Shown here: positions 1 to 64,000 of the stretch, piece after piece
Layout: each line of letters begins with the position of its first letter
Position numbering within the stretch: position 1 is the first letter of the stretch
Assembly: GCF_016903815.1 (NCBI RefSeq)
Contig: NZ_CP069973.1
DNA length: 64,000 nucleotides
Strand: one strand, 5' to 3'
Source: Escherichia coli
GTDB lineage: Bacteria; Pseudomonadota; Gammaproteobacteria; Enterobacterales; Enterobacteriaceae
The notes under the pieces: generated by a model
Seen by the model: the letters and a program-made list of their open reading frames with translations, nothing else
What the model was told of the DNA's origin: nothing
Databases searched by the model: none
Translations under genes and position numbers: made by a program

Positions 1-909
1 GGCGTTAATCAGCACGTTTCTCGCTTTCATGTATTCGCCTAACGCGGCAGCATTTTCTTCCCCGACGCGAACAAACAGCATATTGGTGTCCTGACGCATC
101 ACATCCGCGCCTGCTTCACGCAACTGCTCCGCCATCCAGGCGGCATTGTCATGATCTTCCTGCAAGCGTGCGACGTTATTTTTCAGGGCATACATCCCGG
201 CGGCTGCCAGAATGCCGGACTGGCGCATCCCGCCACCTGTCATTTTCCGCCAGCGAATTGCACGTTTAATGTAGTCACGGTTACCGACCAGTAACGAACC
301 GACTGGCGTACCAAGACCTTTCGACAGACAAATGGTGAACGAATCACAATATTGCGTGATCTCTTTTAGTTCGCAGCCATAAGCCACGATGGCATTAAAG
401 ATGCGCGCACCGTCAACATGCAGCGCCAGATTGCGCTCGCGAGTAAATTCCCATGCTTCTTTCAGGTATTCCCGCGGCAGCACTTTGCCGTTGTGGGTGT
501 TTTCCAGACTGAGTAATTTGGTGCGGGCGAAATGGATATCGTCGGGTTTGATTTTCATCGCCACTTTATCCAGCGGTAGCGTGCCGTCGGCAGCCGCGTC
601 GATGGGTTGCGGTTGAATACTGCCCAGCACCGCCGCGCCACCGGCTTCAAACAGATAGTTATGCGCGGCCTGACCGACAATATACTCTTCGCCGCGTTCA
701 CAGTGACTGAGCAGAGCGACCAGGTTGGCCTGAGTGCCGGTAGGCAGAAAAATGGCGGCTTCTTTACCGGAAAGCTCTGCTGCATAGTCCTGCAGAGCAT
801 TAACGGTAGGGTCGTCTCCGTAAACGTCGTCCCCAACCGGGGCGGCCATCATCGCTTCGAGCATGGCGCGGCTCGGTCGGGTAACGGTATCACTGCGTAA
901 ATCAATCAT
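1..909 (-). CDS. ltaE: low-specificity L-threonine aldolase, C-terminus cut by window start
   Basis: Reverse-strand translation from ATG at 909 reads MIDLRSDTVTRPSRAMLEAMMAAPVGDDVYGDDPTVNALQDYAA, which matches LtaE; no stop before position 1; lies downstream of poxB as in K-12. Confidence 0.85.
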   Translation of the reverse strand, partial: MIDLRSDTVTRPSRAMLEAMMAAPVGDDVYGDDPTVNALQDYAAELSGKEAAIFLPTGTQANLVALLSHCERGEEYIVGQAAHNYLFEAGGAAVLGSIQPQPIDAAADGTLPLDKVAMKIKPDDIHFARTKLLSLENTHNGKVLPREYLKEAWEFTRERNLALHVDGARIFNAIVAYGCELKEITQYCDSFTICLSKGLGTPVGSLLVGNRDYIKRAIRWRKMTGGGMRQSGILAAAGMYALKNNVARLQEDHDNAAWMAEQLREAGADVMRQDTNMLFVRVGEENAAALGEYMKARNVLINA

Positions 910-945
910 GGCATGTCCTTATTATGACGGGAAATGCCACCCTTT

Positions 946-2664
946 TTACCTTAGCCAGTTTGTTTTCGCCAGTTCGATCACTTCATCGCCGCGTCCGCTG
1001 ATGATTGCGCGCAGCATATACAGGCTGAAACCTTTGGCCTGTTCGAGTTTGATCTGCGGTGGAATGGCTAATTCTTCTTTGGCGACCACCACATCCACCA
1101 GCACCGGACCGTCGATGGAAAAGGCGCGTTGCAGGGCTTCATCGACTTCAGAGGCTTTTTCCACGCGAATACCCGTAATTCCGCACGCTTCGGCAATGCG
1201 GGCAAAGTTGGTGTCGTGCAGCTCAGTACCGTCTGTCAGGTAGCCTCCGGCTTTCATCTCCATCGCCACAAAGCCCAGCACGCTGTTATTAAAGACGATA
1301 ATTTTCACCGGCAGTTTCATCTGCACTACTGAGAGGAAATCGCCCATCAACATGCTAAAACCGCCATCGCCGCACATGGCGACCACCTGACGTTCCGGCT
1401 CGGTTGCCTGCGCACCCAACGCCTGCGGCATGGCGTTAGCCATCGAACCGTGGTTAAACGAACCTAACAGACGACGCTTGCCGTTCATTTTCAGATAACG
1501 TGCCGCCCACACCGTTGGCGTACCAACGTCACAGGTAAAGATGGCGTCATCGGCGGCAAAATGACTAATTTGCTGCGCCAGATATTGCGGGTGAATGGCT
1601 TTCTCGCTCGGTTTAGCTAAATCGTCCAGCCCTTTGCGGGCGTCGCGGTAATCTTCCAGCGCTTTATCCAGAAACTTGCGATCGGCTTTTTCTTCCACCA
1701 ATGGCAGCAATGCACGCAGAGTCGACTTGATATCGCCGACCAGTGCCATATCCACCTTGCTGTGAGCGCCGATGCTGGCTGGGTTGATATCAATCTGAAT
1801 GATTTTGGCATCGGTCGGGTAGAAGGCGCGGTAGGGGAACTGAGTACCGAGTAGCACTAACGTGTCGGCGTTCATCATGGTATGGAAACCTGACGAGAAG
1901 CCAATTAATCCCGTCATTCCGACATCATACGGATTATCGTATTCGACATGTTCTTTACCGCGCAGGGCATGAACAATAGGCGCTTTAATTTTCCCGGCAA
2001 ACTCAACTAACTCTTTATGCGCCCCCGCGCAGCCGCTGCCACACATCAGGGCGATATTGCTGGAATAACGCAGCAGTTGCGCCAGTTTGCGTAACTCTTC
2101 TTCTTCCGGCGTCACGACTGGCTGTGGCGCATGATACCAGTGCGAGGTTGCCCCTTCTGGCGCAGGTTTTAACGCCACGTCGCCCGGTAACACGACAACG
2201 GAAACGCCACGGTTAAGCACCGCTTTGCGCATGGCAATCGCCAGCACTTGTGGGATCTGCTCCGGGCTGGAAACCAGCTCGCAATAGTGACTACATTCGC
2301 GGAATAGCTCTTGTGGGTGGGTTTCCTGGAAATAGCCGCTGCCAATTTCGCTGGAGGGAATATGAGCGGCAATCGCCAGTACCGGAACGTGATTGCGGTG
2401 GCAATCAAACAGGCCGTTGATTAAGTGCAGGTTTCCGGGGCCGCACGATCCGGCACAGACCGCCAGTTCTCCTGAAAGTTGTGCTTCAGCGCCAGCGGCA
2501 AAGGCCGCCACTTCTTCATGGCGGGTGGACATCCACTCGATGGTGCCCATGCGATTAAGACTGTCACTAAGACCGTTCAGAGAGTCGCCCGTGACTCCCC
2601 AGATGCGTTTCACGCCTGCCGATTCGAGTGTTTTGGCGATATAAGCTGCAACCGTTTGTTTCAT
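946..2664 (-). CDS. poxB: pyruvate oxidase (ubiquinone-dependent, ThDP/FAD)
   Basis: 572-aa ORF, full-length match to PoxB as I recall it; ThDP-binding GDG motif region. Confidence 0.95.
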
Positions 2665-2796
2665 GGTTCTCCATCTCCTGAATGTGATAACGGTTACAAG
2701 TTTAGTTCATCTGACGGAGGGGGAAGGGATGGGAGAAAAAGGAGGCACTAACGGTTAAATAGCCCGATGAAAGGAATATCATCGGGCATAAGGCGA

Positions 2797-3765
2797 TTAT
2801 GCGAGAACCAAATCTCCCTGCGGATGGCAGGAGCAGGCCAGTACGTAACCTTCAGCGATTTCGGCGTCGGTCAGCGTCATTGTGCTGCTTACCGTATATT
2901 CACCGGAAACCACTTTTGTCTTACAGCAGCCGCAAACACCTGCACGGCAGGCGGCGACAACCGGAACGTTATTGCTTTCCAGCGCCTCCAGTAGCGTGGT
3001 GCCAACCGGGGCGTAAAATTCTCGTGCCGGTTGCAGTTTGGTGAATTTCAGACCGCTGGTCGCCGCTTCCGCTACTGGGGTGAAGAATTTCTCTTTAAAG
3101 AAACGCGTCACGCCGAGCGCTTTCACTTCCTGCTCTACCCAATCCATATACGGAGCCGGGCCGCAGGTCATCACGGTACGTGAAGCTAAGTCAGGAACGC
3201 GAGTCAGCAGTTCGCGAGTGAGACGACCAGCGATAAAGCCTTCGGTAACGTTATTTTCTGCCACCAGCGTCACCGGATAGTTGCGCCACTCATCGGCGAA
3301 AATAACATCCTGCGGCGAACGCACGTTGTAGATCACCTGCACATCGGCCTGCGGACGGTTCTTCGCCAGCCAGCGACGCATCGACATAATCGGCGTGACG
3401 CCGCAGCCTGCCGCCAGCAACAGGAATTTATCTTCTGCTTTATCGTCGCAGGTAAATTCCCCCATCGCGTCCGAAAGCCAGAGATAATCACCGCGTTTTA
3501 CATCGCGCGTCAGCCACTGGGAGCCGACACCGTCATCAATCCGCCGCACGGTCAGGGTGATATATTCACTCACGCCTGGCGTGGAGGAAATGGTGTAAGC
3601 ACGCAGCGTTTCCGCTGAGTTACGCACGCTGACCAGTGCATATTGCCCGGCGCGATATGGGTAGTAATCGTGGCAAATCAGGGAAATCGTCCACACATCC
3701 GGCGTTTCTTGCGTAATGTGATGAACCTGCATCCGCCATGGGCATTGATTCGTTGGCATCGTCAT
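2797..3765 (-). CDS. hcr: NADH oxidoreductase for hybrid-cluster protein (FAD/2Fe-2S)
   Basis: ORF with internal start MTMPTNQCPW; C-terminal ferredoxin-type Cys cluster (CRAGVCGCC); immediately downstream of hcp. Confidence 0.9.
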   Translation of the reverse strand: MTMPTNQCPWRMQVHHITQETPDVWTISLICHDYYPYRAGQYALVSVRNSAETLRAYTISSTPGVSEYITLTVRRIDDGVGSQWLTRDVKRGDYLWLSDAMGEFTCDDKAEDKFLLLAAGCGVTPIMSMRRWLAKNRPQADVQVIYNVRSPQDVIFADEWRNYPVTLVAENNVTEGFIAGRLTRELLTRVPDLASRTVMTCGPAPYMDWVEQEVKALGVTRFFKEKFFTPVAEAATSGLKFTKLQPAREFYAPVGTTLLEALESNNVPVVAACRAGVCGCCKTKVVSGEYTVSSTMTLTDAEIAEGYVLACSCHPQGDLVLA

Positions 3766-3776
3766 CGACAAACTCC

Positions 3777-5429
3777 TTACGCGCTCAACAGTTGCTTCAT
3801 GTCTTCTTCAACAGTGGTGATAGAACGCAGGCCGAATTTCTCGTTCAGCACCGCCAGCAGGTCTGGTGTCAGGAAACCAGGTGCAGTCGGGCCGGTTACG
3901 ATATTTTTTACACCCAGAGAAAGCAGTGTCAGCAGAATGACAATCGCTTTCTGTTCAAACCACGAGAGCACCAGCGACAGCGGCAGATCGTTGACACCGC
4001 AGCCCAGTTTTTCTGCCAGCGTTACCGCCAGAATAATCGCTGAGTAAGCATCGTTACATTGACCTGCATCTACCAGACGCGGCAGACCTTCGATATCGCC
4101 AAACTCGAGTTTGTTAAAGCGATATTTACCACAGGCGAGAGTCAGGATCAGACAGTCATCCGGCACGCTGGTGGCGAAATCGGTGAAGTAGTGACGCTCG
4201 CCGCGTGCGCCGTCACAGCCGCCAAGCAGGAAGATATGACGCAGTTTTTCACGGCTTACCAGATCAATCAGCGTATCCGCTGCGCCAAGCAGCGTTTGAC
4301 GACCAAAGCCCACGGTGATCAGGTGCGGAATTTCGCTGTACGGGAAGCCCGCCATTTGTTGCGCCTGGGCGATGACCGCAGAGAAATCTTCGCCATCCAG
4401 ATGACGCACACCCGGCCAGCCAACGATGCTGCGGGTCCAGATACGATCGTCATAAGCGCCTACGGTTGGGTCGATGATGCAGTTCGAGGTCATCACGATG
4501 GGGCCAGGGAAACGAGCGAACTCCACTTGCTGATTCTGCCAGCCGCTGCCGTAGTTACCGACCAGATGCTTGAATTTACGCAGCTCCGGGTAGCCATGCG
4601 CAGGCAGCATTTCGCCGTGGGTGTAGACATTAACGCCCGTGCCTTCGGTCTGTTCCAGCAGGTTGTAGAGATCTTTGAGATCGTGACCGGAAATCAGAAT
4701 GCATTTACCCGCCGTCGCTTTGACGTTGACCTGGGTTGGCGTCGGGTGACCGTATTTACTGGTTTCGCCTGCATCCAGAATGCTCATCACTTTGAAGTTC
4801 ATCTGGCCGATTTCCATTGAACACTCAAGAAGCGCGTTCATATCGGCAGGCCAGGTCCCCAGCCACGCCATGATTTTATGGTACTGGGCGTAAATATCAT
4901 TGTCGTATTGACCGAGAACGTGTGCGTGTTCCATATAGGCCGCCGCACCTTTCAGGCCATACAGGCACAGCAGGCGCAGGCCGAGAATGTTTTCGCCAAT
5001 CGCCGCTTTATCTTTGTTAGGGGTAAATTCTGCTGCCTGACGTTGCAGCTCGCCGAGATCATCGCTCACCAGTTGCAGGTCAGCCATCGGGTTATCGACG
5101 CGGGCGTTGGCATCTACAGCCAGGCATTGTGCTTTCAGCGCCTCGCGCAGGGCAATCGCTTCACGAGCGTAGCCGACTATACGCGGAGAATCGAAGTTAA
5201 CGTTGGTCAGGGTTGAGAAAAATGCGCGTGGCGCAAAGCTGTCTACATCGTGGTTGATGATGCCGTATTCACGCGCTTTTACCGCCCAGGCCGAAAGCCC
5301 TTGCAGCGCCGCGATGAGTAAATCCTGAAGGTCAGAGGTTTCCGCCGTTTTACCACACATCCCCTGCGCGTATGAGCAGCCGTTTCCTGCCGGAGTACGG
5401 ATAGTTTGTTCACATTGCACACAAAACAT
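3777..5429 (-). CDS. hcp: hybrid-cluster protein / hydroxylamine reductase
   Basis: 550-aa product starting MFCVQCEQT with N-terminal Cys cluster; synteny. Confidence 0.92.
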
Positions 5430-5572
5430 GATCACACCTTTTAAAGTTATATTTAATATACATGTTTAAGGTTAAGACGCTTAACGCAGGGATAAAAGGG
5501 ATTTTTCATGCAACTTTAAGGGAGATTGATTTAGCGCAATTTTGGCGGCAGGGATCTACCGCCAGAGAGGTA

Positions 5573-6472
5573 TTACGCAGAGAAAAAGGCGATGAGGATC
5601 GGCACTAACAGGCTAAGAATAAAACCGTGAACAATTGCCGCCGGGACCATATCCAGCCCGCCAGTACGTTGAAGAACGGGCAGGGTGAAATCCATTGATG
5701 TGGCACCGCATAAGCCCAGTGCAGTCGAGCGGCTGCGGCGAATCAGCCCAGGGATCAACATAATAGCAATCAGCTCACGGGCCAGATCATTAAAAAACGC
5801 CGCGCTCCCGATTACCGGACCAAAAGATTCGGTCAATAAAATACCGGAAAGAGAATACCAGCCGAAACCGGAGGCCATTGCCAGCGCGGTATTGATGGGA
5901 AGATCAAGAATAAAGGCGTTAATTAAACCACCAATTAATGAACTGGCAACCACCACCACGGCGACAATCATTCCCCGGCGATTAAGGACAATCTGCTTTA
6001 AGGTCATGCCATTATTGCGCAACTGAATACCGACGAGGAAAAGTAGTAGAATTAAGGTGTATTCACTGGCTTCGGTCGCGTGTTGTAAGAAAGCCAGTCC
6101 ACTCAGGCCAATGGCAAAACCAATCACTACTACGCCGCACAGTTTTAGCGACTCCAGCGCCATCGCAATACGCGACGGGAGTTTTTCTTGCTGGTGGTAG
6201 TTGCGCCACGGCAGACCGCGCTCCAGCCACATCAGGGCGGCAATATTACACAGTAAAATAACGGTAATACTGACAGCAGAATAATGCAGAATCGCCAACA
6301 GGTTACTGGCGAGGTTATCGAGAAACGCCAGACTGATACCCATAAAAAAGAGAATAAGGTAAACCATCCAACTTAATAGCTGATTAATAACTCTTAATGC
6401 AGCTTTTTGGCGAAGCGGAATGAGGTAACCCACAATCAGGGGAACCAGAATGATTAACAGCCCAGAAAACAT
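5573..6472 (-). CDS. lysO: lysine exporter LysO (YbjE), inner membrane protein
   Basis: Multi-TM ORF; start chosen at MFSGLLIILVPL to give ~299 aa; synteny next to aqpZ. Confidence 0.85.
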   Translation of the reverse strand: MFSGLLIILVPLIVGYLIPLRQKAALRVINQLLSWMVYLILFFMGISLAFLDNLASNLLAILHYSAVSITVILLCNIAALMWLERGLPWRNYHQQEKLPSRIAMALESLKLCGVVVIGFAIGLSGLAFLQHATEASEYTLILLLFLVGIQLRNNGMTLKQIVLNRRGMIVAVVVVASSLIGGLINAFILDLPINTALAMASGFGWYSLSGILLTESFGPVIGSAAFFNDLARELIAIMLIPGLIRRSRSTALGLCGATSMDFTLPVLQRTGGLDMVPAAIVHGFILSLLVPILIAFFSA

Positions 6473-6955
6473 GAAAACCCAGTCCTTGCAAAGATGAAGT
6501 CGAAATGCGCGATGACACACTACTGAAAGCGGAAGGACGAGTAAAGTTGCAATTAAAAGGAAATGTTATGCATAAGGATCGGTAGGGTATTCATTTTCAT
6601 TTAAAGATATTCTTGCGCTTTAATTACAAACCGCACCGGTGTTGGTGGCGTCAAAATCGCCGAGGCGTTCCCTGAAGGCCGGGGCAGCCCACATGGATGT
6701 GGGCTGAGGGCGCGTTTTACAGGGATGTTACCTCGCGCCCGACCCGGTAGCCGCAAGGGATAAGTCGAGGGCACCGCGCAGCGGCGATTTTGTTCGCCAG
6801 AGCCCGGGGGTGCAGGGGGCGGCGGCGATTGGCCGCCCCCTGCGCGCTCCCTGCGCCAGTGACTATATGTGGCTTAACACATCAAGGAGCGCAACAGGAA
6901 GATGAATCAATATATTTAAAAAAGGCCTGACATTGCGCCAGGCCTTCTGCGTTAA

Positions 6956-7651
6956 TTAATTACGTTTTTCCAGCAGGGGCCGGTAAATCAGACCACCGAT
7001 AATACCGCCGACAATTGGCACCACCCAGAAGAACCACAGTTGTTCTAACGCCCAGCCGCCCTGGAAGATAGCAACCGCGGTGCTGCGCGCCGGGTTAACA
7101 GAAGTGTTAGTCACCGGAATACTGATTAAGTGAATCAGGGTTAAGGCCAGACCAATAGCGATCGGCGCAAAACCAGCAGGAGCGAATTTGTCGGTTGCGC
7201 CGTGGATCACCAGCAGGAAACCTGCACTCAATACCAGTTCAACTACCAGCGCGGAAAGCATGGAATAACCGCCTGGCGAATGCTCGCCATAACCGTTAGA
7301 AGCAAAACCGCTGGCTGCCGCGTCAAAACCCGTTTTACCACTGGCAATTAAATACAGCAGCGCCGCCGCAACAATACCGCCGACAACCTGGGCAATTACG
7401 TAGCCAACGACTTCTTTTGCCGGGAAACATCCGCCAGCCCATAAACCAATAGTGACCGCCGGGTTAAAATGACCACCAGAAATATGACCAACAGCAAAGG
7501 CCATCGTCAGAACGGTCAGACCGAATGCCAGCGCCACGCCGGCAAAACCAATGCCTAATTCCGGGAAGCCTGCGGCCAGTACGGCACTACCACAGCCACC
7601 AAAAACAAGCCAGAAAGTACCAAAACATTCAGCTGCTAATTTTCTGAACAT
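6956..7651 (-). CDS. aqpZ: aquaporin Z
   Basis: 231-aa MIP-family protein with two NPA motifs ([15 protein letters not shown]); start [14 protein letters not shown]. Confidence 0.95.
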
Positions 7652-8076
7652 ATCCACCTCAATTAAAAATTGACCCTGTGAAAAATATGGTCGTTTTATA
7701 GGGTCGTCGTAAAAAAGTGACGACGGAAATAATGCGCGGCTATTTTAAAAACGAAGGCAAATCATTCGCCAGATAAATAAATCCAGTAAATTTGATTTAG
7801 GGCAACAGCGGGTTGCCCCATATAGTCATTTGTCTGATTGACAGTGTAGTGCAAGCGAAAGATTTAATCCTTTAGGCGTAATAAAAAATAATTTATCATG
7901 CTAATTATTTGATTTTGTTGTTTTTGCAGGCTTATCAGCAAGAGGGAGTATAACGCGATTATTCGCTCATTTTTCAGACATTTGCCATGCTTAAATGTGA
8001 TGTCATCACGTATTAGCAAGGCCTTTCCCGTTATACTGCCAGCGTAAAGGATAAGTCACATATTTCTGGAGGGGAT

Positions 8077-9735
8077 ATGATTCTTGAGCGCGTTGAAATT
8101 GTGGGTTTTCGCGGTATCAACCGTTTGTCGTTGATGCTGGAACAAAACAACGTCCTGATTGGGGAGAACGCGTGGGGTAAATCCAGCTTGCTGGACGCCT
8201 TAACCCTGCTGCTATCGCCAGAATTAGATCTCTACCATTTTGAGCGCGACGATTTCTGGTTCCCGCCGGGAGATATCAACGGGCGAGAACATCATCTGCA
8301 TATTATTTTGACCTTCCGCGAATCGCTGCCAGGCCGACATCGGGTTCGCCGCTATCGGCCGCTGGAAGCGTGCTGGACGCCATGCACCGATGGCTATCAC
8401 CGTATTTTTTATCGTCTGGAAGGGGAGAGTGCGGAAGACGGCAGCGTGATGACACTGCGCAGTTTTCTCGATAAAGACGGACATCCGATTGATGTCGAGG
8501 ATATTAACGATCAGGCACGCCATCTGGTGCGTTTAATGCCGGTGCTGCGCTTGCGTGATGCCCGTTTTATGCGCCGTATTCGTAACGGCACGGTGCCAAA
8601 TGTCCCCAATGTGGAAGTCACCGCGCGCCAGCTCGATTTCCTCGCCCGTGAGTTGTCCTCACATCCGCAAAATCTCTCTGATGGACAGATTCGTCAGGGA
8701 CTTTCCGCAATGGTACAGCTGCTTGAGCATTATTTCTCTGAGCAGGGGGCCGGACAGGCGCGATATCGTTTAATGCGGCGGCGAGCCAGCAATGAGCAAC
8801 GAAGCTGGCGCTATCTGGATATCATCAACCGGATGATTGACCGACCAGGAGGGCGCTCGTATCGGGTTATTTTGCTCGGCCTGTTTGCTACTTTGTTGCA
8901 GGCAAAAGGCACATTGCGACTGGATAAAGACGCCCGTCCATTGTTGCTGATCGAAGATCCAGAAACCCGTTTACACCCCATTATGCTTTCAGTTGCCTGG
9001 CATCTGTTGAATCTTCTGCCATTGCAGCGCATTGCCACCACCAACTCTGGCGAGCTGCTTTCGTTAACGCCGGTAGAACATGTTTGCCGACTGGTACGTG
9101 AGTCCTCGCGCGTTGCCGCCTGGCGTCTGGGGCCGAGTGGTTTGAGTACCGAAGACAGCCGACGCATCTCTTTCCACATTCGTTTTAATCGTCCGTCATC
9201 GCTGTTTGCACGCTGCTGGCTGCTGGTGGAAGGCGAAACGGAAACCTGGGTTATCAATGAACTGGCGCGTCAGTGCGGACATCATTTTGATGCCGAAGGG
9301 ATCAAGGTCATTGAGTTTGCCCAGTCCGGGCTAAAGCCACTGGTTAAATTTGCCCGGCGAATGGGGATTGAATGGCATGTACTGGTCGATGGCGATGAGG
9401 CAGGGAAGAAATATGCCGCTACGGTACGCAGCCTGTTGAATAACGATCGGGAAGCCGAACGAGAACATTTAACGGCGTTACCGGCGCTGGATATGGAACA
9501 TTTTATGTATCGCCAGGGATTTTCCGATGTGTTCCACCGCGTGGCGCAAATCCCGGAAAATGTACCGATGAATCTGCGCAAAATTATCTCGAAAGCGATC
9601 CATCGCTCTTCCAAACCCGATCTTGCCATTGAAGTGGCAATGGAGGCAGGACGTCGTGGTGTGGATTCCGTACCGACGCTGCTGAAAAAAATGTTCTCAC
9701 GCGTGCTGTGGCTGGCGCGCGGTCGCGCGGATTAA
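8077..9735 (+). CDS. ybjD: OLD-family ATP-dependent endonuclease (AAA ATPase + Toprim), core-genome YbjD
   Basis: 552-aa ORF; N-terminal Walker A (GENAWGKSSLLDA); C-terminal Toprim-like region; synteny. Confidence 0.9.
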   Translation: MILERVEIVGFRGINRLSLMLEQNNVLIGENAWGKSSLLDALTLLLSPELDLYHFERDDFWFPPGDINGREHHLHIILTFRESLPGRHRVRRYRPLEACWTPCTDGYHRIFYRLEGESAEDGSVMTLRSFLDKDGHPIDVEDINDQARHLVRLMPVLRLRDARFMRRIRNGTVPNVPNVEVTARQLDFLARELSSHPQNLSDGQIRQGLSAMVQLLEHYFSEQGAGQARYRLMRRRASNEQRSWRYLDIINRMIDRPGGRSYRVILLGLFATLLQAKGTLRLDKDARPLLLIEDPETRLHPIMLSVAWHLLNLLPLQRIATTNSGELLSLTPVEHVCRLVRESSRVAAWRLGPSGLSTEDSRRISFHIRFNRPSSLFARCWLLVEGETETWVINELARQCGHHFDAEGIKVIEFAQSGLKPLVKFARRMGIEWHVLVDGDEAGKKYAATVRSLLNNDREAEREHLTALPALDMEHFMYRQGFSDVFHRVAQIPENVPMNLRKIISKAIHRSSKPDLAIEVAMEAGRRGVDSVPTLLKKMFSRVLWLARGRAD

Positions 9736-10724
9736 CCGCGAAACATCGTGGCCATTTGTGGCTGAATAGCGTCGAGCATCTCATAGCGCCGACGGTATTC
9801 AGCCCGTTTTTTACTGGCGATTTCGGCAATCTCTTTTCGTGCTATCTGTGCCGGAAGGCGGTAATGGCGTTCAGCATCACATACGCCGCCTACCGACTCC
9901 CAGAACGCGTTGTAATCAGCATGGATCTTGCCTTCTTTATCGCGATAACGCAGGCTGCGGTAAATATGTGTTTCATTGCTGACGGCAATGATCTGCTCTA
10001 CCTGCAAACGTTGGGCAAACAGACAGGCCGCTTCCATCACAAGGCGTTTGGGAAATAGCCCGTGGCAGGCTTTCGTCGCATTCTGGATTTCCTGATGTGG
10101 AATTTCCCATTTTGCGCCTTGCAGTCCGCCAATAAACATTGTTCTTTCCCCCTGATATTCACACAGGGTAAACGTGATCTCTGCCAGAGGAATACCTTCG
10201 CTGTTGCGGAACAGGATTGTGCTGTCACCTTCTTTATCCATTGAGATCATCATGGTCAGCTCAAGTGTGAACTGCTCGCCGTTTTTGCCTTCCAGCTTCG
10301 CCAGTTGCAGCCCGGGGGTATTCAAATATAAGCTGAATTCTTCCGCCGACATACATCCGCGGAGTAACGCATAATGGTAACGTAACGCCTCCAGCAATTG
10401 CTTACGGCTAAGATTCGCCGCAAGGTAAGGGCGATGCAGACGCACAGGCAGTCGCGGCTGGCGCGTTAACAACACATTGAGATTAGGCCAGTGGGAAAGT
10501 TCGTTCATCCACTCAACGCTTAAACGCGGCATAATCAACGAGCGCAGCAAAAATTTCTGGCGAAAACTACGGCGATGCCAGAATTTACCCGGCCGACACT
10601 GTCCACGTGCCAGACTAAGAAAAAGTGACAGGCTGCTGAGAGATTCAGATGGCGTAAAGGTCCGTTCAGTTAGCTGCGACATATTCATGAAATCAATGGT
10701 TATACATGACGTCGATTTCACCAT
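9732..10724 (-). CDS. ybjX: DUF535/VirK-family protein YbjX
   Basis: 330-aa ORF convergent with ybjD (4-bp overlap); synteny; start codon not resolved between the MVKST and MNMSQ candidates. Confidence 0.8.
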   Translation of the reverse strand: MVKSTSCITIDFMNMSQLTERTFTPSESLSSLSLFLSLARGQCRPGKFWHRRSFRQKFLLRSLIMPRLSVEWMNELSHWPNLNVLLTRQPRLPVRLHRPYLAANLSRKQLLEALRYHYALLRGCMSAEEFSLYLNTPGLQLAKLEGKNGEQFTLELTMMISMDKEGDSTILFRNSEGIPLAEITFTLCEYQGERTMFIGGLQGAKWEIPHQEIQNATKACHGLFPKRLVMEAACLFAQRLQVEQIIAVSNETHIYRSLRYRDKEGKIHADYNAFWESVGGVCDAERHYRLPAQIARKEIAEIASKKRAEYRRRYEMLDAIQPQMATMFRG

Positions 10725-10838
10725 TGCGTATCTTAACCAAACATCAATAGTGTGATTACTAACGTAAATTTTAGGGTTTTGTTGATATTTCGTTGAAGTT
10801 AATGACCCGGATTGGCATATGGAGTATTCAGAATATTT

Positions 10839-11954
10839 ATGAAAAAGCGGAAAACCGTGAAGAAGCGTTACGTTATTGCGCTGGTGATAGTCATTGCCGG
10901 GCTGATTACGTTATGGAGAATTCTTAACGCACCCGTGCCGACTTATCAGACGCTGATTGTGCGCCCCGGTGATTTACAGCAAAGCGTGCTGGCGACCGGA
11001 AAGCTGGACGCGCTGCGTAAGGTTGATGTGGGCGCGCAGGTCAGCGGTCAGTTGAAAACGCTGTCGGTGGCGATTGGCGATAAAGTAAAAAAAGACCAGC
11101 TTTTAGGGGTTATTGATCCTGAACAGGCTGAAAACCAGATTAAGGAGGTGGAAGCAACGCTGATGGAGCTACGCGCGCAGCGGCAGCAGGCGGAAGCGGA
11201 GCTGAAACTGGCGCGGGTGACGTATTCCCGTCAGCAACGTCTTGCACAAACGCAAGCGGTTTCACAGCAGGATCTCGATACCGCCGCGACGGAGATGGCT
11301 GTGAAACAGGCGCAAATTGGCACCATTGACGCGCAAATCAAGCGCAATCAGGCCTCACTCGATACGGCTAAAACCAATCTCGATTACACCCGCATCGTTG
11401 CCCCGATGGCCGGGGAAGTCACGCAAATAACCACTCTGCAAGGCCAGACGGTGATTGCCGCACAACAAGCACCGAACATTCTGACGCTGGCAGATATGAG
11501 CACCATGCTGGTAAAAGCGCAGGTTTCTGAAGCGGATGTAATCCACCTGAAGCCGGGGCAAAAAGCCTGGTTTACGGTGCTTGGCGATCCACTGACGCGC
11601 TACGAGGGGCAAATCAAGGATGTGCTACCGACGCCGGAAAAGGTTAACGACGCTATTTTCTATTACGCCCGTTTTGAAGTCCCCAACCCCAATGGTTTGC
11701 TGCGGCTGGATATGACCGCGCAAGTGCATATTCAGCTCACCGATGTGAAAAATGTGCTGACGATCCCTCTGTCGGCGTTAGGCGATCCGGTTGGCGATAA
11801 TCGTTATAAAGTCAAATTGTTGCGTAATGGTGAAACACGCGAGCGTGAAGTGACGATTGGCGCACGTAACGATACCGATGTTGAGATTGTCAAAGGGCTG
11901 GAAGCGGGCGATGAAGTGGTGATTGGTGAGGCCAAACCAGGAGCTGCACAATGA
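10839..11954 (+). CDS. macA: macrolide efflux periplasmic adaptor (membrane fusion protein)
   Basis: 371 aa from [12 protein letters not shown]; coiled-coil adaptor; overlaps macB start. Confidence 0.93.
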
Positions 11955-13897
11955 CGCCCTTGCTCGAATTAAAGGATATTCGTCGCAGCTATCCTGCCGG
12001 TGATGAGCAGGTTGAGGTGCTGAAGGGCATCACCCTCGATATTTATGCTGGTGAGATGGTGGCGATTGTCGGCGCTTCGGGTTCCGGTAAATCGACCCTG
12101 ATGAATATTCTCGGCTGCCTGGATAAGGCCACCAGCGGCACCTATCGCGTAGCCGGTCAGGATGTTGCCACTCTGGACGCCGATGCGCTGGCGCAACTGC
12201 GCCGCGAGCATTTCGGCTTTATTTTCCAGCGTTACCATTTGCTTTCGCATTTAACCGCCGAGCAGAACGTTGAAGTACCCGCCGTCTATGCTGGTCTTGA
12301 GCGGAAACAGCGGCTGCTTCGCGCCCAGGAGTTGCTGCAACGACTGGGACTGGAAGACCGTACAGAGTATTACCCGGCACAGCTTTCGGGGGGGCAGCAA
12401 CAGCGCGTCAGCATCGCGCGGGCATTGATGAACGGCGGTCAGGTAATTCTTGCCGATGAACCAACCGGCGCACTGGACAGCCATTCTGGCGAAGAGGTGA
12501 TGGCGATCCTGCATCAGCTGCGCGATCGCGGGCATACGGTGATTATCGTTACCCACGATCCGCAGGTCGCTGCTCAGGCCGAGCGGGTGATCGAAATTCG
12601 CGACGGCGAAATTGTGCGCAATCCTCCCGCCGTTGAAAAAGTGAATGTTGCTGGCGGGACGGAACCTGTTGTCAACACGGCCTCTGGCTGGCGGCAATTT
12701 GTCAGCGGTTTTAACGAAGCGCTGACGATGGCATGGAGGGCGCTGGCAGCGAATAAAATGCGTACTTTACTGACCATGCTGGGGATTATTATCGGTATTG
12801 CGTCGGTGGTTTCCATTGTCGTGGTGGGCGACGCCGCCAAACAAATGGTGCTGGCAGATATTCGTTCTATTGGTACGAATACTATTGATGTCTATCCCGG
12901 GAAAGATTTTGGCGATGACGATCCGCAATATCAGCAGGCGCTGAAGTACGACGACTTAATCGCCATCCAAAAACAACCGTGGGTCGCCTCAGCTACACCT
13001 GCCGTCTCGCAAAACCTGCGCCTGCGTTATAACAATGTTGATGTTGCTGCCAGTGCCAATGGCGTGAGCGGCGATTATTTTAATGTCTATGGCATGACCT
13101 TCAGTGAAGGAAACACCTTTAATCAGGAGCAGCTGAACGGTCGTGCGCAGGTGGTGGTTCTCGACAGTAATACTCGCCGCCAGCTTTTCCCCCATAAAGC
13201 AGATGTGGTTGGCGAGGTGATTCTGGTCGGCAATATGCCCGCCAGAGTCATTGGTGTGGCGGAAGAAAAACAGTCGATGTTTGGTAGCAGTAAAGTGCTG
13301 CGTGTCTGGCTACCTTACAGCACGATGTCCGGGCGAGTTATGGGCCAGTCGTGGCTGAACTCCATTACTGTCAGGGTGAAAGAAGGATTTGACAGCGCCG
13401 AGGCGGAACAGCAACTCACGCGTTTACTTTCACTGCGCCACGGTAAGAAGGATTTCTTTACCTGGAACATGGACGGCGTCTTGAAAACCGTTGAAAAGAC
13501 CACACGTACTTTACAACTGTTTCTGACGCTGGTGGCAGTGATTTCGCTAGTGGTGGGCGGTATTGGTGTAATGAATATTATGCTGGTGTCAGTGACCGAG
13601 CGGACGCGGGAAATTGGCATTCGCATGGCTGTAGGTGCGCGAGCAAGTGATGTGTTGCAACAGTTCCTGATCGAAGCCGTGCTGGTTTGCCTGGTCGGTG
13701 GCGCGTTGGGAATAACACTGTCACTGTTAATTGCTTTCACCTTGCAGCTTTTCTTACCCGGCTGGGAGATTGGTTTTTCACCGTTGGCGCTGCTGCTGGC
13801 GTTTCTCTGCTCGACGGTCACCGGGATTTTATTTGGCTGGTTACCCGCACGAAATGCGGCACGACTGGATCCAGTAGATGCTCTGGCACGAGAGTAA
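11951..13897 (+). CDS. macB: macrolide ABC transporter ATPase/permease
   Basis: 648 aa; N-terminal ABC ATPase with Walker [10 protein letters not shown] and signature LSGGQQQRV; C-terminal FtsX-like permease. Confidence 0.95.
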
Positions 13898-13904
13898 TTT
13901 TTGA

Positions 13905-13940
13905 GATAAAAATGCCAGCCGATCGGGCTGGCATTTTGCC
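13905..13940. terminator. bidirectional rho-independent terminator between macB and cspD
   Basis: GC hairpin gccagccgatcgggctggc flanked by an A-run upstream and a T-run downstream. Confidence 0.6.
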
Positions 13941-13969
13941 TTTAGGATGTACACAATGAGACAGAAGAG

Positions 13970-14194
13970 CTATGCGACTGCCGCTTCTACTTCGACGGGC
14001 ACAATAACACTGGCGTGATTGCCTTTTGGCCCCTGGTGGACATCAAACTGAACGGATTGTCCAGCTTTTAGCGTTCTGTAACCATCCATCTGAATGGTGG
14101 AATAATGAGCGAAAATATCTTCGCCGCCGCCTTCAGGGCAGATGAAACCAAACCCTTTGGCATTGTTGAACCACTTAACAGTACCCTTTTCCAT
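13970..14194 (-). CDS. cspD: stationary-phase cold-shock-family protein CspD
   Basis: 74 aa from MEKGTVKWFNNAKGFGFI; cold-shock domain RNP motifs. Confidence 0.93.
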   Translation of the reverse strand: MEKGTVKWFNNAKGFGFICPEGGGEDIFAHYSTIQMDGYRTLKAGQSVQFDVHQGPKGNHASVIVPVEVEAAVA

Positions 14195-14516
14195 GCTTCG
14201 ACATCCTTCGCAAATCTTATACAAGTAAGATGGAATAAACCGGGGTCAGAGAGGGGGCTGTTCAAAACCTCGCCAACTCTAGAAATACAATTTAGAGAAT
14301 TAGGGCGAGCCGTCAAGCATTTGACAGGGGCCAGGGGGCAGGTATGAATCAAAAATTTGAAGCAGTTAACGCTATTGACAGGAATGTGACAGATGTCGCT
14401 GATGCCAACGATAGATGATAGTTATCTATCATGTGGAGTAGATTGGTCAGGCAAATAAGCTCTTGTCAGCGGCAGGGTGTTCTGCCGATAACCGTAACCG
14501 AAGATGATAACTGACA

Positions 14517-14837
14517 ATGGGTAAAACGAACGACTGGCTGGACTTTGATCAACTGGCGGAAGAAAAAGTTCGCGACGCGCTAAAACCGCCATCTATGTAT
14601 AAAGTGATATTAGTCAATGATGATTACACTCCGATGGAGTTTGTTATTGACGTGTTACAAAAATTCTTTTCTTATGATGTAGAACGTGCAACGCAATTGA
14701 TGCTCGCTGTTCACTACCAGGGGAAGGCCATTTGCGGAGTCTTTACCGCCGAGGTTGCAGAAACCAAAGTGGCGATGGTGAACAAGTACGCGAGGGAGAA
14801 TGAGCATCCATTGCTGTGTACGCTAGAAAAAGCCTGA
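14517..14837 (+). CDS. clpS: ClpA adaptor protein ClpS
   Basis: 106-aa [46 protein letters not shown]; immediately upstream of clpA. Confidence 0.95.
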
Positions 14838-14867
14838 ATGCAGGCATAAAAATTGGGGGAGGTGCCT

Positions 14868-17144
14868 ATGCTCAATCAAGAACTGGAACTCAGTTTAAAT
14901 ATGGCTTTCGCCAGAGCGCGCGAGCACCGTCATGAGTTTATGACCGTCGAGCACTTGTTACTGGCGCTGCTCAGTAACCCATCTGCCCGGGAGGCGCTGG
15001 AAGCGTGTTCTGTGGATTTGGTTGCGCTCCGTCAGGAACTGGAAGCCTTTATTGAACAAACCACACCCGTTCTGCCTGCCAGTGAAGAGGAGCGCGACAC
15101 ACAGCCAACGCTGAGTTTTCAGCGTGTACTGCAACGTGCGGTCTTCCATGTCCAGTCCTCCGGTCGCAATGAGGTTACCGGTGCAAACGTTCTGGTCGCT
15201 ATCTTTAGCGAACAGGAGTCGCAGGCGGCATATCTGTTGCGTAAACATGAAGTCAGCCGTCTCGATGTGGTGAACTTTATCTCTCATGGCACGCGTAAAG
15301 ACGAGCCGACACAGTCTTCTGATCCTGGCAGCCAGCCAAACAGCGAAGAACAAGCTGGTGGGGAGGAACGTATGGAGAATTTCACGACGAACCTGAATCA
15401 GCTTGCGCGCGTGGGCGGAATCGACCCACTGATTGGTCGTGAGAAGGAGCTGGAGCGTGCTATTCAGGTTCTCTGCCGTCGCCGTAAAAACAACCCGCTG
15501 CTGGTGGGGGAATCTGGTGTCGGTAAAACCGCGATTGCAGAAGGTCTTGCCTGGCGAATTGTTCAGGGCGATGTGCCGGAAGTGATGGCTGACTGTACGA
15601 TTTACTCTCTCGATATCGGTTCTCTGTTAGCGGGCACAAAATATCGCGGCGACTTTGAAAAACGTTTTAAAGCGTTGCTCAAGCAGCTGGAGCAGGACAC
15701 TAACAGCATCCTGTTTATTGATGAGATCCACACCATTATCGGTGCGGGTGCAGCGTCTGGTGGTCAGGTCGATGCGGCTAACCTAATCAAACCGTTGCTC
15801 TCCAGCGGTAAAATTCGCGTAATTGGTTCGACAACCTATCAGGAGTTCAGCAACATTTTCGAGAAAGACCGTGCTCTGGCGCGTCGCTTCCAGAAAATTG
15901 ATATTACTGAACCGTCGATCGAAGAAACTGTTCAAATCATCAATGGCCTGAAACCGAAGTATGAAGCGCACCACGACGTGCGTTATACCGCAAAAGCGGT
16001 GCGTGCAGCGGTAGAGCTGGCGGTGAAATACATTAACGATCGTCATCTGCCGGATAAAGCCATTGACGTTATCGACGAAGCGGGCGCTCGCGCACGCCTG
16101 ATGCCGGTAAGCAAACGCAAGAAAACCGTTAATGTGGCGGATATTGAGTCCGTGGTGGCCCGTATTGCGCGCATTCCAGAGAAGAGTGTTTCTCAGAGTG
16201 ACCGCGATACCCTGAAAAACCTCGGCGATCGCCTGAAAATGCTGGTCTTCGGTCAGGATAAAGCCATCGAGGCGCTGACTGAAGCCATTAAGATGGCGCG
16301 TGCAGGTTTAGGTCACGAACATAAACCGGTCGGTTCGTTCCTGTTTGCCGGCCCTACCGGGGTCGGGAAAACAGAGGTGACGGTACAGCTTTCGAAAGCT
16401 TTGGGCATTGAGCTTCTGCGCTTTGATATGTCCGAGTATATGGAACGCCATACCGTCAGCCGTCTGATTGGTGCGCCTCCGGGATACGTTGGTTTTGATC
16501 AGGGCGGTTTGCTGACTGATGCGGTCATCAAGCATCCACATGCGGTGCTGCTGCTGGACGAAATCGAGAAAGCGCACCCGGACGTGTTCAATATTCTGTT
16601 GCAGGTGATGGACAACGGTACGCTGACCGATAACAACGGACGCAAAGCGGACTTCCGTAACGTGGTATTGGTGATGACCACCAACGCTGGGGTACGAGAA
16701 ACTGAGCGTAAATCGATTGGTCTTATCCACCAGGACAACAGCACCGATGCGATGGAAGAGATCAAGAAGATCTTTACGCCGGAGTTTCGTAACCGTCTCG
16801 ACAACATTATCTGGTTCGATCATCTGTCAACCGACGTGATCCATCAGGTAGTGGATAAATTCATCGTCGAGTTGCAGGTTCAGTTGGATCAGAAAGGTGT
16901 TTCTCTGGAAGTGAGCCAGGAAGCGCGTAACTGGCTAGCCGAGAAAGGTTACGACCGGGCAATGGGCGCACGTCCGATGGCGCGTGTCATCCAGGACAAC
17001 CTGAAAAAACCGCTCGCCAACGAACTGTTGTTTGGTTCGCTGGTGGACGGCGGTCAGGTGACGGTTGCGCTGGATAAAGAGAAAAATGAGCTGACTTATG
17101 GATTCCAGAGTGCACAAAAGCACAAGGCGGAAGCAGCGCATTAA
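14868..17144 (+). CDS. clpA: ATP-dependent Clp protease ATPase subunit ClpA
   Basis: 758 aa from [20 protein letters not shown]; two AAA+ modules (GESGVGKT and GPTGVGKT Walker A motifs). Confidence 0.95.
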
Positions 17145-17167
17145 TCTAATTGTTAGGTAGGTTGGTG

Positions 17168-17207
17168 AAGTCCGTAATCTCGAAAGAGGTTACGGACTTT
17201 TTATTTA
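17168..17207 (+). terminator. clpA rho-independent terminator
   Basis: Hairpin gtccgtaatctcgaaagaggttacggac followed by tttttattt. Confidence 0.6.
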
Positions 17208-17486
17208 TGGGGTGGAGGAGGTTCAGACCCTTTTTTTGATGATGATGGTAAGTTGTTGATAATTAGTGCTGCGGGAAGGTAAGGATAAAAAAGGGTGCTG
17301 CAGGAGAATGGGATGGTTTTGCTTTATTAACAACGGGCTAAACGTGTAGTATTTGAGTTCATTGCCGTACAGGCAGCTTAGAAAGCCAACCGAAAGAAAA
17401 ACTCGATTTTTATACCGTTCACTGCCGTACAGGCAGATAAAATGCGAAAAAAAACTCGTACTTTCGTACGAGCTCTTCTTTGAATA

Positions 17487-18022
17487 TGGCGGTGAGGGGG
17501 GATTGACTCGCTTCGCTCGCCCTGCGGGCAGCCCACTCACTGTGTTCGTGGTCTGTCCAACTGGCTGCGCCAGTTGTCGAACCCCGGTCGGGGCTTCTCA
17601 TCCCCCCTGGAGTGCAATATGCGAAAAAAAAGCTCGCACTTTCGTACGAACTCTTCTTTGAATATGGCGGTGAGGGGGGGATTGACTCGCTTCGCTCGCC
17701 CTGCGGGCAGCCCACTCACTGTGTTCGTGGTCTGTCCAACTGGCTGCGCCAGTTGTCGAACCCCGGTCGGGGCTTCTCATCCCCCTTGGAGTGCAATATG
17801 CGAAAAAAAAGCTCGCACTTTCGTACGAGCTCTTCTTTGAATATGGCGGTGAGGGGGGGATTGACTCGCTTCGCTCGCCCTGCGGGCAGCCCACTCACTG
17901 TGTTCGTGGTCTGTCCAACTGGCTGCGCCAGTTGTCGAACCCCGGTCGGGGCTTCTCATCCCCCTTGGAGTGCAATATGCGAAAAAAAAGCTCGCACTTT
18001 CGTACGAGCTCTTCTTTGAATA
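17487..18022. repeat. tandem array of three ~179-bp direct repeats (17487-17664, 17665-17843, 17844-18022), each ending in a copy of the tRNA-Ser 3' end and containing a terminator-like hairpin plus T-run; a partial degenerate copy lies upstream at ~17340-17486
   Basis: Direct inspection: the motif tggcggtgaggggg recurs at 17487, 17665, 17844 and at the genuine tRNA 3' end (18023); the sequence between copies is near-identical. Confidence 0.85.
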
Positions 18023-18110
18023 TGGCGGTGAGGGGGGGATTCGAACCCCCGATACGTTGCCGTATACACACTTTCCAGGCGTGCTCCTTCAGCCACTCGG
18101 ACACCTCACC
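18023..18110 (-). tRNA. serW: tRNA-Ser (GGA anticodon), serW-type
   Basis: Reverse complement reads GGTGAGGTGTCCGAGTGGCTGAAGGAGCACGCCTGGAAAGTGTGTATACGGCAACGTATCGGGGGTTCGAATCCCCCCCTCACCGCCA; long variable arm; 3' CCA encoded. Confidence 0.92.
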
Positions 18111-18363
18111 AAATTGTTTTGCTACCAAACCTCATGGGTGGCAACGGGGCGCTACTATAGGGAGTTGGAGTAAAACGGTCAAGAAGAATTTTAATGATAA
18201 TTATTGTTTGCTCATACTGTAAACAAGTTGTGCAGTATATCTACATCGAGACAAGTTATGGACTTATACTTCCAAAGTACTTCATACATATCACAAAATA
18301 AAAAGGCCGGTTAAACCGACCTTTTACTCGTTCTTTCTCTTCGCCCATCAGGCGGTAAAACAA

Positions 18364-18585
<222 letters not shown>

Positions 18586-18866
18586 ATCCTCTGGGGTATC
18601 ACTACCGTAATTTGAACCGGCAAGATAATGCCGAAGTTCTGTAAATAAGTAAAGATTTGCGCGCTAAATCGCAACAAACAGGTTCGGCACATTACTCCGA
18701 AAACACACGGCTAAGCCGCACCAAAAGCGCAACGTATAAGGGAGCGGTGAGATAAACGATGGGCGTTACCTGACGCGAAAAATTCCTTATCGGCAGCGGG
18801 GTAATGAGCGTAACCAACTCTGCGACCGCAATTATAACACTCTGGGGAGAAATGTGCCGAAAACAT

Positions 18867-19571
18867 TCATTCTTGTGGTGAAAACAAGCACCGTGGTACC
18901 CAGAAATTATTCGGCAATCGTCCGAGGCGCATTTGATTGAGATAATTGAGGTAATCCCGGCGGGGAATTTCGCAGGCACCAAGCGACGCTGTGTGATCGT
19001 TAAGGACCTGGCAGTCGATAAGTTTACCGCCATGACCAATAAATTCCTCACAGAATACCAGAAGCGCCGTTTTAGACGCATTTTCCATCCGGCTGAACAT
19101 GGACTCGCCACAAAATAGCGTTCCCTGGGCCACGCCGTACATACCGCCGACAAGCTCATCTTCACGCCAGACTTCAATAGAGTGGGCATGACCGAGTTCG
19201 TGAAGGCGATGGTAGGCTTCGACCACGCCACGCGTGATCCAGGTTCCTTCTTCGCGATCGCTGGCACAGCCTTCAATGACCTGACCAAAAGCGTAATTCA
19301 TCGTGACTCGATAGGGCGAGCGTTTATGAAATCGCTTCATACTACGGCTGATATGCAGTGATTCAGGCCAAAGCACCGCGCGAGGATCGGGCGACCACCA
19401 GAGGATGGGGTCACCTGGAGAAAACCACGGAAAAATACCACGCTGGTAAGCCATTAACAGGCGCGCAGGGCTAAGATCGCCCCCCAGTGCCAGCAGGCCG
19501 TTAGGCTCACGTAATGCGCCTTCCGGGGAAGGGAAGGCTATTGAATGGCGAGAAAGCTGAACCAGGCGCAT
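18867..19571 (-). CDS. aat: leucyl/phenylalanyl-tRNA--protein transferase
   Basis: 234-aa ORF; synteny between infA and cydC. Confidence 0.9.
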
Positions 19572-19612
19572 GACCGCAAAACTCCACGCAAGTCGGATCG
19601 TTCAATAATAGC

Positions 19613-21334
19613 TTACAAACCCTGCTTAAACTGGTAATAACGCCCCTGTCTGGCAAGCAGTTTTGCGTGAGTACCTTGCTCAATAATTTGCCCGTTGTCC
19701 ATCACTATTATTTGTTGGAAACGAGAGAGTCCACGAAGTCGATGGGTGACCATTAACACCGTTTTCTCACGCATCATTTCTGCAAGCAATTCTAGGATCT
19801 GACTTTCGGTTGTGGCATCTAAGCCTTCTGTAGGTTCATCCAGCAATACCAGCGGCGCATCATGTAACAGCGCACGGGCGATAGCCAGACGGCGTAGTTC
19901 ACCACCGGAGAGCTGGCGTCCGCCTTCACCCAACCAACTGTTGAGACCTGCATCCTCGAGCAGCTTCTCCAGACCAACGCGACGTAAGATCTCCGCCAGA
20001 GCCTCATCACTACTGCCAGGCGAGGCGAGTAACAGATTATCACGCAGCGTGGCGCTAAACAGATGCACTCGCTGTGGCACAACGCTGATGGTCTGTCGTA
20101 GAGTCGCTTCATTCAGGCTGGCTATGGGGCTATCGTTAAGCAAAATCTCGCCCTGTTGCGGGTCCCATGCGCGGGTCAGCAGTTGTAACAGTGTTGATTT
20201 GCCGCATCCGGTTCGCCCGAGAATCGCTATATGTTCTCCGGCGTTTACCTGAAGAGAAATCCCTTTAAGTGCCTGTTGGGATTGCTCCGGATAAGTGAAC
20301 TGAACATCCCGTAACGTCAGCGAAACGCGATCGGCAACACGAGTTTGGGTATCAGGGAAGGTGACCTCCGGTTTTTGATCCGTTAAGTCAGTGATCCGTA
20401 CGGCAGAGGCAATGACTTGCCCCAGATGCTGAAATGCACCCGTTACTGGTGCCAGTGCTTCAAACGCGGCTAACGCGCAGAAGACAAACAGGGCAATTAA
20501 CGCGCCGGGTTGAGCATTGCCGCCAACGCCGCCAGACGCCATCCACAGCATCAGGATCACCGCTAACGCGCCAATGAGCAGCATTATCGCTTGCGACAAT
20601 GCGGTGAGTTCAGATTGACGTCGTTGCGCTTCCAGCCACTGAATTTCGGTATTCTCTAACTGCGTGCGATAACGATCGCTGGCACCCAAAATGGTCAGCT
20701 CAGCTTGCCCTTGCAGCCAGGCCGTCAGTTGTTGGCGATACTGCCCGCGAAGATGAGTCAGATTTTGCCCGGTGCTTTTTCCCGCACGATAAAACAGCGG
20801 TGGCATCAGGAAAAGCGTCAGTAACATAATGCCGCCCAGCGTAAAGGCGAGGGTGAAATCAAGGAAACTTAACCCGATTGTCACCACCATAATCACCACA
20901 AAAGCGCCCACCAGCGGCGAGATAACGCGCAGGTAAAGATGATCGAGCGTATCAACATCCGCCACCACGCGGTTGAGCAATTCGCCCTGACGATAGCGCG
21001 CCAGTCCGGCAGGGGAGAGGGGCAGCAATTTGCTGAAGGTATAAATGCGCAGATGCTGCAACACGCGGAAAGTCGCGTCGTGACTTACCAGACGTTCAAA
21101 ATAGCGCCCGGCAGTACGGGTGATTGCTGCACCACGCACGCCCGCAGCGGGTAGCATATAGTTGAAGCTGTACAGTCCGGCAACCCCCGCTACCGCTGAG
21201 GCCGAGAGGAACCAGCCGGAAAGTGTCAACAGACCGATACTGGCGAGCAGCGTGACAATTGCCAGCACAATACCAAGACTTAACATCCATTTATGACGTT
21301 TATACAGTGCCAGATAGGGTAGCAAAGCGCGCAT
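19613..21334 (-). CDS. cydC: cysteine/glutathione ABC exporter subunit CydC
   Basis: 573 aa; N-terminal TMD and C-terminal ABC ATPase (GRTGCGKST; LSGGELRRLAIARAL). Confidence 0.93.
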   Translation of the reverse strand: MRALLPYLALYKRHKWMLSLGIVLAIVTLLASIGLLTLSGWFLSASAVAGVAGLYSFNYMLPAAGVRGAAITRTAGRYFERLVSHDATFRVLQHLRIYTFSKLLPLSPAGLARYRQGELLNRVVADVDTLDHLYLRVISPLVGAFVVIMVVTIGLSFLDFTLAFTLGGIMLLTLFLMPPLFYRAGKSTGQNLTHLRGQYRQQLTAWLQGQAELTILGASDRYRTQLENTEIQWLEAQRRQSELTALSQAIMLLIGALAVILMLWMASGGVGGNAQPGALIALFVFCALAAFEALAPVTGAFQHLGQVIASAVRITDLTDQKPEVTFPDTQTRVADRVSLTLRDVQFTYPEQSQQALKGISLQVNAGEHIAILGRTGCGKSTLLQLLTRAWDPQQGEILLNDSPIASLNEATLRQTISVVPQRVHLFSATLRDNLLLASPGSSDEALAEILRRVGLEKLLEDAGLNSWLGEGGRQLSGGELRRLAIARALLHDAPLVLLDEPTEGLDATTESQILELLAEMMREKTVLMVTHRLRGLSRFQQIIVMDNGQIIEQGTHAKLLARQGRYYQFKQGL

Positions 21335-23101
21335 TTAAATCTCCTCCTGACGATGGGCCAGTAATGTGGCGAATGGGCCACCAGCCACACTTAATTCCGC
21401 GTAACGTCCTTGCTCAATAATCTGACCATCCTGCATTACCCAAATGACATCCCAGTCAGCAAGATCTTCTAACTGGTGGGTGACCATTAACGTTGTCTGG
21501 CGCAGAGAGGCGGCATTAAGCGCCTCCATTACGCGCTGTTCACTGTGAGCATCAAGGCTGGCAGCGGGTTCATCCAACAGTAATAGCGAACAGGGATTTA
21601 GTAATGCTCGGGCCACCGCCACGCGCTGTGCCTGCCCCACGGAAAGGCGGGCAGCCTGGTCGCCAACAGGCGTATCAACGCCTTGTGGCAGGAGCGGTAG
21701 AAACTCACTGACCCAGGCGTTATCCAGCGCTGTTTGTAACTCGTGTTCGCTGGCATCAGGTCGTGCCAGTAGTACGTTATCCCGTAGTGTTGCTGCTGGT
21801 AATTGTGGGTTTTGCCCAACCCAGGAGAGATGTTTACGCCATGATTCCGGTGATAAATCGCGTAATTCTATCCCGTTGATTCGTAGCGATCCCTGATATG
21901 AGAGAAAACCAGAAAGCGCGTTCAGCAGTGAGCTTTTACCTGAACCGCTGCGACCAACCAACACGGCACGTTGGCCTGCTGGCAAAGTAAAGTTCAGCGG
22001 TCCGGCCAGCGTTTTACCTTCTGGTGATGTAATAAACAGCTCCTCGGCTTCAATGGTCACCGGATCGGTCGATGCTAATTCCGCCTCACCACGCTGCGGA
22101 TGGGCAAGCGGGGTTTCCATAAACGTTTTCAAACTGTCAGCTGCACCAACAGCCTGGGCTTTAGCATGATAAAACGTACCGAGATCGCGTAATGGCTGGA
22201 AAAACTCCGGCGCAAGGATCAGGGCCAGAAAACCCGCAGCCAGCGTCACGCCAGTATCGTAGTGACCAAAATCCAGCTCGCCGAGATAGGAAAAACCAAA
22301 GTAGACCGCCACCAGAGCAATTGACAGCGAGGTAAAAAATTCGAGAATGCCGGAGGATAAAAACGCCAGCCGTAGCACTTCCATTGTCCGTTGGCGGAAA
22401 TCTTCCGAAGCAGAACGAATACTTTCAATTTCAGCTTCACCACGACCAAAAATACGCAATGTTTCCATGCCGCGCAGGCGATCGAGAAAATGCCCACTTA
22501 AGCGAGCAAGAGCGAGAAAGTTACGTCGGTTAGCATCGGCAGCCCCCATTCCAACCAGCGCCATAAACAACGGAATTAACGGAGCAGTGCCCAGCAGAAT
22601 CAGCGCCGCAGCCCAGTTAGAGGGGAAGATAGCCACCACAATCAGCAACGGCACCGACACTGCCAGCGCCATTTGCGGCAGGTAGCGTGCATAGTAATCA
22701 TGCATATCGTCAATTTGCTCGAGTACCAGCGTCGCCCAGCTCCCCGCCGGTTTACCCTGAATCCACGCTGGCCCTGCTTGTTGCAGACGGTCGAGAACCT
22801 GACGGCGGATGGCAAAGCGGATATGCTGCCCGGCGTGATAACCCACCCGTTCGCGTAACCAGACCACCCATGCGCGCAGTACAAAGGTCAGAACCAGTAA
22901 CGTAAAGGGAAGCAGCAGGGCTTCACGGGGAATATTCTCCATAATCATATGTTGCAGAATTCGCGCCATGAACCAGGCCTGGGCAATGATCAATATGCCG
23001 CTCACAAAGCCCAGCAGACGAGAAATATTCAGCCAACGTTGGGAGATGACGCTTTGCTGTTTTAACCAGCGGGTTAACTCTTTTTGACGGGATTTATTCA
23101 T
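21335..23101 (-). CDS. cydD: cysteine/glutathione ABC exporter subunit CydD
   Basis: 588 aa; ABC ATPase (GRSGSGKSS; signature-like LSVGQAQRVAVARAL); abuts cydC. Confidence 0.93.
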   Translation of the reverse strand: MNKSRQKELTRWLKQQSVISQRWLNISRLLGFVSGILIIAQAWFMARILQHMIMENIPREALLLPFTLLVLTFVLRAWVVWLRERVGYHAGQHIRFAIRRQVLDRLQQAGPAWIQGKPAGSWATLVLEQIDDMHDYYARYLPQMALAVSVPLLIVVAIFPSNWAAALILLGTAPLIPLFMALVGMGAADANRRNFLALARLSGHFLDRLRGMETLRIFGRGEAEIESIRSASEDFRQRTMEVLRLAFLSSGILEFFTSLSIALVAVYFGFSYLGELDFGHYDTGVTLAAGFLALILAPEFFQPLRDLGTFYHAKAQAVGAADSLKTFMETPLAHPQRGEAELASTDPVTIEAEELFITSPEGKTLAGPLNFTLPAGQRAVLVGRSGSGKSSLLNALSGFLSYQGSLRINGIELRDLSPESWRKHLSWVGQNPQLPAATLRDNVLLARPDASEHELQTALDNAWVSEFLPLLPQGVDTPVGDQAARLSVGQAQRVAVARALLNPCSLLLLDEPAASLDAHSEQRVMEALNAASLRQTTLMVTHQLEDLADWDVIWVMQDGQIIEQGRYAELSVAGGPFATLLAHRQEEI

Positions 23102-23159
23102 TGCACGCTTAGCAGGTGAGTTATCAGAATTATTTGCAGAGCAATGTTACAACGAGGAA

Positions 23160-23205
23160 AAAATAAAGGCGACCCATAGTCGCATGGTGTCGCCTTCTTT
23201 ACTTT
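23160..23205 (-). terminator. putative trxB rho-independent terminator
   Basis: Hairpin ggcgacccatagtcgcatggtgtcgcc; on the minus strand it is followed by a T-rich tract. Confidence 0.45.
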
Positions 23206-23223
23206 TGTTACTGATTTGTAAAA

Positions 23224-24306
<1,083 letters not shown>

Positions 24307-24733
24307 TCAAATTCTCCCGTCATTATCACCTCTGCTACTTAAATTTCCCGCTTTATAAGCCGATTAAATGATGAATAAACGCCCCTGTTAATGAATATCT
24401 GGCATGTTGTACTAAAAATCGATGTTTTGCTTTGACAATCCCCTGGTGTTTTGCGAAAACATTCGAGGAAGAAAAAAAACAGTATTCTTATATGCGCATA
24501 ACCATGCATGTAAATACCATGTTTACCGTGCTAGTGAAATCTACGTATGGCGTGGACAGACGCCATTCGTGATGTCGATAGCTGCCACAAGGCAACGGTC
24601 TTCTCACCGTAGACCCAGGCATTGCGCGCCGTGAATCTTCATGATTTCGGTCTATCGTGACGGGTAGCGACTCTGAACAGTGATGTTTCAGGGTCAGACA
24701 GGAGTAGGGAAGGAATACAGAGAGACAATAATA

Positions 24734-25228
24734 ATGGTAGATAGCAAGAAGCGCCCTGGCAAAGATCTCGACCGTATCGATCGTAACATTCTTAATGAGT
24801 TGCAAAAGGATGGGCGTATTTCTAACGTCGAGCTTTCTAAACGTGTGGGACTTTCCCCAACGCCGTGCCTTGAGCGTGTGCGTCGGCTGGAAAGACAAGG
24901 GTTTATTCAGGGCTATACGGCGCTGCTGAACCCCCATTATCTGGATGCATCACTTCTGGTATTCGTTGAGATTACTCTGAATCGTGGCGCACCGGATGTG
25001 TTTGAACAATTCAATACCGCTGTACAAAAACTTGAAGAAATTCAGGAGTGTCATTTAGTATCCGGTGATTTCGACTACCTGTTGAAAACACGCGTGCCGG
25101 ATATGTCAGCTTACCGTAAGTTGCTGGGGGAAACCCTGCTGCGTCTGCCTGGCGTCAATGACACACGGACATACGTTGTTATGGAAGAAGTCAAGCAGAG
25201 TAATCGTCTGGTTATTAAGACGCGCTAA
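24734..25228 (+). CDS. lrp: leucine-responsive regulatory protein
   Basis: 164 aa from MVDSKKRPGKDLDRIDRNILNELQKDGRISNVELSKRVGLSPTPCLERVRRLE; AsnC-type HTH. Confidence 0.96.
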   Translation: MVDSKKRPGKDLDRIDRNILNELQKDGRISNVELSKRVGLSPTPCLERVRRLERQGFIQGYTALLNPHYLDASLLVFVEITLNRGAPDVFEQFNTAVQKLEEIQECHLVSGDFDYLLKTRVPDMSAYRKLLGETLLRLPGVNDTRTYVVMEEVKQSNRLVIKTR

Positions 25229-25362
25229 CACGGAACAGGTGCAAAATCGGCGTATTTTGATTACACTCCTGTTAATCCATACAGCAACAGTACTGGGGTA
25301 ACCTGGTACTGTTGTCCGTTTTAGCATCGGGCAGGAAAAGCCTGTAACCTGGAGAGCCTTTC

Positions 25363-28300
25363 TTGAGCCAGGAATACACTGAAGACAAAGAAGTCACATT
25401 GACAAAGTTAAGTAGCGGCCGCCGCCTTCTGGAGGCGTTGCTGATCCTTATTGTCCTGTTTGCCGTCTGGTTGATGGCTGCCTTACTAAGCTTTAACCCT
25501 TCGGACCCCAGCTGGTCGCAAACGGCCTGGCATGAACCTATCCATAATTTAGGTGGGATGCCCGGTGCATGGCTGGCAGATACGCTGTTCTTTATTTTTG
25601 GCGTGATGGCTTACACCATTCCCGTCATTATTGTCGGCGGTTGTTGGTTTGCCTGGCGTCATCAGTCCAGCGACGAATACATTGATTATTTTGCCGTTTC
25701 GCTACGCATCATTGGCGTTTTGGCGCTCATCCTTACCTCCTGTGGTCTGGCGGCAATCAACGCTGACGATATCTGGTATTTTGCCTCCGGTGGCGTCATT
25801 GGCAGCTTACTAAGCACTACGCTACAACCACTGCTACACAGTAGCGGGGGAACTATTGCGCTGCTCTGCGTTTGGGCTGCGGGTCTGACGCTGTTCACCG
25901 GTTGGTCATGGGTGACCATTGCTGAAAAACTCGGCGGCTGGATTTTAAATATTCTCACCTTCGCCAGTAATCGTACCCGTCGCGATGATACCTGGGTCGA
26001 TGAAGATGAGTATGAAGACGACGAAGAGTATGAAGATGAAAATCACGGCAAACAGCATGAATCACGCCGTGCCCGTATTCTTCGCGGCGCGCTAGCGCGT
26101 CGTAAACGGTTGGCGGAAAAATTCATTAATCCGATGGGGCGGCAAACAGATGCTGCGTTGTTCTCCGGTAAGCGGATGGATGATGAAGAAGAGATTACCT
26201 ACACTGCACGCGGTGTGGCTGCCGACCCTGACGACGTCCTCTTTTCGGGCAATCGTGCAACGCAGCCAGAATATGACGAATACGATCCATTATTAAACGG
26301 TGCGCCAATTACCGAACCTGTTGCTGTAGCAGCTGCTGCTACCACTGCGACACAAAGCTGGGCTGCGCCGGTTGAACCTGTGACTCAGACGCCGCCTGTT
26401 GCCTCTGTTGATGTTCCACCTGCACAACCTACAGTAGCCTGGCAGCCTGTACCGGGGCCACAAACGGGAGAGCCGGTTATTGCTCCTGCACCGGAAGGTT
26501 ATCCACAGCAGCTACAATATGCGCAGCCTGCAGTGCAATATAATGAGCCGCTGCAACAACCTGTACAGCCACAGCAGCCGTATTATGCGCCAGCAGCGGA
26601 ACAACCTGTGCAACAACCTTACTACGCTCCTGCGGCGGAACAACCTGTTCAGCAGCCGTATTACGCAACTGCGGCGGAACAGTCTGCGCAACAGCCGTAT
26701 TACGCCCCTGCGCCAGAACAATCGGCGGCAGGTAACGCCTGGCAAGCCGAAGAGCAGCAATCCACTTTTGCTCCACAGTCTACATACCAGACTGAGCAAA
26801 CTTATCAGCAGCCAGCCGCTCAGGAGCCGTTGTACCAACAGCCGCAACCCGTTGAACAGCAGCCTGTTGTGGAGCCTGAACCCGTTGTAGAAGAAACAAA
26901 ACCCGCGCGTCCGCCGCTTTACTATTTTGAAGAAGTGGAAGAGAAGCGTGCCCGTGAACGTGAACAACTTGCGGCCTGGTATCAACCGATTCCTGAACCG
27001 GTTAAAGAACCAGAACCGATCAAATCTTCGCTGAAAGCACCTTCTGTTGCAGCAGTACCTCCAGTGGAAGCCGCTGCCGCTGTTTCCCCTCTGGCATCTG
27101 GCGTGAAAAAAGCGACACTGGCGACGGGGGCTGCCGCAACCGTTGCCGCGCCAGTCTTCAGTCTGGCAAATAGCGCTGGACCGCGTCCGCAGGTCAAAGA
27201 GGGGATTGGCCCGCAGTTGCCACGACCGAAACGTATCCGCGTGCCAACTCGTCGTGAACTGGCGTCTTACGGTATTAAGCTGCCCTCACAGCGTGCGGCA
27301 GAAGAAAAAGCCCGTGAAGCCCAGCGCAATCAGTACGATTCCGGCGATCATTATAACGATGATGAAATCGATGCGATGCAGCAGGATGAACTGGCACGTC
27401 AGTTCGCCCAGACACAGCAGCAACGCTATGGCGAACAGTATCAACATGATGTGCCCGCGAACGCAGAAGATGCAGATGCTGCGGCAGAGGCTGAACTGGC
27501 TCGTCAGTTTGCTCAAACTCAACAACAACGTTATTCCGGCGAACAACCGGCTGGGGCGAATCCGTTCACGCTGGATGATTTTGAATTTTCGCCAATGAAA
27601 GCGTTGCTGGATGATGGTCCACACGAACCGCTGTTTACGCCAATTGTTGAACCTGTACAGCAGCCGCAACAACCGATTGCACCGCAGCAACAGTATCAGC
27701 AGCCGCAGCAACCAGTTGCGCCGCAGCCGCAGTATCAGCAGCCGCAACAGCCGGTTGCACCGCAGCAGCAATATCAGCAGCCACAACAACCGGTTGCGCC
27801 GCAGCAGCAATATCAGCAGCCGCAACAGCCGGTTGCACAGCAGCCGCAATATCAGCAGCCGCAACAGCCAGTTGCGCCGCAGCCGCATGATACCCTGCTT
27901 CATCCGCTGTTGATGCGCAATGGTGACAGCCGTCCGTTGCATAAACCGACGACGCCGCTGCCTTCTCTGGATTTGCTGACACCGCCGCCGAGCGAAGTGG
28001 AGCCGGTAGATACCTTTGCGCTTGAACAAATGGCGCGTCTGGTGGAAGCGCGTCTGGCTGATTTCCGTATTAAAGCCGATGTCGTCAATTACTCTCCGGG
28101 GCCGGTTATCACTCGCTTTGAACTTAACCTGGCACCGGGCGTAAAAGCGGCGCGCATTTCTAACTTGTCACGGGACCTTGCCCGTTCACTTTCGACGGTG
28201 GCGGTGCGTGTCGTTGAAGTTATTCCTGGCAAACCCTATGTAGGTCTGGAGTTACCGAATAAAAAACGACAAACCGTTTATCTGCGCGAAGTATTGGATA

Positions 28301-29430
28301 ACGCCAAATTCCGCGATAATCCGTCGCCATTAACCGTGGTGCTGGGTAAAGATATCGCCGGTGAGCCGGTGGTTGCCGATCTGGCGAAAATGCCGCACTT
28401 GTTGGTTGCGGGGACTACCGGTTCCGGTAAGTCTGTCGGGGTGAACGCGATGATCCTGAGCATGCTTTATAAAGCACAGCCAGAAGATGTGCGTTTCATC
28501 ATGATCGACCCGAAAATGCTGGAGCTTTCGGTTTATGAAGGCATTCCGCATCTGTTAACGGAAGTCGTTACCGACATGAAAGATGCTGCCAACGCTTTGC
28601 GCTGGTGCGTAAATGAAATGGAACGTCGTTATAAGCTGATGTCCGCCCTAGGTGTGCGTAATCTGGCGGGTTATAACGAAAAAATTGCTGAAGCCGATCG
28701 CATGATGCGTCCGATTCCAGACCCGTACTGGAAGCCGGGTGACAGTATGGATGCCCAGCATCCGGTGCTGAAAAAAGAACCGTACATTGTGGTGTTGGTG
28801 GACGAATTTGCCGACCTGATGATGACGGTAGGTAAAAAAGTGGAAGAGCTTATAGCACGTCTGGCGCAAAAAGCCCGTGCCGCGGGTATCCACCTCGTAC
28901 TGGCAACGCAGCGTCCATCGGTTGATGTTATTACTGGTCTGATTAAAGCGAATATTCCGACCCGTATCGCCTTTACCGTATCCAGTAAGATTGACTCACG
29001 TACCATTCTTGATCAGGCTGGTGCGGAATCACTGCTGGGTATGGGGGATATGCTCTACTCTGGGCCGAACTCCACGTTGCCGGTACGTGTCCATGGTGCT
29101 TTTGTTCGCGATCAGGAAGTTCATGCCGTGGTGCAGGACTGGAAAGCGCGTGGTCGCCCACAGTATGTTGATGGCATCACCTCCGACAGCGAAAGCGAAG
29201 GTGGCGCGGGCGGTTTCGATGGCGCTGAAGAGCTGGATCCGTTGTTCGATCAGGCGGTGCAGTTTGTCACTGAAAAACGCAAAGCATCAATTTCTGGCGT
29301 ACAGCGTCAGTTCCGCATTGGTTATAACCGTGCAGCGCGTATTATCGAACAGATGGAAGCGCAGGGGATTGTCAGCGAACAGGGGCACAACGGTAATCGT
29401 GAAGTGCTGGCCCCACCGCCGTTTGACTAA
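25363..29430 (+). CDS. ftsK: DNA translocase FtsK (TTG start)
   Basis: 1355-aa ORF starting at TTG ([25 protein letters not shown]); N-terminal TM domain; long Pro/Gln-rich repeat linker; C-terminal motor with Walker A GTTGSGKS. Confidence 0.95.
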
Positions 29431-29437
29431 TTAATGC

Positions 29438-29478
29438 ATCGTAGGCCGGATAAGGCTCGGTAGCGTCGCATCCGGCAC
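29438..29478. repeat. REP (repetitive extragenic palindromic) element downstream of ftsK
   Basis: gtaggccggataaggc...gcatccggca, matching the REP consensus in inverted orientation. Confidence 0.7.
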
Positions 29479-29588
29479 TCTAACAACTGAAAATTCAGTA
29501 TTTTCTTCTTTCCTCAAGCTGATTATTAGCCTGGAATAGAGAGTAGAGGGAACTCCCGATCGGGAGTGACGTAATTTGAGGAATAATG

Positions 29589-30200
29589 ATGAAAAAAATT
29601 GCCATCACCTGTGCATTACTCTCAAGCTTAGTAGCAAGCAGCGTTTGGGCTGATGCCGCAAGCGATCTTAAAAGCCGCCTGGATAAAGTCAGCAGCTTCC
29701 ACGCCAGCTTCACACAAAAAGTGACTGACGGTAGCGGCGCGGCGGTGCAGGAAGGCCAGGGCGATCTGTGGGTGAAACGTCCAAACTTATTCAACTGGCA
29801 TATGACTCAACCTGATGAAAGCATTCTGGTTTCTGACGGTAAAACACTGTGGTTCTATAACCCGTTCGTTGAGCAAGCTACGGCAACCTGGCTGAAAGAT
29901 GCCACCGGTAATACGCCGTTTATGCTGATTGCCCGCAACCAGTCCAGCGACTGGCAGCAGTACAATATCAAACAGAATGGCGATGACTTTGTCCTGACGC
30001 CGAAAGCCAGCAATGGCAATCTGAAGCAGTTCACCATTAACGTGGGACGTGATGGCACAATCCATCAGTTTAGCGCGGTGGAGCAGGACGATCAGCGCAG
30101 CAGTTATCAGCTGAAATCCCAGCAAAATGGGACTGTGGATGCAGCGAAATTTACCTTCACCCCGCCGCAAGGCGTAACGGTAGATGATCAACGTAAGTAG
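29589..30200 (+). CDS. lolA: outer-membrane lipoprotein carrier LolA
   Basis: 203 aa from [21 protein letters not shown] (signal peptide). Confidence 0.95.
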
Positions 30201-30210
30201 AGGCACCTGA

Positions 30211-31554
30211 GTGAGCAATCTGTCGCTCGATTTTTCGGATAATACTTTTCAACCTCTGGCCGCGCGTATGCGGCCAGAAAATTTAGCACAGTATATCGGC
30301 CAGCAACATTTGTTGGCTGCGGGGAAGCCGTTGCCGCGTGCTATCGAAGCCGGGCATTTGCATTCTATGATCCTCTGGGGGCCACCGGGTACCGGCAAAA
30401 CAACCCTCGCTGAAGTGATTGCCCGCTATGCGAACGCTGATGTGGAACGTATTTCTGCCGTTACTTCTGGCGTGAAAGAGATTCGCGAGGCGATCGAGCG
30501 CGCTCGGCAAAACCGCAATGCTGGTCGCCGCACTATTCTTTTTGTTGACGAAGTTCACCGATTCAACAAAAGCCAGCAGGATGCATTTCTGCCACATATT
30601 GAAGACGGCACCATCACTTTTATTGGCGCAACCACTGAAAACCCGTCGTTTGAACTTAACTCGGCACTGCTTTCCCGTGCCCGTGTCTATCTGCTGAAAT
30701 CCCTGAGTACAGAGGATATTGAGCAGGTGCTTACTCAGGCGATGGAAGACAAAACCCGTGGCTATGGTGGTCAGGATATAGTTCTGCCAGATGAAACGCG
30801 ACGCGCCATTGCTGAACTGGTGAATGGCGACGCGCGCCGGGCGTTAAATACGCTGGAAATGATGGCGGATATGGCCGAAGTCGATGATAGCGGTAAGCGG
30901 GTCCTGAAGCCTGAATTACTGACCGAAATCGCCGGTGAACGTAGCGCCCGCTTTGATAACAAAGGCGATCGCTTTTACGATCTCATTTCCGCACTGCATA
31001 AGTCGGTACGTGGTAGCGCACCCGATGCGGCGCTGTACTGGTATGCGCGAATTATTACTGCCGGTGGCGATCCGTTATATGTCGCGCGTCGCTGTCTGGC
31101 GATAGCGTCGGAAGATGTGGGTAATGCTGATCCACGAGCGATGCAGGTGGCAATTGCGGCCTGGGATTGCTTTACCCGAGTTGGCCCGGCGGAAGGAGAA
31201 CGCGCCATTGCTCAGGCGATTGTTTACCTGGCCTGCGCGCCAAAAAGCAACGCTGTCTACACTGCGTTTAAAGCCGCGCTGGCGGATGCTCGCGAACGTC
31301 CGGATTATGACGTGCCGGTTCATTTGCGTAATGCGCCGACGAAATTAATGAAGGAAATGGGCTACGGGCAGGAATATCGTTACGCTCATGATGAAGCAAA
31401 CGCTTATGCTGCCGGTGAGGTTTACTTCCCGCCGGAAATAGCACAAACACGCTATTATTTCCCGACAAACAGGGGCCTTGAAGGCAAGATTGGCGAAAAG
31501 CTCGCCTGGCTGGCTGAACAGGATCAAAATAGCCCCATAAAACGCTACCGTTAA
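30211..31554 (+). CDS. rarA: replication-associated recombination protein A (AAA+ ATPase, MgsA/YcaJ)
   Basis: 447 aa; Walker [10 protein letters not shown]; synteny lolA-rarA-serS. Confidence 0.93.
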
Positions 31555-31623
31555 TGTTATCGTTGCGGTAATGTTGTTACTGTATCCCTGTGGTCGCAGG
31601 CTGTGGCCACATCTCCCATTTAA

Positions 31624-32937
<1,314 letters not shown>

Positions 32938-32957
32938 TACCCAATTTTTCTGAATCT

Positions 32958-32985
32958 AAAAAGCGCCTGCGGGCGCTTTTTTTGT
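32958..32985 (+). terminator. serS rho-independent terminator
   Basis: aaaaagcgcctgcgggcgctttttttg: GC hairpin followed by a T-run. Confidence 0.7.
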
Positions 32986-33175
32986 CTCCCTTTGATACCG
33001 AACAATAATTACTCCTCACTTACACGTAATACTACTTTCGAGTGAAAATCTACCTATCTCTTTGATTTTCAAATTATTCGATGTATACAAGCCTATATAG
33101 CGACCTGCTATAGAAATAATTACACAATACGGTTTGTTACTGGAATCAATCGTGAGCAAGCTTGAGTGAGCCATT

Positions 33176-35620
33176 ATGAAAACGAAAATCCCTGATGCGG
33201 TATTGGCTGCTGAGGTGAGTCGCCGTGGTTTGGTAAAAACGACAGCGATCGGCGGCCTGGCAATGGCCAGCAGCGCGTTAACATTACCTTTTAGTCGGAT
33301 TGCGCACGCTGTCGATAGCGCCATTCCAACAAAATCAGACGAAAAGGTTATCTGGAGCGCCTGTACAGTTAACTGTGGTAGTCGCTGCCCGCTACGTATG
33401 CACGTCGTGGACGGTGAAATCAAATATGTTGAAACGGATAATACTGGCGATGACAACTATGACGGCCTGCACCAGGTGCGCGCCTGTCTGCGTGGTCGTT
33501 CCATGCGTCGCCGTGTCTACAATCCGGACCGCCTGAAATATCCGATGAAACGAGTCGGGGCGCGCGGTGAAGGCAAATTCGAGCGCATTAGCTGGGAAGA
33601 AGCCTACGACATCATCGCGACCAATATGCAGCGCCTGATCAAAGAGTACGGCAACGAATCCATCTATCTGAACTATGGCACCGGTACGCTGGGTGGCACC
33701 ATGACCCGCTCCTGGCCGCCGGGAAATACCCTGGTCGCTCGCCTGATGAACTGCTGCGGCGGTTATCTGAACCATTACGGTGACTACTCTTCCGCGCAAA
33801 TTGCGGAAGGTTTGAACTATACCTACGGCGGCTGGGCAGATGGTAACAGCCCGTCGGATATCGAAAACAGTAAACTGGTAGTGCTGTTTGGTAATAACCC
33901 TGGCGAAACGCGAATGAGTGGCGGTGGGGTGACTTACTATCTTGAACAGGCGCGTCAGAAATCTAATGCTCGCATGATCATCATCGATCCGCGCTATACC
34001 GACACCGGAGCCGGGCGCGAAGATGAGTGGATCCCTATTCGTCCGGGAACAGATGCCGCACTGGTTAACGGTCTGGCGTATGTCATGATCACCGAAAACC
34101 TGGTGGATCAGGCATTCCTCGATAAATATTGCGTTGGCTACGACGAGAAAACACTGCCTGCCAGTGCGCCGAAAAATGGTCACTATAAAGCTTATATTCT
34201 GGGTGAAGGGCCAGATGGCGTAGCTAAAACGCCGGAATGGGCCTCGCAAATCACCGGTGTTCCGGCAGACAAAATCATCAAATTGGCTCGTGAAATCGGT
34301 AGTACCAAACCGGCGTTTATCAGCCAGGGATGGGGCCCGCAGCGTCACGCTAACGGTGAAATCGCAACCCGTGCTATCTCGATGCTGGCGATTCTGACCG
34401 GTAACGTTGGTATTAATGGAGGGAACAGCGGCGCGCGTGAAGGTTCATACAGCTTACCGTTTGTGCGTATGCCGACCCTCGAAAACCCGATCCAGACCAG
34501 CATTTCTATGTTTATGTGGACCGATGCCATTGAACGTGGCCCGGAAATGACAGCGCTGCGTGATGGTGTGCGCGGGAAAGATAAGCTGGATGTGCCGATC
34601 AAAATGATCTGGAACTATGCCGGTAACTGCCTGATTAACCAGCATTCTGAAATCAACCGTACCCATGAAATCCTTCAGGATGATAAGAAGTGCGAGCTGA
34701 TTGTGGTTATCGACTGCCACATGACCTCATCGGCGAAATATGCTGACATCCTGCTGCCTGACTGCACCGCTTCCGAACAGATGGACTTTGCACTGGATGC
34801 ATCCTGCGGGAATATGTCTTACGTGATTTTCAACGATCAGGTGATTAAACCGCGCTTTGAATGTAAGACCATCTATGAAATGACCAGCGAACTGGCAAAA
34901 CGTCTTGGCGTTGAGCAACAGTTTACTGAAGGCCGTACCCAGGAAGAGTGGATGCGGCATCTGTATGCCCAGTCGCGGGAAGCGATTCCTGAACTGCCAA
35001 CGTTTGAAGAGTTCCGCAAGCAGGGGATCTTTAAAAAGCGCGACCCACAAGGGCATCACGTTGCTTATAAAGCCTTCCGTGAAGATCCGCAGGCAAATCC
35101 ACTGACCACGCCATCGGGTAAAATTGAGATTTATTCGCAGGCGCTGGCTGACATTGCCGCTACCTGGGAATTGCCAGAAGGCGATGTGATCGATCCACTG
35201 CCGATCTACACGCCGGGCTTTGAAAGTTATCAGGATCCGCTGAACAAACAGTATCCGCTGCAGCTTACGGGTTTCCACTATAAATCTCGCGTTCACTCAA
35301 CTTACGGCAACGTTGATGTGCTGAAAGCGGCTTGCCGTCAGGAAATGTGGATCAACCCGCTTGATGCCCAAAAACGCGGTATCAACAACGGCGATAAAGT
35401 CAGGATCTTTAACGATCGTGGTGAGGTTCATATTGAGGCGAAAGTGACGCCACGAATGATGCCGGGTGTGGTCGCACTGGGTGAAGGTGCCTGGTATGAC
35501 CCGGATGCAAAACGTGTCGATAAGGGAGGTTGTATCAACGTACTGACCACTCAACGTCCGTCTCCTCTCGCTAAGGGGAATCCGTCACATACAAACCTTG
35601 TTCAGGTTGAAAAGGTGTAA
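33176..35620 (+). CDS. dmsA: DMSO reductase catalytic subunit A (Tat signal, molybdopterin)
   Basis: 814 aa; N-terminal Tat-like signal (SRRGLVKTTAIGGLAMASSALTLPF); molybdopterin oxidoreductase family. Confidence 0.95.
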   Translation: MKTKIPDAVLAAEVSRRGLVKTTAIGGLAMASSALTLPFSRIAHAVDSAIPTKSDEKVIWSACTVNCGSRCPLRMHVVDGEIKYVETDNTGDDNYDGLHQVRACLRGRSMRRRVYNPDRLKYPMKRVGARGEGKFERISWEEAYDIIATNMQRLIKEYGNESIYLNYGTGTLGGTMTRSWPPGNTLVARLMNCCGGYLNHYGDYSSAQIAEGLNYTYGGWADGNSPSDIENSKLVVLFGNNPGETRMSGGGVTYYLEQARQKSNARMIIIDPRYTDTGAGREDEWIPIRPGTDAALVNGLAYVMITENLVDQAFLDKYCVGYDEKTLPASAPKNGHYKAYILGEGPDGVAKTPEWASQITGVPADKIIKLAREIGSTKPAFISQGWGPQRHANGEIATRAISMLAILTGNVGINGGNSGAREGSYSLPFVRMPTLENPIQTSISMFMWTDAIERGPEMTALRDGVRGKDKLDVPIKMIWNYAGNCLINQHSEINRTHEILQDDKKCELIVVIDCHMTSSAKYADILLPDCTASEQMDFALDASCGNMSYVIFNDQVIKPRFECKTIYEMTSELAKRLGVEQQFTEGRTQEEWMRHLYAQSREAIPELPTFEEFRKQGIFKKRDPQGHHVAYKAFREDPQANPLTTPSGKIEIYSQALADIAATWELPEGDVIDPLPIYTPGFESYQDPLNKQYPLQLTGFHYKSRVHSTYGNVDVLKAACRQEMWINPLDAQKRGINNGDKVRIFNDRGEVHIEAKVTPRMMPGVVALGEGAWYDPDAKRVDKGGCINVLTTQRPSPLAKGNPSHTNLVQVEKV

Positions 35621-35630
35621 GGAGTAACCG

Positions 35631-36248
35631 ATGACAACCCAGTATGGATTTTTTATTGATTCCAGCCGTTGCACCGGTTGCAAAACCTGCGAGCTGGCCT
35701 GTAAAGACTATAAAGATCTGACGCCGGAAGTCAGCTTCCGCCGCATTTATGAATATGCTGGTGGCGACTGGCAGGAAGATAACGGTGTCTGGCACCAGAA
35801 CGTGTTTGCCTACTATCTGTCGATTTCGTGCAACCACTGCGAAGATCCGGCTTGTACTAAAGTCTGCCCGAGCGGTGCGATGCATAAACGTGAAGATGGT
35901 TTTGTTGTGGTCGATGAAGATGTGTGCATTGGCTGCCGCTACTGCCATATGGCTTGCCCGTATGGCGCACCGCAATATAACGAAACGAAAGGCCATATGA
36001 CCAAATGCGATGGTTGTTATGACCGTGTTGCGGAGGGTAAAAAGCCGATCTGTGTTGAATCTTGTCCGCTGCGGGCGCTGGATTTCGGCCCTATCGACGA
36101 GCTGCGTAAAAAACATGGCGATCTGGCGGCCGTTGCGCCGTTGCCGCGAGCTCACTTTACCAAACCGAATATTGTGATCAAACCCAATGCCAACAGCCGC
36201 CCGACCGGGGATACCACTGGCTATCTGGCAAACCCGAAGGAGGTGTGA
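35631..36248 (+). CDS. dmsB: DMSO reductase iron-sulfur subunit B
   Basis: 205 aa; four Cys clusters of 4Fe-4S ferredoxin type. Confidence 0.95.
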   Translation: MTTQYGFFIDSSRCTGCKTCELACKDYKDLTPEVSFRRIYEYAGGDWQEDNGVWHQNVFAYYLSISCNHCEDPACTKVCPSGAMHKREDGFVVVDEDVCIGCRYCHMACPYGAPQYNETKGHMTKCDGCYDRVAEGKKPICVESCPLRALDFGPIDELRKKHGDLAAVAPLPRAHFTKPNIVIKPNANSRPTGDTTGYLANPKEV

Positions 36249-36249
36249 G

Positions 36250-37113
36250 ATGGGAAGTGGATGGCATGAATGGCCGCTGATGATCTTCACGGTCTTCGGG
36301 CAATGTGTAGCGGGTGGTTTTATCGTTCTGGCTTTGGCGCTGCTCAAAGGCGACCTGCGAGCAGAAGCCCAGCAGCGTGTTATTGCCTGCATGTTTGGTT
36401 TATGGGTGCTGATGGGCATTGGCTTTATCGCCTCTATGCTTCATCTTGGTTCACCGATGCGCGCCTTTAACTCGCTCAACCGGGTAGGGGCTTCAGCACT
36501 CAGTAACGAAATCGCCAGCGGTTCGATCTTTTTTGCTGTTGGTGGCATCGGCTGGTTGCTGGCAATGCTGAAAAAGCTGTCACCGGCATTGCGTACGCTC
36601 TGGCTGATAGTGACGATGGTTCTTGGCGTCATCTTTGTCTGGATGATGGTGCGTGTGTATAACAGCATTGATACCGTTCCGACCTGGTACAGCATCTGGA
36701 CGCCGATGGGCTTCTTCCTGACGATGTTTATGGGCGGCCCGTTACTGGGTTACCTGTTGCTGAGTCTGGCTGGCGTCGATGGCTGGGCGATGCGTCTGCT
36801 GCCAGCCATTTCTGTACTGGCACTGGTAGTGAGTGGCGTGATGTCAGTGATGCAGGGCGCAGAGCTGGCGACTATTCATAGTTCTGTGCAGCAGGCCGCA
36901 GCGCTGGTGCCGGACTATGGTGCGCTGATGTCCTGGCGGATCGTGCTTTTGGCTGTTGCCCTGTGTTTGTGGATTGCACCACAGCTAAAAGGTTATCAGC
37001 CTGCGGTTCCGCTACTATCCGTCTCATTCATTCTGCTTCTGGCAGGAGAATTAATCGGCCGCGGCGTATTCTATGGTTTGCATATGACCGTGGGGATGGC
37101 CGTCGCAAGCTAA
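36250..37113 (+). CDS. dmsC: DMSO reductase membrane anchor subunit C
   Basis: 287 aa from MGSGWHEWPLMIFTVF; polytopic membrane protein; start 2 bp after dmsB stop. Confidence 0.92.
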   Translation: MGSGWHEWPLMIFTVFGQCVAGGFIVLALALLKGDLRAEAQQRVIACMFGLWVLMGIGFIASMLHLGSPMRAFNSLNRVGASALSNEIASGSIFFAVGGIGWLLAMLKKLSPALRTLWLIVTMVLGVIFVWMMVRVYNSIDTVPTWYSIWTPMGFFLTMFMGGPLLGYLLLSLAGVDGWAMRLLPAISVLALVVSGVMSVMQGAELATIHSSVQQAAALVPDYGALMSWRIVLLAVALCLWIAPQLKGYQPAVPLLSVSFILLLAGELIGRGVFYGLHMTVGMAVAS

Positions 37114-37117
37114 TCAG

Positions 37118-37150
37118 TAACAACCGGGGTTTCGACCCCGGTTCTCTTTT
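37118..37150. terminator. bidirectional terminator between dmsC and ycaC
   Basis: Hairpin aaccggggtttcgaccccggtt followed by ctcttttatttc. Confidence 0.55.
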
Positions 37151-37775
37151 ATTTCTGCTTCGTTAATGTGTCATAACTGGTCATCAAATTACGATAATCA
37201 GGAATGTGGTTAGAGAACAACGTCGCCAGTCCTTCAATATCATTACGCCAGTCACGGTGCAGCTCGCAAGCCACGCCGAACCATGTCATCAATTGCGCAC
37301 CAGCTTGCGACATGCGATCCCACGCCGAATGCCGGGTAATTTCATTAAAGGTCCCTGATGCATCAGTCACGACAAATACATCAAATCCCTCTTCAATGGC
37401 TGAAAGCGCCGGGAATGCCACGCAAACTTCGGTTACCACACCGGCAATAATTAACTGTTTTTTACCTGTCGCTTTGACAGCTTTTACAAAATCTTCGTTA
37501 TCCCAGGCGTTAATATTTCCCGGGCGAGCAATGTAAGGTGCATCGGGGAACTGTGTTTTCAGTTCTGGAACTAATGGGCCGTTAGGACCGGTTTCAAAAC
37601 TGGTGGTAAGAATAGTAGGTAAGTTGAAATACTTAGCCAGGTCGCCCAGCGCCAGCACGTTATTTTTAAACTTATCGGGTTCGATATCCCGTACAAGGGA
37701 AAGTAAACCAGCCTGGTGATCAACAAGCAAAACGGCAGCATCATTTTTATCAAGACGAACATACGGTTTGGTCAT
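37149..37775 (-). CDS. ycaC: isochorismatase-family hydrolase YcaC
   Basis: 208-aa ORF MTKPYVRLDKNDAAVLLVDHQAGL; cysteine hydrolase fold motif. Confidence 0.9.
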   Translation of the reverse strand: MTKPYVRLDKNDAAVLLVDHQAGLLSLVRDIEPDKFKNNVLALGDLAKYFNLPTILTTSFETGPNGPLVPELKTQFPDAPYIARPGNINAWDNEDFVKAVKATGKKQLIIAGVVTEVCVAFPALSAIEEGFDVFVVTDASGTFNEITRHSAWDRMSQAGAQLMTWFGVACELHRDWRNDIEGLATLFSNHIPDYRNLMTSYDTLTKQK

Positions 37776-38089
37776 CCTCTTCTCCTTTCGAGAGTCAGTG
37801 GTACGTCTGAAATCGGTCAGACGCGATGCATTGCTCTGAAAGCATAGACGGGAAATATGAGTTTGCTGTGACCATGAAATTTTTCGACTGAACGAAGCGT
37901 ATGAAATTTGTATTAGATCAATAAAAACAATCAGATGAGATTAATCGTCTCTCCAGCATTAGCGTTATGAATGAGTAATATAAATCGATAATACCTCCGC
38001 TGCGATATGCGCGTATTTTCACCCATTGACAATGTTTTTGGCGGTGGCATGATGCGCATGAAATTTGAACTTCCTCACGGTTTTAATTC

Positions 38090-39238
38090 ATGTCCACGTA
38101 TACCCGGCCTGTCATGCTTTTGCTGTCTGGCCTGCTTTTGTTGACTCTGGCGATCGCAGTGTTAAATACACTCGTACCGCTTTGGCTCGCCCAGGAACAC
38201 ATGTCCACATGGCAGGTAGGCGTTGTCAGCTCATCCTATTTTACCGGCAACCTGGTCGGTACATTGCTGACAGGGTATGTCATTAAGCGCATTGGCTTTA
38301 ACCGCAGCTATTATCTGGCCTCCTTCATTTTTGCCGCTGGCTGTGCCGGCCTTGGTCTAATGATTGGATTCTGGAGCTGGTTGGCTTGGCGTTTTGTCGC
38401 CGGCGTCGGCTGTGCCATGATTTGGGTGGTTGTTGAGAGCGCGCTGATGTGCAGTGGGACGTCACGTAACCGTGGGCGTTTGCTTGCTGCGTATATGATG
38501 GTTTATTACGTGGGAACGTTTTTAGGCCAGTTACTGGTCAGCAAAGTTTCAACCGAGCTGATGTCCGTATTGCCGTGGGTTACAGGTTTGACGTTGGCAG
38601 GGATCTTACCGTTGTTGTTTACGCGTGTGCTGAATCAGCAGGCTGAAAACCATGATGCGACGTCAATTACGTCAATGCTAAAACTCCGTCAGGCGCGGCT
38701 TGGCGTGAATGGCTGCATTATCTCAGGAATCGTTCTGGGATCTCTATATGGCCTGATGCCGCTGTACCTCAATCACAAAGGGGTGAGCAATGCCAGCATT
38801 GGTTTCTGGATGGCGGTACTGGTCAGTGCGGGTATCCTTGGACAATGGCCGATTGGACGTCTGGCGGATAAGTTTGGTCGACTGCTGGTGTTGCGTGTTC
38901 AGGTCTTTGTCGTCATTCTCGGCAGTATCGCGATGCTTAGCCAGGCGGCGATGGCCCCAGCGTTATTCATCCTCGGTGCCGCTGGCTTTACGCTATATCC
39001 GGTGGCGATGGCATGGGCTTGCGAGAAAGTTGAACATCATCAACTGGTGGCGATGAACCAGGCCTTACTGTTGAGCTATACCGTGGGAAGTCTGCTTGGC
39101 CCGTCATTTACTGCCATGCTAATGCAGAATTTCTCCGATAATTTATTGTTTATCATGATCGCCAGCGTATCGTTTATCTATTTGCTGATGCTGCTTCGCA
39201 ACGCCGGTCATACGCCGAAACCCGTTGCTCACGTGTAA
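38090..39238 (+). CDS. ycaD: MFS transporter YcaD
   Basis: 382-aa polytopic membrane protein; synteny. Confidence 0.9.
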
Positions 39239-39447
39239 ATGAATTCAAGCAGAGTGTGAACTTACTGTTTCACACTCTGCTTTTTTGTTTCTTCTATCTG
39301 ACTTGCTTTATTCCAAATTTTATTCGTTTAAAAATAAAATGTGCAGCAGATTATAATTTTGCATTTCGCTATTTCCGCACTTCTTATTTGCCGCGCATAA
39401 TCCCTCGTTTTACAGATGCCCCTTTAATTTTGGCGAAGGATTTGTCT

Positions 39448-40878
39448 ATGGCTGGGAATGTTCAGGAAAAACAGCTGCGATGGTACAACATTGCGCTGAT
39501 GTCTTTTATCACTGTCTGGGGTTTTGGCAACGTTGTTAATAACTACGCCAACCAGGGGCTGGTGGTTGTTTTTTCATGGGTGTTTATCTTTGCGCTCTAT
39601 TTCACACCTTATGCGCTAATTGTTGGTCAGTTAGGCTCGACCTTCAAAGATGGGAAGGGCGGGGTCAGTACCTGGATTAAACACACGATGGGACCCGGAC
39701 TGGCTTACCTCGCCGCGTGGACCTACTGGGTAGTGCATATTCCCTATCTGGCACAAAAACCCCAGGCAATACTGATTGCGCTCGGTTGGGCGATGAAAGG
39801 CGACGGTTCGTTAATCAAAGAATATTCAGTCGTAGCGTTACAGGGGTTAACGCTGGTGCTGTTTATCTTCTTTATGTGGGTTGCTTCACGCGGTATGAAA
39901 TCGCTGAAAATCGTCGGTTCTGTGGCAGGGATTGCGATGTTTGTTATGTCGCTCCTGTATGTGGCGATGGCGGTAACCGCGCCTGCAATTACTGAAGTGC
40001 ATATTGCGACCACAAACATTACCTGGGAAACGTTCATTCCTCATATCGACTTTACCTACATTACCACTATTTCAATGCTGGTTTTCGCGGTTGGCGGAGC
40101 AGAGAAGATTTCTCCTTACGTTAATCAAACGCGCAACCCAGGAAAAGAATTTCCAAAAGGGATGTTATGCCTGGCGGTGATGGTTGCGGTTTGTGCCATT
40201 CTGGGCTCACTGGCGATGGGGATGATGTTTGACTCGCGTAATATCCCGGATGACTTAATGACTAACGGTCAGTATTACGCCTTTCAGAAGCTGGGCGAGT
40301 ATTACAACATGGGTAATACTTTAATGGTGATTTATGCCATTGCGAATACCCTGGGACAAGTAGCTGCGCTGGTATTCTCGATTGATGCGCCGCTTAAAGT
40401 GTTATTAGGCGATGCTGACAGCAAATATATTCCAGCCAGTTTATGTCGTACCAACGCTTCTGGTACGCCCGTTAATGGCTATTTTCTGACCCTGGTGCTG
40501 GTGGCGATTCTGATAATGCTACCGACTCTCGGCATTGGTGATATGAACAATCTCTATAAATGGCTGTTGAACCTTAATTCGGTAGTGATGCCGCTGCGTT
40601 ATTTATGGGTATTTGTTGCATTTATTGCAGTCGTTCGCCTGGCGCAGAAATATAAACCAGAATATGTCTTTATTCGTAATAAGCCGCTGGCAATGACCGT
40701 CGGAATTTGGTGTTTTGCCTTTACCGCTTTTGCCTGCCTGACTGGTATTTTCCCGAAAATGGAAGCCTTCACCGCAGAGTGGACATTCCAGTTGGCGCTG
40801 AATGTTGCAACGCCGTTTGTGCTGGTAGGATTAGGGCTGATATTCCCGCTGCTGGCGCGTAAAGCGAATGGTAAATAA
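39448..40878 (+). CDS. ycaM: APC-family amino acid transporter YcaM
   Basis: ~476 aa from MAGNVQEKQLRWYNIALMSF inside the longer six-frame ORF; polytopic. Confidence 0.85.
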   Translation: MAGNVQEKQLRWYNIALMSFITVWGFGNVVNNYANQGLVVVFSWVFIFALYFTPYALIVGQLGSTFKDGKGGVSTWIKHTMGPGLAYLAAWTYWVVHIPYLAQKPQAILIALGWAMKGDGSLIKEYSVVALQGLTLVLFIFFMWVASRGMKSLKIVGSVAGIAMFVMSLLYVAMAVTAPAITEVHIATTNITWETFIPHIDFTYITTISMLVFAVGGAEKISPYVNQTRNPGKEFPKGMLCLAVMVAVCAILGSLAMGMMFDSRNIPDDLMTNGQYYAFQKLGEYYNMGNTLMVIYAIANTLGQVAALVFSIDAPLKVLLGDADSKYIPASLCRTNASGTPVNGYFLTLVLVAILIMLPTLGIGDMNNLYKWLLNLNSVVMPLRYLWVFVAFIAVVRLAQKYKPEYVFIRNKPLAMTVGIWCFAFTAFACLTGIFPKMEAFTAEWTFQLALNVATPFVLVGLGLIFPLLARKANGK

Positions 40879-41044
40879 TTATTGTGGTCGGTGACGCTGA
40901 CTCTGGCAGATCTGACCCGTTTTTACATAATCGAGAAATGCGCGTAAGCCGCAGGACATATACTGGCGGTTTGGGTAATACATTTGGAAGCTGTGCTGTA
41001 AGGGCGTTAGAAATAGAGCTCTGAATTATTTATGCAGAGCGGAA

Positions 41045-41080
41045 TAAAAAAGCGGCAACTCAAAAAAGTTGCCGCTTTAC
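41045..41080. terminator. bidirectional terminator between ycaM and pflA
   Basis: aaaaaagcggcaactcaaaaaagttgccgcttta: hairpin with A/T runs on both sides. Confidence 0.6.
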
Positions 41081-41087
41081 GGGGAAA

Positions 41088-41885
41088 TTAGAACATTACC
41101 TTATGACCGTACTGCTCAAGAATGCCTTTCACGCGTTCCATGGTCTCTTTCTTCGGTGGTTTAACACCATCAAGTTTGTATTCTTCACCCATCGCCACCC
41201 ATTTGTGTTTGCCAAGTTCGTGGTAGGGGAGAAGCTCGATTTTCTCAACGTTGCCCATATCACGGGTAAATTCACCGAGGCGATGCGCTGAATCGTCATC
41301 GTCAGACCAGCCTGGGACAACAACGTAGCGGATCCACACCTTCACATTTTTGTTCGCCAGATATTTGGCGAACTCCAGCGTGCGGTGGTTTGAAACTCCA
41401 ACCAGATTTTGGTGGATCTCGTCGTTCATCTGTTTGAGATCGAGCATTACCAGGTCGGTTACTTCCAGCAGTTCATCAATCACCGGATCGTAACGACGAA
41501 CAAAACCGTTGGTGTCCAGACAGGTATGAATGCCTTCTTTTTTGCAGGCGCGGAACCAGTCACGAACAAACTCAGCTTGCAGGATTGCTTCACCGCCGGA
41601 TGCGGTAACGCCGCCGCCGGAAGCGTTCATAAAGTGGCGATAGGTCACCACCTCTTTCATTAAATCTTCAACGGTAACTTCTTTACCGCCATGCGTGTCC
41701 CAGGTGTCGCGGTTATGACAATACAGGCAGCGCATCAGGCAGCCCTGGAAAAAGGTGATAAAGCGAATACCCGGGCCGTCTACGGTTCCACAGGATTCAA
41801 AGGAGTGAATGCGACCAATAACTGACTTGGTAGCCCCCGCCGCAGCGGTATTTTCTGTTGTATTACAATTAGTTAAATTACTCAT
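41088..41885 (-). CDS. pflA: pyruvate formate-lyase activating enzyme (radical SAM); the 5' end is unusual, the canonical [10 protein letters not shown]-terminus is preceded by Lys (AAG) and the only in-frame ATG is 19 codons upstream at 41885
   Basis: Radical-SAM CxxxCxxC ([10 protein letters not shown]) and a PflA match from residue 20 of the ORF; conserved core 41088-41828. Confidence 0.9.
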
Positions 41886-41916
41886 ATCGCTTCAATTGGC
41901 TCTAGTTAACTCTGGT

Positions 41917-42912
41917 TTATGGACGCATTATGGACATTCCTGACACCGGGTTAAGAGTCACAGCATCTTGTAAGAAATCCGGTGCAAAGTGTGCGTAGGT
42001 CATAGTTTGCTGAATGTTAGAATGACCCAGGATGCGCTGCAATGTGATTATGTTACCTCCATTCATTATAAAATGTGTGGCAAATGTATGCCTCAAAACA
42101 TGCACTGCCTGTCCGTCAGGTAAATCGGGTTTTACTTCCCTGAGAGCGTTGCGCACTTTGTAGTAACTGGCATTAAAAAGCCTGCCTGAATTTTTGGTCT
42201 TGATCCGTTTAATCAGGTCCTGCGAAACGGGAATTGTCCTGCGCTTTCCGTTTTTAGTTTTCATAAACGTAACCATCTGGTTAATGATGTGTTCAGCTTT
42301 CAAATTAGACACTTCACTCCAGCGTCCACCAGTAGAAAGGCAGACCAGAGTTGCATTTAACTCATCACCATCAAGCATGGATAACAGCCGCGTAATCTCT
42401 TCACTGGACAAAAAAGCCATTTCCGTAACAGCTTCACGTAACCGCTTAACCTCACGGAACGGGTTGTGAGAGTGATATTCACCGGCGTCAATTAACTTGG
42501 TGAACATCCCGCTCATTATTGCCAGATGCCGATTTACGCTGGCTGGTTTTAGGCCATCGTTCATCATTACAACGCGATAATCAGTTATCGTTTTCTTTGT
42601 TAGCTGGTCCGCCCTGGACACTCCCATCTCGGCAAATTTGGCGATTATTGTCGTCAAACGCCCTCGTTCAATATCTCCACGCTCATGTGATTTTCCGTGA
42701 TATATCCACCATCTGCCTAACAACTCTGTAAGAGTTCGGCGGTCGGCCGGCTTCTCCAACCACTCTTTGTTGTGGTAGTTAACCAGGACATGACGTTCGA
42801 ATGCTTGAGCTTCACCTTTAGTTTTAAATTTCCGCCTGATACGTTTTCCATCTGCACCCTGCGGTCTGACGTCCACTTCATAACGACCATCATCGAGCTT
42901 TTTAATAGACAT
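41917..42912 (-). CDS. int: phage tyrosine integrase (P2-family)
   Basis: 331 aa MSIKKLDDGRYEVDVRPQGADGKRIRRKF; C-terminal catalytic region with HxxR (VLRHTFATH) and terminal Tyr (TMTYAHF). Confidence 0.92.
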   Translation of the reverse strand: MSIKKLDDGRYEVDVRPQGADGKRIRRKFKTKGEAQAFERHVLVNYHNKEWLEKPADRRTLTELLGRWWIYHGKSHERGDIERGRLTTIIAKFAEMGVSRADQLTKKTITDYRVVMMNDGLKPASVNRHLAIMSGMFTKLIDAGEYHSHNPFREVKRLREAVTEMAFLSSEEITRLLSMLDGDELNATLVCLSTGGRWSEVSNLKAEHIINQMVTFMKTKNGKRRTIPVSQDLIKRIKTKNSGRLFNASYYKVRNALREVKPDLPDGQAVHVLRHTFATHFIMNGGNIITLQRILGHSNIQQTMTYAHFAPDFLQDAVTLNPVSGMSIMRP

Positions 42913-43005
42913 AAAGCCCTCCGATGACGCTGTTTACTTCTACTACTTGAAAATTAATGCAATTTTCTTTCGTACATTTACTGCACACATATGCTGAATA
43001 AATCG

Positions 43006-43317
43006 TCAGCCAGTCTTTTGGTCTGAGTGGTGCAAGGTTGTTGAGTCTTGCCCAATGTGCGCGAGCGCCGGGGCTATTTGTCCGCCAGCGGGATCAGTTT
43101 CATCAAACATGAACCAGTCACGGTACTTGCGAAATCTTTCTGGCTTGAAAAATTTCATACCTGCGTCAAAAGACATCTTTACTTTTCCCTGCTCATATCC
43201 AGCATAGGTGTTGTAGTTAATTCCAGTTAATTCAGCAACTTGCTTCCTTGTCATTCTTTCTGATTCCCGAATAAGTGCGAGTTTCTCTGCTTGAGATGTG
43301 ATTTGTGTATTTGACAT
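43006..43317 (-). CDS. C: P2 C-type immunity repressor
   Basis: 103 aa from MSNTQITSQAEKLALIRESERMTRKQVAELTGINYNTYAGYEQGK; C-terminal ...GQIAPALAHIGQD...SDQKTG resembles P2 C; divergent from cox. Confidence 0.85.
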   Translation of the reverse strand: MSNTQITSQAEKLALIRESERMTRKQVAELTGINYNTYAGYEQGKVKMSFDAGMKFFKPERFRKYRDWFMFDETDPAGGQIAPALAHIGQDSTTLHHSDQKTG

Positions 43318-43421
43318 GAATTGTCGTATCTCGTAATTTATGTTGTATGCGACACGCCAGAACAACGCAGAGCGGCTTCAAATAGCTCTGATTGAATGGC
43401 ACCAAAGTTGAGGATATCAAA
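43318..43421. promoter_or_regulatory. C/cox divergent immunity-switch region (expected Pc/Pe promoters and operators)
   Basis: Intergenic region between divergently oriented repressor and cox-like genes, as in the P2 lysis-lysogeny switch. Confidence 0.45.
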
Positions 43422-43778
43422 ATGAGTATTGGATCAGAAATGAATAACGATGTTGGAGAAAAAGTATCTGATCTCACAAAAAGTAAAAAATGTGACATCA
43501 AACTTGCAGCCGCACCGTCGGATTTGCTCTCGAAAGAGGGTTTTGCTCTTTACATCGGTAAGACGCCTCGTGCTGTTGCTGAAATGGCGAAAGCAGGCAA
43601 GTTACCAGCCTTTTATATGACGGACCCATTAAAGCCGGGCGGTCATGCTGAGTTATGGATTAATCGTCGTGAGTGGGACAAGTACGCAGCCCAGCTAGTT
43701 GATGAAGCTCCGACAGAATGGCATGACTGGAAAAATCGCATTAGTTACAGCAAATCAAGACATGGCCGTGCGGCTTAA
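43422..43778 (+). CDS. cox: Cox/Apl-like excisionase and early-operon regulator
   Basis: ORF starting MSIGSEMNNDV with a GAGGA RBS; HTH-like region FALYIGKTPRAVAEMAKAGKLPAFY; first gene of the early operon. Confidence 0.7.
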   Translation: MSIGSEMNNDVGEKVSDLTKSKKCDIKLAAAPSDLLSKEGFALYIGKTPRAVAEMAKAGKLPAFYMTDPLKPGGHAELWINRREWDKYAAQLVDEAPTEWHDWKNRISYSKSRHGRAA

Positions 43779-43788
43779 GGTGGAAAGG

Positions 43789-43959
43789 ATGAACGAGCCT
43801 CGTTGTATTGCTCAGTTATTGCGTAACGAAAGCCCCAGGGCGATTGACTTCACCATCACGCACGGGAAGGGGCGCAAGGGAATCATTATCCGTACCAAAA
43901 AACAGAGTCCGTTAAAAAAGGCTCTGACCTTTCTGAAAAGCCGGAGGGTCTGGAAATGA
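43789..43959 (+). CDS. small early protein (P2 orf78 position)
   Basis: 56-codon ORF MNEPRCIAQLLRNESPRAIDFTITHGKGRKG between cox and B; start uncertain. Confidence 0.45.
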   Translation: MNEPRCIAQLLRNESPRAIDFTITHGKGRKGIIIRTKKQSPLKKALTFLKSRRVWK

Positions 43960-44456
43960 CAGTGATGACGCTTAATCTCGTCGAAAAACAGCCAGCAGCT
44001 ATGCGCCGGATAATTGGTAAGCATCTTGCCGTCCCTCGCTGGCAGGAGACATGCGATTATTATAATCAGATGATGGAACGCGAACGGCTAACGGTTTGCT
44101 TCCATGCGCAGTTAAAACAGCGTCACGCAACGATGCGTTTTGAAGAAATGAATGATGTCGAACGTGAACGACTGGTATGTGCAATTGATGAATTGCGTGG
44201 GGCATTCTCAAAACGCCGTCAGGTTGGCGCAAGTGAGTATGCATATATTAGTTTTTTAACAGTCAGTCAGCGTCGTACTTTATTTATGCATGCCGGATTG
44301 ACTGAAAAAGAATTCAACCAGCCATACTGGCGAATTAATGAAGAATCATGTTACTGGCGTGATGCTTTATTCCGTGCATTACGTGAATTATTCAGCCTGT
44401 TTGAGTATGCACCGACAATTCTGACGTCGGTAAAACCAGAGCAATATCTGCATTAA
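43956..44456 (+). CDS. B: P2 replication protein B (DnaB helicase loader-like)
   Basis: 166 aa MTVMTLNLVEKQPAAMRRIIGKHLAVPRWQETCDYYNQMMERERLTVCF, matching P2 gpB. Confidence 0.9.
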   Translation: MTVMTLNLVEKQPAAMRRIIGKHLAVPRWQETCDYYNQMMERERLTVCFHAQLKQRHATMRFEEMNDVERERLVCAIDELRGAFSKRRQVGASEYAYISFLTVSQRRTLFMHAGLTEKEFNQPYWRINEESCYWRDALFRALRELFSLFEYAPTILTSVKPEQYLH

Positions 44457-44520
44457 GTAATTAACCAGAGTTTTTAACGCACTTAATTGTGCGGGGGCTT
44501 CTTTTTGCCTGGAGAAAGTC

Positions 44521-44745
44521 ATGCATACAGTTTCTGAAAATCAGTGCGGTAAATACGCATTACTGCTGCAACAGGCCAGAACCGAAGCACAGGCCGACGC
44601 AGCGACGCGCTTTTCTTCTCATCTTGACGCCATGATTCGCCACATCACAAAGGCGGAGTTATCCCGCGTGGAGATAGTCGAGCTGCTCAGTCAGGAGTCG
44701 GAAAAATTTCACAATATCGGATTGTCTCGCGGGGAGGTGCTTTGA
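44521..44745 (+). CDS. P2 orf80-like hypothetical protein
   Basis: 74-aa ORF at the P2 orf80 position. Confidence 0.7.
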
Positions 44746-45047
44746 TGTCCTGTTCTCGTTCAGTTGTATTACTGAATAACGCCTTAAAAATCGCCGTTAT
44801 GAAAAATGGCGATTTATCTCTTATTCAACTTGGTCTTGATAAAGAAAAACGCGAAATAACTGAGTCTGTTATCGCGATTTATCAGAACGAATTAAATCTC
44901 CTGTCTGATGTGGTCAATTTACTTGTTAAACGCGCTGTATTTCACAAGCAAATCTCCTCCGTGGATGAACTGACGAAATTAACGACAGAAATTGCCAGCT
45001 ATTGCGCTGATGAATTTAAAAAACTTAACGACAAAAGGAGCTGGTAA
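44742..45047 (+). CDS. P2 orf81-like hypothetical protein
   Basis: 101-aa ORF, 4-bp overlap with the preceding gene. Confidence 0.7.
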
Positions 45048-45271
45048 TGCCGGACAACGTAGATTTTATTCAGAAACAACAGGCTGAATTACTGGAGCGC
45101 CAGATTAACGCGGCAAGGGTAAAGCATTGCGGTGTTTCTGCGCTGGTTTGCGAAGAGTGTGACGCGCCAATACCTGCTGCCCGTCGTGCGGCTTATCCGT
45201 CAGCCACGCGTTGTGTTTCCTGCCAGTCAGTCTTTGAAGCAAAAAACAAACATTACCGGAGAACGTCATGA
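45047..45271 (+). CDS. P2 orf82-like zinc-finger protein (TraR/DksA-type C4)
   Basis: 74 aa with CEECDAPIP...CVSCQ Cys4 motif. Confidence 0.75.
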   Translation: MPDNVDFIQKQQAELLERQINAARVKHCGVSALVCEECDAPIPAARRAAYPSATRCVSCQSVFEAKNKHYRRTS

Positions 45272-45543
45272 GTATTCGTATTGAAATTGGCGAACGTTAT
45301 GTCGTTACCAGTGACAGCTTTCAGTTTATTCTCCACGAGAAAAAGAGAGCTGAAAGCGGTAAAAACGCCGGTCAGGAATGGCTGGCGGTGGTTGGTTATT
45401 ACCCGAAATTAAGCCAGCTTGTTTCCGGCCTGATGCATCACGATATTCTGACCGGAAGCGCAAAGTCTTTTGCTGATTTAAACGCGCAGGTTGAGCAACT
45501 CAGCAAGCGTTGTTCAGAGGCTTTTGGCTCATATGGCCGTTAA
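45268..45543 (+). CDS. P2 orf83-like hypothetical protein
   Basis: 91-aa ORF preceding A. Confidence 0.7.
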   Translation: MSIRIEIGERYVVTSDSFQFILHEKKRAESGKNAGQEWLAVVGYYPKLSQLVSGLMHHDILTGSAKSFADLNAQVEQLSKRCSEAFGSYGR

Positions 45544-47821
45544 AGCCTCCGGGCGTTTTGTCCCTCCGTCAGCATTTGCCGCAGGCACCGGTGAGACGTT
45601 TACCGGTGCTTATGCATGGAACGCGCCACGCGAGGCCGTCGGGCGCGAAAGACCCCTTACACGTGACGAGATGCGTCAGGTGCAAGGTGTTTTATCCACG
45701 ATTAATCGCCTGCCTTACTTTTTGCGCTCGCTGTTTACTTCACGCTATGACTACATCCGGCGCAATAAAAGCCCGGTGCACGGGTTTTATTTCCTCACAT
45801 CCACTTTTCAGCGCCGTTTATGGCCGCGTATTGAGCGCGTGAATCAGCGCCATGAAATGAACACCGACGCGTCGTTGCTGTTTCTGGCAGAGCGTGACCA
45901 TTATGCGCGTCTGCCGGGGATGAATGACAAGGAGCTGAAAAAGTTTGCTGCCCGTATCTCATCGCAGCTTTTCATGATGTATGAGGAACTCAGCGATGCC
46001 TGGGTGGATGCGCATGGCGAAAAAGAATCGCTGTTTACGGATGAGGCGCAGGCTCACCTCTATGGTCATGTTGCTGGCGCTGCACGTGCTTTCAATATTT
46101 CCCCGCTCTACTGGAAAAAATACCGTAAAGGACAGATGACCACGAGGCAGGCATTTTCTGCTATTGCCCGCCTGTTTAACGATGAGTGGTGGATTAGCCA
46201 GCTTAAAGGCCAGCGTATGCGCTGGCATGAGGCGTTACTGATTGCTGTCGGGGAGGTCAATAAAGACCGTTCTCCTTATGCCAGTAAACATGCCATTCGT
46301 GATGTGCGTGCGCGCCGCCAGGCAAATCTGGAATTTCTTAAATCGTGTGACCTTGAAAACAGGGAAACCGGCGAGCGCATCGACCTTATCAGTAAGGTGA
46401 TGGGCAGTATTTCTAATCCTGAAATTCGCCGGATGGAGCTGATGAACACCATTGCCGGTATTGAGCGTTACGCCGCCGCAGAGGGTGATGTGGGGATGTT
46501 TATCACGCTGACCGCGCCGTCAAAGTATCACCCGACTCGTCAGGTCAGAAAAGGCGAAAGTAAAACCGTTCAGCTTAATCACGGCTGGAACGATGAGGCA
46601 TTTAATCCAAAGGATGCGCAGCGTTATCTCTGCCGCATCTGGAGCCTGATGCGCACGGCATTCAAGGATAATGATTTACAGGTCTACGGTTTGCGTGTCG
46701 TCGAGCCACACCACGACGGAACGCCGCACTGGCATATGATGCTTTTTTGTAATCCACGCCAGCGTAACCAGATTATCGAAATCATGCGTCGCTATGCGCT
46801 CAAAGAGGATGGTGACGAAAGAGGAGCCGCGCGAAACCGTTTTCAGGCAAAGCACCTTAACCGGGGCGGTGCTGCGGGATATATCGCGAAATACATTTCA
46901 AAAAATATCGACGGCTATGCACTGGATGGTCAGCTCGATAACGATACCGGTAAGCCGCTTAAAGATACTGCCGCGGCTGTTACCGCATGGGCGTCAACGT
47001 GGCGCATCCCGCAATTTAAAACGGTTGGACTGCCGACAATGGGGGCTTACCGTGAACTACGCAAATTGCCTCGCGGCGTCAGTATTGCTGATGAGTTTGA
47101 CGAACGCGTCGAGGCTGCTCGCGCTGCCGCAGACAGTGGTGATTTTGCGTTGTATATCAGCGCGCAGGGTGGGGCAAATGTCCCGCGCGATTGTCAGACT
47201 GTCAGGGTTGCCCGTAGCCCGTCGGATGACGTTAACGAGTACGAGGAAGAAGTCGAGAGAGTGGTCGGCATTTACGCGCCGCATCTCGGCGCGCGTCATA
47301 TTCATATCACCAGAACGACGGACTGGCGCATTGTGCCGAAAGTTCCGGTCGTTGAGCCTTTGACTTTAAAAAGCGGCATCGCCGCGCCTCGGAGTCCTGT
47401 CAATAACTGTGGAAAACTCACCGATGGTGATACTTCGTTACCGGCTCCCACACCTTCTGAGCACGCCGCAGCAGTGCTTAATCTGGTTGATGACGGTGTT
47501 ATCGAATGGAGTGACCCGGAGGTCGTGAGGGCGCTCAGAGGTGCATTAAAACACGGTCGGAGAACGCCAAATCGTCAGCAAAGAAACGGAAGCCCGTTAA
47601 AACCACATGAAATTGCACCATCGGCCAGACTGGCCCGGTCGGAAAGAATGCAAATTACCCGTATCCGCGTTGACCTTGCTCAGAACGGTATCAAGCCGCA
47701 GCGATGGGAGCTTGAGGCGCTGGCGCGTGGCGCGACCGTAAATTATGACGGGAAAAAATTCACGTATCCGGTCGCTGATGAGTGGTTCGGATTTCAAGAT
47801 GAAGTGTCATTTTTTATATAA
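45533..47821 (+). CDS. A: P2 replication initiation protein A (rolling-circle nickase)
   Basis: ~762 aa from MAVKASGRFVPPSAFAAG; HUH-type region (EPHHDGTPHWHMMLF) and catalytic tyrosine region (AGYIAKYISKN). Confidence 0.92.
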   Translation: MAVKASGRFVPPSAFAAGTGETFTGAYAWNAPREAVGRERPLTRDEMRQVQGVLSTINRLPYFLRSLFTSRYDYIRRNKSPVHGFYFLTSTFQRRLWPRIERVNQRHEMNTDASLLFLAERDHYARLPGMNDKELKKFAARISSQLFMMYEELSDAWVDAHGEKESLFTDEAQAHLYGHVAGAARAFNISPLYWKKYRKGQMTTRQAFSAIARLFNDEWWISQLKGQRMRWHEALLIAVGEVNKDRSPYASKHAIRDVRARRQANLEFLKSCDLENRETGERIDLISKVMGSISNPEIRRMELMNTIAGIERYAAAEGDVGMFITLTAPSKYHPTRQVRKGESKTVQLNHGWNDEAFNPKDAQRYLCRIWSLMRTAFKDNDLQVYGLRVVEPHHDGTPHWHMMLFCNPRQRNQIIEIMRRYALKEDGDERGAARNRFQAKHLNRGGAAGYIAKYISKNIDGYALDGQLDNDTGKPLKDTAAAVTAWASTWRIPQFKTVGLPTMGAYRELRKLPRGVSIADEFDERVEAARAAADSGDFALYISAQGGANVPRDCQTVRVARSPSDDVNEYEEEVERVVGIYAPHLGARHIHITRTTDWRIVPKVPVVEPLTLKSGIAAPRSPVNNCGKLTDGDTSLPAPTPSEHAAAVLNLVDDGVIEWSDPEVVRALRGALKHGRRTPNRQQRNGSPLKPHEIAPSARLARSERMQITRIRVDLAQNGIKPQRWELEALARGATVNYDGKKFTYPVADEWFGFQDEVSFFI

Positions 47822-48039
47822 AAAACGTTAAAATTCAATGCAATGAAGGCATGGAGGAGGTCGCTTTAATATGTTTTATGTTTAATATTTATTAATTGTT
47901 TATTTAATATAAAAAAATATTATATATAGGGAGATCAAATACAACGGTTTACTTGTTATGATGCAAACATTGGTTAGTTAGTGAGATACATCGCCATCAA
48001 TTGGGTAACTTTACCCGTGGAAAGTTAACGCTTTCTAAC

Positions 48040-48225
48040 ATTTACCCCGCGCAACGCCCCTGCCAGCGACAAGAGTCACAGGATCAGGCGGTATGGCGTA
48101 TGGGTATTCGAACCCTTTGGGCGACCAAGGGTTCGTGGAGCAGGGGGCTAGTGCTGTTCAATCTCATCCTTATGAGGGCGAACCATAGTGTTGGAGCAGG
48201 CATATCGTTTGCACACTATGGGCAT
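48040..48225 (+). ncRNA. candidate structured ncRNA (possible retron msr/msd or other regulatory RNA)
   Basis: GC-rich island in AT-rich cargo with several stems: cgcccctgc/gcagggg (48054-48147), cgaaccctt/aagggttcg (48107-48134), ccatagtg/cactatgg (48183-48221); immediately upstream of the HTH-RT genes. Confidence 0.3.
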
Positions 48226-48237
48226 AAGGAGCAAATC

Positions 48238-48393
48238 ATGAAGAATGATAAATTAACCAACGAACAGCAGGCGCAGAACAAGTCAAACCTGAAAAAGTGG
48301 GCTGGTTATGTTTGGAAATTAATCAAATGGGGTATTAGACTGTTTGATTTAGCCACTCGAGCACTGGACTACTTTGAAGGGGGTGATGAGTAA
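48238..48393 (+). CDS. small 51-aa protein, amphipathic (hypothetical)
   Basis: ATG with AAGGAG RBS 6-7 nt upstream; MKNDKLTNEQQAQNKSNLKKWAGYVWKLIKWGIRLFDLATRALDYFEGGDE; may instead be untranslated RNA. Confidence 0.35.
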   Translation: MKNDKLTNEQQAQNKSNLKKWAGYVWKLIKWGIRLFDLATRALDYFEGGDE

Positions 48394-48429
48394 TGCGTCC
48401 TCCCTAGTTTCAATAGCATGGAGTTGCCT

Positions 48430-48750
48430 ATGTTACACAGAGCCCTTCGTTTAATAAGGCAATACCATAAAGAGTCATTGGTTGATTTATCAACATCTTT
48501 AGGTATTCCAAAAGAAAAAATAGTAGAACTCGAAAGTGGGGTTTGGTCGCCTACAATTGATGTTTTACAGCGTTACGCCTCCCATTTCGATATGCCGGTA
48601 TCTTCTTTAGTATTTTTTTCAGAATCGTTAGGTACGCAGGGGCGTTTATCTAAGCGTTTCCGTTTAAATTTAGCTGGTAAAGTATTAGATGTTATTGAGT
48701 GGGCGAATAAGAAAAATGAAAAGACGAATAAAACTCAAAATTTCCACTAA
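48430..48750 (+). CDS. XRE/Cro-type helix-turn-helix protein, putative partner of the RT
   Basis: 106 aa from MLHRALRLIRQYHKESLVDLSTSLGIPKEKIVELESGVWSPTIDVLQRYASHFDMPVSSLVFF (HTH_XRE-like pattern); GGAG RBS; 3' end overlaps the RT start. Confidence 0.6.
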   Translation: MLHRALRLIRQYHKESLVDLSTSLGIPKEKIVELESGVWSPTIDVLQRYASHFDMPVSSLVFFSESLGTQGRLSKRFRLNLAGKVLDVIEWANKKNEKTNKTQNFH

Positions 48751-49666
48751 AAATAAATCTTACGATATAATTGATTCGCCGTTTTATAAAATGAGAAGTA
48801 AAAGGAAATTGGCTTCTTTATTGGGGGTTGATGTAGGGGATTTATCAACCTTAAAAAAAGATGAAGGCAATTATTCTATTTTTGAACAGTTATCTAAAAA
48901 CGGAAAGCCACGTAAGATACAAAAACCATTAGAAAAATTAGATGTGGTGCATACTCGTATTGCAAGTCTGCTATCGCGAATTACTTTGCCAGATTATCTA
49001 CATTCTGGAAAGAAGGGATGTTCTAATGTTACTAATGCTAAAATCCACCTTAATAATGAAAGGTTGATGACAACCGACATCAGGGCTTTTTTTCCATCAA
49101 CTACCAGAGAAATGATATTTTCATTCTTTTTTTCTGTTATGAAGATGTCATCTGATGTTGCGGATGTATTATCGTATATATGTACTTGCTATGGGCGTTT
49201 GCCTACAGGTAGCAGGATTAGTATGCCTCTTGCATATTTTGCAAATTCCAGAATGTTCGGAGAAATACACCAACTTTGTAATAAACTACACGTAAATATG
49301 TCTGTTTATGTTGATGATCTAACTTTTTCAGGACAAAACGTTAATAGACTATTTTGTTCAGTGATTCGCAAAATAATAAATAAGCATGGTCATGTGATGC
49401 ATGCGGATAAAACAAAAATTTATAGTAGAGAAAAGCCTAAGTTGGTAACAGGTGTTATTGTTTTGGGCGGTTCTTTAAAAGTCAGGAATAAGCAGCATCT
49501 TTTAATGTCTCAAGAAATTGAATATTGGAAAATGATAAAGGATGCAGCGTGTGCAAGAGAAACTCATACTGCCAAAAAGTTATTTGGACGATTGCATTCT
49601 ATGGGGGTAATTGAACAACGTTATAGATCAAAGGTGCTTACATTAAAAGCAAGTACTGCACTTTAA
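48716..49666 (+). CDS. retron-type reverse transcriptase
   Basis: RT motifs visible: DIRAFFPS (motif A), YVDDLTFSG (motif C), retron-typical NAxxH (NAKIH) and VTG (KLVTGVIVLGG); ~316 aa; start codon uncertain (48689, 48716 or 48791). Confidence 0.8.
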   Translation: MKRRIKLKISTKNKSYDIIDSPFYKMRSKRKLASLLGVDVGDLSTLKKDEGNYSIFEQLSKNGKPRKIQKPLEKLDVVHTRIASLLSRITLPDYLHSGKKGCSNVTNAKIHLNNERLMTTDIRAFFPSTTREMIFSFFFSVMKMSSDVADVLSYICTCYGRLPTGSRISMPLAYFANSRMFGEIHQLCNKLHVNMSVYVDDLTFSGQNVNRLFCSVIRKIINKHGHVMHADKTKIYSREKPKLVTGVIVLGGSLKVRNKQHLLMSQEIEYWKMIKDAACARETHTAKKLFGRLHSMGVIEQRYRSKVLTLKASTAL

Positions 49667-49774
49667 TACAGGTTTCTGTAAGTGATTATATTGTTCTTAA
49701 GATACTTACTGATGTTATTTCCCCGTAGCCTTAATTTCTGCGGGGAAGTATGGAGATATTTTGGTTATGGAATG

Positions 49775-51139
49775 CTAATTTTTTAATGTGTATTTTTCTG
49801 TGATTAGTTTCATTGTTCTTTCCAATCCTAAATATACAGTGGCATCAGTAATATTGAGCACGGCAAGTTCTTTTAAAATTTTCTTTTTGTCTCTGATGTT
49901 TATTTTTTCTGTCTTAAAATTGTATGGTGAATTATCTGCCTGATCGTTGGATATCTCAGGAAAAACGGCGTTATTACCGAATAATAAAAAGGCACCGGAT
50001 TGAGATGATATTCTTTCATTATTTATTCTGCTTTTTACAAAAATTATTTTTTCCAAATCCTCTGGATTTATTATGCTTTTAAAATATGGTTTTTCATGCT
50101 TTATGGATTCTAAGAGTTTAAGGCAAGCATGAGAGCTGTTAAAATCATTATTTCTTTCTTCGAAAGAAAGCTTGTCTTTCATGTCTTTTGATAGCATGCA
50201 TAAATTAGATATGCAACTGACAGTGTCGGAATCGAAAAATTTAATGTTCTCTCTGTGTGTTTTAAATATTATTACTTGACCATCGATATCGTTTTTGTCG
50301 GAATTTATACTACTGCATGCAAAATAAAGTGCAATTAATGGATTTGATGTGATGTCAAGTAAGCGAGTAGGTATGCCATAATGTTGCATTCTTACAAGTT
50401 TATCAAGCATTGATGTATCATCAATGAATTCTGAGGGTCTTGCGCTCAATGCTTCTTTAACAAGGTTGATTTCATTATGTAGAAATTTATAGTTCCCATT
50501 TTCATATTTTCTGAAAAGAGATGGTGCAAGTTCATAAGATGAATCTGAATGACCCCTGTAAAAAATCTCCTCATCCATATCTGCTGTTATATGGAGAACT
50601 TTTTCAATAAATTCTTGTAAACTATTTACGGTTAATAATGTGCTATCTTCGTCTGGGAGAGGCGCTGGACTGCTATCCACTTGTGCATTTTGGTTAATAC
50701 CAAATGTCTTAAGGATATCATCTATATTTTTGTCTTTTATGGCCCAGTGTGTTCTTTTAAGGCCATAAGTTCCGAGTTCTAAACTGCTTTCAACACTTTT
50801 GGCGTCTGATATTTTGATTTCATTGTGTGTATGGGTGATTGCAAATTGGAAGTTGATTTCTTTTCCCTTAATGTGAATATTTGAAATTCTTCCAATTCGT
50901 ATGTCGACATAATAAGGTTTTGCTCCCTCTATTTGATAAGCTTCACTCATGAATATTGTTGGGAGTTTTTCAAGATAAGATAGTACATTACTGCTTAATG
51001 GGGATAGTTTTTTACGAATACCATCGGAGGTGTTTTCAAACATTCGTGATAAAAGAAATGAGAATTCTCCATTATTTTGGCTGAATGGTTTCCAGTGGTC
51101 GTAGTGGTCGGGAAAACCACCCATAATTAAATTAATCAT
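49775..51139 (-). CDS. FRG-domain-like protein (C-terminal FRG-type motifs, uncharacterised N-terminal domain); candidate defense gene
   Basis: 454-aa AT-rich ORF convergent with the RT; motifs FYRGHSDSSYELAPSLFR and RMQHYGIPTRLLDITSNPLIALYFA. Confidence 0.6.
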   Translation of the reverse strand: MINLIMGGFPDHYDHWKPFSQNNGEFSFLLSRMFENTSDGIRKKLSPLSSNVLSYLEKLPTIFMSEAYQIEGAKPYYVDIRIGRISNIHIKGKEINFQFAITHTHNEIKISDAKSVESSLELGTYGLKRTHWAIKDKNIDDILKTFGINQNAQVDSSPAPLPDEDSTLLTVNSLQEFIEKVLHITADMDEEIFYRGHSDSSYELAPSLFRKYENGNYKFLHNEINLVKEALSARPSEFIDDTSMLDKLVRMQHYGIPTRLLDITSNPLIALYFACSSINSDKNDIDGQVIIFKTHRENIKFFDSDTVSCISNLCMLSKDMKDKLSFEERNNDFNSSHACLKLLESIKHEKPYFKSIINPEDLEKIIFVKSRINNERISSQSGAFLLFGNNAVFPEISNDQADNSPYNFKTEKINIRDKKKILKELAVLNITDATVYLGLERTMKLITEKYTLKN

Positions 51140-51463
51140 AATTACCTGTTCATCTGACGTAGGTGTAGGAATGCTTGTTGTTTGTTATGGTAATGTTAAC
51201 GCTTGTTGGTGGCAACTACTATTACTACTTGCTGTTAGAGCTAAGACATTTTTTGATTGCTTGTAATGATAGCGAGCCTTTAACTAACTGGGATTTTGAA
51301 AAAATAAATGAATTGTCAATTTCCTGAGATTTTTATTACTGCATTCATTAAGTGCATTTTTTTGCGTGTGTTAGTTGCCATGCTTTTCCATGTTTGTTAT
51401 CAGTGTTGATGCGGTTACTGTGTTTTAATGCAATTGCATTAAAAGCGCCCTATGAAGCGGGCG

Positions 51464-51482
51464 GGCGAGGCGGGGAAAGCAC
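51464..51482. other. P2-type cos site (19-nt cohesive end sequence)
   Basis: ggcgaggcggggaaagcac, matching the P2 cohesive end as I recall it; lies between the cargo island and the Q portal gene. Confidence 0.6.
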
Positions 51483-51651
51483 TGCGCGCTGGCGGTGGTG
51501 CTGATTTTATTTTTTCAGCGTCTCAGCGCGTCGTGACGGCGCTTAGTCTGCCCGTTGAGGCGTTGGTGTGTCTGCGGGGGGTTTTGTGCGGTGGTGAGCG
51601 TGTGAGGGCGTGATGGCGGGTTGTAAAAAAGCCGCCCGCAGGCGGCGATGT

Positions 51652-52686
51652 TCAGCCGTTGTCAGTGTCCAGTGAGTAGTTTTTAAAGCGGATGACCTCC
51701 TGACCGAGCCAGCCGTTTATTTCCCGAATCCTGTCCTGTAACGGGATAAGCTCATTGCGGACAAAGACCTTTGCCACTTTCTCAATATCACCCAACGACC
51801 CGACGTTCTCCGGCTTGCCGCCCATCAACTGAAAAGGGATGCGGTGCGCGTCCAGCAGGTCAGCGGCGCTGGCTTTTTTGATATTAAAAAAATCGTCCTT
51901 CGTTGCTACTTCACTGAGCGGGATAATTTTAATGCCGTCAGCTTTCCCCTGCGGGGCATAGAGAAACAGGTTTTTAAAGTTGTTGCGGCCTTTCGACTTC
52001 ACCATGTTTTCGCGAAGCATTTCGATATCGTTGCGATCCTGCACGGCATCAGTGACGTACATGATGTATCCGGCATGAGCGCCGTTTTCGTAATACTTGC
52101 GGCGGAACAGCGTGGCCGACTCATTCAGCCAGGCAGAGTTAAGGGCGCTGAGATATTCCGGCAGGCCGTACAGCTCCTGATTAATATCCGGCTCCAGCAG
52201 GTGAAACACGGAACCGGGCGCGAAGGCTGTCGGCTCGTTGAAGGACGGCACCCACCAGTAAACATCCTCCTCCACGCCACGGCGGGTATATTTTGCCGGT
52301 GAGATTTCCAGTCTGATGACCTTACCGGTGGTGCTGTAACGCTTTTCCAGAAATGCATTACCGAACACCAGAAAATCCAGCACAAAGCGGCTGAAATCCT
52401 GCTGGGAAAGCCACGGATGCGGGATAAATGTCGAGGCCAGAATATTACGTTTGACGTAAATCGGTGAGCTGTGATGCACGGCAGCACGCAGGCTTTTTGC
52501 CAGACCGGTAAAGCTGACCGGTGGCTCATACCATCTGCCGTTACTGATGCACTCAACGTAATCCAGAATGTCACGGCGGTCGAGTACCGGCACCGGCTCA
52601 CCAAAGGTGAATGCCTCCATTTTCGGGGCGCTGGCGGTCATTGTTTTTGCCGCAGGTTGCGGTGTTTTCCCTTTTTTCTTGCTCAT
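51652..52686 (-). CDS. Q: P2 portal protein gpQ
   Basis: 344-aa ORF MSKKKGKTPQPAAKTMTASAPKMEAFTFGEPVPVLDRRDILDY; adjacent to cos and P. Confidence 0.9.
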   Translation of the reverse strand: MSKKKGKTPQPAAKTMTASAPKMEAFTFGEPVPVLDRRDILDYVECISNGRWYEPPVSFTGLAKSLRAAVHHSSPIYVKRNILASTFIPHPWLSQQDFSRFVLDFLVFGNAFLEKRYSTTGKVIRLEISPAKYTRRGVEEDVYWWVPSFNEPTAFAPGSVFHLLEPDINQELYGLPEYLSALNSAWLNESATLFRRKYYENGAHAGYIMYVTDAVQDRNDIEMLRENMVKSKGRNNFKNLFLYAPQGKADGIKIIPLSEVATKDDFFNIKKASAADLLDAHRIPFQLMGGKPENVGSLGDIEKVAKVFVRNELIPLQDRIREINGWLGQEVIRFKNYSLDTDNG

Positions 52687-54458
52687 CAGTAAAACTCCAG
52701 AATGGTGGATGTCAGCGGGGTGCTGATACCGGCGGTGAGTGGCTCATTTAACAGGGCGTGCATGGTCGCCCAGGCGAGGTCGGCGTGGCTGGCTTCCTCG
52801 CTGCGGCTGGCTTCATAGGTGGCACTGCGTCCGCTGCTGGTCATGGTCTTGCGGATAGCCATAAACGAGCTGGTGATGTCGGTGGCGCTGACGTCATATT
52901 CCAGACAGCCACGGCGGATAACGTCTTTGGCCTTGAGCACCATTGCGGTTTTCATTTCCGGCGTGTAGCGGATGTCGCGCGCGGCGGGATAGAACGAGCG
53001 CACGAGCTGGAACACGCCGACACCGAGGCCGGTGGCATCAATTCCGATGTATTCGACGTTGTATTTTTCGGTGAGTTTGCGGATGGATTCAGCCTGGGTG
53101 GCAAAGTCCATGCCTTTCCACTGGTGACGCTCAAGTATTCTGAATTTGCCACCGGCCACCACCGGCGGTGCCAGCACCACGCATCCGGCGCTGTCGCCAC
53201 GGTGTGACGGGTCGTAACCAATCCATACCGGGCGGGAGCCGAACGGATTGGCGGCAAACGGTGCATAGTCTTCCCATTCTTCCAGCGTGTCGACCATGCA
53301 GCGTTGCAGCTCCTCGAACGGGAACACCGATGCCTTGTCGTCAACAAATTCACACATGAACAGGTTTTTAAAATCGTCGGCGCTGTTTTCGCGTTTGAGC
53401 TGCTCAATGTCGAACAGCGTGCAGCCGCCTTTCAGGGCGTCCTCAATGGTGACAATCTGTCGCCACTGGCCGTCCGCACAGAGAAGCCCACCGGCAAGGG
53501 CGTTATGACTGACGTCGATTTCCACGCGTTCGGCGGCGCTGGCGCGTCCCCGGTTGAACAGTTCACCCGACCAGAACGGGTAGGCGTCGTGCGCCAGCGT
53601 GGACGGGGTGGAGAAATAGGTCGAGCGCAGGTGACTCTGTGAGGCCATACCTGATGCCACCTTACGCAGTACCTGAAAATTCGGGATCCAGAAAATCTCG
53701 TCGACGTACAGGTCGCCGTTATGGCTCTGTGCGGTGTTGGAGTTGGTGCCGAGAAAAATCAGTTTTGCGCCGTTATTGCCCAGGACAATCGGGTCACCGG
53801 TCAGGTCAACGTCAACCAGCCGGGCAAAGGCGATGATGTATTCGCGGAACACATACGCCTGCGTTTTACTGGCCGACAGAAAAATCTGGTTATGACCGGT
53901 TTTCAGGGCGCGCAGCAGCGCCTCGCGGGAAAAATAAAACGTTGCGCCAATCTGGCGGGATTTCAGGATATCGCGGATGCGGTGCTCAAGCCCGGCGCGA
54001 TACCAGTGCAACTGATAGTCGAAAGACTGCTCAAAGAAAATCTGCTCCAGCTTTTCGATGGCCTCGTCACTGAAAAAATTCTTTTTCGGTTTGCGCCGCC
54101 CGCCTTTGTTGCGGTTAGCGACGTTCGGATTAAGGTCTGCCTCGTTGCCGGTCTGGCTGTAACGGTTGACCCGTGCCAGTCGTTCAATCTGGCGTCCCAG
54201 CAGGTCAATTTCCTTGAAGTCACCGCCGGTTTTCTGCGGTTTGATGATGAGCTGGGTCAGCCGCGCTTCCAGACTCATTTCGACACGGCTGATGGGGGCA
54301 ACGCTGTCCCAGCCGTCGCGCTGTTTCCAGCTCTGCACCGTCGGGCGTTTCATCTGCAACATGGCGGCAATCTGCGGCACGGAAAACCCCTGCCAGTACA
54401 GCAGCGCCGCCTGACGACGCGGGTCGTGTAAAAGAGTGGTGTCTGTGGTGATGGTCAT
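52686..54458 (-). CDS. P: P2 terminase large (ATPase) subunit gpP
   Basis: ~590 aa from MTITTDTTLLHDPRR; terminase family. Confidence 0.9.
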   Translation of the reverse strand: MTITTDTTLLHDPRRQAALLYWQGFSVPQIAAMLQMKRPTVQSWKQRDGWDSVAPISRVEMSLEARLTQLIIKPQKTGGDFKEIDLLGRQIERLARVNRYSQTGNEADLNPNVANRNKGGRRKPKKNFFSDEAIEKLEQIFFEQSFDYQLHWYRAGLEHRIRDILKSRQIGATFYFSREALLRALKTGHNQIFLSASKTQAYVFREYIIAFARLVDVDLTGDPIVLGNNGAKLIFLGTNSNTAQSHNGDLYVDEIFWIPNFQVLRKVASGMASQSHLRSTYFSTPSTLAHDAYPFWSGELFNRGRASAAERVEIDVSHNALAGGLLCADGQWRQIVTIEDALKGGCTLFDIEQLKRENSADDFKNLFMCEFVDDKASVFPFEELQRCMVDTLEEWEDYAPFAANPFGSRPVWIGYDPSHRGDSAGCVVLAPPVVAGGKFRILERHQWKGMDFATQAESIRKLTEKYNVEYIGIDATGLGVGVFQLVRSFYPAARDIRYTPEMKTAMVLKAKDVIRRGCLEYDVSATDITSSFMAIRKTMTSSGRSATYEASRSEEASHADLAWATMHALLNEPLTAGISTPLTSTILEFY

Positions 54459-54631
54459 GAATACCTCGCCGTGATGAATACACGGCAAGGCTACTGAGTC
54501 GCGCCCCGCGATTCGCTAAGGTGCTGTTGTGTCAGTGATAAGCCATCCGGGACTGATGGCGGAGGATGCGCATCGTCGGGAAACTGATGCCGACATGTGA
54601 CTCCTCTAATCACTATTCAGGACTCCTGACA

Positions 54632-55486
54632 ATGGCAAAAAAAGTCTCAAAATTCTTTCGTATCGGCGTTGAGGGTGACACCTGTGACGGGCGTGTCATC
54701 AGTGCGCAGGATATTCAGGAAATGGCCGAAACCTTTGACCCGCGTGTCTATGGTTGCCGCATTAACCTGGAACATCTGCGCGGCATCCTGCCTGACGGTA
54801 TTTTTAAACGTTATGGCGATGTGGCCGAACTGAAGGCCGAAAAGATTGACGATGATTCGGCGCTGAAAGGCAAATGGGCGCTGTTTGCGAAAATCACCCC
54901 GACCGATGACCTTATCGCGATGAACAAGGCCGCGCAGAAGGTCTATACCTCAATGGAAATTCAGCCGAACTTTGCCAACACCGGCAAATGTTATCTGGTG
55001 GGTCTGGCCGTCACCGATGACCCGGCAAGCCTCGGCACGGAATACCTGGAATTCTGCCGCACGGCAAAACACAACCCCCTGAACCGCTTCAAATTAAGCC
55101 CTGAAAACCTGATTTCAGTGGCAACGCCTGTTGAGCTGGAATTTGAAGACCTGCCTGAAACCGTGTTTACCGCCCTGACCGAAAAGGTGAAATCCATTTT
55201 TGGCCGCAAACAGGCCAGCGATGACGCCCGTCTGAATGACGTGCATGAAGCGGTGACCGCTGTTGCTGAACATGTGCAGGAAAAACTGAGCGCCACTGAG
55301 CAGCGCCTCGCTGAGATGGAAACTGCCTTTTCCGCTCTTAAGCAGGAGGTGACTGACAGGGCGGATGAAACCAGTCAGGCATTCAGCCGCCTGAAAAACA
55401 GTCTCGACCACACCGAAAGTCTGACCCAGCAGCGCCGCAGCAAGGCCACCGGCGGTGGCGGTGACGCCCTGATGACGAACTGCTGA
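54632..55486 (+). CDS. O: P2 capsid scaffolding protein gpO
   Basis: 284 aa from MAKKVSKFFRIGVEGDTCDGRVISAQDIQEMAETF. Confidence 0.9.
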   Translation: MAKKVSKFFRIGVEGDTCDGRVISAQDIQEMAETFDPRVYGCRINLEHLRGILPDGIFKRYGDVAELKAEKIDDDSALKGKWALFAKITPTDDLIAMNKAAQKVYTSMEIQPNFANTGKCYLVGLAVTDDPASLGTEYLEFCRTAKHNPLNRFKLSPENLISVATPVELEFEDLPETVFTALTEKVKSIFGRKQASDDARLNDVHEAVTAVAEHVQEKLSATEQRLAEMETAFSALKQEVTDRADETSQAFSRLKNSLDHTESLTQQRRSKATGGGGDALMTNC

Positions 55487-55540
55487 CCGGGGGCAGTCCG
55501 GGAAAACCTTCACGATTAACCCTTAATTTCAGGAATAACT

Positions 55541-56614
55541 ATGCGCCAGGAAACCCGCTTTAAATTTAATGCCTACCTGTCCCGTGTTGCCGAACTGAAC
55601 GGCATCGACGCCGGTGATGTGTCGAAAAAATTCACCGTTGAACCTTCGGTCACCCAGACCCTGATGAACACCATGCAGGAGTCCTCTGATTTCCTGACCC
55701 GCATCAACATTGTGCCGGTCAGCGAAATGAAAGGGGAAAAAATTGGCATCGGTGTCACCGGCTCCATCGCCAGCACCACCGATACCGCCGGTGGCACCGA
55801 GCGTCAGCCGAAGGACTTCTCGAAGCTGGCGTCAAACAAGTACGAATGCGACCAGATTAACTTCGATTTTTATATCCGCTACAAAACGCTGGACCTGTGG
55901 GCGCGTTATCAGGATTTCCAGCTCCGTGTCCGTAACGCCATTATCAAACGCCAGTCCCTTGATTTCATCATGGCCGGTTTTAACGGCGTGAAGCGTGCCG
56001 AAACCTCTGACCGCAACAGTAATCCGATGCTGCAGGATGTGGCGGTCGGCTGGCTGCAGAAATACCGCAATGAAGCCCCGGCGCGCGTGATGAGCAAGGT
56101 CACTGACGAGGAAGGTCGCACCACCTCTGAGGTCATCCGCGTGGGTAAGGGCGGTGATTATGCCAGCCTCGATGCACTGGTGATGGATGCGACCAACAAC
56201 CTGATTGAGCCGTGGTATCAGGAAGACCCTGACCTTGTGGTGATTGTGGGGCGTCAGCTACTGGCGGACAAGTATTTCCCCATCGTTAACAAGGAGCAGG
56301 ACAACAGCGAAATGCTGGCCGCTGACGTCATCATCAGCCAGAAACGCATCGGTAACCTGCCGGCGGTACGCGTCCCGTACTTCCCGGCGGATGCGATGCT
56401 CATCACGAAGCTGGAAAACCTGTCCATCTACTACATGGATGACAGCCATCGCCGCGTGATTGAGGAGAACCCGAAACTCGACCGCGTGGAGAACTACGAG
56501 TCAATGAACATTGATTACGTGGTGGAAGACTACGCCGCCGGTTGTCTGGTGGAAAAAATCAAGGTCGGTGACTTCTCCACACCGGCCAAGGCGACCGCAG
56601 AGCCGGGAGCGTAA
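55541..56614 (+). CDS. N: P2 major capsid protein gpN
   Basis: 357-aa ORF MRQETRFKFNAYLSRVAELNGIDAGDV. Confidence 0.92.
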   Translation: MRQETRFKFNAYLSRVAELNGIDAGDVSKKFTVEPSVTQTLMNTMQESSDFLTRINIVPVSEMKGEKIGIGVTGSIASTTDTAGGTERQPKDFSKLASNKYECDQINFDFYIRYKTLDLWARYQDFQLRVRNAIIKRQSLDFIMAGFNGVKRAETSDRNSNPMLQDVAVGWLQKYRNEAPARVMSKVTDEEGRTTSEVIRVGKGGDYASLDALVMDATNNLIEPWYQEDPDLVVIVGRQLLADKYFPIVNKEQDNSEMLAADVIISQKRIGNLPAVRVPYFPADAMLITKLENLSIYYMDDSHRRVIEENPKLDRVENYESMNIDYVVEDYAAGCLVEKIKVGDFSTPAKATAEPGA

Positions 56615-56617
56615 CCG

Positions 56618-57361
56618 ATGACGAGTCCCGCACAGCGCCACATGATGCGGGTCTCGGCAGCGATGACCGCGCAGCGGGAAGCCGCCCCGCTGCGACATGC
56701 AACTGTCTATGAGCAGATGCTGGTTAAGCTCGCCGCAGACCAGCGCACACTGAAAGCGATTTATTCAAAAGAGCTGAAGGCCGCGAAAAAACGCGAACTG
56801 CTGCCGTTCTGGTTGCCGTGGGTGAACGGCGTGCTGGAGCAGGGCAAAGGTGCACAGGATGACATTCTGATGACGGTCATGCTGTGGCGTCTGGATACCG
56901 GCGATATTGCCGGTGCGCTGGAGATTGCCCGTTATGCCCTGAAGTACGGTCTGACCATGCCGGGTAAACACCGCCGCACCCCGCCGTACATGTTCACCGA
57001 GGAGGTCGCGCTTGCGGCCATGCGTGCCCACGCTGCCGGTGAGTCTGTGGATACCCGCCTGCTGACGGAGACCCTTGAACTGACTGCCGCTGCTGACATG
57101 CCTGATGAAGTGCGCGCAAAGCTGCACAAAATCACCGGTCTGTTTCTGCGTGACGGTGGTGATGCCGCCGGTGCGCTGGCGCACCTGCAACGTGCGACAC
57201 AGCTCGACTGTCAGGCAGGCGTCAAAAAAGAGATTGAACGACTGGAGCGGGAGCTGAAACCGAAGCCGGAGCCGCAACCCAAAGCGGCCACCCGTGCCAC
57301 GCGTAAGACCCGGAGCGTGACACCGGCAAAACGTGGACGCCCGAAAAAGAAAGCCAGTTAA
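56618..57361 (+). CDS. M: P2 terminase small/endonuclease subunit gpM
   Basis: 247-aa ORF with basic C-terminal tail; position between N and L. Confidence 0.9.
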   Translation: MTSPAQRHMMRVSAAMTAQREAAPLRHATVYEQMLVKLAADQRTLKAIYSKELKAAKKRELLPFWLPWVNGVLEQGKGAQDDILMTVMLWRLDTGDIAGALEIARYALKYGLTMPGKHRRTPPYMFTEEVALAAMRAHAAGESVDTRLLTETLELTAAADMPDEVRAKLHKITGLFLRDGGDAAGALAHLQRATQLDCQAGVKKEIERLERELKPKPEPQPKAATRATRKTRSVTPAKRGRPKKKAS

Positions 57362-57460
57362 CAACCGAATGCGCCCCGCGCCAGGGCGGCACGCCGGTCA
57401 GTGAGGGTGAATCACCTGACACTACACCGGCGTCCACCGCCCGACTTTTCAGAGGTAGTC

Positions 57461-57970
57461 ATGATGACGCTGATTATTCCGCGAAAGGAGGCTCCTGTAT
57501 CCGGTGAGGGTACGGTGGTCATCCCGCAACCGGCAGGCGACGAGCCGGTGATTAAAAACACGTTCTTTTTTCCCGATATCGACCCGAAGCGCGTCCGGGA
57601 ACGTATGCGCCTTGAGCAGACCGTCGCCCCCGCCCGTCTGCGTGAGGCCATCAAGTCAGGCATGGCTGAAACGAATGCGGAGCTGTACGAGTACCGCGAA
57701 CAGAAAATTGCCGCCGGTTTTACGCGTCTGGCTGACGTCCCGGCAGACGATATCGACGGTGAAAGCATCAAAGTTTTTTACTACGAGCGCGCCGTGTGTG
57801 CGATGGCGACCGCGTCGCTTTATGAGCGTTATCGCGGCGTGGATGCCAGTGCGAAAGGCGACAAGAAGGCCGACAGCATTGACAGCACCATTGATGAGCT
57901 GTGGCGGGATATGCGCTGGGCGGTGGCGCGCATCCAGGGCAAGCCGCGCTGCATCGTGAGTCAAATCTGA
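57461..57970 (+). CDS. L: P2 head completion protein gpL
   Basis: 169 aa from MMTLIIPRKEAPVSGEGTVV. Confidence 0.88.
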   Translation: MMTLIIPRKEAPVSGEGTVVIPQPAGDEPVIKNTFFFPDIDPKRVRERMRLEQTVAPARLREAIKSGMAETNAELYEYREQKIAAGFTRLADVPADDIDGESIKVFYYERAVCAMATASLYERYRGVDASAKGDKKADSIDSTIDELWRDMRWAVARIQGKPRCIVSQI

Positions 57971-58173
57971 TGAAGACCTTTGCGCTACAGGGCGACACGC
58001 TCGACGCCATTTGTGTCCGCTATTACGGGCGCACTGAGGGCGTGGTCGAGGCCGTGCTCGCCGCAAATCCGGGACTGGCTGAACTGGGGGCGGTGCTGCC
58101 ACACGGCACCGCCGTCGAACTGCCCGACGTTCAGACCGCGCCCGTGGCTGAAACTGTCAATCTGTGGGAGTAA
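57970..58173 (+). CDS. X: P2 tail protein X
   Basis: 67 aa MKTFALQGDTLDAICVRYYGRTEGVVEAVLAANPGLAELG (LysM-like). Confidence 0.88.
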   Translation: MKTFALQGDTLDAICVRYYGRTEGVVEAVLAANPGLAELGAVLPHGTAVELPDVQTAPVAETVNLWE

Positions 58174-58176
58174 CGC

Positions 58177-58458
58177 ATGACAGCAGAAGAAAAAAGCGTC
58201 CTGTCGCTTTTCATGATTGGGGTGCTGATTGTTGTCGGCAAGGTGCTTGCCGGTGGTGAACCTATCACCCCGCGTCTGTTTATCGGGCGCATGTTGCTCG
58301 GTGGTTTTGTCTCGATGGTTGCCGGTGTTGTTCTGGTGCAGTTTCCTGACCTGTCACTGCCTGCGGTGTGCGGCATCGGCTCCATGCTGGGTATCGCCGG
58401 TTATCAGGTGATTGAGATTGCCATTCAGCGCCGTTTTAAGGGCAGGGGGAAACCGTAA
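58177..58458 (+). CDS. Y: P2 holin gpY
   Basis: 93-aa membrane protein MTAEEKSVLSLFMIGVLIVVGKVLAGG; directly upstream of the endolysin. Confidence 0.88.
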   Translation: MTAEEKSVLSLFMIGVLIVVGKVLAGGEPITPRLFIGRMLLGGFVSMVAGVVLVQFPDLSLPAVCGIGSMLGIAGYQVIEIAIQRRFKGRGKP

Positions 58459-58955
58459 TGCCGGTAATTAACACGCATCAGAATATCGCCGCCTTTCTCG
58501 ACATGCTGGCCGTGTCCGAAGGGACGGCGAATCATCCGCTGACGAAAAACCGGGGCTATGACGTGATAGTCACCGGACTGGACGGAAAGCCGGAAATTTT
58601 CACCGACTACAGTGACCACCCGTTCGCGCATGGCCGACCGGCGAAGGTGTTTAACCGTCGCGGTGAAAAATCCACGGCCTCCGGTCGCTATCAGCAGCTT
58701 TACCTGTTCTGGCCGCACTACCGCAAACAGCTTGCCCTGCCGGATTTCAGTCCGTTGTCACAGGACAGGCTCGCCATTCAGTTGATCCGCGAACGCGGTG
58801 CACTGGATGACATCCGGGCGGGACGCATTGAGCGCGCCATTTCACGCTGTCGCAATATCTGGGCGTCCCTGCCGGGTGCCGGTTACGGTCAGCGTGAGCA
58901 TTCACTGGAAAAACTGGTCACCGTCTGGCGTACCGCCGGCGGCGTACCGGCTTAA
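58458..58955 (+). CDS. K: P2 endolysin gpK (lysozyme)
   Basis: 165 aa MPVINTHQNIAAFLDMLAVSEGTANHPLTKNRGYDVIVTG. Confidence 0.9.
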   Translation: MPVINTHQNIAAFLDMLAVSEGTANHPLTKNRGYDVIVTGLDGKPEIFTDYSDHPFAHGRPAKVFNRRGEKSTASGRYQQLYLFWPHYRKQLALPDFSPLSQDRLAIQLIRERGALDDIRAGRIERAISRCRNIWASLPGAGYGQREHSLEKLVTVWRTAGGVPA

Positions 58956-58969
58956 ACGGAGTAAACACC

Positions 58970-59395
58970 ATGAAGAAATTATCCCTTTCACTGATGCTGA
59001 ACGTGTCGCTGGCGCTGATGCTGGCACTGTCCCTGATTTACCCGCAGAGCGTGGCCGTCAGTTTTGTCGCCACCTGGGCGATTCTGGCGACGGTTATCTG
59101 TGTGGTTGCCGGTGGTGTCGGCGTGTATGCCACGGAGTATGTGCTGGAACGCTACGGGCGGGAGCTGCCGCCGGAATCGCTGGCCGTGAAGATTGTCACG
59201 TCGCTGTTTTTGCAGCCGGTGCCGTGGCGCAGACGGGCGGCGGCTCTGGTGGTGATGGTGGCGACGTTTATCTCGCTGGTCGCTGCCGGGTGGATTTTTA
59301 CCGCGCTGATTTATCTTGTGGCGTCGCTGTTTTTCCGGCTGATACGTAAAGCCTGTCGTCAGCGTCTTGAGGGGCGGGAACTATGTCAAAGCTGA
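58970..59395 (+). CDS. lysA: P2 LysA (lysis timing, membrane protein)
   Basis: 141-aa hydrophobic ORF after K. Confidence 0.85.
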   Translation: MKKLSLSLMLNVSLALMLALSLIYPQSVAVSFVATWAILATVICVVAGGVGVYATEYVLERYGRELPPESLAVKIVTSLFLQPVPWRRRAAALVVMVATFISLVAAGWIFTALIYLVASLFFRLIRKACRQRLEGRELCQS

Positions 59396-59808
59396 TGATT
59401 GTGCTGGTCGTGTTGTTATCGCTGGCGGTGGCCGGTCTGTTTCTGGTGAAACACAAAAATGCCAGCCTGCGCGCCTCGCTGGACAGGGCGAATAACGTCG
59501 CCAGTGAACAGCAGACGACCATCACCATGCTGAAAAATCAGCTTCATGTTGCCATCACCAGGGCAGACAAAAACGAGCTGGCGCAGGTGGCACTGCGTCA
59601 GGAACTGGAGAACGCCGCGAAGCGTGAAGCACAGCGCGAGAAAACCATCACGAGGTTACTCAATGAAAACGAAGATTTTCGCCGCTGGTACGGTGCTGAC
59701 CTGCCTGATGCTGTGCGCCGGTTGCACCAGCGCCCGGCCTGCGCAGACGCCAGTGATTGTCCACAACGCCTGCCCGAAAGTGAGTCTTTGCCCGATGCCG
59801 GGCAGTGA
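59383..59808 (+). CDS. lysB: P2 LysB (Rz-like spanin component)
   Basis: 141-aa ORF with N-terminal TM segment MSKLMIVLVVLLSLAVAGLFLV. Confidence 0.85.
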   Translation: MSKLMIVLVVLLSLAVAGLFLVKHKNASLRASLDRANNVASEQQTTITMLKNQLHVAITRADKNELAQVALRQELENAAKREAQREKTITRLLNENEDFRRWYGADLPDAVRRLHQRPACADASDCPQRLPESESLPDAGQ

Positions 59809-59953
59809 CCCGCAGAAGAACGGCGATTTAAGTGCCGATATCCGGCTGCTTGAGAACGCGCTGGCACGCTGTGCCAGCCAGGTAAAAATGATTAAACACT
59901 GTCAGGACGAAAACGATGCTCAAACCCGACAGCCTGCGCAGGGCGCTGACTGA
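59663..59953 (+). CDS. lysC: P2 LysC (Rz1-like lipoprotein, embedded/overlapping lysB in another frame)
   Basis: MKTKIFAAGTVLTCLMLCAGCTSARP: lipoprotein signal with lipobox LCAGC; starts inside lysB. Confidence 0.75.
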   Translation: MKTKIFAAGTVLTCLMLCAGCTSARPAQTPVIVHNACPKVSLCPMPGSDPQKNGDLSADIRLLENALARCASQVKMIKHCQDENDAQTRQPAQGAD

Positions 59954-60383
59954 TGCCGTCACGGTGCTGAAAACCAGTCCCGAGATGCTGCGGATATTCG
60001 TGGATAACGGGAGTATTGCCTCCACGCTGGCGACGTCGCTGTCATTCGAAAAGCGTTACACGCTCAATGTCATTGTGACCGACTTTACCGGTGATTTTGA
60101 CCTGCTCATCGTGCCGGTGCTGGCGTGGCTGCGGGAAAATCAGCCCGACATCATGACCACCGACGAAGGCCAGAAAAAGGGCTTCACGTTTTATGCGGAC
60201 ATCAACAATGACAGCAGCTTTGATATCAGCATCAGCCTGATGCTGACCGAGCGCACGCTGGTCAGTGAGGTGGACGGCGCACTGCATGTGAAGAATATCC
60301 CGGAACCTCCGCCGCCGGAGCCGGTCACTCGCCCGATGGAGCTTTATATCAATGGCGAACTGGTGAGCAAGTGGGATGAATGA
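59916..60383 (+). CDS. R: P2 tail completion protein gpR
   Basis: 155-aa ORF MLKPDSLRRALTDAVTVLKTSPEMLRIFVDNGSIAS. Confidence 0.88.
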   Translation: MLKPDSLRRALTDAVTVLKTSPEMLRIFVDNGSIASTLATSLSFEKRYTLNVIVTDFTGDFDLLIVPVLAWLRENQPDIMTTDEGQKKGFTFYADINNDSSFDISISLMLTERTLVSEVDGALHVKNIPEPPPPEPVTRPMELYINGELVSKWDE

Positions 60384-60828
60384 GTTTAAGCGTTTTGAAG
60401 ACCGGCTGACCGGGCTGATTGAATCACTGTCACCATCAGGGCGTCGGCGACTGAGCACCGAACTGGCGAAACATCTGCGGCAGAGTCAGCAGCGCCGGGT
60501 GATGGCACAGAAAGCCCCGGACGGCACACCCTACGCACCACGCCAGCAGCAGAGCGCCAGAAAAAAGACCGGTCGTGTTAAGCGAAAAATGTTTGCGAAA
60601 CTTATCACCAGTCGTTTTTTGCATATCCGCGCCAGCCCGGAACAGGCATCAATGGAGTTTTACGGCGGAAAGTCACCGAAAATCGCCAGTGTGCATCAGT
60701 TCGGTCTGTCGGAAGAAACCCGGAAAGACGGTAAGAAAATTGATTATCCGGCGCGTCCTCTGCTCGGCTTTACCGGTGAGGATGTGCAGATGATTGAAGA
60801 GATTATCCTGGCTCACCTTGAGCGTTAG
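60376..60828 (+). CDS. S: P2 tail completion protein gpS
   Basis: 150-aa ORF MNEFKRFEDRLTGLIESLSPSGRRRLSTELAKHLRQSQQRRV. Confidence 0.88.
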   Translation: MNEFKRFEDRLTGLIESLSPSGRRRLSTELAKHLRQSQQRRVMAQKAPDGTPYAPRQQQSARKKTGRVKRKMFAKLITSRFLHIRASPEQASMEFYGGKSPKIASVHQFGLSEETRKDGKKIDYPARPLLGFTGEDVQMIEEIILAHLER

Positions 60829-60858
60829 TTTTATCCAGGCAGAGGCTGATGCGCAATT

Positions 60859-60893
60859 AAACATTGAGCGGCCATGCTGGTCGCTCAATGTTT
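60859..60893. terminator. bidirectional hairpin between S and the antisense cargo gene
   Basis: aaacattgagcg-gccatgctggt-cgctcaatgttt: 12-bp perfect stem. Confidence 0.5.
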
Positions 60894-60899
60894 AGAGGT

Positions 60900-61685
60900 T
60901 TATGAGTGATTTTTATTTGATGCTTTGTATTCTAAAACCTTCTTATTGGCGTAAAAGAATTTTGTATATGACAGGAATATAACCAGACCTGAAGTGAAAT
61001 AGACGAGGGATAGTATTAATAATGCTTTTTTGTGACTGTTATTGTCTTTAATCTCCTGGCTTAACCATTCGGAGTCCTCCTCGTTTAACTGTAAGAGCTT
61101 ATTGCAGGCGATCTCAGGAAGTGTGTCTTTTATAAATACGTTTTGCAGTCTCTTGCAATCGGCAAGGCTATAAGTTTTATTAAATTCAACTGCTTTATTT
61201 TTGAAGGATAAAAGAACTTTGTCACTATAAACATAGTACATCATGTTTTTATATGGTATGCCTATGGCATCCCTTACTATAACGGATTGTTCGTTGTGTA
61301 TGTAACATGCGAGGAGAATGTAAAAAATACTGGCCAGAATTACAATTATTGTTTTAATTACGTGTGGTGGTTTTGTTATGTCACCCCAGATGCGAGTAAG
61401 GAAAAAATACGATGTTTTTAGTTTTCCATCAATCAGTCCCTGCTGTATCATTCTCACATTTTCAATGCCTGATACATTGATTCCGTTAATTATTTTAAAT
61501 AGTTGAATGTCGCGCCACTCGCGGTCAAGTCTTTTTAATTTTTTGTCTGAATATCCAAAATTGAGATAATGTGCAATAAGCCTCATAAGGTTACTTTTAC
61601 CAAAGCTAAAAAATGCTAATACTGCAAAGCTACAAAGGAAAAAAACGATTAGCCCCCACACATTAGTCACATTATAGCTGACCAT
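60900..61685 (-). CDS. AT-rich cargo (moron) gene encoding a 261-aa predicted membrane protein, function unknown
   Basis: Antisense to the late operon between S and V; hydrophobic segments near residues 9-28, 113-133 and 220-240; composition strongly AT-rich compared with flanking P2 genes. Confidence 0.65.
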   Translation of the reverse strand: MVSYNVTNVWGLIVFFLCSFAVLAFFSFGKSNLMRLIAHYLNFGYSDKKLKRLDREWRDIQLFKIINGINVSGIENVRMIQQGLIDGKLKTSYFFLTRIWGDITKPPHVIKTIIVILASIFYILLACYIHNEQSVIVRDAIGIPYKNMMYYVYSDKVLLSFKNKAVEFNKTYSLADCKRLQNVFIKDTLPEIACNKLLQLNEEDSEWLSQEIKDNNSHKKALLILSLVYFTSGLVIFLSYTKFFYANKKVLEYKASNKNHS

Positions 61686-61768
61686 TACGCTCTCCTTGAA
61701 TGTTGTCTGGTAGTTCTACAAATGAATCCAGATAGCATAACTTTTATATATTGTGCAATCTCACATGC

Positions 61769-62404
61769 ATGAACACTCTCGCAAATATTCAGGAACTCGC
61801 GCGCGCACTGCGCAACATGATTCGCACCGGCATTATCGTCGAAACCGACCTTAACGCCGGTCGCTGCCGTGTGCAGACCGGCGGCATGTGCACCGACTGG
61901 CTTCAGTGGCTGACCCATCGTGCCGGACGTTCACGCACATGGTGGGCACCTTCCGTGGGGGAACAGGTGCTGATTCTGGCCGTGGGCGGTGAACTCGACA
62001 CGGCGTTCGTTCTGCCGGGGATTTATTCCGGCGATAACCCTCCGCCGTCTGCGTCGGCGGATGCCCTGCACATACGTTTCCCTGACGGGGCGGTGATTGA
62101 ATATGAACCCGAAACCAGTGCACTCACGGTAAGCGGAATTAAAACGGCCAGCGTGACGGCTTCTGATTCTGTTACTGCCACGGTGCCGGTGGTCATGGTG
62201 AAAGCATCAACCCGCGTCACCCTGGACACCCCGGAGGTGGTCTGCACCAACAGGCTGATTACCGGCACGCTGGAAGTGCAGAAGGGCGGGACGATGCGCG
62301 GCAACATTGAACACACCGGCGGTGAACTCTCATCAAACGGTAAGGTACTGCATACCCATAAACACCCCGGCGACAGCGGCGGCACAACCGGGAGTCCTTT
62401 ATGA
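61769..62404 (+). CDS. V: P2 baseplate spike protein gpV
   Basis: 211 aa from MNTLANIQELARALRNMIRTGIIVETDLNAGRCRVQTGG. Confidence 0.9.
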   Translation: MNTLANIQELARALRNMIRTGIIVETDLNAGRCRVQTGGMCTDWLQWLTHRAGRSRTWWAPSVGEQVLILAVGGELDTAFVLPGIYSGDNPPPSASADALHIRFPDGAVIEYEPETSALTVSGIKTASVTASDSVTATVPVVMVKASTRVTLDTPEVVCTNRLITGTLEVQKGGTMRGNIEHTGGELSSNGKVLHTHKHPGDSGGTTGSPL

Positions 62405-62748
62405 CAGCGCGTTATCTCGGAATGAATCGCAGTGATGGCCTGACTGTCACTGACCTTGAGCATATCAGCCAGAGTATCGGCGATATCCTGCGCACACCGG
62501 TCGGCTCACGGGTGATGCGTCGTGATTACGGCTCGTTGCTGGCATCAATGATTGACCAGCCGCAGACCCCGGCGCTTGAGTTGCAGATTAAGGTCGCCTG
62601 TTACATGGCGGTGCTGAAATGGGAACCCCGCGTCACCCTGTCATCCGTCACCACTGAGCGCAGTTTTGACGGGCGAATGACGGTCACGTTAACCGGCCAG
62701 CACAACGACACCGGCCAGCCACTTTCATTAACCATCCCTGTGAGTTGA
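62401..62748 (+). CDS. W: P2 baseplate protein gpW
   Basis: 115-aa ORF; GPW/gp25 family position. Confidence 0.9.
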   Translation: MTARYLGMNRSDGLTVTDLEHISQSIGDILRTPVGSRVMRRDYGSLLASMIDQPQTPALELQIKVACYMAVLKWEPRVTLSSVTTERSFDGRMTVTLTGQHNDTGQPLSLTIPVS

Positions 62749-62752
62749 AACC

Positions 62753-63661
62753 ATGCCGATTATCGACCTGAACCAGCTACCCGCACCAGATGTGGTCGAG
62801 GAGCTGGACTTTGAAAGCATTCTCGCTGAACGCAAGGCGACACTGATTTCCCTTTACCCGGAAGATCAGCAGGAGGCGGTCGCCCGTACCCTGACACTGG
62901 AATCTGAGCCTCTCGTCAAACTGCTGGAAGAAAATGCTTATCGTGAGCTTATCTGGCGTCAGCGTGTGAATGAGGCCGCACGGGCGGTGATGCTGGCCTG
63001 TGCCGCCGGTAATGACCTTGATGTGATTGGTGCCAATTACAACACCACGCGCCTGACTATCACCCCGGCAGATGATTCGACCATTCCACCGACACCGGCA
63101 GTGATGGAATCTGACACCGATTATCGTCTGCGTATTCAGCAGGCTTTTGAGGGCTTAAGCGTCGCCGGGTCAGTGGGAGCCTATCAGTATCATGGTCGCA
63201 GTGCTGACGGGCGTGTCGCGGATATTTCTGTCACCAGTCCGTCTCCTGCCTGTGTCACCATCTCTGTGCTGTCACGTGAAAATAACGGCGTCGCATCCGA
63301 AGACCTGCTGGCTGTGGTGCGTAACGCCCTTAATGGCGAGGACGTCAGGCCGGTGGCCGACCGCGTGACCGTGCAGTCTGCCGCCATCGTTGAATACCAG
63401 ATAAACGCCACGCTTTACCTTTACCCTGGTCCCGAAAGCGAACCCATCCGCGCTGCCGCTGTGAAAAAGCTGGAAGCGTATATCACGGCACAGCACCGGC
63501 TGGGGCGCGACATCCGTCTGTCTGCCATTTATGCCGCTTTGCATGTGGAAGGTGTGCAGCGTGTCGAACTGGCTGCACCACTGGCCGACATCGTGCTCAA
63601 CAGTACGCAGGCGTCTTTCTGTACCGAATACCGCGTCGTGACCGGAGGCTCGGATGAGTGA
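62753..63661 (+). CDS. J: P2 baseplate protein gpJ
   Basis: 302-aa ORF MPIIDLNQLPAPDVVEELDFESILAERKATLISLYPEDQQ. Confidence 0.9.
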   Translation: MPIIDLNQLPAPDVVEELDFESILAERKATLISLYPEDQQEAVARTLTLESEPLVKLLEENAYRELIWRQRVNEAARAVMLACAAGNDLDVIGANYNTTRLTITPADDSTIPPTPAVMESDTDYRLRIQQAFEGLSVAGSVGAYQYHGRSADGRVADISVTSPSPACVTISVLSRENNGVASEDLLAVVRNALNGEDVRPVADRVTVQSAAIVEYQINATLYLYPGPESEPIRAAAVKKLEAYITAQHRLGRDIRLSAIYAALHVEGVQRVELAAPLADIVLNSTQASFCTEYRVVTGGSDE

Positions 63662-64000
63662 TTCGCGACTGCTGCCGACCGGCTCATCACCGCTTGAGGT
63701 CGCCGCCGCAAAAGCCTGTGCGGAAATTGAAAAAACGCCGGTCAGTATTCGTGAGCTGTGGAACCCGGACACCTGTCCGGCAAATCTGCTGCCGTGGCTG
63801 GCGTGGGCGTTTTCGGTCGACAGGTGGGATGAAAAGTGGCCGGAAGCGACAAAACGCGCCGTTATCCGCGATGCGTATTTCATCCACTGTCATAAAGGCA
63901 CAATAGGTGCAATCCGGCGTGTGGTGGAGCCGCTCGGCTATCTCATCAACGTGACGGAGTGGTGGGAAAACAGTGACCCGCCCGGCACCTTCCGGCTTGA
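63654..64000 (+). CDS. I: P2 baseplate protein gpI, 3' end truncated by window
   Basis: Frame from ATG at 63654 reads MSDSRLLPTGSSPLEVAAAKACAEIEKTPVSIRELWNPDTCPANLLPWLAWAF...; no stop before the window end. Confidence 0.85.
   Translation, partial: MSDSRLLPTGSSPLEVAAAKACAEIEKTPVSIRELWNPDTCPANLLPWLAWAFSVDRWDEKWPEATKRAVIRDAYFIHCHKGTIGAIRRVVEPLGYLINVTEWWENSDPPGTFRL

Follow-up and report, generated by a model that had tools for sequence, protein, structure and literature searches.

The GC-rich element between aqpZ and lysO of Escherichia coli is the repeat TRIP1a/RRS-lysO, and its family shares a covarying fold on the G-rich strand

A known repeat in the aqpZ-lysO spacer

We analysed a stretch of 64,000 nucleotides of E. 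coli DNA (assembly GCF_016903815.1, contig NZ_CP069973.1), here called the window, with particular attention to the spacer between aqpZ and lysO. Both genes lie on the minus strand (aqpZ at 6956-7651, lysO at 5573-6473), with hcp (3777-5435, minus strand) on one side and ybjD (from 8077, plus strand) on the other, and the order hcp-lysO-[element]-aqpZ-ybjD is that of K-12. The 482-bp spacer contains a block of GC-rich DNA which, as the original prediction had it, lies downstream of aqpZ and upstream of lysO. In 100-nt windows the GC fraction reaches 0.64-0.74 across 6650-6899 versus 0.37-0.46 elsewhere in the spacer. Outside the repeat, at 6922-6946, lies the aqpZ terminator, a minus-strand hairpin with a T-run behind it.

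The palindromes that had been reported in the block are where they were said to be, with arms of 10 nt (6685-6694 and 6697-6706, CAGCCCACAT/ATGTGGGCTG) and of 12 nt (6812-6823 and 6832-6843, GCAGGGGGCGGC/GCCGCCCCCTGC), all 100% complementary. The partially repeated motifs noticed alongside them are present too, but they are really the arms of a long-range helix, in which CAAAATCGCCGAGGCG (6652-6667) pairs with CGCAGCGGCGATTTTG (6777-6792) as a 16-nt inverted repeat (88%), and the small ggcgtcaaaatcgcc palindrome is a mere by-product of this helix. Similarly, the block does occupy the originally proposed 6650-6860, but the element is bigger. Aligned with the K-12 aqpZ-lysO and dusC-yohP copies, the repeat unit runs from about 6626 to 6905 on the plus (G-rich, "sense") strand, and in a conservation profile of 70 copies the core conserved in nine enterobacterial genera spans 6638-6895, with sequence conservation ending after ..GCGCAAC. 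The folding energy of 6635-6898 (264 nt) is -145.6 kcal/mol for plus-strand RNA (z = -5.4), -133.7 kcal/mol for minus-strand RNA (z = -5.6) and -81.7 kcal/mol for plus-strand DNA (z = -6.2), and none of 200 dinucleotide shuffles was as good in any of the three cases.

This block is the already known repeat TRIP1a (Rudd 1999; Li et al. 2024, PMC10888264), renamed RRS-lysO for "replication risk sequence" (Pham et al., NAR 2023, PMC10287960; NAR 2024, PMC11194060). TRIP1 repeats comprise five types, each at one fixed E. coli locus, and TRIP1a is the type found in the aqpZ to ybjE/lysO spacer, with a length of about 266-280 bp and a GC content of 62-65% (PMC10888264). Our references for membership were the K-12 222-bp RRS, the 266-bp TRIP1a and the aqpZ-lysO spacer. 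The window spacer is 92.7-100% identical over 401 bp to the aqpZ-lysO spacers of E. coli genomes; the match to BW25113, at 92.7% over 401 bp including flanks, has a near-identical core, and that to E. coli strain 7/2, which has the element at 5-6 places, is 100%. In addition, the published RRS G-quadruplex (G4)-forming motif, GGGGGTGCAGGGGGCGGCGG, is matched exactly at 6806-6825, once in the window and on the plus strand, with zero occurrences in shuffled sequences. The original sighting was correct, then, although the element was already known and represents no new element class.

A REP/BIME cluster had been among the identities first suggested for the block, which is indeed GC-rich, palindromic, intergenic and repeated. 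The suggestion of a repeat family with unusual secondary structure stands, but its assignment to REP/BIME has next to no chance of being right. With up to 3 mismatches allowed, the sole match to the REP consensus in the window is at 29441-29476, with none in 6560-6960, the Rfam scan of the spacer gave no REP-type hit either, and an element of about 280 bp at a median of 3 places per genome contrasts with REP units of 35-40 bp in hundreds of copies. The two share a GC-rich, intergenic, palindromic character without any sequence relationship, and they differ in size, copy number and architecture.

The strand on which the G-rich sequence lies bears on its replication. GC skew of the plus strand is positive in 7 of 8 windows of 8 kb (cumulative value +0.31), and the gene order is as in the right replichore of K-12. 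The positive skew indicates that the plus strand is the leading-strand sequence and therefore that the G-rich strand would be the lagging-strand template, which is the native orientation of RRS in K-12.

In the published layout, RRS lies about 650 kb from dif, with the second copy near dusC in the other replichore. A lagging-strand gap of up to 2 kb, bound by RecA and SSB, is found at native and ectopic RRS in K-12, the G-rich (G4) strand stops Pol I, II and IV (PMC11194060), and single-molecule replication leaves a gap at nearly every RRS encounter (PMC13308219). K-12 conditionally requires at least one copy, and the double RRS deletion was obtained there only with a 200-kb amplification. Inverted RRS produces no RecA/SSB peak and nonetheless rescues viability, an orientation independence that has been explained by the C-rich strand also triggering gaps, more weakly (Kusi-Appauh et al. 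2026 preprint, PMC13308219). The discoverers of RRS proposed that the gap serves as a topological swivel, close to where the Ter macrodomain ends.

In light of the block being RRS-lysO in a K-12-like orientation, we consider it very probable that it folds when unwound and leaves a lagging-strand gap; that the window copy behaves like the K-12 copy is inferred from the work in K-12. Unwinding by the replisome would leave the G-rich plus strand, as lagging-strand template, briefly single-stranded, and the exposed strand could then adopt a very stable multi-helix fold, with the G-rich stretch at 6806-6825 able to form a G-quadruplex. The lagging-strand polymerase would be stopped by this structure and would restart downstream, and SSB and RecA would bind the transient gap, up to about 2 kb long, that results. 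On this mechanism, the element would act at the DNA level.

Covariation of a fold on the G-rich strand

Relatives of the element were gathered by similarity searches (Klebsiella and Citrobacter copies) and then by a pattern scan of 100,044 species genomes, which yielded 66 loci, at 1-7 copies per genome, in Escherichia, Citrobacter, Klebsiella, Raoultella, Enterobacter, Kluyvera, Pluralibacter, Pseudescherichia and Pseudocitrobacter. Alignment across the Enterobacteriaceae, which the original prediction had proposed as a check, revealed conservation well beyond simple repeat similarity. The fold was analysed with RNAalifold and with pair counts in a set of 27 non-redundant copies (nine genera, at most 93% mutual identity). 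The resulting structure has 58 pairs in 12 helices, and 25 of the 58 pairs have compensatory changes on both sides. Paired cells amount to 97.4%, versus 88.1% in column-shuffled alignments (0 of 500 reach the observed value) and at most 45% with the partners slid, and the covariation score is 0.328, versus 0.149 in the shuffled and no more than 0.085 in the slid alignments.

The 12-helix fold consists of two domains on the plus strand. The 5' domain (about 6652-6792) resembles the Rfam motif TwoAYGGAY and is closed by the helix P1, whose arms are the 6652-6667 and 6777-6792 segments given above; in the P1 region helices 1-3 covary, and this region aligns to P1 of the TwoAYGGAY model. Hairpin 1 (6685-6706), with its perfect 10-nt arms, presents the loop CAUGGAUG (AYGGAY, with GGA at 6695-6697), and three of its stem pairs covary (variants CCCAC/GUGGG, CCCGC/GCGGG and CCAGC/GCUGG). 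Hairpin 2 (6708-6740) presents the loop ACAGGGAUGU (GGA at 6723-6725), and its closing pair switches between A-U and G-C (14 versus 13 sequences). In the 3' domain (about 6809-6892), the GC hairpin at 6812-6843 is helix 11, with 12 perfect pairs and an 8-nt loop; its 5' arm overlaps the G4 motif, and 7 of 9 pairs have double-sided changes across the family. The terminal helix 12 pairs GCGCUCC (6844-6850) with GGAGCGC (6886-6892) and exists in the variants GCGCUCC/GGAGCGC, CGUUCAC/GUGAACG and GCGCUCU/AGAGCGC.

Invariance within the fold has to be read with the retrieval in mind. Hairpin 1 and the junction are invariant by construction, because both were in the retrieval pattern (loop and outer stem). 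The loop of hairpin 2 follows CA-N-GGA-N-G at a fixed spacing in 69 of the 70 copies, though it was absent from that pattern.

Wobble pairs identify the strand under selection. On the G-rich strand, G·U cells outnumber A·C cells by 45 to 9 in the 27 non-redundant copies and by 106 to 32 in 64 copies, and therefore the G-rich strand is the one selected to fold, family-wide. Selection on the folding of this strand fits a lagging-strand template and fits an RNA of the same strand equally; the signature is common to both, because folded single-stranded DNA tolerates G·T wobbles too.

What, then, is the status of the G-quadruplex? The canonical G4 criterion of four G-runs, each of 3 or more, was abandoned as a measure, being satisfied by 2 of 70 copies and not by the E. 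coli RRS, and was replaced by a G4Hunter-type score. This score is at least 1.5 in 39 and below 1.2 in 29 of the 70 family copies. The low scorers are those of Citrobacter, Pseudescherichia and Pluralibacter, together with E. coli-group copies that have a Citrobacter-like terminal helix (with a GTGAACGGAAC end). The Citrobacter sequence GGGATTGTAAAGGGCGTGGCGGAGAACGCCCTTTACA would keep the hairpin without the G-runs. The overlapping hairpin and the GGA loops are conserved in the family; G4 potential depends on the lineage. With 29 of 70 copies scoring low and with covariation preserving the hairpin that overlaps it, the G4 may not be the selected feature of RRS. More tentatively, and with less than an even chance in our estimation, evolution may conserve the multi-helix fold of the G-rich strand with its GGA loops and not the G4, this fold being the enterobacterial branch of TwoAYGGAY. 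The invariance of the GGA loops is left unexplained by a plain "stable structure" model, which counts against our best explanation.

We also considered coding potential. A tiny ORF with an apparent Shine-Dalgarno sequence and ATG at 6884-6903 (MNQYI* here, MMNQHITTS* in K-12) was rejected, since GGAGCGC belongs to a covarying helix as its 3' arm and since the ATG (6901-6903) is unconserved outside Escherichia. Likewise, the apparent Shine-Dalgarno at 6884-6889 is a helix strand, since the arms of the terminal helix change together across copies. A small ORF on the opposite strand, suggested by GGAGG-N8-ATG in Citrobacter flanks, was set aside: all 26 aligned copies contain indels that are not multiples of three, and the two mechanically called ORFs within the element gave no match to Pfam.

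Copies, orientation and genomic neighbours

By blastn of the spacer, the element is present in 5425 of 5426 complete E. coli genomes, at a median of 3 places per genome (range 1-10). A second copy lies between dusC and yohP, and further copies adjoin genes that are unrelated to aqpZ and lysO in the same way (putP-efeU, alx-sstT and copA-ybaP). Copy numbers vary more widely in the family: one K. pneumoniae chromosome carries the element at 13 places, and Enterobacter sp. ENT03 carries it at 7.

Orientation varies at both of the main E. coli loci. Of the 5426 complete genomes, 4026 have the lysO copy in forward orientation and 896 (16.5%) have it inverted at full length, and the dusC copy is K-12-like in 3319 and inverted in 2000 (37% of complete E. 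coli genomes); in O157:H7 both are inverted. The two orientations at one locus have differing immediate flanks. In K. pneumoniae ATCC 13883, with orientation taken from scaffold coordinates, copies read -, +, +, - within 0.56 Mb of one scaffold. An attempt to assign replication orientation from the GC skew of 1-14 kb flanks was dropped as uninformative, because local skew tracks gene orientation (window positions 1-8000 are negative, and the whole is positive).

Among the sampled E. coli genomes we found no empty aqpZ-lysO site, just forward, inverted and internally deleted alleles. The direct repeats GTTCCCTGAAGGCCGGGG (6667-6684) and GTTCGCCAGAGCCCGGGG (6792-6809), both on the plus strand at a spacing of 125, bracket the 125 bp that are missing from TRIP1b-type copies, an internal deletion previously described for TRIP1b (PMC10888264). 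Deleted forms also occur at the aqpZ-lysO locus itself (our loci L075 and L004), and in an ST131-type allele both GGA hairpins are missing.

Two related copies arranged head to head make up the repeat unit of Enterobacter, Pseudescherichia, Kluyvera and Pseudocitrobacter, and therefore one G-rich strand faces each way. The outer ends of the pairs are inverted in the first three of these genera (GTTCCGTTCAC ... G(T/A)GA(A/G)CG(G/C)AAC). Orientation, which had been described as conserved, is not conserved in nature and is polymorphic in E. coli. Inverted alleles and head-to-head pairs are compatible with the 2026 finding of C-strand gaps, and they leave room for an orientation-independent function as well.

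These distributions bear on the idea that the element is a cis-regulator of its neighbours, be it a lysO 5' leader or riboswitch, as the original prediction had entertained in the form of a structured leader, or an aqpZ 3' UTR element. The location between the aqpZ terminator and the start of lysO (6473) and the strong fold on both strands would suit such a role. However, the same element stands beside unrelated genes and is inverted at this very locus in the 896 genomes counted above, the strand with the wobble signature is antisense to both aqpZ and lysO, and the element is internally deleted elsewhere without loss of the aqpZ and lysO genes. As Rfam scans gave no match to a riboswitch family either, we regard cis-regulation as very improbable.

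The same observations could also be taken to mean that the element is a relic of a non-autonomous mobile or selfish MITE-like repeat that spread in the Enterobacteriaceae, with its effects on replication being secondary. Variable copy number, both orientations at the same locus, head-to-head pairs with inverted outer ends and the multi-copy occurrence of TwoAYGGAY in Psychromonas all point in this direction. Nevertheless, no associated transposase was seen, the E. coli unit has neither terminal inverted repeats nor a target-site duplication, and the head-to-head pairs are likewise without duplication. In the five plasmid records that we inspected, the element is flanked by nothing but ordinary housekeeping genes of chromosomal type, and many plasmid records among the hits are chromosome-sized (0.3-5 Mb). 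A phage origin was rejected, there being zero matches in 50,697 phage records. The fixed locus of each E. coli type, the conditional essentiality of at least one copy in K-12, and the strong purifying and compensatory selection on fold and loops, which favours a function at the level of host or element over decay, make the mobile relic an unlikely reading.

The TwoAYGGAY link and comparison with known systems

The original prediction also proposed an Rfam scan of the spacer, and this returned no family at the gathering threshold. In a permissive scan, the top plus-strand match was TwoAYGGAY (RF01731), in which 6651-6790 aligns with model positions 1-168, the full model length, at 29.8 bits (E = 0.017), below the curated gathering score of 43 bits. 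The alignment takes in the closing stem and two hairpins with the loops ACAUGGAUGU and ACAGGGAUGU. Because it is below the curated threshold, we do not file the window copy as a TwoAYGGAY member. Homologous copies in other genera do pass the threshold: two of Pluralibacter at full length (L018 at 51.9 bits, L017 at 46.3 bits) and partner copies of Pseudocitrobacter and Kluyvera (L021 and L073) at 49.2 bits. Aligned along the whole length of the window element, these copies are 55-85% identical to it, with a value of 55-56% over the whole element for the four named here. Judged by these alignments, the window copy is a homologue of sequences that are TwoAYGGAY members.

The loops and the closing stem were also compared with the motif. 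Loop 1, AUGGAU, is an AYGGAY, and loop 2, AGGGAU, has a purine at position 2; across the family, loop 2 reads CAGGGAYG in 54 of 70 copies and CAUGGAYG in 4 of 70. The long P1 characteristic of TwoAYGGAY is present as the covariation-supported pairing of 6652-6667 with 6777-6792. The published notes and alignment describe large P1 stems and multiple copies in Psychromonas (Weinberg et al. 2010), and CsrA binding was proposed for the motif by Gardner & Eldai. The TwoAYGGAY literature that we found contains no mention of TRIP1 or RRS. We consider the link to be a modest new lead.

A small RNA was a further option of the original prediction. Could the element be, or also be, a TwoAYGGAY-class RNA gene on the plus strand, with GGA loops that bind a CsrA dimer or another protein? 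The full-length model match, the scores of the homologues above threshold, and the covariation and G·U excess, both on the plus strand, are consistent with an RNA, and TwoAYGGAY is a motif of the Csr/Rsm clan. In hairpin 2, UUACAGGGAUGU at 6717-6728 differs from the CsrA SELEX consensus RUACARGGAUGU at 1 position, the two GGA lie at a distance of 28 nt, and the loop of hairpin 2 is kept in all but one of the 70 copies. A trans-acting RNA could also explain why rescue in K-12 is independent of orientation and position.

Against this, scans found neither a sigma-70-like promoter nor an intrinsic terminator at 6400-7000 on either strand, nor a promoter or terminator upstream of Citrobacter, Klebsiella and Enterobacter copies; the Enterobacter copy has a terminator-like hairpin immediately upstream. 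A candidate promoter noticed by eye in the conserved left flank of Citrobacter, TTGCTG-N17-AAAAAT, was not confirmed by the scan. The RRS literature that we found reports no transcript, and our literature search returned neither a CsrA link to the aqpZ-lysO spacer nor CLIP evidence. A single match to the consensus per 64 kb is what chance would give (0.62 expected), the weaker C-strand gaps already explain orientation independence (PMC13308219), and the ST131-type allele dispenses with both GGA hairpins. Overall, an RNA gene of this class seems improbable to us.

The value of these results lies less in the sighting than in three new leads of moderate interest, namely the structure model, the TwoAYGGAY link and the orientation polymorphism. 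RRS is one of only two reported bacterial sequences that program single-stranded replication gaps, and the comparative results give a testable secondary-structure model with covariation helix by helix. TwoAYGGAY is an orphan Rfam motif of unknown function that is present in other phyla, and the scores of the homologues would now tie it to RRS, and this could give the motif a new assignment or extend the range known for RRS-like elements. If the link is true, one possibility is that the TwoAYGGAY "RNAs" of Clostridia, gut metagenomes and Psychromonas are gap-programming DNA elements, RRS-like elements then being widespread across phyla. The other is that a transcript, or a protein that binds the loops (CsrA, for example), also mediates the action of RRS, and this would go some way to explaining the rescue of the lethal double deletion by inverted and ectopic copies.

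How does the element compare with known systems? It is a TRIP1 repeat of the TRIP1a type, with no difference in kind. The window copy shares with the RRS-lysO of K-12 its locus, its orientation relative to lysO and aqpZ, the G4 motif and the G-rich strand on the lagging template, and it differs in a few core substitutions and a 3' flank that is 11 bp shorter. The earlier account of TRIP1 covered E. coli only, without covariation analysis and without a link to RRS or Rfam (Li et al. 2024, PMC10888264). TwoAYGGAY has in common with the element a long stem closing two adjacent hairpins, loops of the form A-Y/R-GGA-Y and multiple copies, whereas the enterobacterial elements carry an extra 3' domain (the G-rich hairpin and terminal helix) that is absent from the model, and the described members, from Clostridia, gut metagenomes and Psychromonas, have been assumed to be RNAs.

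CsrB and CsrC resemble the element in having GGA in hairpin loops, with one near the SELEX consensus. CsrB has about 22 GGA and CsrC about 13. A CsrA sponge would be expected to have many loop GGA and its own promoter and terminator, whereas the element has 4-5 GGA on the plus strand, two of them in loops, and no promoter or terminator was found for it.

The closest functional parallel is the pilE G-quadruplex of Neisseria gonorrhoeae, which according to the RRS authors is the sole other bacterial case of a programmed gap or nick by means of a folded G-rich strand. Compared through the cited papers, the pilE G4 is short, at 16 nt, and serves recombination for antigenic variation, whereas RRS is a multi-helix repeat of about 260 nt.

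Inversion and internal deletion of the RRS copies

In E. coli O157:H7 both RRS copies stand the other way round between their neighbouring genes than in K-12 (lysO locus, L074 and L078; dusC locus, L077), and their immediate flanks differ from K-12 as well. The inverted allele is present at lysO in 896 of 5426 E. coli genomes and at dusC in 2000 of the 5426. In the window, short inverted repeats lie on either side of the element, at 6589-6611 and 6898-6920 (TTTAAAGATATT/AATATATTTAAA and ATTCATTTTC/GAAGATGAAT), in an order that is not mirrored.

The lysO copy also contains an 18-nt direct repeat (window 6667-6684 and 6792-6809, with a start-to-start spacing of 125 nt), and the 125 bp absent from TRIP1b-type copies is exactly the stretch that this repeat brackets. 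In some strains the element between aqpZ and lysO is both internally deleted and inverted, a form that is also found on a 42-kb plasmid carrying ybjD-aqpZ-lysO-hcp (L075, L004). A different allele occurs at the lysO copy of E. coli Ecol_448 (L076), where 79 bp are deleted between CGCCGA and GCCCGA, removing both GGA hairpins and retaining the G-rich hairpin domain; an ST131 genome falls in the same allele class. The L076 allele would be a natural separation-of-function variant.

Paired and enlarged relatives

Elsewhere, two related TwoAYGGAY-like copies are arranged head-to-head in a repeat unit of ~600 bp (L025-L031 in Enterobacter sp. ENT03; L012-L015 in P. vulneris; L021; L073), with an AT-rich spacer parting the copies and with inverted outer ends (GTTCCGTTCAC ... 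GAGCGCAAC/GTGAACGGAAC). Enterobacter sp. ENT03 has 3 such units inside 28 kb.

Copies from metagenome-assembled genomes labelled Desulfacinum, Sporobacter termitidis and Proteobacteria (L016, L069, L020) resemble, together with their flanks, Klebsiella or E. coli; these short contigs are probably bin contamination rather than evidence for the element beyond Enterobacteriaceae.

Matches to known RNA and repeat families

The sole REP-consensus match in the window is at 29441-29476 (-), and an STnc130 sRNA scores 140 bits at 32951-33085 (-). Rfam gathering-level matches include a single CRISPR-DR4-like repeat (17357-17384, +) and, near it, an RtT element (17487-17621, -) and a tRNA gene (18026-18110, -); the isolated CRISPR-DR4-like match is probably spurious.

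Some copies of the element, in Pseudescherichia, E. whittamii and an unclassified Enterobacteriaceae (L013 3309-3401, L048, L034), carry an insertion of ~75 nt in which a third GGA hairpin (GCCCCAGGGAUGGGGC) sits, and which matches the Rfam family AaHKsRNA22 just under threshold (33 vs 39.8 bits).

Follow-up and report, generated by a model that had tools for sequence, protein, structure and literature searches.

The repeats downstream of serW in the Escherichia coli contig NZ_CP069973.1 are three tandem tRNA-linked repeats (TLRs) of the RtT type attached to this tRNA gene, and they belong to a known enterobacterial repeat family rather than constituting a new element. The locus was analysed within a 64-kb window (the whole stretch of DNA under study), with BW25113 as the K-12 strain compared at serW. 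Taken as a whole, it is best explained by serW-linked RtT-type TLRs whose RNAs would arise, by analogy with other members of the family, through read-through and processing, and whose copy number would be changed by unequal recombination, an explanation that we regard as probable; the family identity, the anatomy, the polymorphism between strains and the conservation across genera form its directly established part.

A single tandem array was reported by TRF at 17442-18041 (period 179, 3.4 copies, 98% matches, no indels, score 1165), and an independent repeat search recovered three 188-nt copies at spacings of 179/179 with 99-100% identity, together with four copies of a 55-nt trailer/terminator/tRNA-end block, which confirmed the three tandem units of about 179 bp that a sequence-only reading had placed downstream of serW. 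The gene itself, tRNA-Ser(GGA) at 18023-18110 on the minus strand, was the single tRNA found in the window by ARAGORN (Rfam tRNA, 53.8 bits), and none of the units was called by ARAGORN in the window as a tRNA or pseudo-tRNA gene. The 15-mer CCCCCCTCACCGCCA was present at just four positions of the 64-kb window, namely 17487, 17665, 17844 and 18023, always on the minus strand, and 0 of 100 shuffles contained a match. In the two tRNA-proximal units the tRNA-derived block comprised 19 nt (AATCCCCCCCTCACCGCCA, tRNA positions 58-76), its template being the last 19 nt of serW (18023-18041), and the distal unit lacked one C, which reduced it to 178 bp; the three downstream positions given earlier for copies of the tRNA-Ser 3' end were accurate, but their length of about 18 nt was not, as the block measures 19 nt in the two proximal units and is one C short in the distal one. 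The spacer between the clpA stop codon and serW amounted to 877 bp here compared to 343 bp in K-12 BW25113, a difference of 534 bp that approximates the 536 bp of three units and bears out the previous estimate of a spacer of about 880 bp, roughly three units longer than in K-12.

Read in tRNA orientation, each unit opened with a trailer of 5 nt and a 16-bp hairpin that has a GAAA loop and runs into U8; a G+C-rich core of about 115 nt came next, and the tRNA-end copy AATCCCCCCCTCACCGCCA closed the unit. The hairpin with its T-run and the internal palindromes were as the sequence-only reading had described them. Unit 1, the tRNA-proximal one (17844-18022, minus strand, 179 bp; detected by TRF, the repeat search and the Rfam RtT model), contained a stem-loop at 17982-18017, the U-run, the RtT core and the 19-nt tRNA-end copy at 17844-17862. 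Unit 2 (17665-17843, minus strand, 179 bp; TRF and repeat search) had the same anatomy and was 100% identical to unit 1, with its terminator hairpin at about 17803-17838 and its pseudo-3' end at 17665-17683. Unit 3, the distal one (17487-17664, minus strand, 178 bp; TRF and repeat search), was 98% identical to units 1 and 2, with a terminator hairpin at about 17624-17659 and a pseudo-3' end, one C short, at 17487-17504. Beyond this last pseudo-3' end, a further trailer and terminator formed a terminal partial copy (17442-17486, minus strand; hairpin at 17447-17480 plus T-run), after which unique DNA began; the terminator scan and the comparison with the K-12 serW and other alleles identified this segment as the serW trailer and last terminator, and the equivalent block sits directly after the tRNA in 0-unit strains such as K-12. 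The repeated block extends 45 nt beyond the tRNA end and includes the trailer and the terminator.

The identity of the family was given by Rfam, in which all three units matched RF00391 (RtT RNA) on the minus strand over the full model (positions 1-130). The match of unit 3 (17487-17621, 48.6 bits) exceeded the gathering score of 45, and those of unit 1 (17844-17978) and unit 2 (17665-17799) fell below it (41.6 bits each, E = 4.6e-6); the K-12 serX units likewise straddled this score (46.3, 46.3 and 36.1 bits). According to PMC8144298, TLRs lie in tRNA or rRNA operons, directly behind the stable-RNA gene and on its strand, and their hallmark is that the last 18-19 bp of the repeat reproduce exactly the 3' end of this gene; this source credits their first description, at tyrT, to Egan & Landy (1978) and the TLR catalogue, with 22 copies at ten K-12 loci and 1-5 copies per locus, to Rudd (1999). 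In the window, the units begin directly after the serW CCA on the same minus strand, units 1 and 2 repeat 19 identical nucleotides of the tRNA 3' end, unit 3 matches it exactly over 15 nt and is one C short of the full 19-nt block, and the three full units lie within the range of 1-5 copies per locus. RefSeq/PGAP annotation already places an "RtT sRNA" in the clpA-serW spacer of other E. coli genomes, and in the RefSeq record of the window's allele this label is found only on the unit that passes the gathering score.

Within K-12, the serW array is a paralogue of the arrays behind serX and tyrT/tyrV. The serX gene is a second tRNA-Ser(GGA) gene identical in sequence to serW, and its array of 3.4 x 181 bp, located between serX and ycdU and labelled "RtT sRNA" by PGAP, had the same copy number and the same succession of trailer, terminator, RtT core and 19-nt tRNA end, with units 91-94% identical to those of serW. 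It differed in its locus (the ghrA side, compared to clpA-infA for serW), in units that were 2 nt longer and carried diagnostic substitutions, and in its distribution, since the serX array was conserved across Enterobacteriaceae genera while that of serW was seen only in a minority of E. coli and one cryptic Escherichia clade. The tyrT/tyrV repeats, which encode rtT RNA (RF00391), resembled the serW array in their tandem arrangement, in a unit length of about 178 bp and in following a class II tRNA, whose last 19 nt close each unit (3.1 x 178 bp behind tyrV in K-12 and one more unit between tyrT and tyrV). Their core is homologous to that of serW (RTGAGAA...CGAC...GGTTCG...CCCGNAGGG), and here too the 5' arm shows complementarity to the pseudo-3' end. 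However, the Tyr units scored 133-138 bits against RF00391 compared to 36-49 bits for the Ser units, and their arms followed the T-stem and acceptor of tRNA-Tyr, not those of tRNA-Ser. A third group, the rrnA/B/D TLRs (RrA, RrB and RrF), belongs to the same family and repeats 18 bp of the 5S rRNA 3' end; unlike the serW units, these are single copies, are linked to 5S rRNA and bind Hfq and CsrA, and the predicted CsrA-binding probability of the 19 tRNA-linked TLRs is given as <0.01 (PMC8144298). The search for the unit at other tRNA genes, which had been proposed beforehand, was therefore positive in K-12 (serX and tyrT/tyrV) and, as detailed below, behind tRNA-Tyr, tRNA-Ser and tRNA-Arg genes elsewhere.

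Copy number at serW varied among strains by whole units. Alleles with 1, 2, 3 and 4 units were read directly, K-12 had 0 units, and the range across strains was 0-4. Estimated by whole-locus coverage, 718 of the 5,426 complete genomes (~13%) covered at least 80% of the 1.5-kb clpA-infA query, corresponding to at least one unit, and the remaining ~87% had the 966-bp, 0-unit span; junction-specific BLAST counts of serW versus serX were dropped, as the internal units of the other locus cover 83-87% of the query. More than 50 complete assemblies matched the window's three-unit array with 100% identity, and close relatives carried two units. The sequence-only reading had named an invariant three-copy array of an annotated repeat family as what would count against it: the family was indeed a known and annotated one, but the array proved polymorphic. 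Its suggestion of an amplified tRNA-linked small RNA or terminator cassette was essentially right, with the RtT/TLR identity and whole-unit variation now filling in the outline. Since the units belong to a long-known repeat family and their copy number at serW is strain-variable, the array is an ordinary one, a variable member of a family known since 1978 and already annotated at the clpA-serW position.

Units within an array were 98-100% identical. Because serW-type units from different lineages, including a B-strain derivative with a K-12-like flank, shared 96-100% identity with each other and only 91-94% with those of the serX type, the serW array is best viewed as a distinct and fairly old paralogue, internally homogenised and often absent, and not as a recent copy of the K-12 serX array. 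In one genome the proximal unit was a serX/serW mosaic, which indicates that the two loci exchange sequence. In the window's own lineage (strain 7/2, NZ_CP023820.1, a three-unit strain), serX retained only a core stub of about 55 nt beside a deletion reaching dgcT, so that the combination of a serX stub with a serW array is the reverse of the K-12 arrangement. The serW array may be ancestral and often lost, or it may have been spread by recombination.

Relative to the 0-unit allele, the insertion comprised a whole number of units, and its end-points could be located no more precisely than to a 64-bp block, which comprises 19 nt of tRNA with the 45 nt of trailer and terminator that follow and is found at the tRNA end as well as at the end of every unit. 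Such whole-unit differences with ambiguous end-points are exactly what unequal recombination or slippage would generate. Through this shared 64-bp block, unequal crossing-over, slippage and gene conversion (including conversion with serX) would add or delete whole units, and such gain and loss would produce both the 0-4 copies across strains and the near-identical copies within an array.

With regard to expression, a promoter-like site (TTGACC-17-TATAGT, 18154-18182, minus strand; 10/12 consensus matches, a pattern match only) has its end 44 nt ahead of the 5' terminus of the tRNA. It is the sole candidate promoter for the whole array on this strand, and a consensus scan of the minus strand between 17442 and 18022 returned no sigma-70-like site, the only such sites lying upstream of serW. 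Independent sRNA genes are not supported on this ground, as the scan placed no promoter-like site inside the array on the strand of the tRNA. If the units behave like rtT RNA (tyrT) and RrA/B/F (rrn operons), transcription would start at the predicted serW promoter, with the units themselves promoterless; most serW transcripts would probably stop at the first terminator and a minority would read through into the array, where the pseudo-tRNA 3' ends may direct the normal tRNA 3'-maturation enzymes to cut downstream of each copy and trim back. Unit-length RNAs of about 130-175 nt would be released in this way, each further unit presumably being expressed less than the preceding one. Because the 16-bp hairpin and U8 should halt most serW transcripts before the first core, the unit RNAs may be rare.

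Several points of comparison are consistent with this scheme. In the K-12 annotation, rttR (171 nt) begins 7 nt past the tyrV 3' end and stops at the pseudo-CCA, where the Rfam match ends as well; it represents the spacer between the real and the mimic tRNA 3' ends. The rtT RNA, for which PMC8144298 cites Bosl & Kersten (1991), is processed from the tRNA transcript, and PMC8144298 attributes the TLR RNA end to the RNase E recognition that operates at 5S and describes the RNA of the rrnB T1-RrB-T2 arrangement as made by terminator read-through. The serW order of tRNA, terminator, core and terminator matches the latter arrangement, which lends support to read-through at serW. The idea of an independent transcript of about 170 nt per unit agrees in length with the 171-nt rttR of the tyrT paradigm, but not in its independence, as rttR is processed and the array contains no promoter-like site on the tRNA strand.

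To extend the comparison beyond E. coli, the core motif RTGAGAASCNNCGACNNNGGTTCG was scanned in one genome per species, which yielded at least 120 loci. Nearly all of the matches listed were from Enterobacterales, with a few in Pseudoalteromonas and single matches in three MAGs of other phyla; one of these three was a Paenibacillaceae element behind a tRNA, and the two without an upstream tRNA look like chance matches. Among the matches listed (n = 185 motif copies), 93 copies lay behind tRNA-Tyr(GTA), 67 behind tRNA-Ser(GGA), 8 behind tRNA-Ser(GCT) and 1, that of the Paenibacillaceae MAG, behind tRNA-Arg(TCT). The Ser(GGA)-linked arrays of other genera among these matches adjoined ghrA, which is the serX position, and infA-linked (serW) copies were listed only in Escherichia sp. 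MOD1-EC7003 and possibly one Citrobacter. The order tRNA-terminator-core-terminator was observed, again among the matches listed, in 39/42 Ser(GGA)-linked, 5/5 Ser(GCT)-linked and 1/1 Arg-linked elements, in which the terminator stem sequences varied between genera, whereas the Tyr-linked elements had no such terminator between the tRNA and the core (a T-run in only 8/59). Rfam did not detect the Pseudoalteromonas and Paenibacillaceae relatives, and the RtT-type design appears to be broader than the Rfam family.

The 179-nt unit was predicted to fold with -73.8 kcal/mol (z = -4.9) into a terminator hairpin and a multi-branched core closed by a helix between its G-rich 5' arm and the pseudo-3' end, leaving an 11-nt single-stranded 3' tail ending in CCA. 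In all four tRNA classes, the arm upstream of UGAGAA was complementary to the unit's copy of the cognate T-stem and inner acceptor, the arm/3'-block pairs being GGGGAAGGA/TCCTTCCCC for Tyr, GGGGGGGA/TCCCCCCC for Ser(GGA), AGAAGG/CCTTCT for Ser(GCT) and TTCCAGGAGGG/CCCTCCTGGGA for Arg. When only Watson-Crick pairs were counted, the mean helix length was 6-9 bp for cognate combinations, compared to 3-6.8 bp for non-cognate ones and 4.8 bp for shuffled arms; with G-U pairs allowed, the discrimination between cognate and control pairs vanished, because a G-run pairs with any pyrimidine run. Pairing was retained in a Pragia variant (GGGAGAAGG/CCTTCTCCC), and in a Citrobacter werkmanii element the arm GCGGGGG and the pseudo-3' end TCCCCGC both departed from the usual Ser(GGA) pair, matched each other, and included a pseudo-3' end that differs from the real tRNA. 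Another stem changed from CCAC/GTGG in the serW units to CCGT/GCGG in the serX units with the pairing preserved. Collectively, these changes are suggestive of covariation between arm and pseudo-end, in arms that are low-complexity purine/pyrimidine runs. The internal helices of the Rfam consensus structure differed from those of the minimum-free-energy fold of the Ser-type core, and RNAalifold on a MAFFT alignment of 30 diverse elements returned only 13 pairs, because the GGATGAGAA and GGTGAGAA variants were out of register and the central hairpins differed; the pairing evidence was taken from direct helix searches instead. A hammerhead ribozyme, considered for the GAUGAG...CGA resemblance, was rejected, as there was no Rfam hammerhead match at E<=1 and the essential C3 and U4 were absent.

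A recurring design therefore emerges that combines a terminator and a 5' arm fitting the T-stem and acceptor of the cognate tRNA with an invariant UGAGAA, a T-loop-like GGUUCG and a copy of tRNA nt 58-76; it was found behind tRNA-Tyr, tRNA-Ser(GGA), tRNA-Ser(GCT) and tRNA-Arg in Enterobacterales, Pseudoalteromonas and a Paenibacillaceae MAG. A speculative and rather doubtful interpretation of this design is that RtT-type units are selected functional mimics of the tRNA 3' end and not processing debris, in which case the unit RNA or DNA would titrate a factor that acts on this 3' end, be it a toxin, an integrase or an enzyme of processing or repair, and the 0-4 copies at serW would tune the dose. 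According to PMC8144298, the only function ever claimed for rtT RNA has been withdrawn.

The same conservation bears on the alternative of a neutral or selfish DNA satellite, kept by recombination between 64-bp direct repeats and yielding RNA as an inert by-product, which we consider unlikely. Such a satellite would be consistent with the absence of the serW array from ~87% of E. coli genomes with no obvious consequence, with the drift of its copy number between 0 and 4, with the reduction of the serX array to a stub in the window's own lineage, and with the statement in PMC8144298 that no function is known for tRNA-linked TLRs. However, the core motif and its cognate-matched helix have been kept behind different tRNAs in Enterobacterales, Pseudoalteromonas and the Paenibacillaceae MAG, pair-preserving changes were observed, and the serX-linked array occupies the same locus across many genera, all of which argue for selection on the element. 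For the E. coli serW array specifically, neutrality would agree with the 87% of genomes that lack it, whereas it fits poorly with the cross-genus design.

Very unlikely, in our assessment, is the first of the three origins proposed beforehand for the array, namely scars of repeated site-specific integration and excision, with the pseudo-3' ends as left-over att sites of a small integrative element or satellite. The duplicated block runs from the T-loop (position 58) to the CCA, the region used by tyrosine integrases that target tRNA genes; like att-site duplications, moreover, the array repeats the 3' part of a tRNA gene in direct orientation downstream of the intact gene. The serW gene itself is also used by an integrase-bearing island, which in one strain borders on 14 nt copied from the serW 3' end, next to a 2-unit array; serW is therefore an active integration target, and its core is present in every unit. 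Unlike att duplications, however, the units contain no integrase and no conserved ORF, and the repeats enclose no element genes; the repeat also takes in the 45 nt of trailer and terminator that follow the tRNA, and alleles differ by whole units without foreign DNA. The intervening core is, in addition, a conserved structured element, homologous to those behind tRNA-Tyr and serX and found at conserved positions in many genera. RtT-type TLRs changed in number by recombination thus remain the preferred reading of the array. For the scanning of genomes, this means that not every short repeat of a tRNA 3' end lying downstream of its own gene is an integration scar.

It is highly improbable that each unit encodes a small basic, Tpr-like "protamine-like protein" comparable to the tpr annotated inside rttR in K-12, and this candidate was rejected. 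The conserved RTGAGAA motif does provide an ATG or GTG, each unit contains a 60-aa ORF (for example 17777-17959, minus strand), and its beginning, MRSPDRGST, resembles the MRSFDQGST of Tpr as translated here from the K-12 tyrT unit. However, ORF length was erratic, ranging from 5 to more than 130 codons across 100+ elements, the similarity was confined to about 9 codons and ended where the conserved RNA motif ends, and a G-rich run lies directly against the start codon instead of at Shine-Dalgarno spacing. Finally, although 179-bp tandem repeats of 98-100% identity are hard for short reads, a collapsed or expanded assembly as the source of the three copies has a negligible probability, given more than 50 independent complete assemblies with the identical three-unit allele, close relatives with two units and other strains with one or four.

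Natural serW alleles with 0, 1, 2, 3 and 4 units on similar flanks, together with the reverse arrangement at serX in some lineages, offer material for copy-number tests, and as tRNA-linked TLRs are described in PMC8144298 as still functionally unexplained, the serW alleles retain a residual interest. The interval first delimited for the array, 17340-18022, was appropriate for its array part, but its first ~100 nt (17340-17441) lie outside the array and contain two orphan type I-F CRISPR repeats.

The RtT array behind serW and its counterpart at serX differ between E. coli lineages. In the lineage of the window, represented by strain 7/2, the serX array has been deleted together with ycdU and serW is followed by three units, the reverse of the arrangement in K-12, where the array stands at serX and serW has none. 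The serX remnant of strain 7/2 (locus L005, 31660-31760) retains the terminator, but its RtT core is reduced to about 55 nt and then runs directly into the 3' end of dgcT. A short hybrid unit was observed at the serX locus of E. coli SCPM-O-B-8794 (locus L057, about 6620-6690, read on the minus strand), in which the core breaks off at GGGGTTCGA|ATCC and its 5' portion is fused straight to the tRNA 3' block. This hybrid looks like a deletion from the T-loop-like box of the core to the pseudo-3' end, and it shows that the RtT core contains a second segment homologous to the T arm.

The clpA-serW region of E. coli Z1323CEC0013 (locus L131, 4586-5000) carries an island with a tyrosine integrase inserted at serW, and the 14-nt tRNA 3'-end copy retained at the island junction adjoins a 2-unit array. 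The island-proximal unit is a mosaic in which serX-type and serW-type diagnostic bases are mixed, which implies gene conversion between serX and serW.

Within the window, the serW terminator (17982-18017) is repeated at about 17803-17838, 17624-17659 and 17447-17480, and its A-rich 5' flank pairs with its own U-run to give a 16-bp hairpin. Because CTCTTCTTT follows this hairpin on the plus strand, the terminator could also be weakly active on transcription from the clpA side.

The design of the window's units was also found outside Enterobacterales, behind a tRNA-Arg(TCT) gene of a Firmicute, the Paenibacillaceae MAG CALGAO010000012.1 (locus L108, about 12540-12790, minus-strand reading), with the order tRNA, terminator, core, tRNA 3'-end copy and second terminator copy. 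Its core begins GGGTGAGAACCCACGACGGGGGTTCG and has an arm that is complementary to the tRNA end over 11 bp, and the element gave no match to the Rfam RtT model. A similar design was present at the Pseudoalteromonas tRNA-Ser(GCT) loci L011, L107 and L121. The RtT-type family may extend well beyond RF00391.

Two type I-F CRISPR repeats on the plus strand of the window (17357-17384 and 17417-17444; Rfam CRISPR-DR4, 40.0 and 29.7 bits) enclose one 32-nt spacer and separate the RtT array from the clpA terminator. No cas gene was present in the ORF list for window 14000-20500, which holds only cspD-clpS-clpA-infA-aat-cydC. K-12 has an equivalent orphan pair at the identical position but with a different spacer, and the window pair looks like the residual I-F CRISPR locus that is known from the clpA-infA interval. 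In NZ_CP083481.1 (1464972-1467183), this clpA-infA stretch is interrupted by an IS200C copy, so that it spans 2,212 bp in place of 1,501 bp; the rest of the locus matches the window at 100% identity.

Follow-up and report, generated by a model that had tools for sequence, protein, structure and literature searches.

In the genome of Escherichia coli K-12 MG1655, the permease gene ycaM (b0899) is separated from pflA (b0902, minus strand) by two genes, ycaN (b0900, minus strand) and ycaK (b0901, plus strand), and the distance from ycaM to pflA is 1,680 bp. In the 64,000-nucleotide stretch of E. coli DNA analyzed here (the window), the same two flanking genes are exactly 209 bp apart (40879–41087), and pflA is bordered on its far side by a P2-like prophage. 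The locus therefore raises the question of what the short spacer consists of, whether ycaN and ycaK were ever part of it, and whether the neighboring prophage is involved in their absence. The initial annotation, made from the sequence alone, had given the gene order of K-12 correctly, had reported both genes missing from a gap of about 210 bp, and had proposed either a deletion or a lineage that never possessed the pair. As detailed below, the first of these alternatives is borne out by 3' remnants of both genes within the gap. We are highly confident that the spacer is the inert scar of an old, lineage-wide deletion of approximately 1.5 kb, that the pair was lost independently several times, this deletion being one case, and that the prophage is unrelated to it.

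The RefSeq annotation of E. coli strain 7/2 (NZ_CP023820.1) was transferred onto the window and used alongside a listing of its open reading frames (Table 1). Positions 38000–44500 of the window match the strain 7/2 chromosome with 100 per cent identity, as they do many further finished genomes. Both genes that flank the spacer are preserved. The ycaM gene ends with a TAA codon at 40876–40878, and its product contains the Pfam domain AA_permease_2 and has 99.8 per cent protein identity to YcaM of K-12. The pflA stop codon is located at 41088–41090 on the minus strand, and residues 2–246 of PflA are 100 per cent identical to those of the K-12 protein.

Table 1. Features of the ycaM–pflA spacer and its surroundings, in window coordinates.
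Feature	Position	Strand	Remark
ycaM, intact APC-family amino-acid permease gene, 476 aa	39448–40878	+	left flank of the scar
ycaN 3' remnant (LysR-type regulator), codons ~266–302 and stop	40879–40990	-	112 bp
ycaK last codons and stop, plus ycaK–pflA spacer, diverged haplotype	40991–41038	+	from alignment with other Escherichia
pflA terminator region	41039–41087		48/49 identical to K-12
pflA intrinsic terminator hairpin, 13-bp stem, 6 GC pairs	41049–41078	-	same element as in K-12
pflA, intact from codon 2	41088–41885 (native part 41088–41825)	-	right flank of the scar
13-bp att core of the P2-like prophage, ACCAATAACTGAC	41814–41826	.	nt 3–15 of the pflA coding sequence
P2-like (Peduovirus) tyrosine integrase gene, first prophage gene	41917–42912	-	PGAP 'phage integrase'

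When YcaN and YcaK of K-12 were compared with the 64-kb window by tblastn, the sole match was a C-terminal YcaN fragment of 36 residues at 40882–40989, which corresponds to K-12 residues 267–302 and is identical to them at 35 of 36 positions (97 per cent). At the nucleotide level, the remnant matches the 3' end of K-12 ycaN at 108 of 112 positions, and, as in K-12, it directly abuts the ycaM stop codon and runs on the opposite strand. RefSeq carries a pseudogene at 40879–40989, described by PGAP as 'incomplete; missing N-terminus', in strain 7/2 and O157:H7 alike. A functional LysR-type regulator requires an HTH_1 domain and a full LysR_substrate domain (residues 7–63 and 91–290, respectively, of K-12 YcaN), of which only residues ~266–302 are left here. 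Judged by its sequence, the segment at 40879–40990 is the tail of a genuine domain-bearing gene, now a pseudogene remnant, and chance similarity is excluded.

The 48 bp that follow (40991–41038) are 98 per cent identical to O157:H7, 72 per cent identical to E. albertii, and only 56 per cent identical to K-12. Traces of ycaK that are recognizable by alignment are confined to ~11 bp around its stop codon (TGTGCTGTAAG in the window, matching TGCACTATAAG in K-12). YcaK gave no tblastn match anywhere in the window and none in the spacer even at E ≤ 1, and a Flavodoxin_2 reading frame was not found between the ycaN remnant and pflA. Positions 40992–41031, with only scattered chance matches to K-12, had been considered as non-homologous filler; this reading was dropped, as the spacers of other Escherichia show the ycaK stop region.

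The window and K-12 were compared by blastn and by a custom pairwise alignment. Homology extends from ycaD through ycaM to position 40991 of the window, restarts at 41032–41039, and continues through pflA, with the deletion junction at 40990/40991 (±2 bp). Bases 8774–10284 of the K-12 locus (L002) have no megablast counterpart in the window. Relative to K-12, ~1,476 bp are missing, and the spacer is shorter by a net 1,471 bp. The missing DNA is made up of 797 bp of ycaN (88 per cent of the gene), 99 bp of divergent promoter region, and 580 bp of ycaK (98 per cent of the gene). The deletion size of ~1.7 kb originally estimated is thus too large: the actual figure is ~1.48 kb, and 1.68 kb is the length of the full K-12 spacer. 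The junction contains neither an IS element or IS end nor any att-like or phage sequence, and the whole spacer is explained by ycaN, ycaK and terminator sequence. The corresponding breakpoint positions in K-12 (GGAAGC/CTGGAC and GGTAGA/TGCACT, with the slash at the break) have no visible stretch of at least 2 bp in common, with the proviso that K-12 may differ from the true progenitor haplotype. A scan of positions 40500–42000 against Rfam returned only a sub-threshold chance match to L20_leader (21 bits; gathering score, 58.7).

The pflA terminator hairpin, with the arms GCGGCAAC...GTTGCCGC, takes up 30 of the 209 bp of the spacer, the remainder of which is gene remnant. Folding energies of -20.3 kcal/mol (z = -5.9) and -19.0 kcal/mol (z = -4.6) were calculated for its minus and plus strands, respectively. 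In the minus-strand orientation, the hairpin is followed by the U-tract UUUUUUAUU (tail TTTTTTATT in the terminator scan), so that the G+C-rich hairpin and U-tract of an intrinsic terminator are both present on the pflA strand. The tail on the plus strand is only UUUA (UUUACGGGG), and the terminator scan calls the minus strand alone. The spacer had been described as holding a single bidirectional terminator hairpin; the hairpin is real and is a minus-strand terminator, but a proper U-tract and a scan call exist in the pflA orientation only, and 'bidirectional' is therefore only half borne out.

In K-12, ycaM and ycaN are convergent, their stop codons adjoin without a single intervening base, and no terminator separates the two genes (8660/8661 in L002; 40878/40879 in the window). 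Given the zero gap and the lack of a terminator, transcription of ycaM must enter ycaN in K-12, and the ycaN remnant in the window, in the antisense direction. After the deletion, ycaM and pflA would be convergent neighbors that share the pflA hairpin; transcription from ycaM would now run ~170 bp into this hairpin, where it may putatively stop, and no longer antisense into a full ycaN.

How widespread the arrangement is was assessed in 5,426 complete E. coli genomes. The window-type junction, searched for with a probe of 311 bp across the scar junction of which at least 80 per cent had to be matched, was detected in 1,021 genomes (~19 per cent), including O157:H7 strains. A probe composed of the diverged 48 bp and the terminator also recovered 1,021 genomes, and the equality of the two counts indicates that, in E. 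coli, the diverged haplotype is found only with the deletion junction. The scar is thus not strain-specific, being replicated over all of these genomes. The intact ycaN–ycaK pair, searched for with a probe that excluded the retained 3' end, is present at a coverage of at least 80 per cent in 3,317 genomes (61 per cent; 3,341 with any match), with K-12, BW25113, J53 and O104:H4 among the carriers. In a third state, found in 1,047 genomes, including Nissle 1917, 83972, SF-173 and E302, ycaD is directly followed by pflA, and ycaM, ycaN and ycaK are all absent. Together, the three states account for 5,385–5,409 genomes, and among the rest are variants disrupted or deleted by IS elements, for example CUPS04. 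The initial annotation had allowed that ycaM and pflA might be adjacent in most strains; adjacency turns out to be a minority arrangement, and the intact pair that of the majority.

In the junction search, the number of matched places exceeds the number of genomes by 3,341 (8,756 - 5,415), which is also the number of genomes with any ycaN/ycaK match. Because these two numbers are the same, the split junction and the presence of the genes coincide, and the complementary counts argue that genomes with an unsplit junction do not carry ycaN and ycaK elsewhere. None of the 5,426 genomes combines intact genes with a ycaK 3' end of the window type, and the collection thus contains no intact progenitor allele. 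The ycaD–pflA allele is a separate, larger deletion, equivalent to positions 39289–41045 of the window; in E302 (L004, 5944–6045), its 96-bp spacer consists of the ycaD hairpin and the pflA terminator. The loss in CUPS04 is independent and IS1-mediated, with a different junction of its own, at which IS1 is flanked by a truncated ycaM on one side and the final 66 bp of ycaK on the other, and ycaN is gone (L047, 1675–3067).

To place these losses in time, we turn to the relatives of E. coli. A search for YcaM in GTDB species representatives yielded 41 loci. In 22 of them, from Citrobacter, Salmonella, Kluyvera, Yokenella, Pluralibacter and their relatives, ycaD–ycaM is followed by pflA. The spacers between ycaM and pflA at these non-Escherichia loci either measure 49–950 bp (~50 bp in Citrobacter) or hold unrelated inserts of 4.8–5.8 kb, and no trace of YcaN or YcaK was detected at the 22 loci even at E ≤ 1. 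The expectation that Salmonella carries ycaN and ycaK was refuted by the loci of S. enterica arizonae and diarizonae, which have neither gene. The four Escherichia representatives that lack the genes, on the other hand, all keep YcaN remnants, at three different junctions. Since remnants occur in every Escherichia lineage examined and in none of the other genera, the pair appears to have been gained on the Escherichia stem and repeatedly lost. Most likely, there was a single gain of ycaN–ycaK between ycaM and pflA on that stem, and the simplest history then involves at least five independent losses within Escherichia.

The YcaM search also brought up several unrelated observations. The large inserts between ycaM and pflA, which have no relation to ycaN or ycaK, are those of Citrobacter werkmanii, Citrobacter sp. 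Cu233, Kluyvera genomosp. 3 and K. georgiana (L010, L012, L032 and L041), and they make the ycaM–pflA gap a recurrent insertion point in several genera. A 396-bp contig assigned to Corallococcus aberystwythensis (L045, NZ_RAWK01000613.1, coverage 0.67) has 99 per cent protein identity to E. coli YcaM and is almost certainly assembly contamination. Relatives of YcaM with 62–66 per cent identity are present in anaerobic Firmicutes (Clostridium, Pelosinus, Anaerospora and Sporomusaceae; L034–L040), far closer than vertical descent predicts, and this similarity hints at a transfer of the permease gene between phyla.

The age of the scar is less straightforward, because its two sides carry different signals. 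The ycaN remnant is 96 per cent identical to K-12 and 76 per cent identical to E. albertii; for the flanking genes, the corresponding values are 98 per cent and 85–92 per cent. Three of the four mismatches between the remnant and K-12 lie within its last 16 bp. Identity to K-12 drops from 96–99 per cent on the left of the junction to the 56 per cent of the 48 bp on its right, which resemble E. albertii. These figures conflict, and a simple vertical history therefore cannot explain both sides. The pattern, which involves tens of bases only, suggests either that the scar allele is old and its left side was homogenized by recombination within E. coli or that the intact allele of strains of the K-12 type was re-imported. 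A tentative reading, to which we give some weight, is that the scar is a very old allele that predates the split of E. coli and E. albertii, in the form of a trans-species presence/absence polymorphism or with the intact pair regained by lineages of the K-12 type through homologous recombination with another Escherichia lineage. If this is true, the abrupt step in divergence at the junction would mark the recombination history of the locus. Our literature search found no paper on strain variation in ycaN and ycaK.

Alternatively, the identical junctions of E. coli and E. albertii could be independent events at a deletion hotspot instead of one inherited allele. Consistent with this explanation, the repeated losses of ycaN–ycaK in Escherichia mark the locus as deletion-prone, and the closer match of the window's ycaN remnant to K-12 than to E. 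albertii is expected if the E. coli deletion postdates the species split. However, the scars of the window and of E. albertii agree not only in their breakpoints but also in the diverged haplotype to the right, and the K-12 positions show no repeat or microhomology by which the same deletion could arise repeatedly. We consider such a coincidence unlikely, and independent identical deletions are less likely than one inherited allele, under which the scar would have a single origin.

Much less probable is the proposal that the lineage never had ycaN and ycaK, so that the short spacer is ancestral and strains of the K-12 type gained the genes by insertion. Outside Escherichia, ycaM does adjoin pflA, across spacers of 49–160 bp and without a trace of either gene, which implies that the pair was inserted at some earlier time, and in a published survey (PMC9068703) E. 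coli K-12 and Shigella boydii alone showed the ycaN–ycaK–ycaM cluster. Yet the spacer of the window holds the end of the ycaN frame and the ycaK stop region, and an insertion cannot create genes whose 3' ends already sat in the empty site. Moreover, Escherichia spacers measure ~210–240 bp, as opposed to ~50 bp in Citrobacter. The second alternative of the initial annotation is thereby excluded for this lineage, though it holds for the neighboring genera, and the earlier insertion most likely belongs to the Escherichia stem.

A role of the P2-like prophage, through imprecise excision or a rearrangement associated with its integration, had been hinted at because of the location of the scar, and we regard it as highly improbable. 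The prophage is indeed close: it lies directly upstream of pflA, with its start ~740 bp away from the scar. However, its att core is located at the far (5') end of pflA, ~730 bp from the scar and ~820 bp from the deletion junction, and the pflA sequence between them is intact from codon 2. The core 13-mer is also present at the far end of the prophage next to pflB in strain 7/2 and is single-copy in uninterrupted genomes. The prophage junction occurs in 404 of the 5,426 genomes, and scar and prophage occur together in 299, far fewer than the 1,021 that have the scar. O157:H7 TW14359 has the identical scar beside an uninterrupted pflA–pflB region, and E302 has a prophage at the pflA site together with the different, ycaD–pflA deletion. 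A prophage-associated deletion would place an endpoint at att or show strict co-occurrence with the prophage, and neither was observed. The scar without the prophage, the prophage with another deletion, and the two unequal counts together establish that scar and prophage are independent of each other. The P2-like prophage of E. coli HS (PMC3448106), which we checked as a possible case of insertion beside an intact ycaN–ycaK pair, sits at rcdA/ybjL and not at pflA. Finally, an assembly or sequencing artifact, such as a collapsed or mis-joined region, can be dismissed as practically inconceivable, because the junction is identical or nearly identical base for base in 1,021 independently finished genomes.

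The prophage insertion merits a description of its own and is probably more interesting than the scar. It lies inside the first codons of pflA and converts the native ATG to AAG. The phage arm supplies a new ATG (41883–41885) and 20 codons, which results in the 265-aa PflA annotated by PGAP. The insertion leaves the native pflA promoter, ribosome-binding site and first five codons beside pflB, over 33 kb from the rest of the gene, where the reading frame is MSVIGDIF followed by a stop codon (L048, ~12381). Because int is transcribed toward pflA, expression of pflA in lysogens may depend on phage signals. The integrase gene has 98–100 per cent nucleotide identity to those of the free phages S164, vB_YpM_46, pro147 and others, and the same integrase and arm are carried by phages S164 (100 per cent) and vB_YpM_46, pro147 and pro483 (~98 per cent). 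The type strain of E. albertii has the same prophage insertion at pflA. Our literature search found no paper that names pflA as an att site of P2-like phages. As cargo, the prophage carries genes for an HTH protein and a reverse-transcriptase family protein beside an opposite-strand gene for an FRG-domain protein (48716–49666, plus strand; 49775–51139, minus strand). In strain 7/2, a gene of the Shedu immune nuclease family is situated between the tail-fiber assembly and tail-sheath genes (NZ_CP023820.1, 1023150–1024376, outside the window). These genes look like anti-phage defense cargo in P2 hotspots.

Under the deletion-scar explanation that we favor, the ancestor would have had the arrangement ycaM > < ycaN ycaK > < pflA, from which one event of illegitimate recombination, presumably independent of repeats, would have removed the ~1,476 bp. 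With them went the 5' part of ycaN, the promoter region from which the two genes diverge, and the whole of ycaK but for roughly its final three codons. What is left is the 3' end of ycaN, deprived of its promoter, start codon and DNA-binding domain, and then the ycaK stop region and the unchanged pflA terminator. This junction and its haplotype are fixed in the scar-bearing fifth or so of complete E. coli genomes, O157:H7 included, and are present in the type strain of E. albertii as well. The resulting cell would lack both the LysR-type regulator YcaN and YcaK, a putative NAD(P)H oxidoreductase with a Flavodoxin_2 fold (Pfam). The scar itself is without plausible function and is presumably selectively neutral. 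Variation in the gene content of the locus is already known, and the pseudogene is already annotated in RefSeq.

The broader meaning of the scar concerns the genes that it replaced. Both of these, ycaN and ycaK, belong to the accessory genome of E. coli and have no established function. In K-12, a ycaN mutant showed altered expression of ycaC, ycaD and focA and a formate-utilization phenotype (PMC9068703). Because ~39 per cent of complete genomes are without ycaN and ycaK, models of regulation by YcaN are not transferable to O157:H7, to strains of the Nissle 1917 and 83972 type, or to the lineage of the window, and the gene order of K-12 is not the species norm at this locus. The three states of the locus (intact pair, ycaN remnant scar, and ycaD–pflA) could serve as a simple lineage marker.

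Compared with K-12 MG1655, the window has ycaD, ycaM and pflA flanks with 98–99 per cent nucleotide identity and a nearly identical terminator region and ycaN 3' end, and it differs by the absence of the deleted segment and by the divergence of the bases that follow the junction. The closest resemblance is to O157:H7 TW14359, which has the 209-bp spacer with the same junction, remnants identical at 111 of 112 and 47 of 48 positions, and the same pseudogene annotation (ECSP_RS31820). In that strain, however, there is no prophage at pflA, which keeps its native start codon and promoter. Nissle 1917, 83972 and E302, known as strains of phylogroup B2, have also lost ycaN and ycaK, by a deletion that ends just before the same pflA terminator; unlike the window, they have lost ycaM too, have 96 bp between ycaD and pflA, and retain no ycaN remnant. 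E. albertii NBRC 107761, Escherichia sp. E1V33, Escherichia sp. MOD1-EC7003 and 'E. coli' SCPM-O-B-8794 resemble the window in having remnants of the ycaN 3' end and the ycaK stop region within spacers of 206–237 bp. Among them, E1V33 and SCPM-O-B-8794 have one common junction of their own (...GGGTAATAGGTT/GATGCACTATAA..., with the slash at the junction); the junction of MOD1-EC7003 is different again and leaves more of YcaN in place (52 aa). In E. albertii NBRC 107761, the junction lies at the same positions as in the window on either side, and the haplotype to its right is also that of the window (TGTGCTrTAAG...CTGAATTATTTATG), as distinct from the type found in K-12, L006 and L007.

Follow-up and report, generated by a model that had tools for sequence, protein, structure and literature searches.

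A P2-like prophage at the start codon of pflA in Escherichia coli may bring the gene a new 5' end

What becomes of pflA when a prophage integrates exactly at its start codon? No activator other than PflA is known for the main anaerobic pyruvate-cleaving enzyme in enterobacteria, and a prophage that removes the promoter, the ribosome-binding site and the start codon of its gene could cripple fermentation in a gut bacterium. We followed up such a case in a window of 64,000 nucleotides from E. coli (contig NZ_CP069973.1); all features named below lie on its minus strand unless the plus strand is stated. According to the list of open reading frames and the annotation, a pflA frame of 265 codons (41088..41885) is found here next to a P2-type tyrosine integrase of 331 amino acids in the same orientation (41917..42912, stop codon at 41917-41919). 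Our answer, which we consider likely as a whole, is that the locus is an attL of the PhiD145 group, that the phage arm would serve as the new 5' end of pflA, and that a fused PflA would be made.

Alignment with K-12 shows that the host homology stops at the G of the pflA start codon. The gene begins CGCA-ATG-TCAGTTATTGGT in K-12 and CTACC-AAG-TCAGTTATTGGT in the lysogen, and alignment with K-12 and the phage genomes places an AAG codon (Lys) at 41826..41828 in the position of the native ATG, so the replacement of Met1 by Lys that an earlier note had read from this DNA is borne out. When the window was aligned with K-12 and three free phage genomes, and attR was taken from the related sequence L006, a 13-bp core, GTCAGTTATTGGT (41814..41826), was identical in attB, attP, attL and attR; strand exchange must fall within it. 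In the free phage genomes attP lies between int and ogr, and the same arm is followed by the same core and then by phage DNA. The reciprocal attR reads pflB, hairpin, GGAGAAACACCGCA-ATG-TCAGTTATTGGT and then phage DNA, and lies 33,771 bp from attL in a genome that is 100% identical to the window over a 1001-bp junction query. Because the free phage genomes share arm and core and the reciprocal attR is present, the junction at 41814 is a true site-specific event and not chance; the stretch 41821-41920, earlier proposed as a prophage junction, does belong to attL. The attB overlaps codons 1-5 of pflA, with 13 bp identical to attP, and the attP core matches it at 18 of 22 positions (CAATGTCAGTTATTGGTCGCAT against CCAAGTCAGTTATTGGTGACAT); for a minimal attB, a length of 22 nt and identity with the attP core at 18 positions have reportedly been described before. 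Integration thus removes the upstream region, the Shine-Dalgarno sequence (SD) and the ATG from pflA, and these now stand, together with the native terminator, at attR, 33.8 kb away.

By sequence, the arms of the site resemble those of a P2-type attachment site. Direct repeats TGTCCA (41931-41936) and CGTCCA (41920-41925), which overlap the end of int (41920..41936), match the complement of the P2-type Int arm-site consensus tgTGGaCa (PMC3448106). The P' arm at attR carries the matching repeats GTCCACA and GACCACA, and direct arm repeats, putative Int sites by sequence match, hence flank the core on both sides. A candidate IHF-type bending site in the P arm, TAA-N4-TTG (41866..41875; CAA-N4-TTA on the opposite strand), is kept in 8 of 8 aligned variants, with its four middle bases varying, and falls within codons 4-7 of the pflA extension described below. 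The IHF consensus is WATCAANNNNTTR.

The prophage itself is complete, with 33.8 kb and 49 annotated features from int to ogr. Its integrase is 100% identical to those of vB_YpM_46, S164 and other phages with sequenced Peduovirus genomes. Upstream of int stand a C-type HTH immunity repressor (43006..43317, coordinates carried over from the RefSeq annotation of strain 7/2, with a window offset of +40704 relative to L006) and, divergent from it on the plus strand, a Cox-family protein (43422..43778), as in a P2-type switch. With a P2-type int adjoining the junction and the C repressor and Cox switch upstream, we classify it by gene content as an intact P2-like prophage (Peduovirus) of the PhiD145 integration group, with attL at 41814-41936. 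In further scans, the phage collection contained no integrase of 61%-99% identity to that of the window, an integrase scan with one genome per species gave only 3 loci, and a scan of viral contigs returned 80 near-identical prophages in which no junctions could be read because nearly all were cut at the end of int.

Integration at this place had been called unusual in the earlier note, a view that we do not share. The site is already known as the published attB of PhiD145 and PhiD160, which are listed at MG1655 coordinate 950293 (Nilsson et al. 2011, PMC3448106, Table 1). In the K-12 record, whose numbering may differ from MG1655 by a few bases, pflA occupies 949566-950306 and the core 950292-950304, so 950293 falls inside the core. 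PhiECA29 of Pectobacterium SCRI1043 is listed as another user of the PhiD145 site (PMC3448106), and the integrase of SCRI1043 is 74% identical to that of the window and adjoins a 265-aa pflA. It is by this coordinate and this cross-link that we equate the two sites; PhiD145 itself (AM158280, AM159077, AJ298559) was not among the phage-collection matches listed. The text of PMC3448106 is silent on pflA, formate and start codons, the paper on pro147/P88 gives no integration site for that phage, and a literature search for pflA with P2-like phages, prophages, integrases, PSP3 or sopD2 returned nothing relevant. Nor is occupation of the site rare: the attL junction is present in 404 of 5426 complete E. 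coli genomes (7.4%), the exact 265-aa PflA is found on at least 1000 contigs, and the site is occupied in several other genera as well.

Could the 265-aa form be the original one, with the K-12 start derived or the start given in the earlier note wrong? The PflA of Providencia, which also belongs to the Enterobacterales, has natural N-terminal extensions of 16-23 residues. However, the intact site with the K-12 start is found in 5021 of the 5426 E. coli genomes, AAG together with the upstream ATG occurs only in the 404 lysogens, and all E. coli cases with the extension have the integrase alongside. Free phage genomes moreover carry the extension, between their int and ogr. The start given in the note was correct: the chain of the solved E. 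coli enzyme (PDB 3C8F) begins SVIGRIHS, and K-12 pflA is annotated as 741 nt. We regard this reading as refuted.

The fused frame is composed of three parts. Codons 1-19 are phage-derived and correspond to a P-arm segment (41829..41885: the new ATG at 41883-41885 plus 18 further codons) that is identical in free phage attP; codon 20 is the AAG, which spans phage arm and core; native PflA takes up codons 21-265. Over these residues the protein matches 3C8F at 100% identity and carries the Cys-x3-Cys-x2-Cys cluster motif, whose residues C49, C53 and C56 are invariant in our alignment A3, so that by identity and motif the body is the pyruvate formate-lyase activating enzyme, a radical SAM protein. 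The same gene of 798 nt (WP_000067977.1) stands in the RefSeq annotation of strain 7/2, whose DNA matches the window at 100% identity over the 1001-bp junction query. An in-frame TGA (41892..41894) closes the frame 2 codons 5' of the new ATG, the first 40 codons contain no other ATG, GTG or TTG, and the next Met is residue 51, inside the cluster motif. Because of this TGA and because no ATG, GTG or TTG precedes Met51, the phage ATG at 41885 is, as the frame reads, the sole usable start, in agreement with the earlier proposal that translation, if PflA is made normally, has to begin there and adds 19 residues plus Lys. This ATG is preceded by a weak purine-rich SD (GAAG) and lies in an AU-rich, almost structure-free leader (folding energy of 80 nt around the ATG: -2.7 kcal/mol in the lysogen against -15.3 for the native leader). 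For extension residues 1-18 the structure model gives a pLDDT below 50 and no secondary structure, and the 19 codons are thus predicted to encode a disordered tail.

It might also be imagined that translation begins close to the native position, at the AAG of 41826-41828 or at an AUU at codon 23, with GGGGG (41834-41838) as SD, and yields PflA of near-normal length. This G-run lies 5 nt before the AAG in the window, and in the Rahnella and Serratia relatives a G-run stands 4-7 nt before an ATG that is retained there, which suggests an ancestral phage-borne SD plus ATG. But AAG is no recognised bacterial initiation codon, AUU is a rare one and is here 14 nt from the G-run, and none of the lineages with AAG has lost the upstream ATG (E. 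coli, Salmonella, Citrobacter, Pectobacterium and further contigs by DNA, Klebsiella and Dickeya by protein). We consider such a start very unlikely, and a start at the phage ATG remains our preferred reading.

What is new here, judging from the sequences compared, is that the ATG and the 19-codon open frame recur in diverged relatives, at the same length in Klebsiella, Citrobacter, Rahnella, Pectobacterium and Dickeya and slightly shifted in Serratia. A homologous open frame was found in 10 diverged relatives; the length is the same in 9, and in Serratia L100 the ATG lies 2 codons downstream. Dickeya and Klebsiella show the same extension at the protein level. In 8 DNA variants with 50-75% identity over the extension, ATG, length and open frame 0 are all kept, and frames +1 and +2 contain 1-4 stops each. 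The integrases of L097 (Citrobacter), L099 and L100, in which Pfam Int_N and Phage_integrase are recorded, are 79%, 74% and 74% identical to that of the window. Integrases of 69-71% identity from Yersinia and Hafnia were excluded, as they belong to a different site upstream of a pyrE-like gene. Most variants were located by searching extended PflA proteins and the sample is therefore biased to open frames; two cases found via the integrase and not via the ORF are also open, in Pectobacterium exactly and in Serratia with the ATG shifted by 2 codons. When a single sequence is shuffled, 14-30% of the shuffles have an open 19-codon frame by chance, and simple simulated substitutions gave P values for frame retention of ~0.04 (8 lineages), 0.09 (6 lineages) and 0.19-0.23 (4 lineages). 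The statistical support for frame conservation is modest.

These figures bear on a reading in which the insertion simply silences pflA: ATG and open frame would be by-products of attP, and the lysogen would make little or no PflA and tolerate the loss. The frequency of chance open frames, the weak retention statistics and the weak SD before the phage ATG all fit it, and so does the fact that the conserved residues of the extension, Leu4 and Cys7, coincide with the CAA-N4-TTA motif; attP geometry and the IHF-type site, and not coding, can account for the constant length and for Leu4 and Cys7. Cys7 had also been considered as an additional ligand in the iron-sulfur enzyme, an idea that was rejected because the conserved bases, CAA-N4-TTA on the opposite strand with a variable middle, look more like a DNA site. 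On the other hand, the ATG is invariant in the 8 aligned DNA variants while adjacent bases vary, and of the complete E. coli genomes 7.4% carry the junction, their PflA body being unchanged.

Decayed prophages at the same site also argue against silencing. The Salmonella contig L103 carries pflB, a sopD-family gene, a degenerate int fragment and a 265-aa pflA with AAG at the native start and the native ATG absent; a Rahnella-like contig carries pflB, int residues 269-331 only and then pflA. In both remnants ATG and frame persist and pflA is intact although the integrase is dead and a working attP is of no further use. Gas formation from glucose, common to most Salmonella serovars, requires formate made by PFL and hence PflA. 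Silencing is in our opinion unlikely. The earlier suggestion that the insertion may affect PFL activation has no support, given the phage start kept in L103 without a native ATG, the unchanged PflA body and the predicted disorder of the tail.

Where might the arm have come from? Instead of having evolved within attP, it could have been copied from the pflA of an older host, as the 5' end of a gene whose product had a natural leader, much as tRNA-targeting phages carry the 3' end of their target. Native T-rich leaders of similar length in Providencia (e.g. MSAEIITTTDITKTEAPATLGRIHSF) and the relatives that keep an SD plus ATG at the native position are consistent with such an origin. Yet the phage extension did not convincingly resemble the leaders of Providencia in sequence, and the arm holds the putative arm-type and IHF-type elements typical of a P2 attP, so that we give this origin only a very slim chance.

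Regarding transcription, the earlier note had assumed that read-through from pflB contributes to pflA expression. Directly after pflB, however, the K-12 spacer has a hairpin and T-run, and a separate pflA promoter has reportedly been described. In the lysogen, a terminator scan of the same strand from the repressor gene to pflA found no terminator-like site, by a method that missed the pflB hairpin visible by eye; a terminator-like hairpin with T-run was placed just past the pflA stop (41049..41078). Transcription of pflA in the lysogen is probably read-through from the phage C-int operon, with the repressor at 43006..43317 as the presumed start of the C-int(-pflA) transcript. A hypothetical weak promoter, TTAACC-16-CATAAT (41927..41954), lies within the 3' part of int and 42 nt before the new ATG; its -10-like element, which is TATAAT in Rahnella, Pectobacterium and Serratia, shares bases with the arm repeat. 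The match is no better than chance, because the promoter scan gave 2 sites against 3.7 expected in shuffles.

The preferred reading, a phage arm acting as replacement 5' end that keeps pflA expressed, can then be put as follows. The tyrosine integrase recombined attP with the short attB over pflA codons 1-5, and because the exchange falls at the very start of pflA, its upstream region, Shine-Dalgarno sequence and ATG were left at attR. The P arm becomes the new 5' end, with an ATG, a weak SD and the almost unstructured leader, and reads in frame through 19 codons into pflA codon 2; the lysogen would therefore make a PflA of 265 aa whose catalytic body is unchanged and whose N-terminus is a flexible tail. 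Transcription would most likely run from the phage lysogenic promoter through the C-int operon into pflA, with no terminator between, and the weak promoter in the end of int may add to it. The anatomy, the site, its frequency and the conserved open frame are read directly from the sequences, whereas use of the phage ATG, activity of the fusion and the origin of transcription are what we infer. As the phage would bring its own start signals, lysogeny seems to cost the host little. If this is true, the locus parallels, at a 5' end, the familiar repair of 3' ends at tRNA genes. The database entries for PflA of 265 aa are fusions of phage and host sequence and not annotation errors, and pflA expression in ~7% of E. 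coli strains may hang on phage promoters. The pflB-sopD2-pflA order of Salmonella may stem from a decayed prophage of the PhiD145 group. A more far-reaching version would hold that the P arm of PhiD145-group phages has evolved as a pflA 5' cassette of start codon, leader and transcription that puts PflA under the lysogeny promoter and has been permanently co-opted in some lineages, so that the N-terminus and start of Salmonella enterica PflA would be phage-derived and the SopD2-type gene between pflB and pflA surviving cargo; this we put forward tentatively, as it falls a little short of being probable.

Compared with known systems, PhiD145, PhiD160 and PhiECA29 (Karlsson et al. 2006; Mandali et al. 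2010; Nilsson et al. 2011) likewise have a P2-type integrase and a C/Cox switch. In the features compared, coordinate and PhiECA29 integrase, no difference from the window prophage was detected. Elements with dusA-specific integrases reportedly enter the 5' end of a protein-coding gene and are said to supply it with a substitute 5' end, so that the target ORF stays open. They resemble our case in 5'-end integration and in the substitute 5' end, and differ in integrase lineage and target gene; here, in contrast to the dusA family, the lost codons are not copied but replaced by an extension of 19 unrelated ones, and the native Met becomes Lys. Both e14 and phage 21 integrate in icd, 186 in ileY, and Fels-2 and SopE-phi in ssrA. 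As here, the attP of e14, phage 21 and the P2-like phages that target tRNA or tmRNA genes carries a surrogate gene end. In those elements it keeps the interrupted host gene functional after integration, as is stated for 186-type phages and tRNA genes (PMC3448106). But whereas e14, 21, 186, Fels-2 and SopE-phi replace a 3' end with a near-identical copy, the window prophage replaces the 5' end including the translation start signals, alters the protein sequence and, unlike e14, 21 and the tRNA-type phages, probably replaces the promoter of its target gene as well.

The prophage junction lies in the first codons of pflA. The start region of this gene reads GGAGAAACACCGCA-ATG-TCAGTTATTGGTCGCATT in K-12 and GGGGGCTACC-AAG-TCAGTTATTGGTCGCATT in the window, and homology between the window and prophage-free genomes ends at about 41829. 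In the free Peduovirus genomes S164, P24A7b and vB_YpM_46, where attP is located between int and ogr, the same phage arm (41829-41885) is followed by GTCAGTTATTGGT and then by unrelated phage DNA, GACATTTTTTGA. E. coli strain 7/2, which is 100% identical to the window across a 1001-bp junction query, carries a complete prophage from int to ogr; at its attR we found pflB, a hairpin with a T-run, GGAGAAACACCGCA-ATG-TCAGTTATTGGT and then GACATTTTTTGA. The native upstream region of pflA, with its Shine-Dalgarno (SD) sequence and ATG, is therefore situated at attR, where it heads an 8-codon stub. Because the free-phage attP, the K-12 site and the attR of strain 7/2 all match, attL and attR are exact reciprocal products of an attP x attB exchange inside the 13-bp core (41814-41826; core-to-core distance 33,771 bp in strain 7/2), and by these alignments the junction is site-specific. 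The repeats TGTCCA and CGTCCA in the arm (41920-41936) and GTCCACA and GACCACA at attR are candidate sites that fit the P2-type arm consensus tgTGGaCa (Nilsson et al. 2011, PMC3448106). The earlier note was thus right about the prophage junction, about the Lys codon and about an extension of 19 codons, as seen from K-12 ATG versus window AAG and from the attP, attL and attR alignments.

The integrase gene (331 codons, minus strand) ends at 41917-41919, and after a gap of 31 nt follows the ATG of the fused pflA, a minus-strand ORF of 265 codons running from 41885 down to 41088. Residues 21-265 of the product are 100% identical to PDB 3C8F, a structure of the pyruvate formate-lyase activating enzyme from E. 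coli whose chain begins SVIGRIHS, so the canonical N-terminus given in the earlier note is correct. Two codons before the ATG, an in-frame TGA on the minus strand (41892-41894) shuts the frame. Before Met51, which falls within the Cys-x3-Cys-x2-Cys cluster motif, the frame contains no ATG, GTG or TTG besides the ATG at 41885; judged from the reading frame, this is the sole start able to yield a complete enzyme. RefSeq annotation of lysogens already has a 798-nt pflA, and the exact 265-aa protein is present on at least 1000 contigs.

Integration cuts pflA off from the upstream region, SD and ATG that belong to it, and the phage P arm becomes its new neighbour. Translation of PflA in the lysogen would begin at 41885, an ATG preceded by a weak GAAG; the surrounding 80 nt are AU-rich and nearly unstructured (-2.7 kcal/mol versus -15.3 in the native leader). 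Structure prediction gives a disordered 19-residue tail, with pLDDT <50 for residues 1-18. Such a tail is plausibly tolerated, since PflA as annotated in Providencia has its N-terminus extended by 16-23 residues. In the Providencia proteins P0127, P0256, P0265 and P0271 this extension is threonine-rich, and the canonical position lacks a Met. The repressor gene, int and pflA all point the same way, their strand has a terminator-like site only after pflA, and P2 int is reportedly transcribed together with C from the lysogenic promoter on a transcript that crosses attP (Yu, Barreiro and Haggard-Ljungquist 1994); on these grounds pflA would become the third gene of the lysogenic operon. The promoter-like sequence at 41927-41954, within the end of int, does not exceed chance expectation; its -10 element overlaps an arm repeat and is TATAAT in three relatives. 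Excision of the prophage should bring back native pflA. As to the native gene, the earlier note had pointed to read-through from pflB, but this is probably not the main source of its mRNA, because in K-12 a hairpin with a T-run stands directly after pflB (seen in the sequence, although the terminator scan did not flag it). Sauter and Sawers 1990 reportedly described a promoter belonging to pflA itself.

Extended forms of PflA were collected in searches that took either the N-terminus or the entire protein as query. The N-terminal stretch runs into [A/T]AGATK-SVIG in E. coli and Klebsiella and reads MSNLNDCIKKENTAAAAEKK-PIIG and MSNLTNCITNESVAVTADKK-PVIG in Salmonella, MSNLTHCKDKENTAITAPVK-AVIG in Citrobacter and MSNLTDCISTESTTESGGHM-SVQG in Rahnella; an extended form was also found in Dickeya, and further variants lie on contigs without an assigned genus. 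Citrobacter has an intact cox-C-int-pflA order, as does Rahnella ecdela, found via its integrase (76% identical), while a Rahnella-like contig retains pflB, only integrase residues 269-331, and pflA. Two more cases were found through the integrase: Pectobacterium, with MNNSNTCFSTEKPDIAEAVK-SVIG, and Serratia, where the first codon is ATA, an ATG comes two codons later and the native ATG has been kept. Since integrases of 69-71% identity are located upstream of a pyrE-like gene and not of pflA, specificity for pflA spans roughly 73-100% integrase identity. The integrases of 69-71% identity, in Yersinia enterocolitica (L101, 2497-3369) and Hafnia paralvei (L102, 2512-3329), stand head-to-tail upstream of the pyrE-like gene (a 213-aa phosphoribosyltransferase), which is followed by a slmA-like gene; the target is another one, yet here too the integrase is directed at a host gene from its 5' side. 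In a Terrisporobacter mayombei assembly, one contig (L009, 513 bp, coverage 0.84) carries part of the E. coli phage integrase at 99% identity, most likely as contamination of this Clostridia assembly.

Is the open frame conserved for function? Eight aligned DNA variants, 50-75% identical over the 60-nt extension, all share the ATG, the length and a frame 0 free of stops, whereas frames +1 and +2 hold 1-4 stops each; the integrase-found arms of Pectobacterium and Serratia are open too. Mean entropy is higher at third codon positions (1.07) than at first (0.68) or second (0.83), a contrast much weaker than in pflA proper. When substitutions were simulated from the consensus, no stop arose with a probability of 0.04 in eight lineages, 0.09 in six and about 0.2 in four, and a single shuffled arm was open in 14-30% of shuffles; moreover, most variants were picked up through annotation as long proteins, which biases the sample in favour of open frames. 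The conservation of Leu4, Thr5 and Cys7 falls on a CAA-N4-TTA of the opposite strand that is invariant apart from its freely variable middle bases, as expected from a candidate IHF-type site in the P arm, and attP geometry can account for the constant length. As the simulated probabilities are weak, the sampling is biased and the phage site can explain the conservation, the best case for function is not the statistics but the decayed remnants, in which ATG and frame persist and pflA is intact though attP need no longer work. Nothing was found that points to the impaired activation of pyruvate formate-lyase (PFL) suspected earlier. Most Salmonella serovars produce gas from glucose, which requires PFL-derived formate and hence active PflA.

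One such remnant is the Salmonella enterica contig L103 (GCA_010400525.1, region 5395-7000), where ycaO-focA-pflB is followed by a sopD-family gene (319 aa, opposite strand), a 570-nt spacer and a 265-aa pflA with AAG at the native start position and no native ATG. The spacer gives a degenerate alignment to the 3' end of int, and the sopD-family gene has a GC content of 34% versus 51% for pflB; the effector gene seems to be part of a PhiD145-group prophage that has decayed. Between the two Salmonella variants, identity is 91% ahead of the new ATG and only 75% within the extension. At the old start position most lineages have AAG, whereas Rahnella and Serratia have ATG and one remnant has GTG; E. 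coli, Rahnella and Serratia share a G-run 4-7 nt upstream of this codon (window 41826-41838; loci L008, L092, L100). This looks like an older phage-borne SD and ATG, lost in some lineages to leave the upstream ATG as sole start.

Several other features were noted nearby. The genes ycaN and ycaK, located between ycaM and pflA in K-12, are absent here (window 40879-41087), and the annotation of strain 7/2 shows nothing but a pseudogene fragment of 111 nt at this position. Between the replication and portal genes of the prophage (48430-51139) lie an HTH gene, a gene of the reverse-transcriptase family (48716-49666, plus strand) and one with an FRG domain (49775-51139, minus strand); strain 7/2 has a Shedu-family nuclease gene further on, outside the window's span. 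These look like anti-phage cargo in known P2 variable spots.

The arrangement is not rare, contrary to what had been supposed: the junction is present in 404 of 5426 complete E. coli genomes, and in 376 of the 404 a 130-nt junction query matches at ≥99% identity. The uninterrupted K-12 arrangement in 5021 of the 5426 refutes the possibility that the long form is ancestral. A few genomes gave up to 20 matching places for junction queries, and an E. coli plasmid of 73.7 kb (NZ_CP148399.1, 2509-2559; H134) holds a short piece from the 5' part of pflA, 52 nt at 98% identity. Mandali et al. 2010 reportedly defined a minimal attB of 22 nt with 18 identities to attP; in the alignment made here, attB and attP agree at 18 of 22 positions. 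Table 1 of Nilsson et al. 2011 (PMC3448106) places the P2-like coliphages PhiD145 and PhiD160 at MG1655 position 950293 and lists prophage PhiECA29 of Pectobacterium atrosepticum SCRI1043 as a user of the PhiD145 site. With pflA at 949566-950306 in the K-12 record, the core corresponds to 950292-950304; the SCRI1043 integrase is 74% identical to that of the window and has a 265-aa pflA next to it. Nilsson et al. 2011 (PMC3448106) make no mention of pflA or of a start codon, and a phage-supplied PflA start, common to genera and kept in remnants, was not found in the accessible literature. That such a start occurs across genera and is kept in remnants, including Salmonella, is a point of modest interest. 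In conclusion, the element belongs to the PhiD145 group of P2-like prophages, a kind already known, and its integration site is an already published phage attachment site, because the PhiD145 and PhiD160 coordinate falls within the core and the SCRI1043 integrase adjoins a 265-aa pflA as well.

Follow-up and report, generated by a model that had tools for sequence, protein, structure and literature searches.

The interval between replication gene A and the cos/portal gene Q of P2-like prophages, the gpA-gpQ (tin/old) hotspot, is described in the survey by Rousset et al. (2022, PMC9122126) as an antiviral hotspot with swappable low-GC cargo, and many P2 hotspots carry more than one system there. 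Table S5A of the survey contains the combination "hypothetical + FRG + RVT_1" with the HTH protein WP_016239054 and the RT WP_023148839, and Table S5B has separate entries for the "Type-VI retron" (#26, 132 loci) and "FRG" (#56, 75 loci). Neither is among the experimentally validated systems in the available part of that survey. P2 itself carries orf91, tin, and old at the A-to-cos position, where old and tin form one operon whose mRNA runs leftward from beside cos. The role of old-tin is the exclusion of other phages by lysogenic conversion. P2 Old, an ATPase-Toprim nuclease, excludes lambda in a red/gam-dependent manner (the Spi phenotype), and P2 Tin is a poison of ssDNA-binding protein.

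Cloned by themselves as SP-HTH-RT operons, Type VI retrons confer defense, as published for Vpa2/Eco12 and Sen3, and their published triggers are lambda Red/Gam. Control differs among them. Retron-Vpa2 is controlled translationally, and Retron-Eco12 has a constitutive native promoter (Zhang et al. 2025, bioRxiv 10.1101/2025.10.22.683967). In Retron-Sen3 of the cl2075 lineage, ssDNA formation is constitutive and control is post-translational (Garcia-Rodriguez et al. 2026, bioRxiv 10.64898/2026.04.27.721009). The Frg clade was placed in the ADP-ribosyltransferase (ART) superfamily as a possible NADase (Iyer et al. 2022, PMC9503650).

The window analyzed here is a stretch of 64,000 nucleotides from Escherichia coli (contig NZ_CP069973.1), and its features are collected in Table 1. 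The A-to-cos interval of this prophage (~3.6 kb) holds low-GC cargo in two convergent units, which are two unrelated, independently swappable cassettes: one is a Type VI retron, the other a lone FRG-domain gene. The original prediction had placed two convergent units between A and cos at the position of tin/old. Gene A ends at 47821, the predicted end of the cargo at 51463 is the base before the cohesive end, and the site is that of orf91, tin, and old in P2, so that the prediction agrees with the map. No structural difference from the hotspot of Rousset et al. was found, and the arrangement is already catalogued in that literature. The interval is very probably the known P2 gpA-gpQ defense hotspot, in which two cassettes, independent and each with its own transcription, are stacked tail to tail.

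Table 1. Features of the A-to-cos interval and its borders (window coordinates)
Feature	Coordinates	Strand	Evidence or remark
P2 gene A (replication endonuclease)	45491..47821	+	ORF and translation; left backbone border
AT-rich promoter region of retron unit	47822..47932	+	composition, 26% GC; conserved -10-like element
Hybrid RNA (hyRNA) of Type VI retron, ~480 nt	47933..48412	+	fold and consensus structure
Long stem with variable centre, candidate msd template stem	48043..48106	+	alignment columns 139-223; compensatory pairs 156-206, 157-204
Invariant hairpin CGAACCCTTTG/CCAAGGGTTCG	48109..48135	+	helix 11, one compensatory pair
Riboregulator	48167..48230	+	helix 14 invariant in 7/7 variants
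SP, 51-aa small protein, WP_001754918.1	48238..48393	+	ORF, RefSeq annotation
Cro/C1-type HTH protein, WP_016239054.1	48430..48750	+	PADLOC HTH_VI 7.2e-30
Retron reverse transcriptase (RT), WP_023148839.1	48716..49666	+	PADLOC RT_VI 1.1e-105, full profile; Pfam RVT_1
Convergent intergenic gap, 108 nt	49667..49774		sequence; hairpin at 49716-49750
FRG-domain protein, 454 aa, WP_023148838.1	49775..51139	-	Pfam FRG 5.3e-21; PADLOC PDC-S15 9.2e-98
FRG gene upstream region	51140..51427	-	33-37% GC; cassette-specific
P2 backbone and cos	51428..51482		homology breakpoints and cos comparison

Identical RefSeq loci label the product of gene A (776 aa) "replication endonuclease". Among the 3'-end variants compared, the final ~10 codons of A vary by cassette type, so that the left junction lies inside the 3' end of the gene, within these codons. 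Similarity to an orf91-type P2 prophage stops at 47797. On the right, the 19-nt cohesive end GGCGAGGCGGGGAAAGCAC at 51464-51482 is identical to cosR of P2 (NC_001895) and is preceded by a conserved TGCATTAAAA element and a GAAGCGGGCG flank. Portal gene Q (51652-52686, minus strand) and then terminase gene P lie beyond cos. The predicted switch in composition is sharp at both borders, where the GC fraction changes from 0.53 to 0.26 at 47800-47999 and from ~0.34-0.43 to 0.57 at 51400-51599; the cargo is not AT-rich throughout, however, with a value of 0.535 for the ncRNA stretch at 48000-48199.

All four predicted parts of the plus-strand unit (ncRNA, small ORF, HTH gene, and RT gene) were found, and the unit at 47822-49666 is in its anatomy a complete Type VI retron. 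The region at 47830-47960 had been called promoter-like. It is AT-rich and contains a -10-like hexamer, TATATA at 47921-47926, whose offset is the same across six divergent loci (TATAAT in locus L029), with a weak -35-like TTGTTT at 47896-47901, but a sigma-70 consensus scan of this region gave no match at its threshold. Transcription of the retron unit probably starts near 47933.

The hyRNA consists of an msr-msd-like 5' arm (47969-48135), a riboregulator arm, and an SP-coding arm. It is closed by a long-range pairing of 48136-48147 with 48400-48412, which brackets the SP coding sequence. The z-score of the single-sequence fold is -4.41, and the RNAalifold consensus on seven hyRNA variants has 148 pairs with 96.1% of cells paired. 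Compensatory changes occur in 24 pairs, compared with 9.1 ± 2.2 for shuffles (0/500) and 2-6 for slid controls; the consensus structure was derived from, and then scored on, one and the same seven-sequence alignment. Many key helices, the ribosome-binding site (RBS) helix included, are invariant and therefore carry no covariation support of their own. No family was matched by the hyRNA in a search of Rfam. The candidate template stem is analogous to the variable SL3 of Retron-Sen3, and the Klebsiella and IMG/VR variants carry 18 nt inserted in it. The loop of the adjacent invariant hairpin holds GGGCGA, which belongs to a conserved direct repeat and recurs at 48176-48181, directly 3' of the anti-RBS strand; both copies are kept at unpaired positions in 7/7 variants. 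The SP Shine-Dalgarno sequence lies within CATAAGGA (48223-48230), the pairing partner of the anti-RBS strand TCCTTATG (48167-48174), and an internal stem-loop is formed by 48183-48221. Helices 15 and 16 have four compensatory pairs.

The SP open reading frame remains 51 aa long in all seven variants at 55-96% identity, and SP matches PHROG 15287 over 51/51 positions. The HTH protein has 106 aa from the RefSeq start, or 110 aa from an ATG at 48418; its PADLOC match covers positions 1-91 of the 92 in the profile, and its gene overlaps that of the RT by 35 nt. The RT has 316 aa from the RefSeq start, and the motifs NAKIH, YVDD, and VTG were read from its translation. By analogy with the retrons of Zhang et al. 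and Garcia-Rodriguez et al., SP is predicted to be the toxic effector. The HTH protein is the predicted repressor or antitoxin partner of the RT.

The operon order ncRNA-SP-HTH-RT is common to this locus, Retron-Vpa2, and Retron-Eco12. Also alike are the hybrid RNA of ~470-480 nt with three arms, the placement of the SP ribosome-binding site and start codon within stem-loops, the pairing of the RNA 3' end back to the msr-msd arm, the SP of ~51-55 aa with a hydrophobic C-terminal half, and the short direct repeat in the msd loop and riboregulator (exactly 6 nt here, 7 nt in Zhang et al.); these likenesses are drawn from the published descriptions. [quoted passage not shown] The SP of Retron-Sen3, in contrast, has 79 aa with an N-terminal extension, and the 51-aa SP is nearer the 55-aa Vpa2 type.

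The anatomy matches that of the Type VI relatives, from which msDNA formation, SP toxicity, and triggers are provisionally transferred. In this cassette, which is probably self-sufficient, a promoter in the AT-rich stretch would drive a hybrid RNA that is both RT template and SP mRNA, with the SP ribosome-binding site locked by the invariant helix. The HTH protein and RT would bind this RNA and keep the system off. Upon infection by a phage with recombination or RecBCD-inhibiting functions of the lambda Red/Gam type, msDNA would accumulate, and a short msDNA segment complementary to the GGGCGA loop could pair with the second GGGCGA beside the anti-RBS strand and free the RBS. SP would then be made, growth would be arrested, and the infection aborted.

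The predicted minus-strand FRG-like gene was found (Table 1), and its PDC-S15 models are matched full-length over residues 168-451. In the modelled structure, residues 1 to ~150 form a PUA-like (EVE/YTH/ASCH-type) domain, and the core (residues ~170-452) has an ADP-ribosyltransferase-like fold, similar to that of toxins of this superfamily, as in the Frg clade. The Pfam domain (PF08867) is shared with PADLOC PDC-S15 candidates, in which the gene likewise stands alone with variable neighbors; the N-terminal domain of ~150 residues is extra in the present subfamily and absent from many stand-alone FRG proteins of ~280 aa. Type IV (modification-dependent) restriction enzymes with EVE/YTH/ASCH/SRA-type readers (McrB-N, VcaM4I, PD-T4-3) are similar at the level of fold only, and their effector is a nuclease or GTPase in place of the ART-like domain. 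The upstream region, predicted to end at cos, does contain a promoter-like site on the minus strand (TTGCCA-17-TACCAT, 51215 to 51187), and it is cassette-specific to 51427 because backbone homology (BLAST-level) restarts only at 51428. Short cos-flanking motifs reach back to ~51354, so that this stretch and the extended cos region overlap.

The minus unit (49667-51427) is described as a candidate single-gene defense system of the FRG/PDC-S15 type. Transcription of the gene would run leftward from a promoter of its own next to cos, in the manner of P2 old-tin, which occupies the same locus and has no sequence relationship to the present cassettes; old and tin share one operon, whereas two convergent units are present here. 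The PUA-like reader most likely senses a nucleic-acid cue, after which the FRG domain may consume NAD+ or ADP-ribosylate a target; any enzymatic or anti-phage activity of the protein is putative.

The original prediction left open whether the two units are one composite system or two stacked ones, and proposed comparing their co-occurrence across loci. In IMG/VR, FRG is absent from 10/16 retron loci and the retron from 74/80 FRG loci, so the units assort independently. The whole island occurs at ≥99% identity in 59 of 5,426 E. coli genomes, all of one lineage; in ~40 the retron is diverged (78-84%) and unrelated genes follow it. At the same P2 site, retron alleles of 77-84% identity have unrelated neighbors. 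FRG alleles at 30-58% identity are found without a retron in P2 hotspots, lambdoid prophages, and islands. FRG homologues are not restricted to the hotspot; they stand by themselves in lambdoid prophages, in other islands, and in another P2 hotspot, and no partner is conserved among them. STEC2017-197 has a 48%-identical FRG gene at the same cos-proximal position on the minus strand, with entirely different plus-strand genes. The break in homology falls exactly on the RT stop codon, with a restart at 51428. Together with the separate listing by Rousset et al., the independent assortment and this break argue for stacked cassettes, and the PADLOC matches in Table 1 agree with the predicted independently expressed defense, or defense-candidate, cassettes. 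The exact retron allele always accompanies the exact FRG allele (59/59 genomes), so the independence is shown at the level of diverged alleles only.

This constant adjacency could instead point to a composite system, in which FRG serves the retron as an accessory sensor or effector, for instance by binding msDNA through the PUA-like domain; such a nucleic-acid reader could in principle bind ssDNA. In the unrelated E. coli C5 island, moreover, a Type VI retron lies within ~3 kb of an FRG gene that is convergent with another RT, Drt8. That FRG protein, however, is short (274 aa), with only 30% identity over 90 residues, and its island holds several systems. A composite is highly improbable given the many retron loci without FRG and FRG loci without a retron, the homology break exactly between the units, their opposite strands and separate promoters, the sufficiency of SP-HTH-RT for Type VI retron defense, the mutually unrelated neighbors of FRG homologues, and the treatment of FRG as a single-gene system by PADLOC and Rousset et al. 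It is also unlikely, if less so, that the retron alone is for defense and that FRG, a moron riding in the hotspot, serves some other purpose, such as an NAD-related benefit to prophage or host or the toxin of an unrecognized addiction module. No published anti-phage activity of an FRG protein was found in the literature searched, one Aeromonas homologue lies among housekeeping-like genes, and the hotspot also holds non-defense cargo, with partition systems and CDT toxin as examples in Rousset et al. Yet homologues recur in phage hotspots and defense islands and at P2 and lambdoid moron sites, adjoining Drt8 or a DEAD-box helicase with IS elements. The family is a phage-defense candidate in PADLOC, the reader-plus-ART-like architecture is typical of conflict systems, and the gene has the place and orientation of P2 old.

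The stacked cassettes had also been predicted to share a hairpin, and a hairpin is present in which TTCCCCG (49719-49725) pairs with CGGGGAA (49741-49747), extendable to 49716-49750. The plus-strand fold has an energy of -18.9 kcal/mol (z -4.6), the minus-strand fold one of -11.9 kcal/mol (z -2.7). As the only strong local structure in the gap, 50 nt past the RT stop and 25 nt past the FRG stop, it may be a bidirectional intrinsic terminator that insulates both units, a reading we regard as somewhat doubtful. A U-tract is absent on both strands, the terminator scan made no call, and the loop of the core GC stem spans 15 nt; the hairpin is not a canonical terminator. Nor is it shared: retron homology stops at 49666/49670, which leaves the hairpin outside the homology block, so that by the breakpoints it and the gap belong to, and travel with, the FRG-side module. 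The same island is also present in phage P22H1.

The plus-strand retron unit and the minus-strand FRG unit between gene A and cos of the P2-like prophage are very probably two stacked systems and not a composite one. This answer to a question posed by the original prediction was obtained from a census of E. coli genomes and IMG/VR loci, from alignment breakpoints and from the literature: the units assort separately, homology breaks between them, retrons of this kind defend alone, and the catalogue of Rousset et al. lists the two as separate systems. The genes proposed from the sequence (a 51-aa ORF, an HTH gene, an RT gene and a convergent 454-aa gene) were all recovered in ORF calls, translations and the RefSeq annotation. 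The coordinates are collected in the table.

Features of the gene A-to-cos interval and its flanks
Feature	Coordinates	Strand	Remarks
Gene A, replication endonuclease, 776 aa	stop at 47821	+	left backbone border of the P2-like prophage
msr-like stem-loops	47969-48037	+	consensus fold
Long stem with variable centre, candidate msd	48043-48106	+	consensus fold
Invariant hairpin	48109-48135	+	loop holds GGGCGA
Long-range closure	48136-48147 with 48400-48412	+	consensus fold
Anti-RBS helix	TCCTTATG 48167-48174 with CATAAGGA 48223-48230	+	SP Shine-Dalgarno buried; helix invariant
Third arm, remaining SP coding sequence		+	at least 4 compensatory pairs within the ORF
SP (small protein) ORF, 51 aa	48238-48393	+	preceded by AAGGAG RBS; between ncRNA and HTH gene
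HTH gene, Cro/C1-type	48430-48750	+	PADLOC HTH_VI 7.2e-30; overlaps RT gene by 35 nt
RT gene	48716-49666	+	
FRG gene, 454 aa, convergent with retron	49775-51139	-	Pfam FRG (PF08867) 5.3e-21
19-nt cohesive end GGCGAGGCGGGGAAAGCAC	51464-51482		identical to cosR of phage P2
Portal Q	51652-52686	-	
Terminase P	52686-54488	-	

The comparison of P2-like loci agrees with the predicted P2 gpA-gpQ hotspot, in which gpA and cos/gpQ are conserved and the cargo that they enclose is variable. The flanking backbone shows 95-100% identity on either side, and the cargo varies among P2, the window, L001 and L002 (P2 loci with diverged retron alleles), L004 (an orf91-type P2 prophage) and L009. By BLAST breakpoints, the retron module spans 47822-49666, where homology to three independent alleles ends at the stop codon of the RT gene, and the FRG module spans 49667-51427, with backbone homology restarting at 51428 in every locus. 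The island is a clean natural example of cassette borders: one falls within the 3'-terminal codons of gene A, another on the stop codon of the RT, and the third 36 nt short of the cohesive end. The GC content drops from about 0.53 to 0.26 directly 3' of gene A and rises from about 0.34-0.43 to 0.57 at cos. The anticipated jump in composition is therefore seen at both borders, but the ncRNA stretch has a GC content of 0.535 and is not AT-rich.

The RT was placed in the Type VI clade (PADLOC RT_VI, 1.1e-105, 1-278 of 279 profile positions; runner-up RT_III-A, 5e-45). It matches Pfam RVT_1, and the motifs NAKIH, YVDD and VTG appear in its translation. Seven retron variants were compared: that of the window, a pair of E. 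coli P2 alleles with about 84% identity and one with 78%, and those of a Klebsiella phage, an IMG/VR contig and the non-P2 island of E. coli C5. The SP is 51 aa long in all seven (55-96% identity); its termini are conserved and its core is hydrophobic. Type VI retrons are ncRNA-SP-HTH-RT operons in which the small protein is the toxin, and RT-dependent msDNA and phage defence were demonstrated for Vpa2, Eco12 and Sen3 (Zhang et al. 2025, bioRxiv 10.1101/2025.10.22.683967; Garcia-Rodriguez et al. 2026, bioRxiv 10.64898/2026.04.27.721009). At the level of sequence, the RT, HTH, SP and hybrid RNA (hyRNA) together identify the plus-strand unit as a Type VI retron. The promoter-like stretch proposed at 47830-47960 fared unevenly: a consensus promoter scan of it returned no match, with scan match counts not above those of shuffles, but a -10-like hexamer (47921-47926) is positionally conserved across six divergent loci, which supports the promoter idea.

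The non-coding sequence upstream is more conserved than the retron proteins, and a stretch of about 85 nt is almost invariant in the seven-variant alignment. The RNAalifold consensus contains 148 pairs, with 96.1% of cells pairing in the seven variants. It holds 24 compensatory pairs versus 9.1 ± 2.2 in column shuffles (0/500) and 2-6 with partners slid, in an alignment of only seven sequences that both yielded the structure and was used to score it. The motif GGGCGA occurs twice, in the loop of the invariant hairpin and at 48176, directly 3' of the anti-RBS strand; neither copy changes across the variants (7/7). No family was matched in an Rfam scan of 47000-52000 at E ≤ 1, and the Type VI hyRNA is apparently absent from Rfam 15. 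An 18-nt inverted repeat with 89% complementarity, TGATAAATTAACCAACGA (48246-48263) and TCATTGGTTGATTTATCA (48475-48492), links the 5' end of the SP-coding region with the HTH-coding region and might serve as an alternative long-range pairing. The sequence TGGAGCAGG recurs as a 9-nt direct repeat at 48136 and 48192.

By analogy with its relatives, the RT, HTH and hyRNA would be held together in a repressed state. Functions of a phage that serve recombination or inhibit RecBCD would allow msDNA to build up, the msDNA copy of the GGGCGA loop would pair with the second repeat and free the RBS of the SP, and translation of the SP would arrest the cell. The three arms, the sequestered RBS and the repeat shared by the msd loop and the riboregulator loop are features in common with the hyRNA described by Zhang et al. 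for Vpa2 and Eco12, and the SP of 51 aa is nearer in size to that of Vpa2 (55 aa) than to that of Sen3 (79 aa). The inverted repeat on both sides of the SP coding sequence is shared with Sen3, and the retron may alternatively work as Sen3 does, with constitutive ssDNA and an HTH-SP toxin-antitoxin pair. The island thus offers an E. coli-native Type VI retron with hyRNA features as published for Vpa2 and Sen3. P2 Old, too, excludes lambda in a red/gam-dependent manner, and the retron may therefore take over its ecological role at this locus.

The FRG protein was matched by PADLOC PDC-S15 models over residues 168-451 (9.2e-98) and, over its full length, by a PHROG family of unknown function. More than 3,400 homologues were found, many of them with the full architecture of about 450 aa at 42-66% identity, in Enterobacterales, rhizobia and Aeromonas. 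Residues R195, H197, R259, D262, S379 and Q380 are invariant. The AlphaFold2 model was built from 42 sequences (pLDDT 80.7), and residues 1-165 were also modelled alone (pLDDT 91.6). In the model, the N-terminal domain is predicted to adopt a PUA-like beta-barrel fold of the EVE/YTH/ASCH reader class, and is likened to ASCH and to the modification-dependent enzymes VcaM4I, McrB-N and PD-T4-3; sequence identity to the structural matches is 5-14%. Many FRG proteins are cores of about 280 aa that lack this domain, so the reader domain appears to be an add-on of this subfamily. The FRG profile gave zero matches at E ≤ 1 against PDB sequences, an AFDB50 Foldseek search returned only other "FRG domain-containing" proteins and no functional lead, and no report of anti-phage or other activity of any FRG protein was found in the literature searched.

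Judging from the fold, FRG would most likely detect a nucleic-acid cue with its PUA-like domain, and its C-terminal domain, predicted to be ADP-ribosyltransferase (ART)-like, would deplete NAD+ or ADP-ribosylate a target. With low confidence, FRG could be a single-protein sensor-effector of a new kind, whose reader recognises modified or unusual phage nucleic acid and which fills the tin/old niche in P2-like prophages. Type IV restriction enzymes combine a reader with a nuclease; FRG would instead combine a reader with an ADP-ribosyltransferase-fold output. A promoter-like site for the FRG gene was located at 51215->51187 by promoter scan, and FRG resembles P2 old-tin in its leftward transcription from beside cos. 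FRG is widespread and uncharacterised, and the predicted reader-plus-ART-like architecture is a testable hypothesis.

The separate assortment of the two units was examined in 5,426 complete E. coli genomes. The whole island is present at ≥99% identity in 59 of them, as one phage lineage, and about 40 carry the retron half only, at 78-84% identity. In these retron-half loci, unrelated genes follow the RT gene; they encode 145 aa on the minus strand in O157:H7, O139 and the Klebsiella phage, and 266 aa on the plus strand in strain 65COLEC. Among IMG/VR viral contigs, 10/16 retron loci are without FRG and 74/80 FRG loci are without a retron. A 48%-identical FRG lies on the minus strand at the equivalent cos-proximal site of the STEC2017-197 P2 prophage; the plus strand beside it carries DUF3850, three unrelated ORFs and no retron. 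The retron and FRG units thus assort independently in the A-to-cos comparison across P2-like prophages, as the original prediction had allowed. Type VI retrons cloned alone still defend (Zhang et al. 2025, bioRxiv 10.1101/2025.10.22.683967; Garcia-Rodriguez et al. 2026, bioRxiv 10.64898/2026.04.27.721009). In more distant P2-like phages, FRG is found within the A-Q interval at 30-34% identity. The predicted hotspot association holds for cargo at the P2 gpA-gpQ site but is not exclusive for FRG, since FRG also occurs by itself elsewhere: lambdoid prophages (AR_0077; phages Tritos and PhiR11_1), further islands and a different Klebsiella P2-type hotspot.

The only hint of a link between the two comes from E. 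coli C5, where an FRG gene lies near a Type VI retron and beside a Drt8 RT. That FRG is short, distant and within a multi-system island, so its proximity to the retron was taken as coincidence, and two stacked systems remain the preferred reading. FRG behaves as a stand-alone gene; its neighbours differ in every context examined and show no mutual similarity. When a conserved FRG partner was sought, the Morganellaceae gene that converges on FRG and the Drt8 beside the C5 FRG, both of 504 aa, proved unrelated, as did the two neighbours of 465 aa. A recurrent FRG-RT pair was therefore rejected.

The C5 locus (L011, NZ_CP010122.1 2218000-2232000) is a non-P2 island adjoining yeiP. Its Type VI retron has an RT 62% and an SP 55% identical to those of the window, and its further genes are an unknown 465-aa gene, a recombinase and a 274-aa FRG convergent with the Drt8 RT, with HNH and AAA ATPase genes beyond. 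The island is a dense multi-system defence island. In three Klebsiella loci (L012-L014), a 58%-identical full-length FRG is found in a different variable site of P2 type, flanked by gpU and the tail-fibre genes, next to a 439-465-aa gene of unknown function. The proteins that replace FRG beside the diverged retrons belong to PHROG 2266 (L001, 6963-7400, minus strand, 145 aa) and PHROG 7611 (L002, 6944-7744, plus strand, 266 aa). Neither has a PADLOC or other functional match, and both are additional uncharacterised hotspot cargo.

The hairpin that was proposed to be shared by the two units exists as an inverted repeat, TTCCCCG/CGGGGAA, at 49719-49725 and 49741-49747, extended on the plus strand to a 13-pair stem, but the breakpoints assign it to the FRG-side module and it is no canonical terminator. 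A role as bidirectional terminator is conceivable from the stable fold, yet rather doubtful, as the U-tract is absent on both strands and the terminator scan made no call.

The organisation of the island is already known: both cassettes have a classification, a mechanism has been described for the retron type, and this very arrangement is in a catalogue. There, the arrangement appears as "hypothetical + FRG + RVT_1", with the HTH and RT accessions of the identical RefSeq locus; "Type-VI retron", with 132 loci, and "FRG", with 75, are separate systems; and more than one system is found in many P2 hotspots (Rousset et al. 2022, PMC9122126). The "FRG" sequence given there is nearly identical to that of the window. 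The island is carried at 99.6% identity by Peduovirus P22H1, a deposited phage genome, and is a textbook case of modular stacking at the P2 cos-proximal hotspot. In row 26 of Table S5B, "Type-VI retron", the first protein starts MKSAEYLNTFRLRNLG... and stands beside a genuine Type VI HTH sequence (Rousset et al. 2022). This row is probably a mix-up of representative sequences. The mix-up is suspected because the first protein, which we take to be the RT of Retron-Eco1 (Ec86), is paired with a Type VI HTH.

A perfect 22-nt palindrome, TTTTAATGCAA|TTGCATTAAAA, at 51423-51444 spans the cargo/backbone junction at 51428. Its right arm, TGCATTAAAA, is conserved backbone present in P2 and all relatives, and its left arm is cassette-specific, so the palindrome is made by the junction itself. 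Motifs at fixed distances upstream of cos were observed in the window (51354-51463) and in the P2-like loci L001-L004, L009, L029, L091, L096 and L115, a GCATnnnnnTGCAT-like motif at about 110 nt and an ACTGG-like motif at about 55-60 nt. These short motifs apart, BLAST-level homology is absent among P2-like loci left of 51428. By these sequence signals, the functional cos region probably extends into the apparent cargo or FRG promoter region. In the distant IMG/VR P2-like contigs L091, L096 and L098, gpA is separated from the FRG gene by a cos-like sequence (in L091, cos at 3037, plus-strand FRG at 4001-5143 and gpQ at 6205-5183), which places the FRG cargo between cos and Q, on the opposite side of cos from that in the window. 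In E. coli records H7, H20, H28, H31, H33, H35, H45, H48, H50 and L004, the chromosome record starts at prophage gene A, apparently because assembly start-fixing took the P2 replication gene instead of dnaA. The island is at 2290-5931 in these "complete" assemblies.
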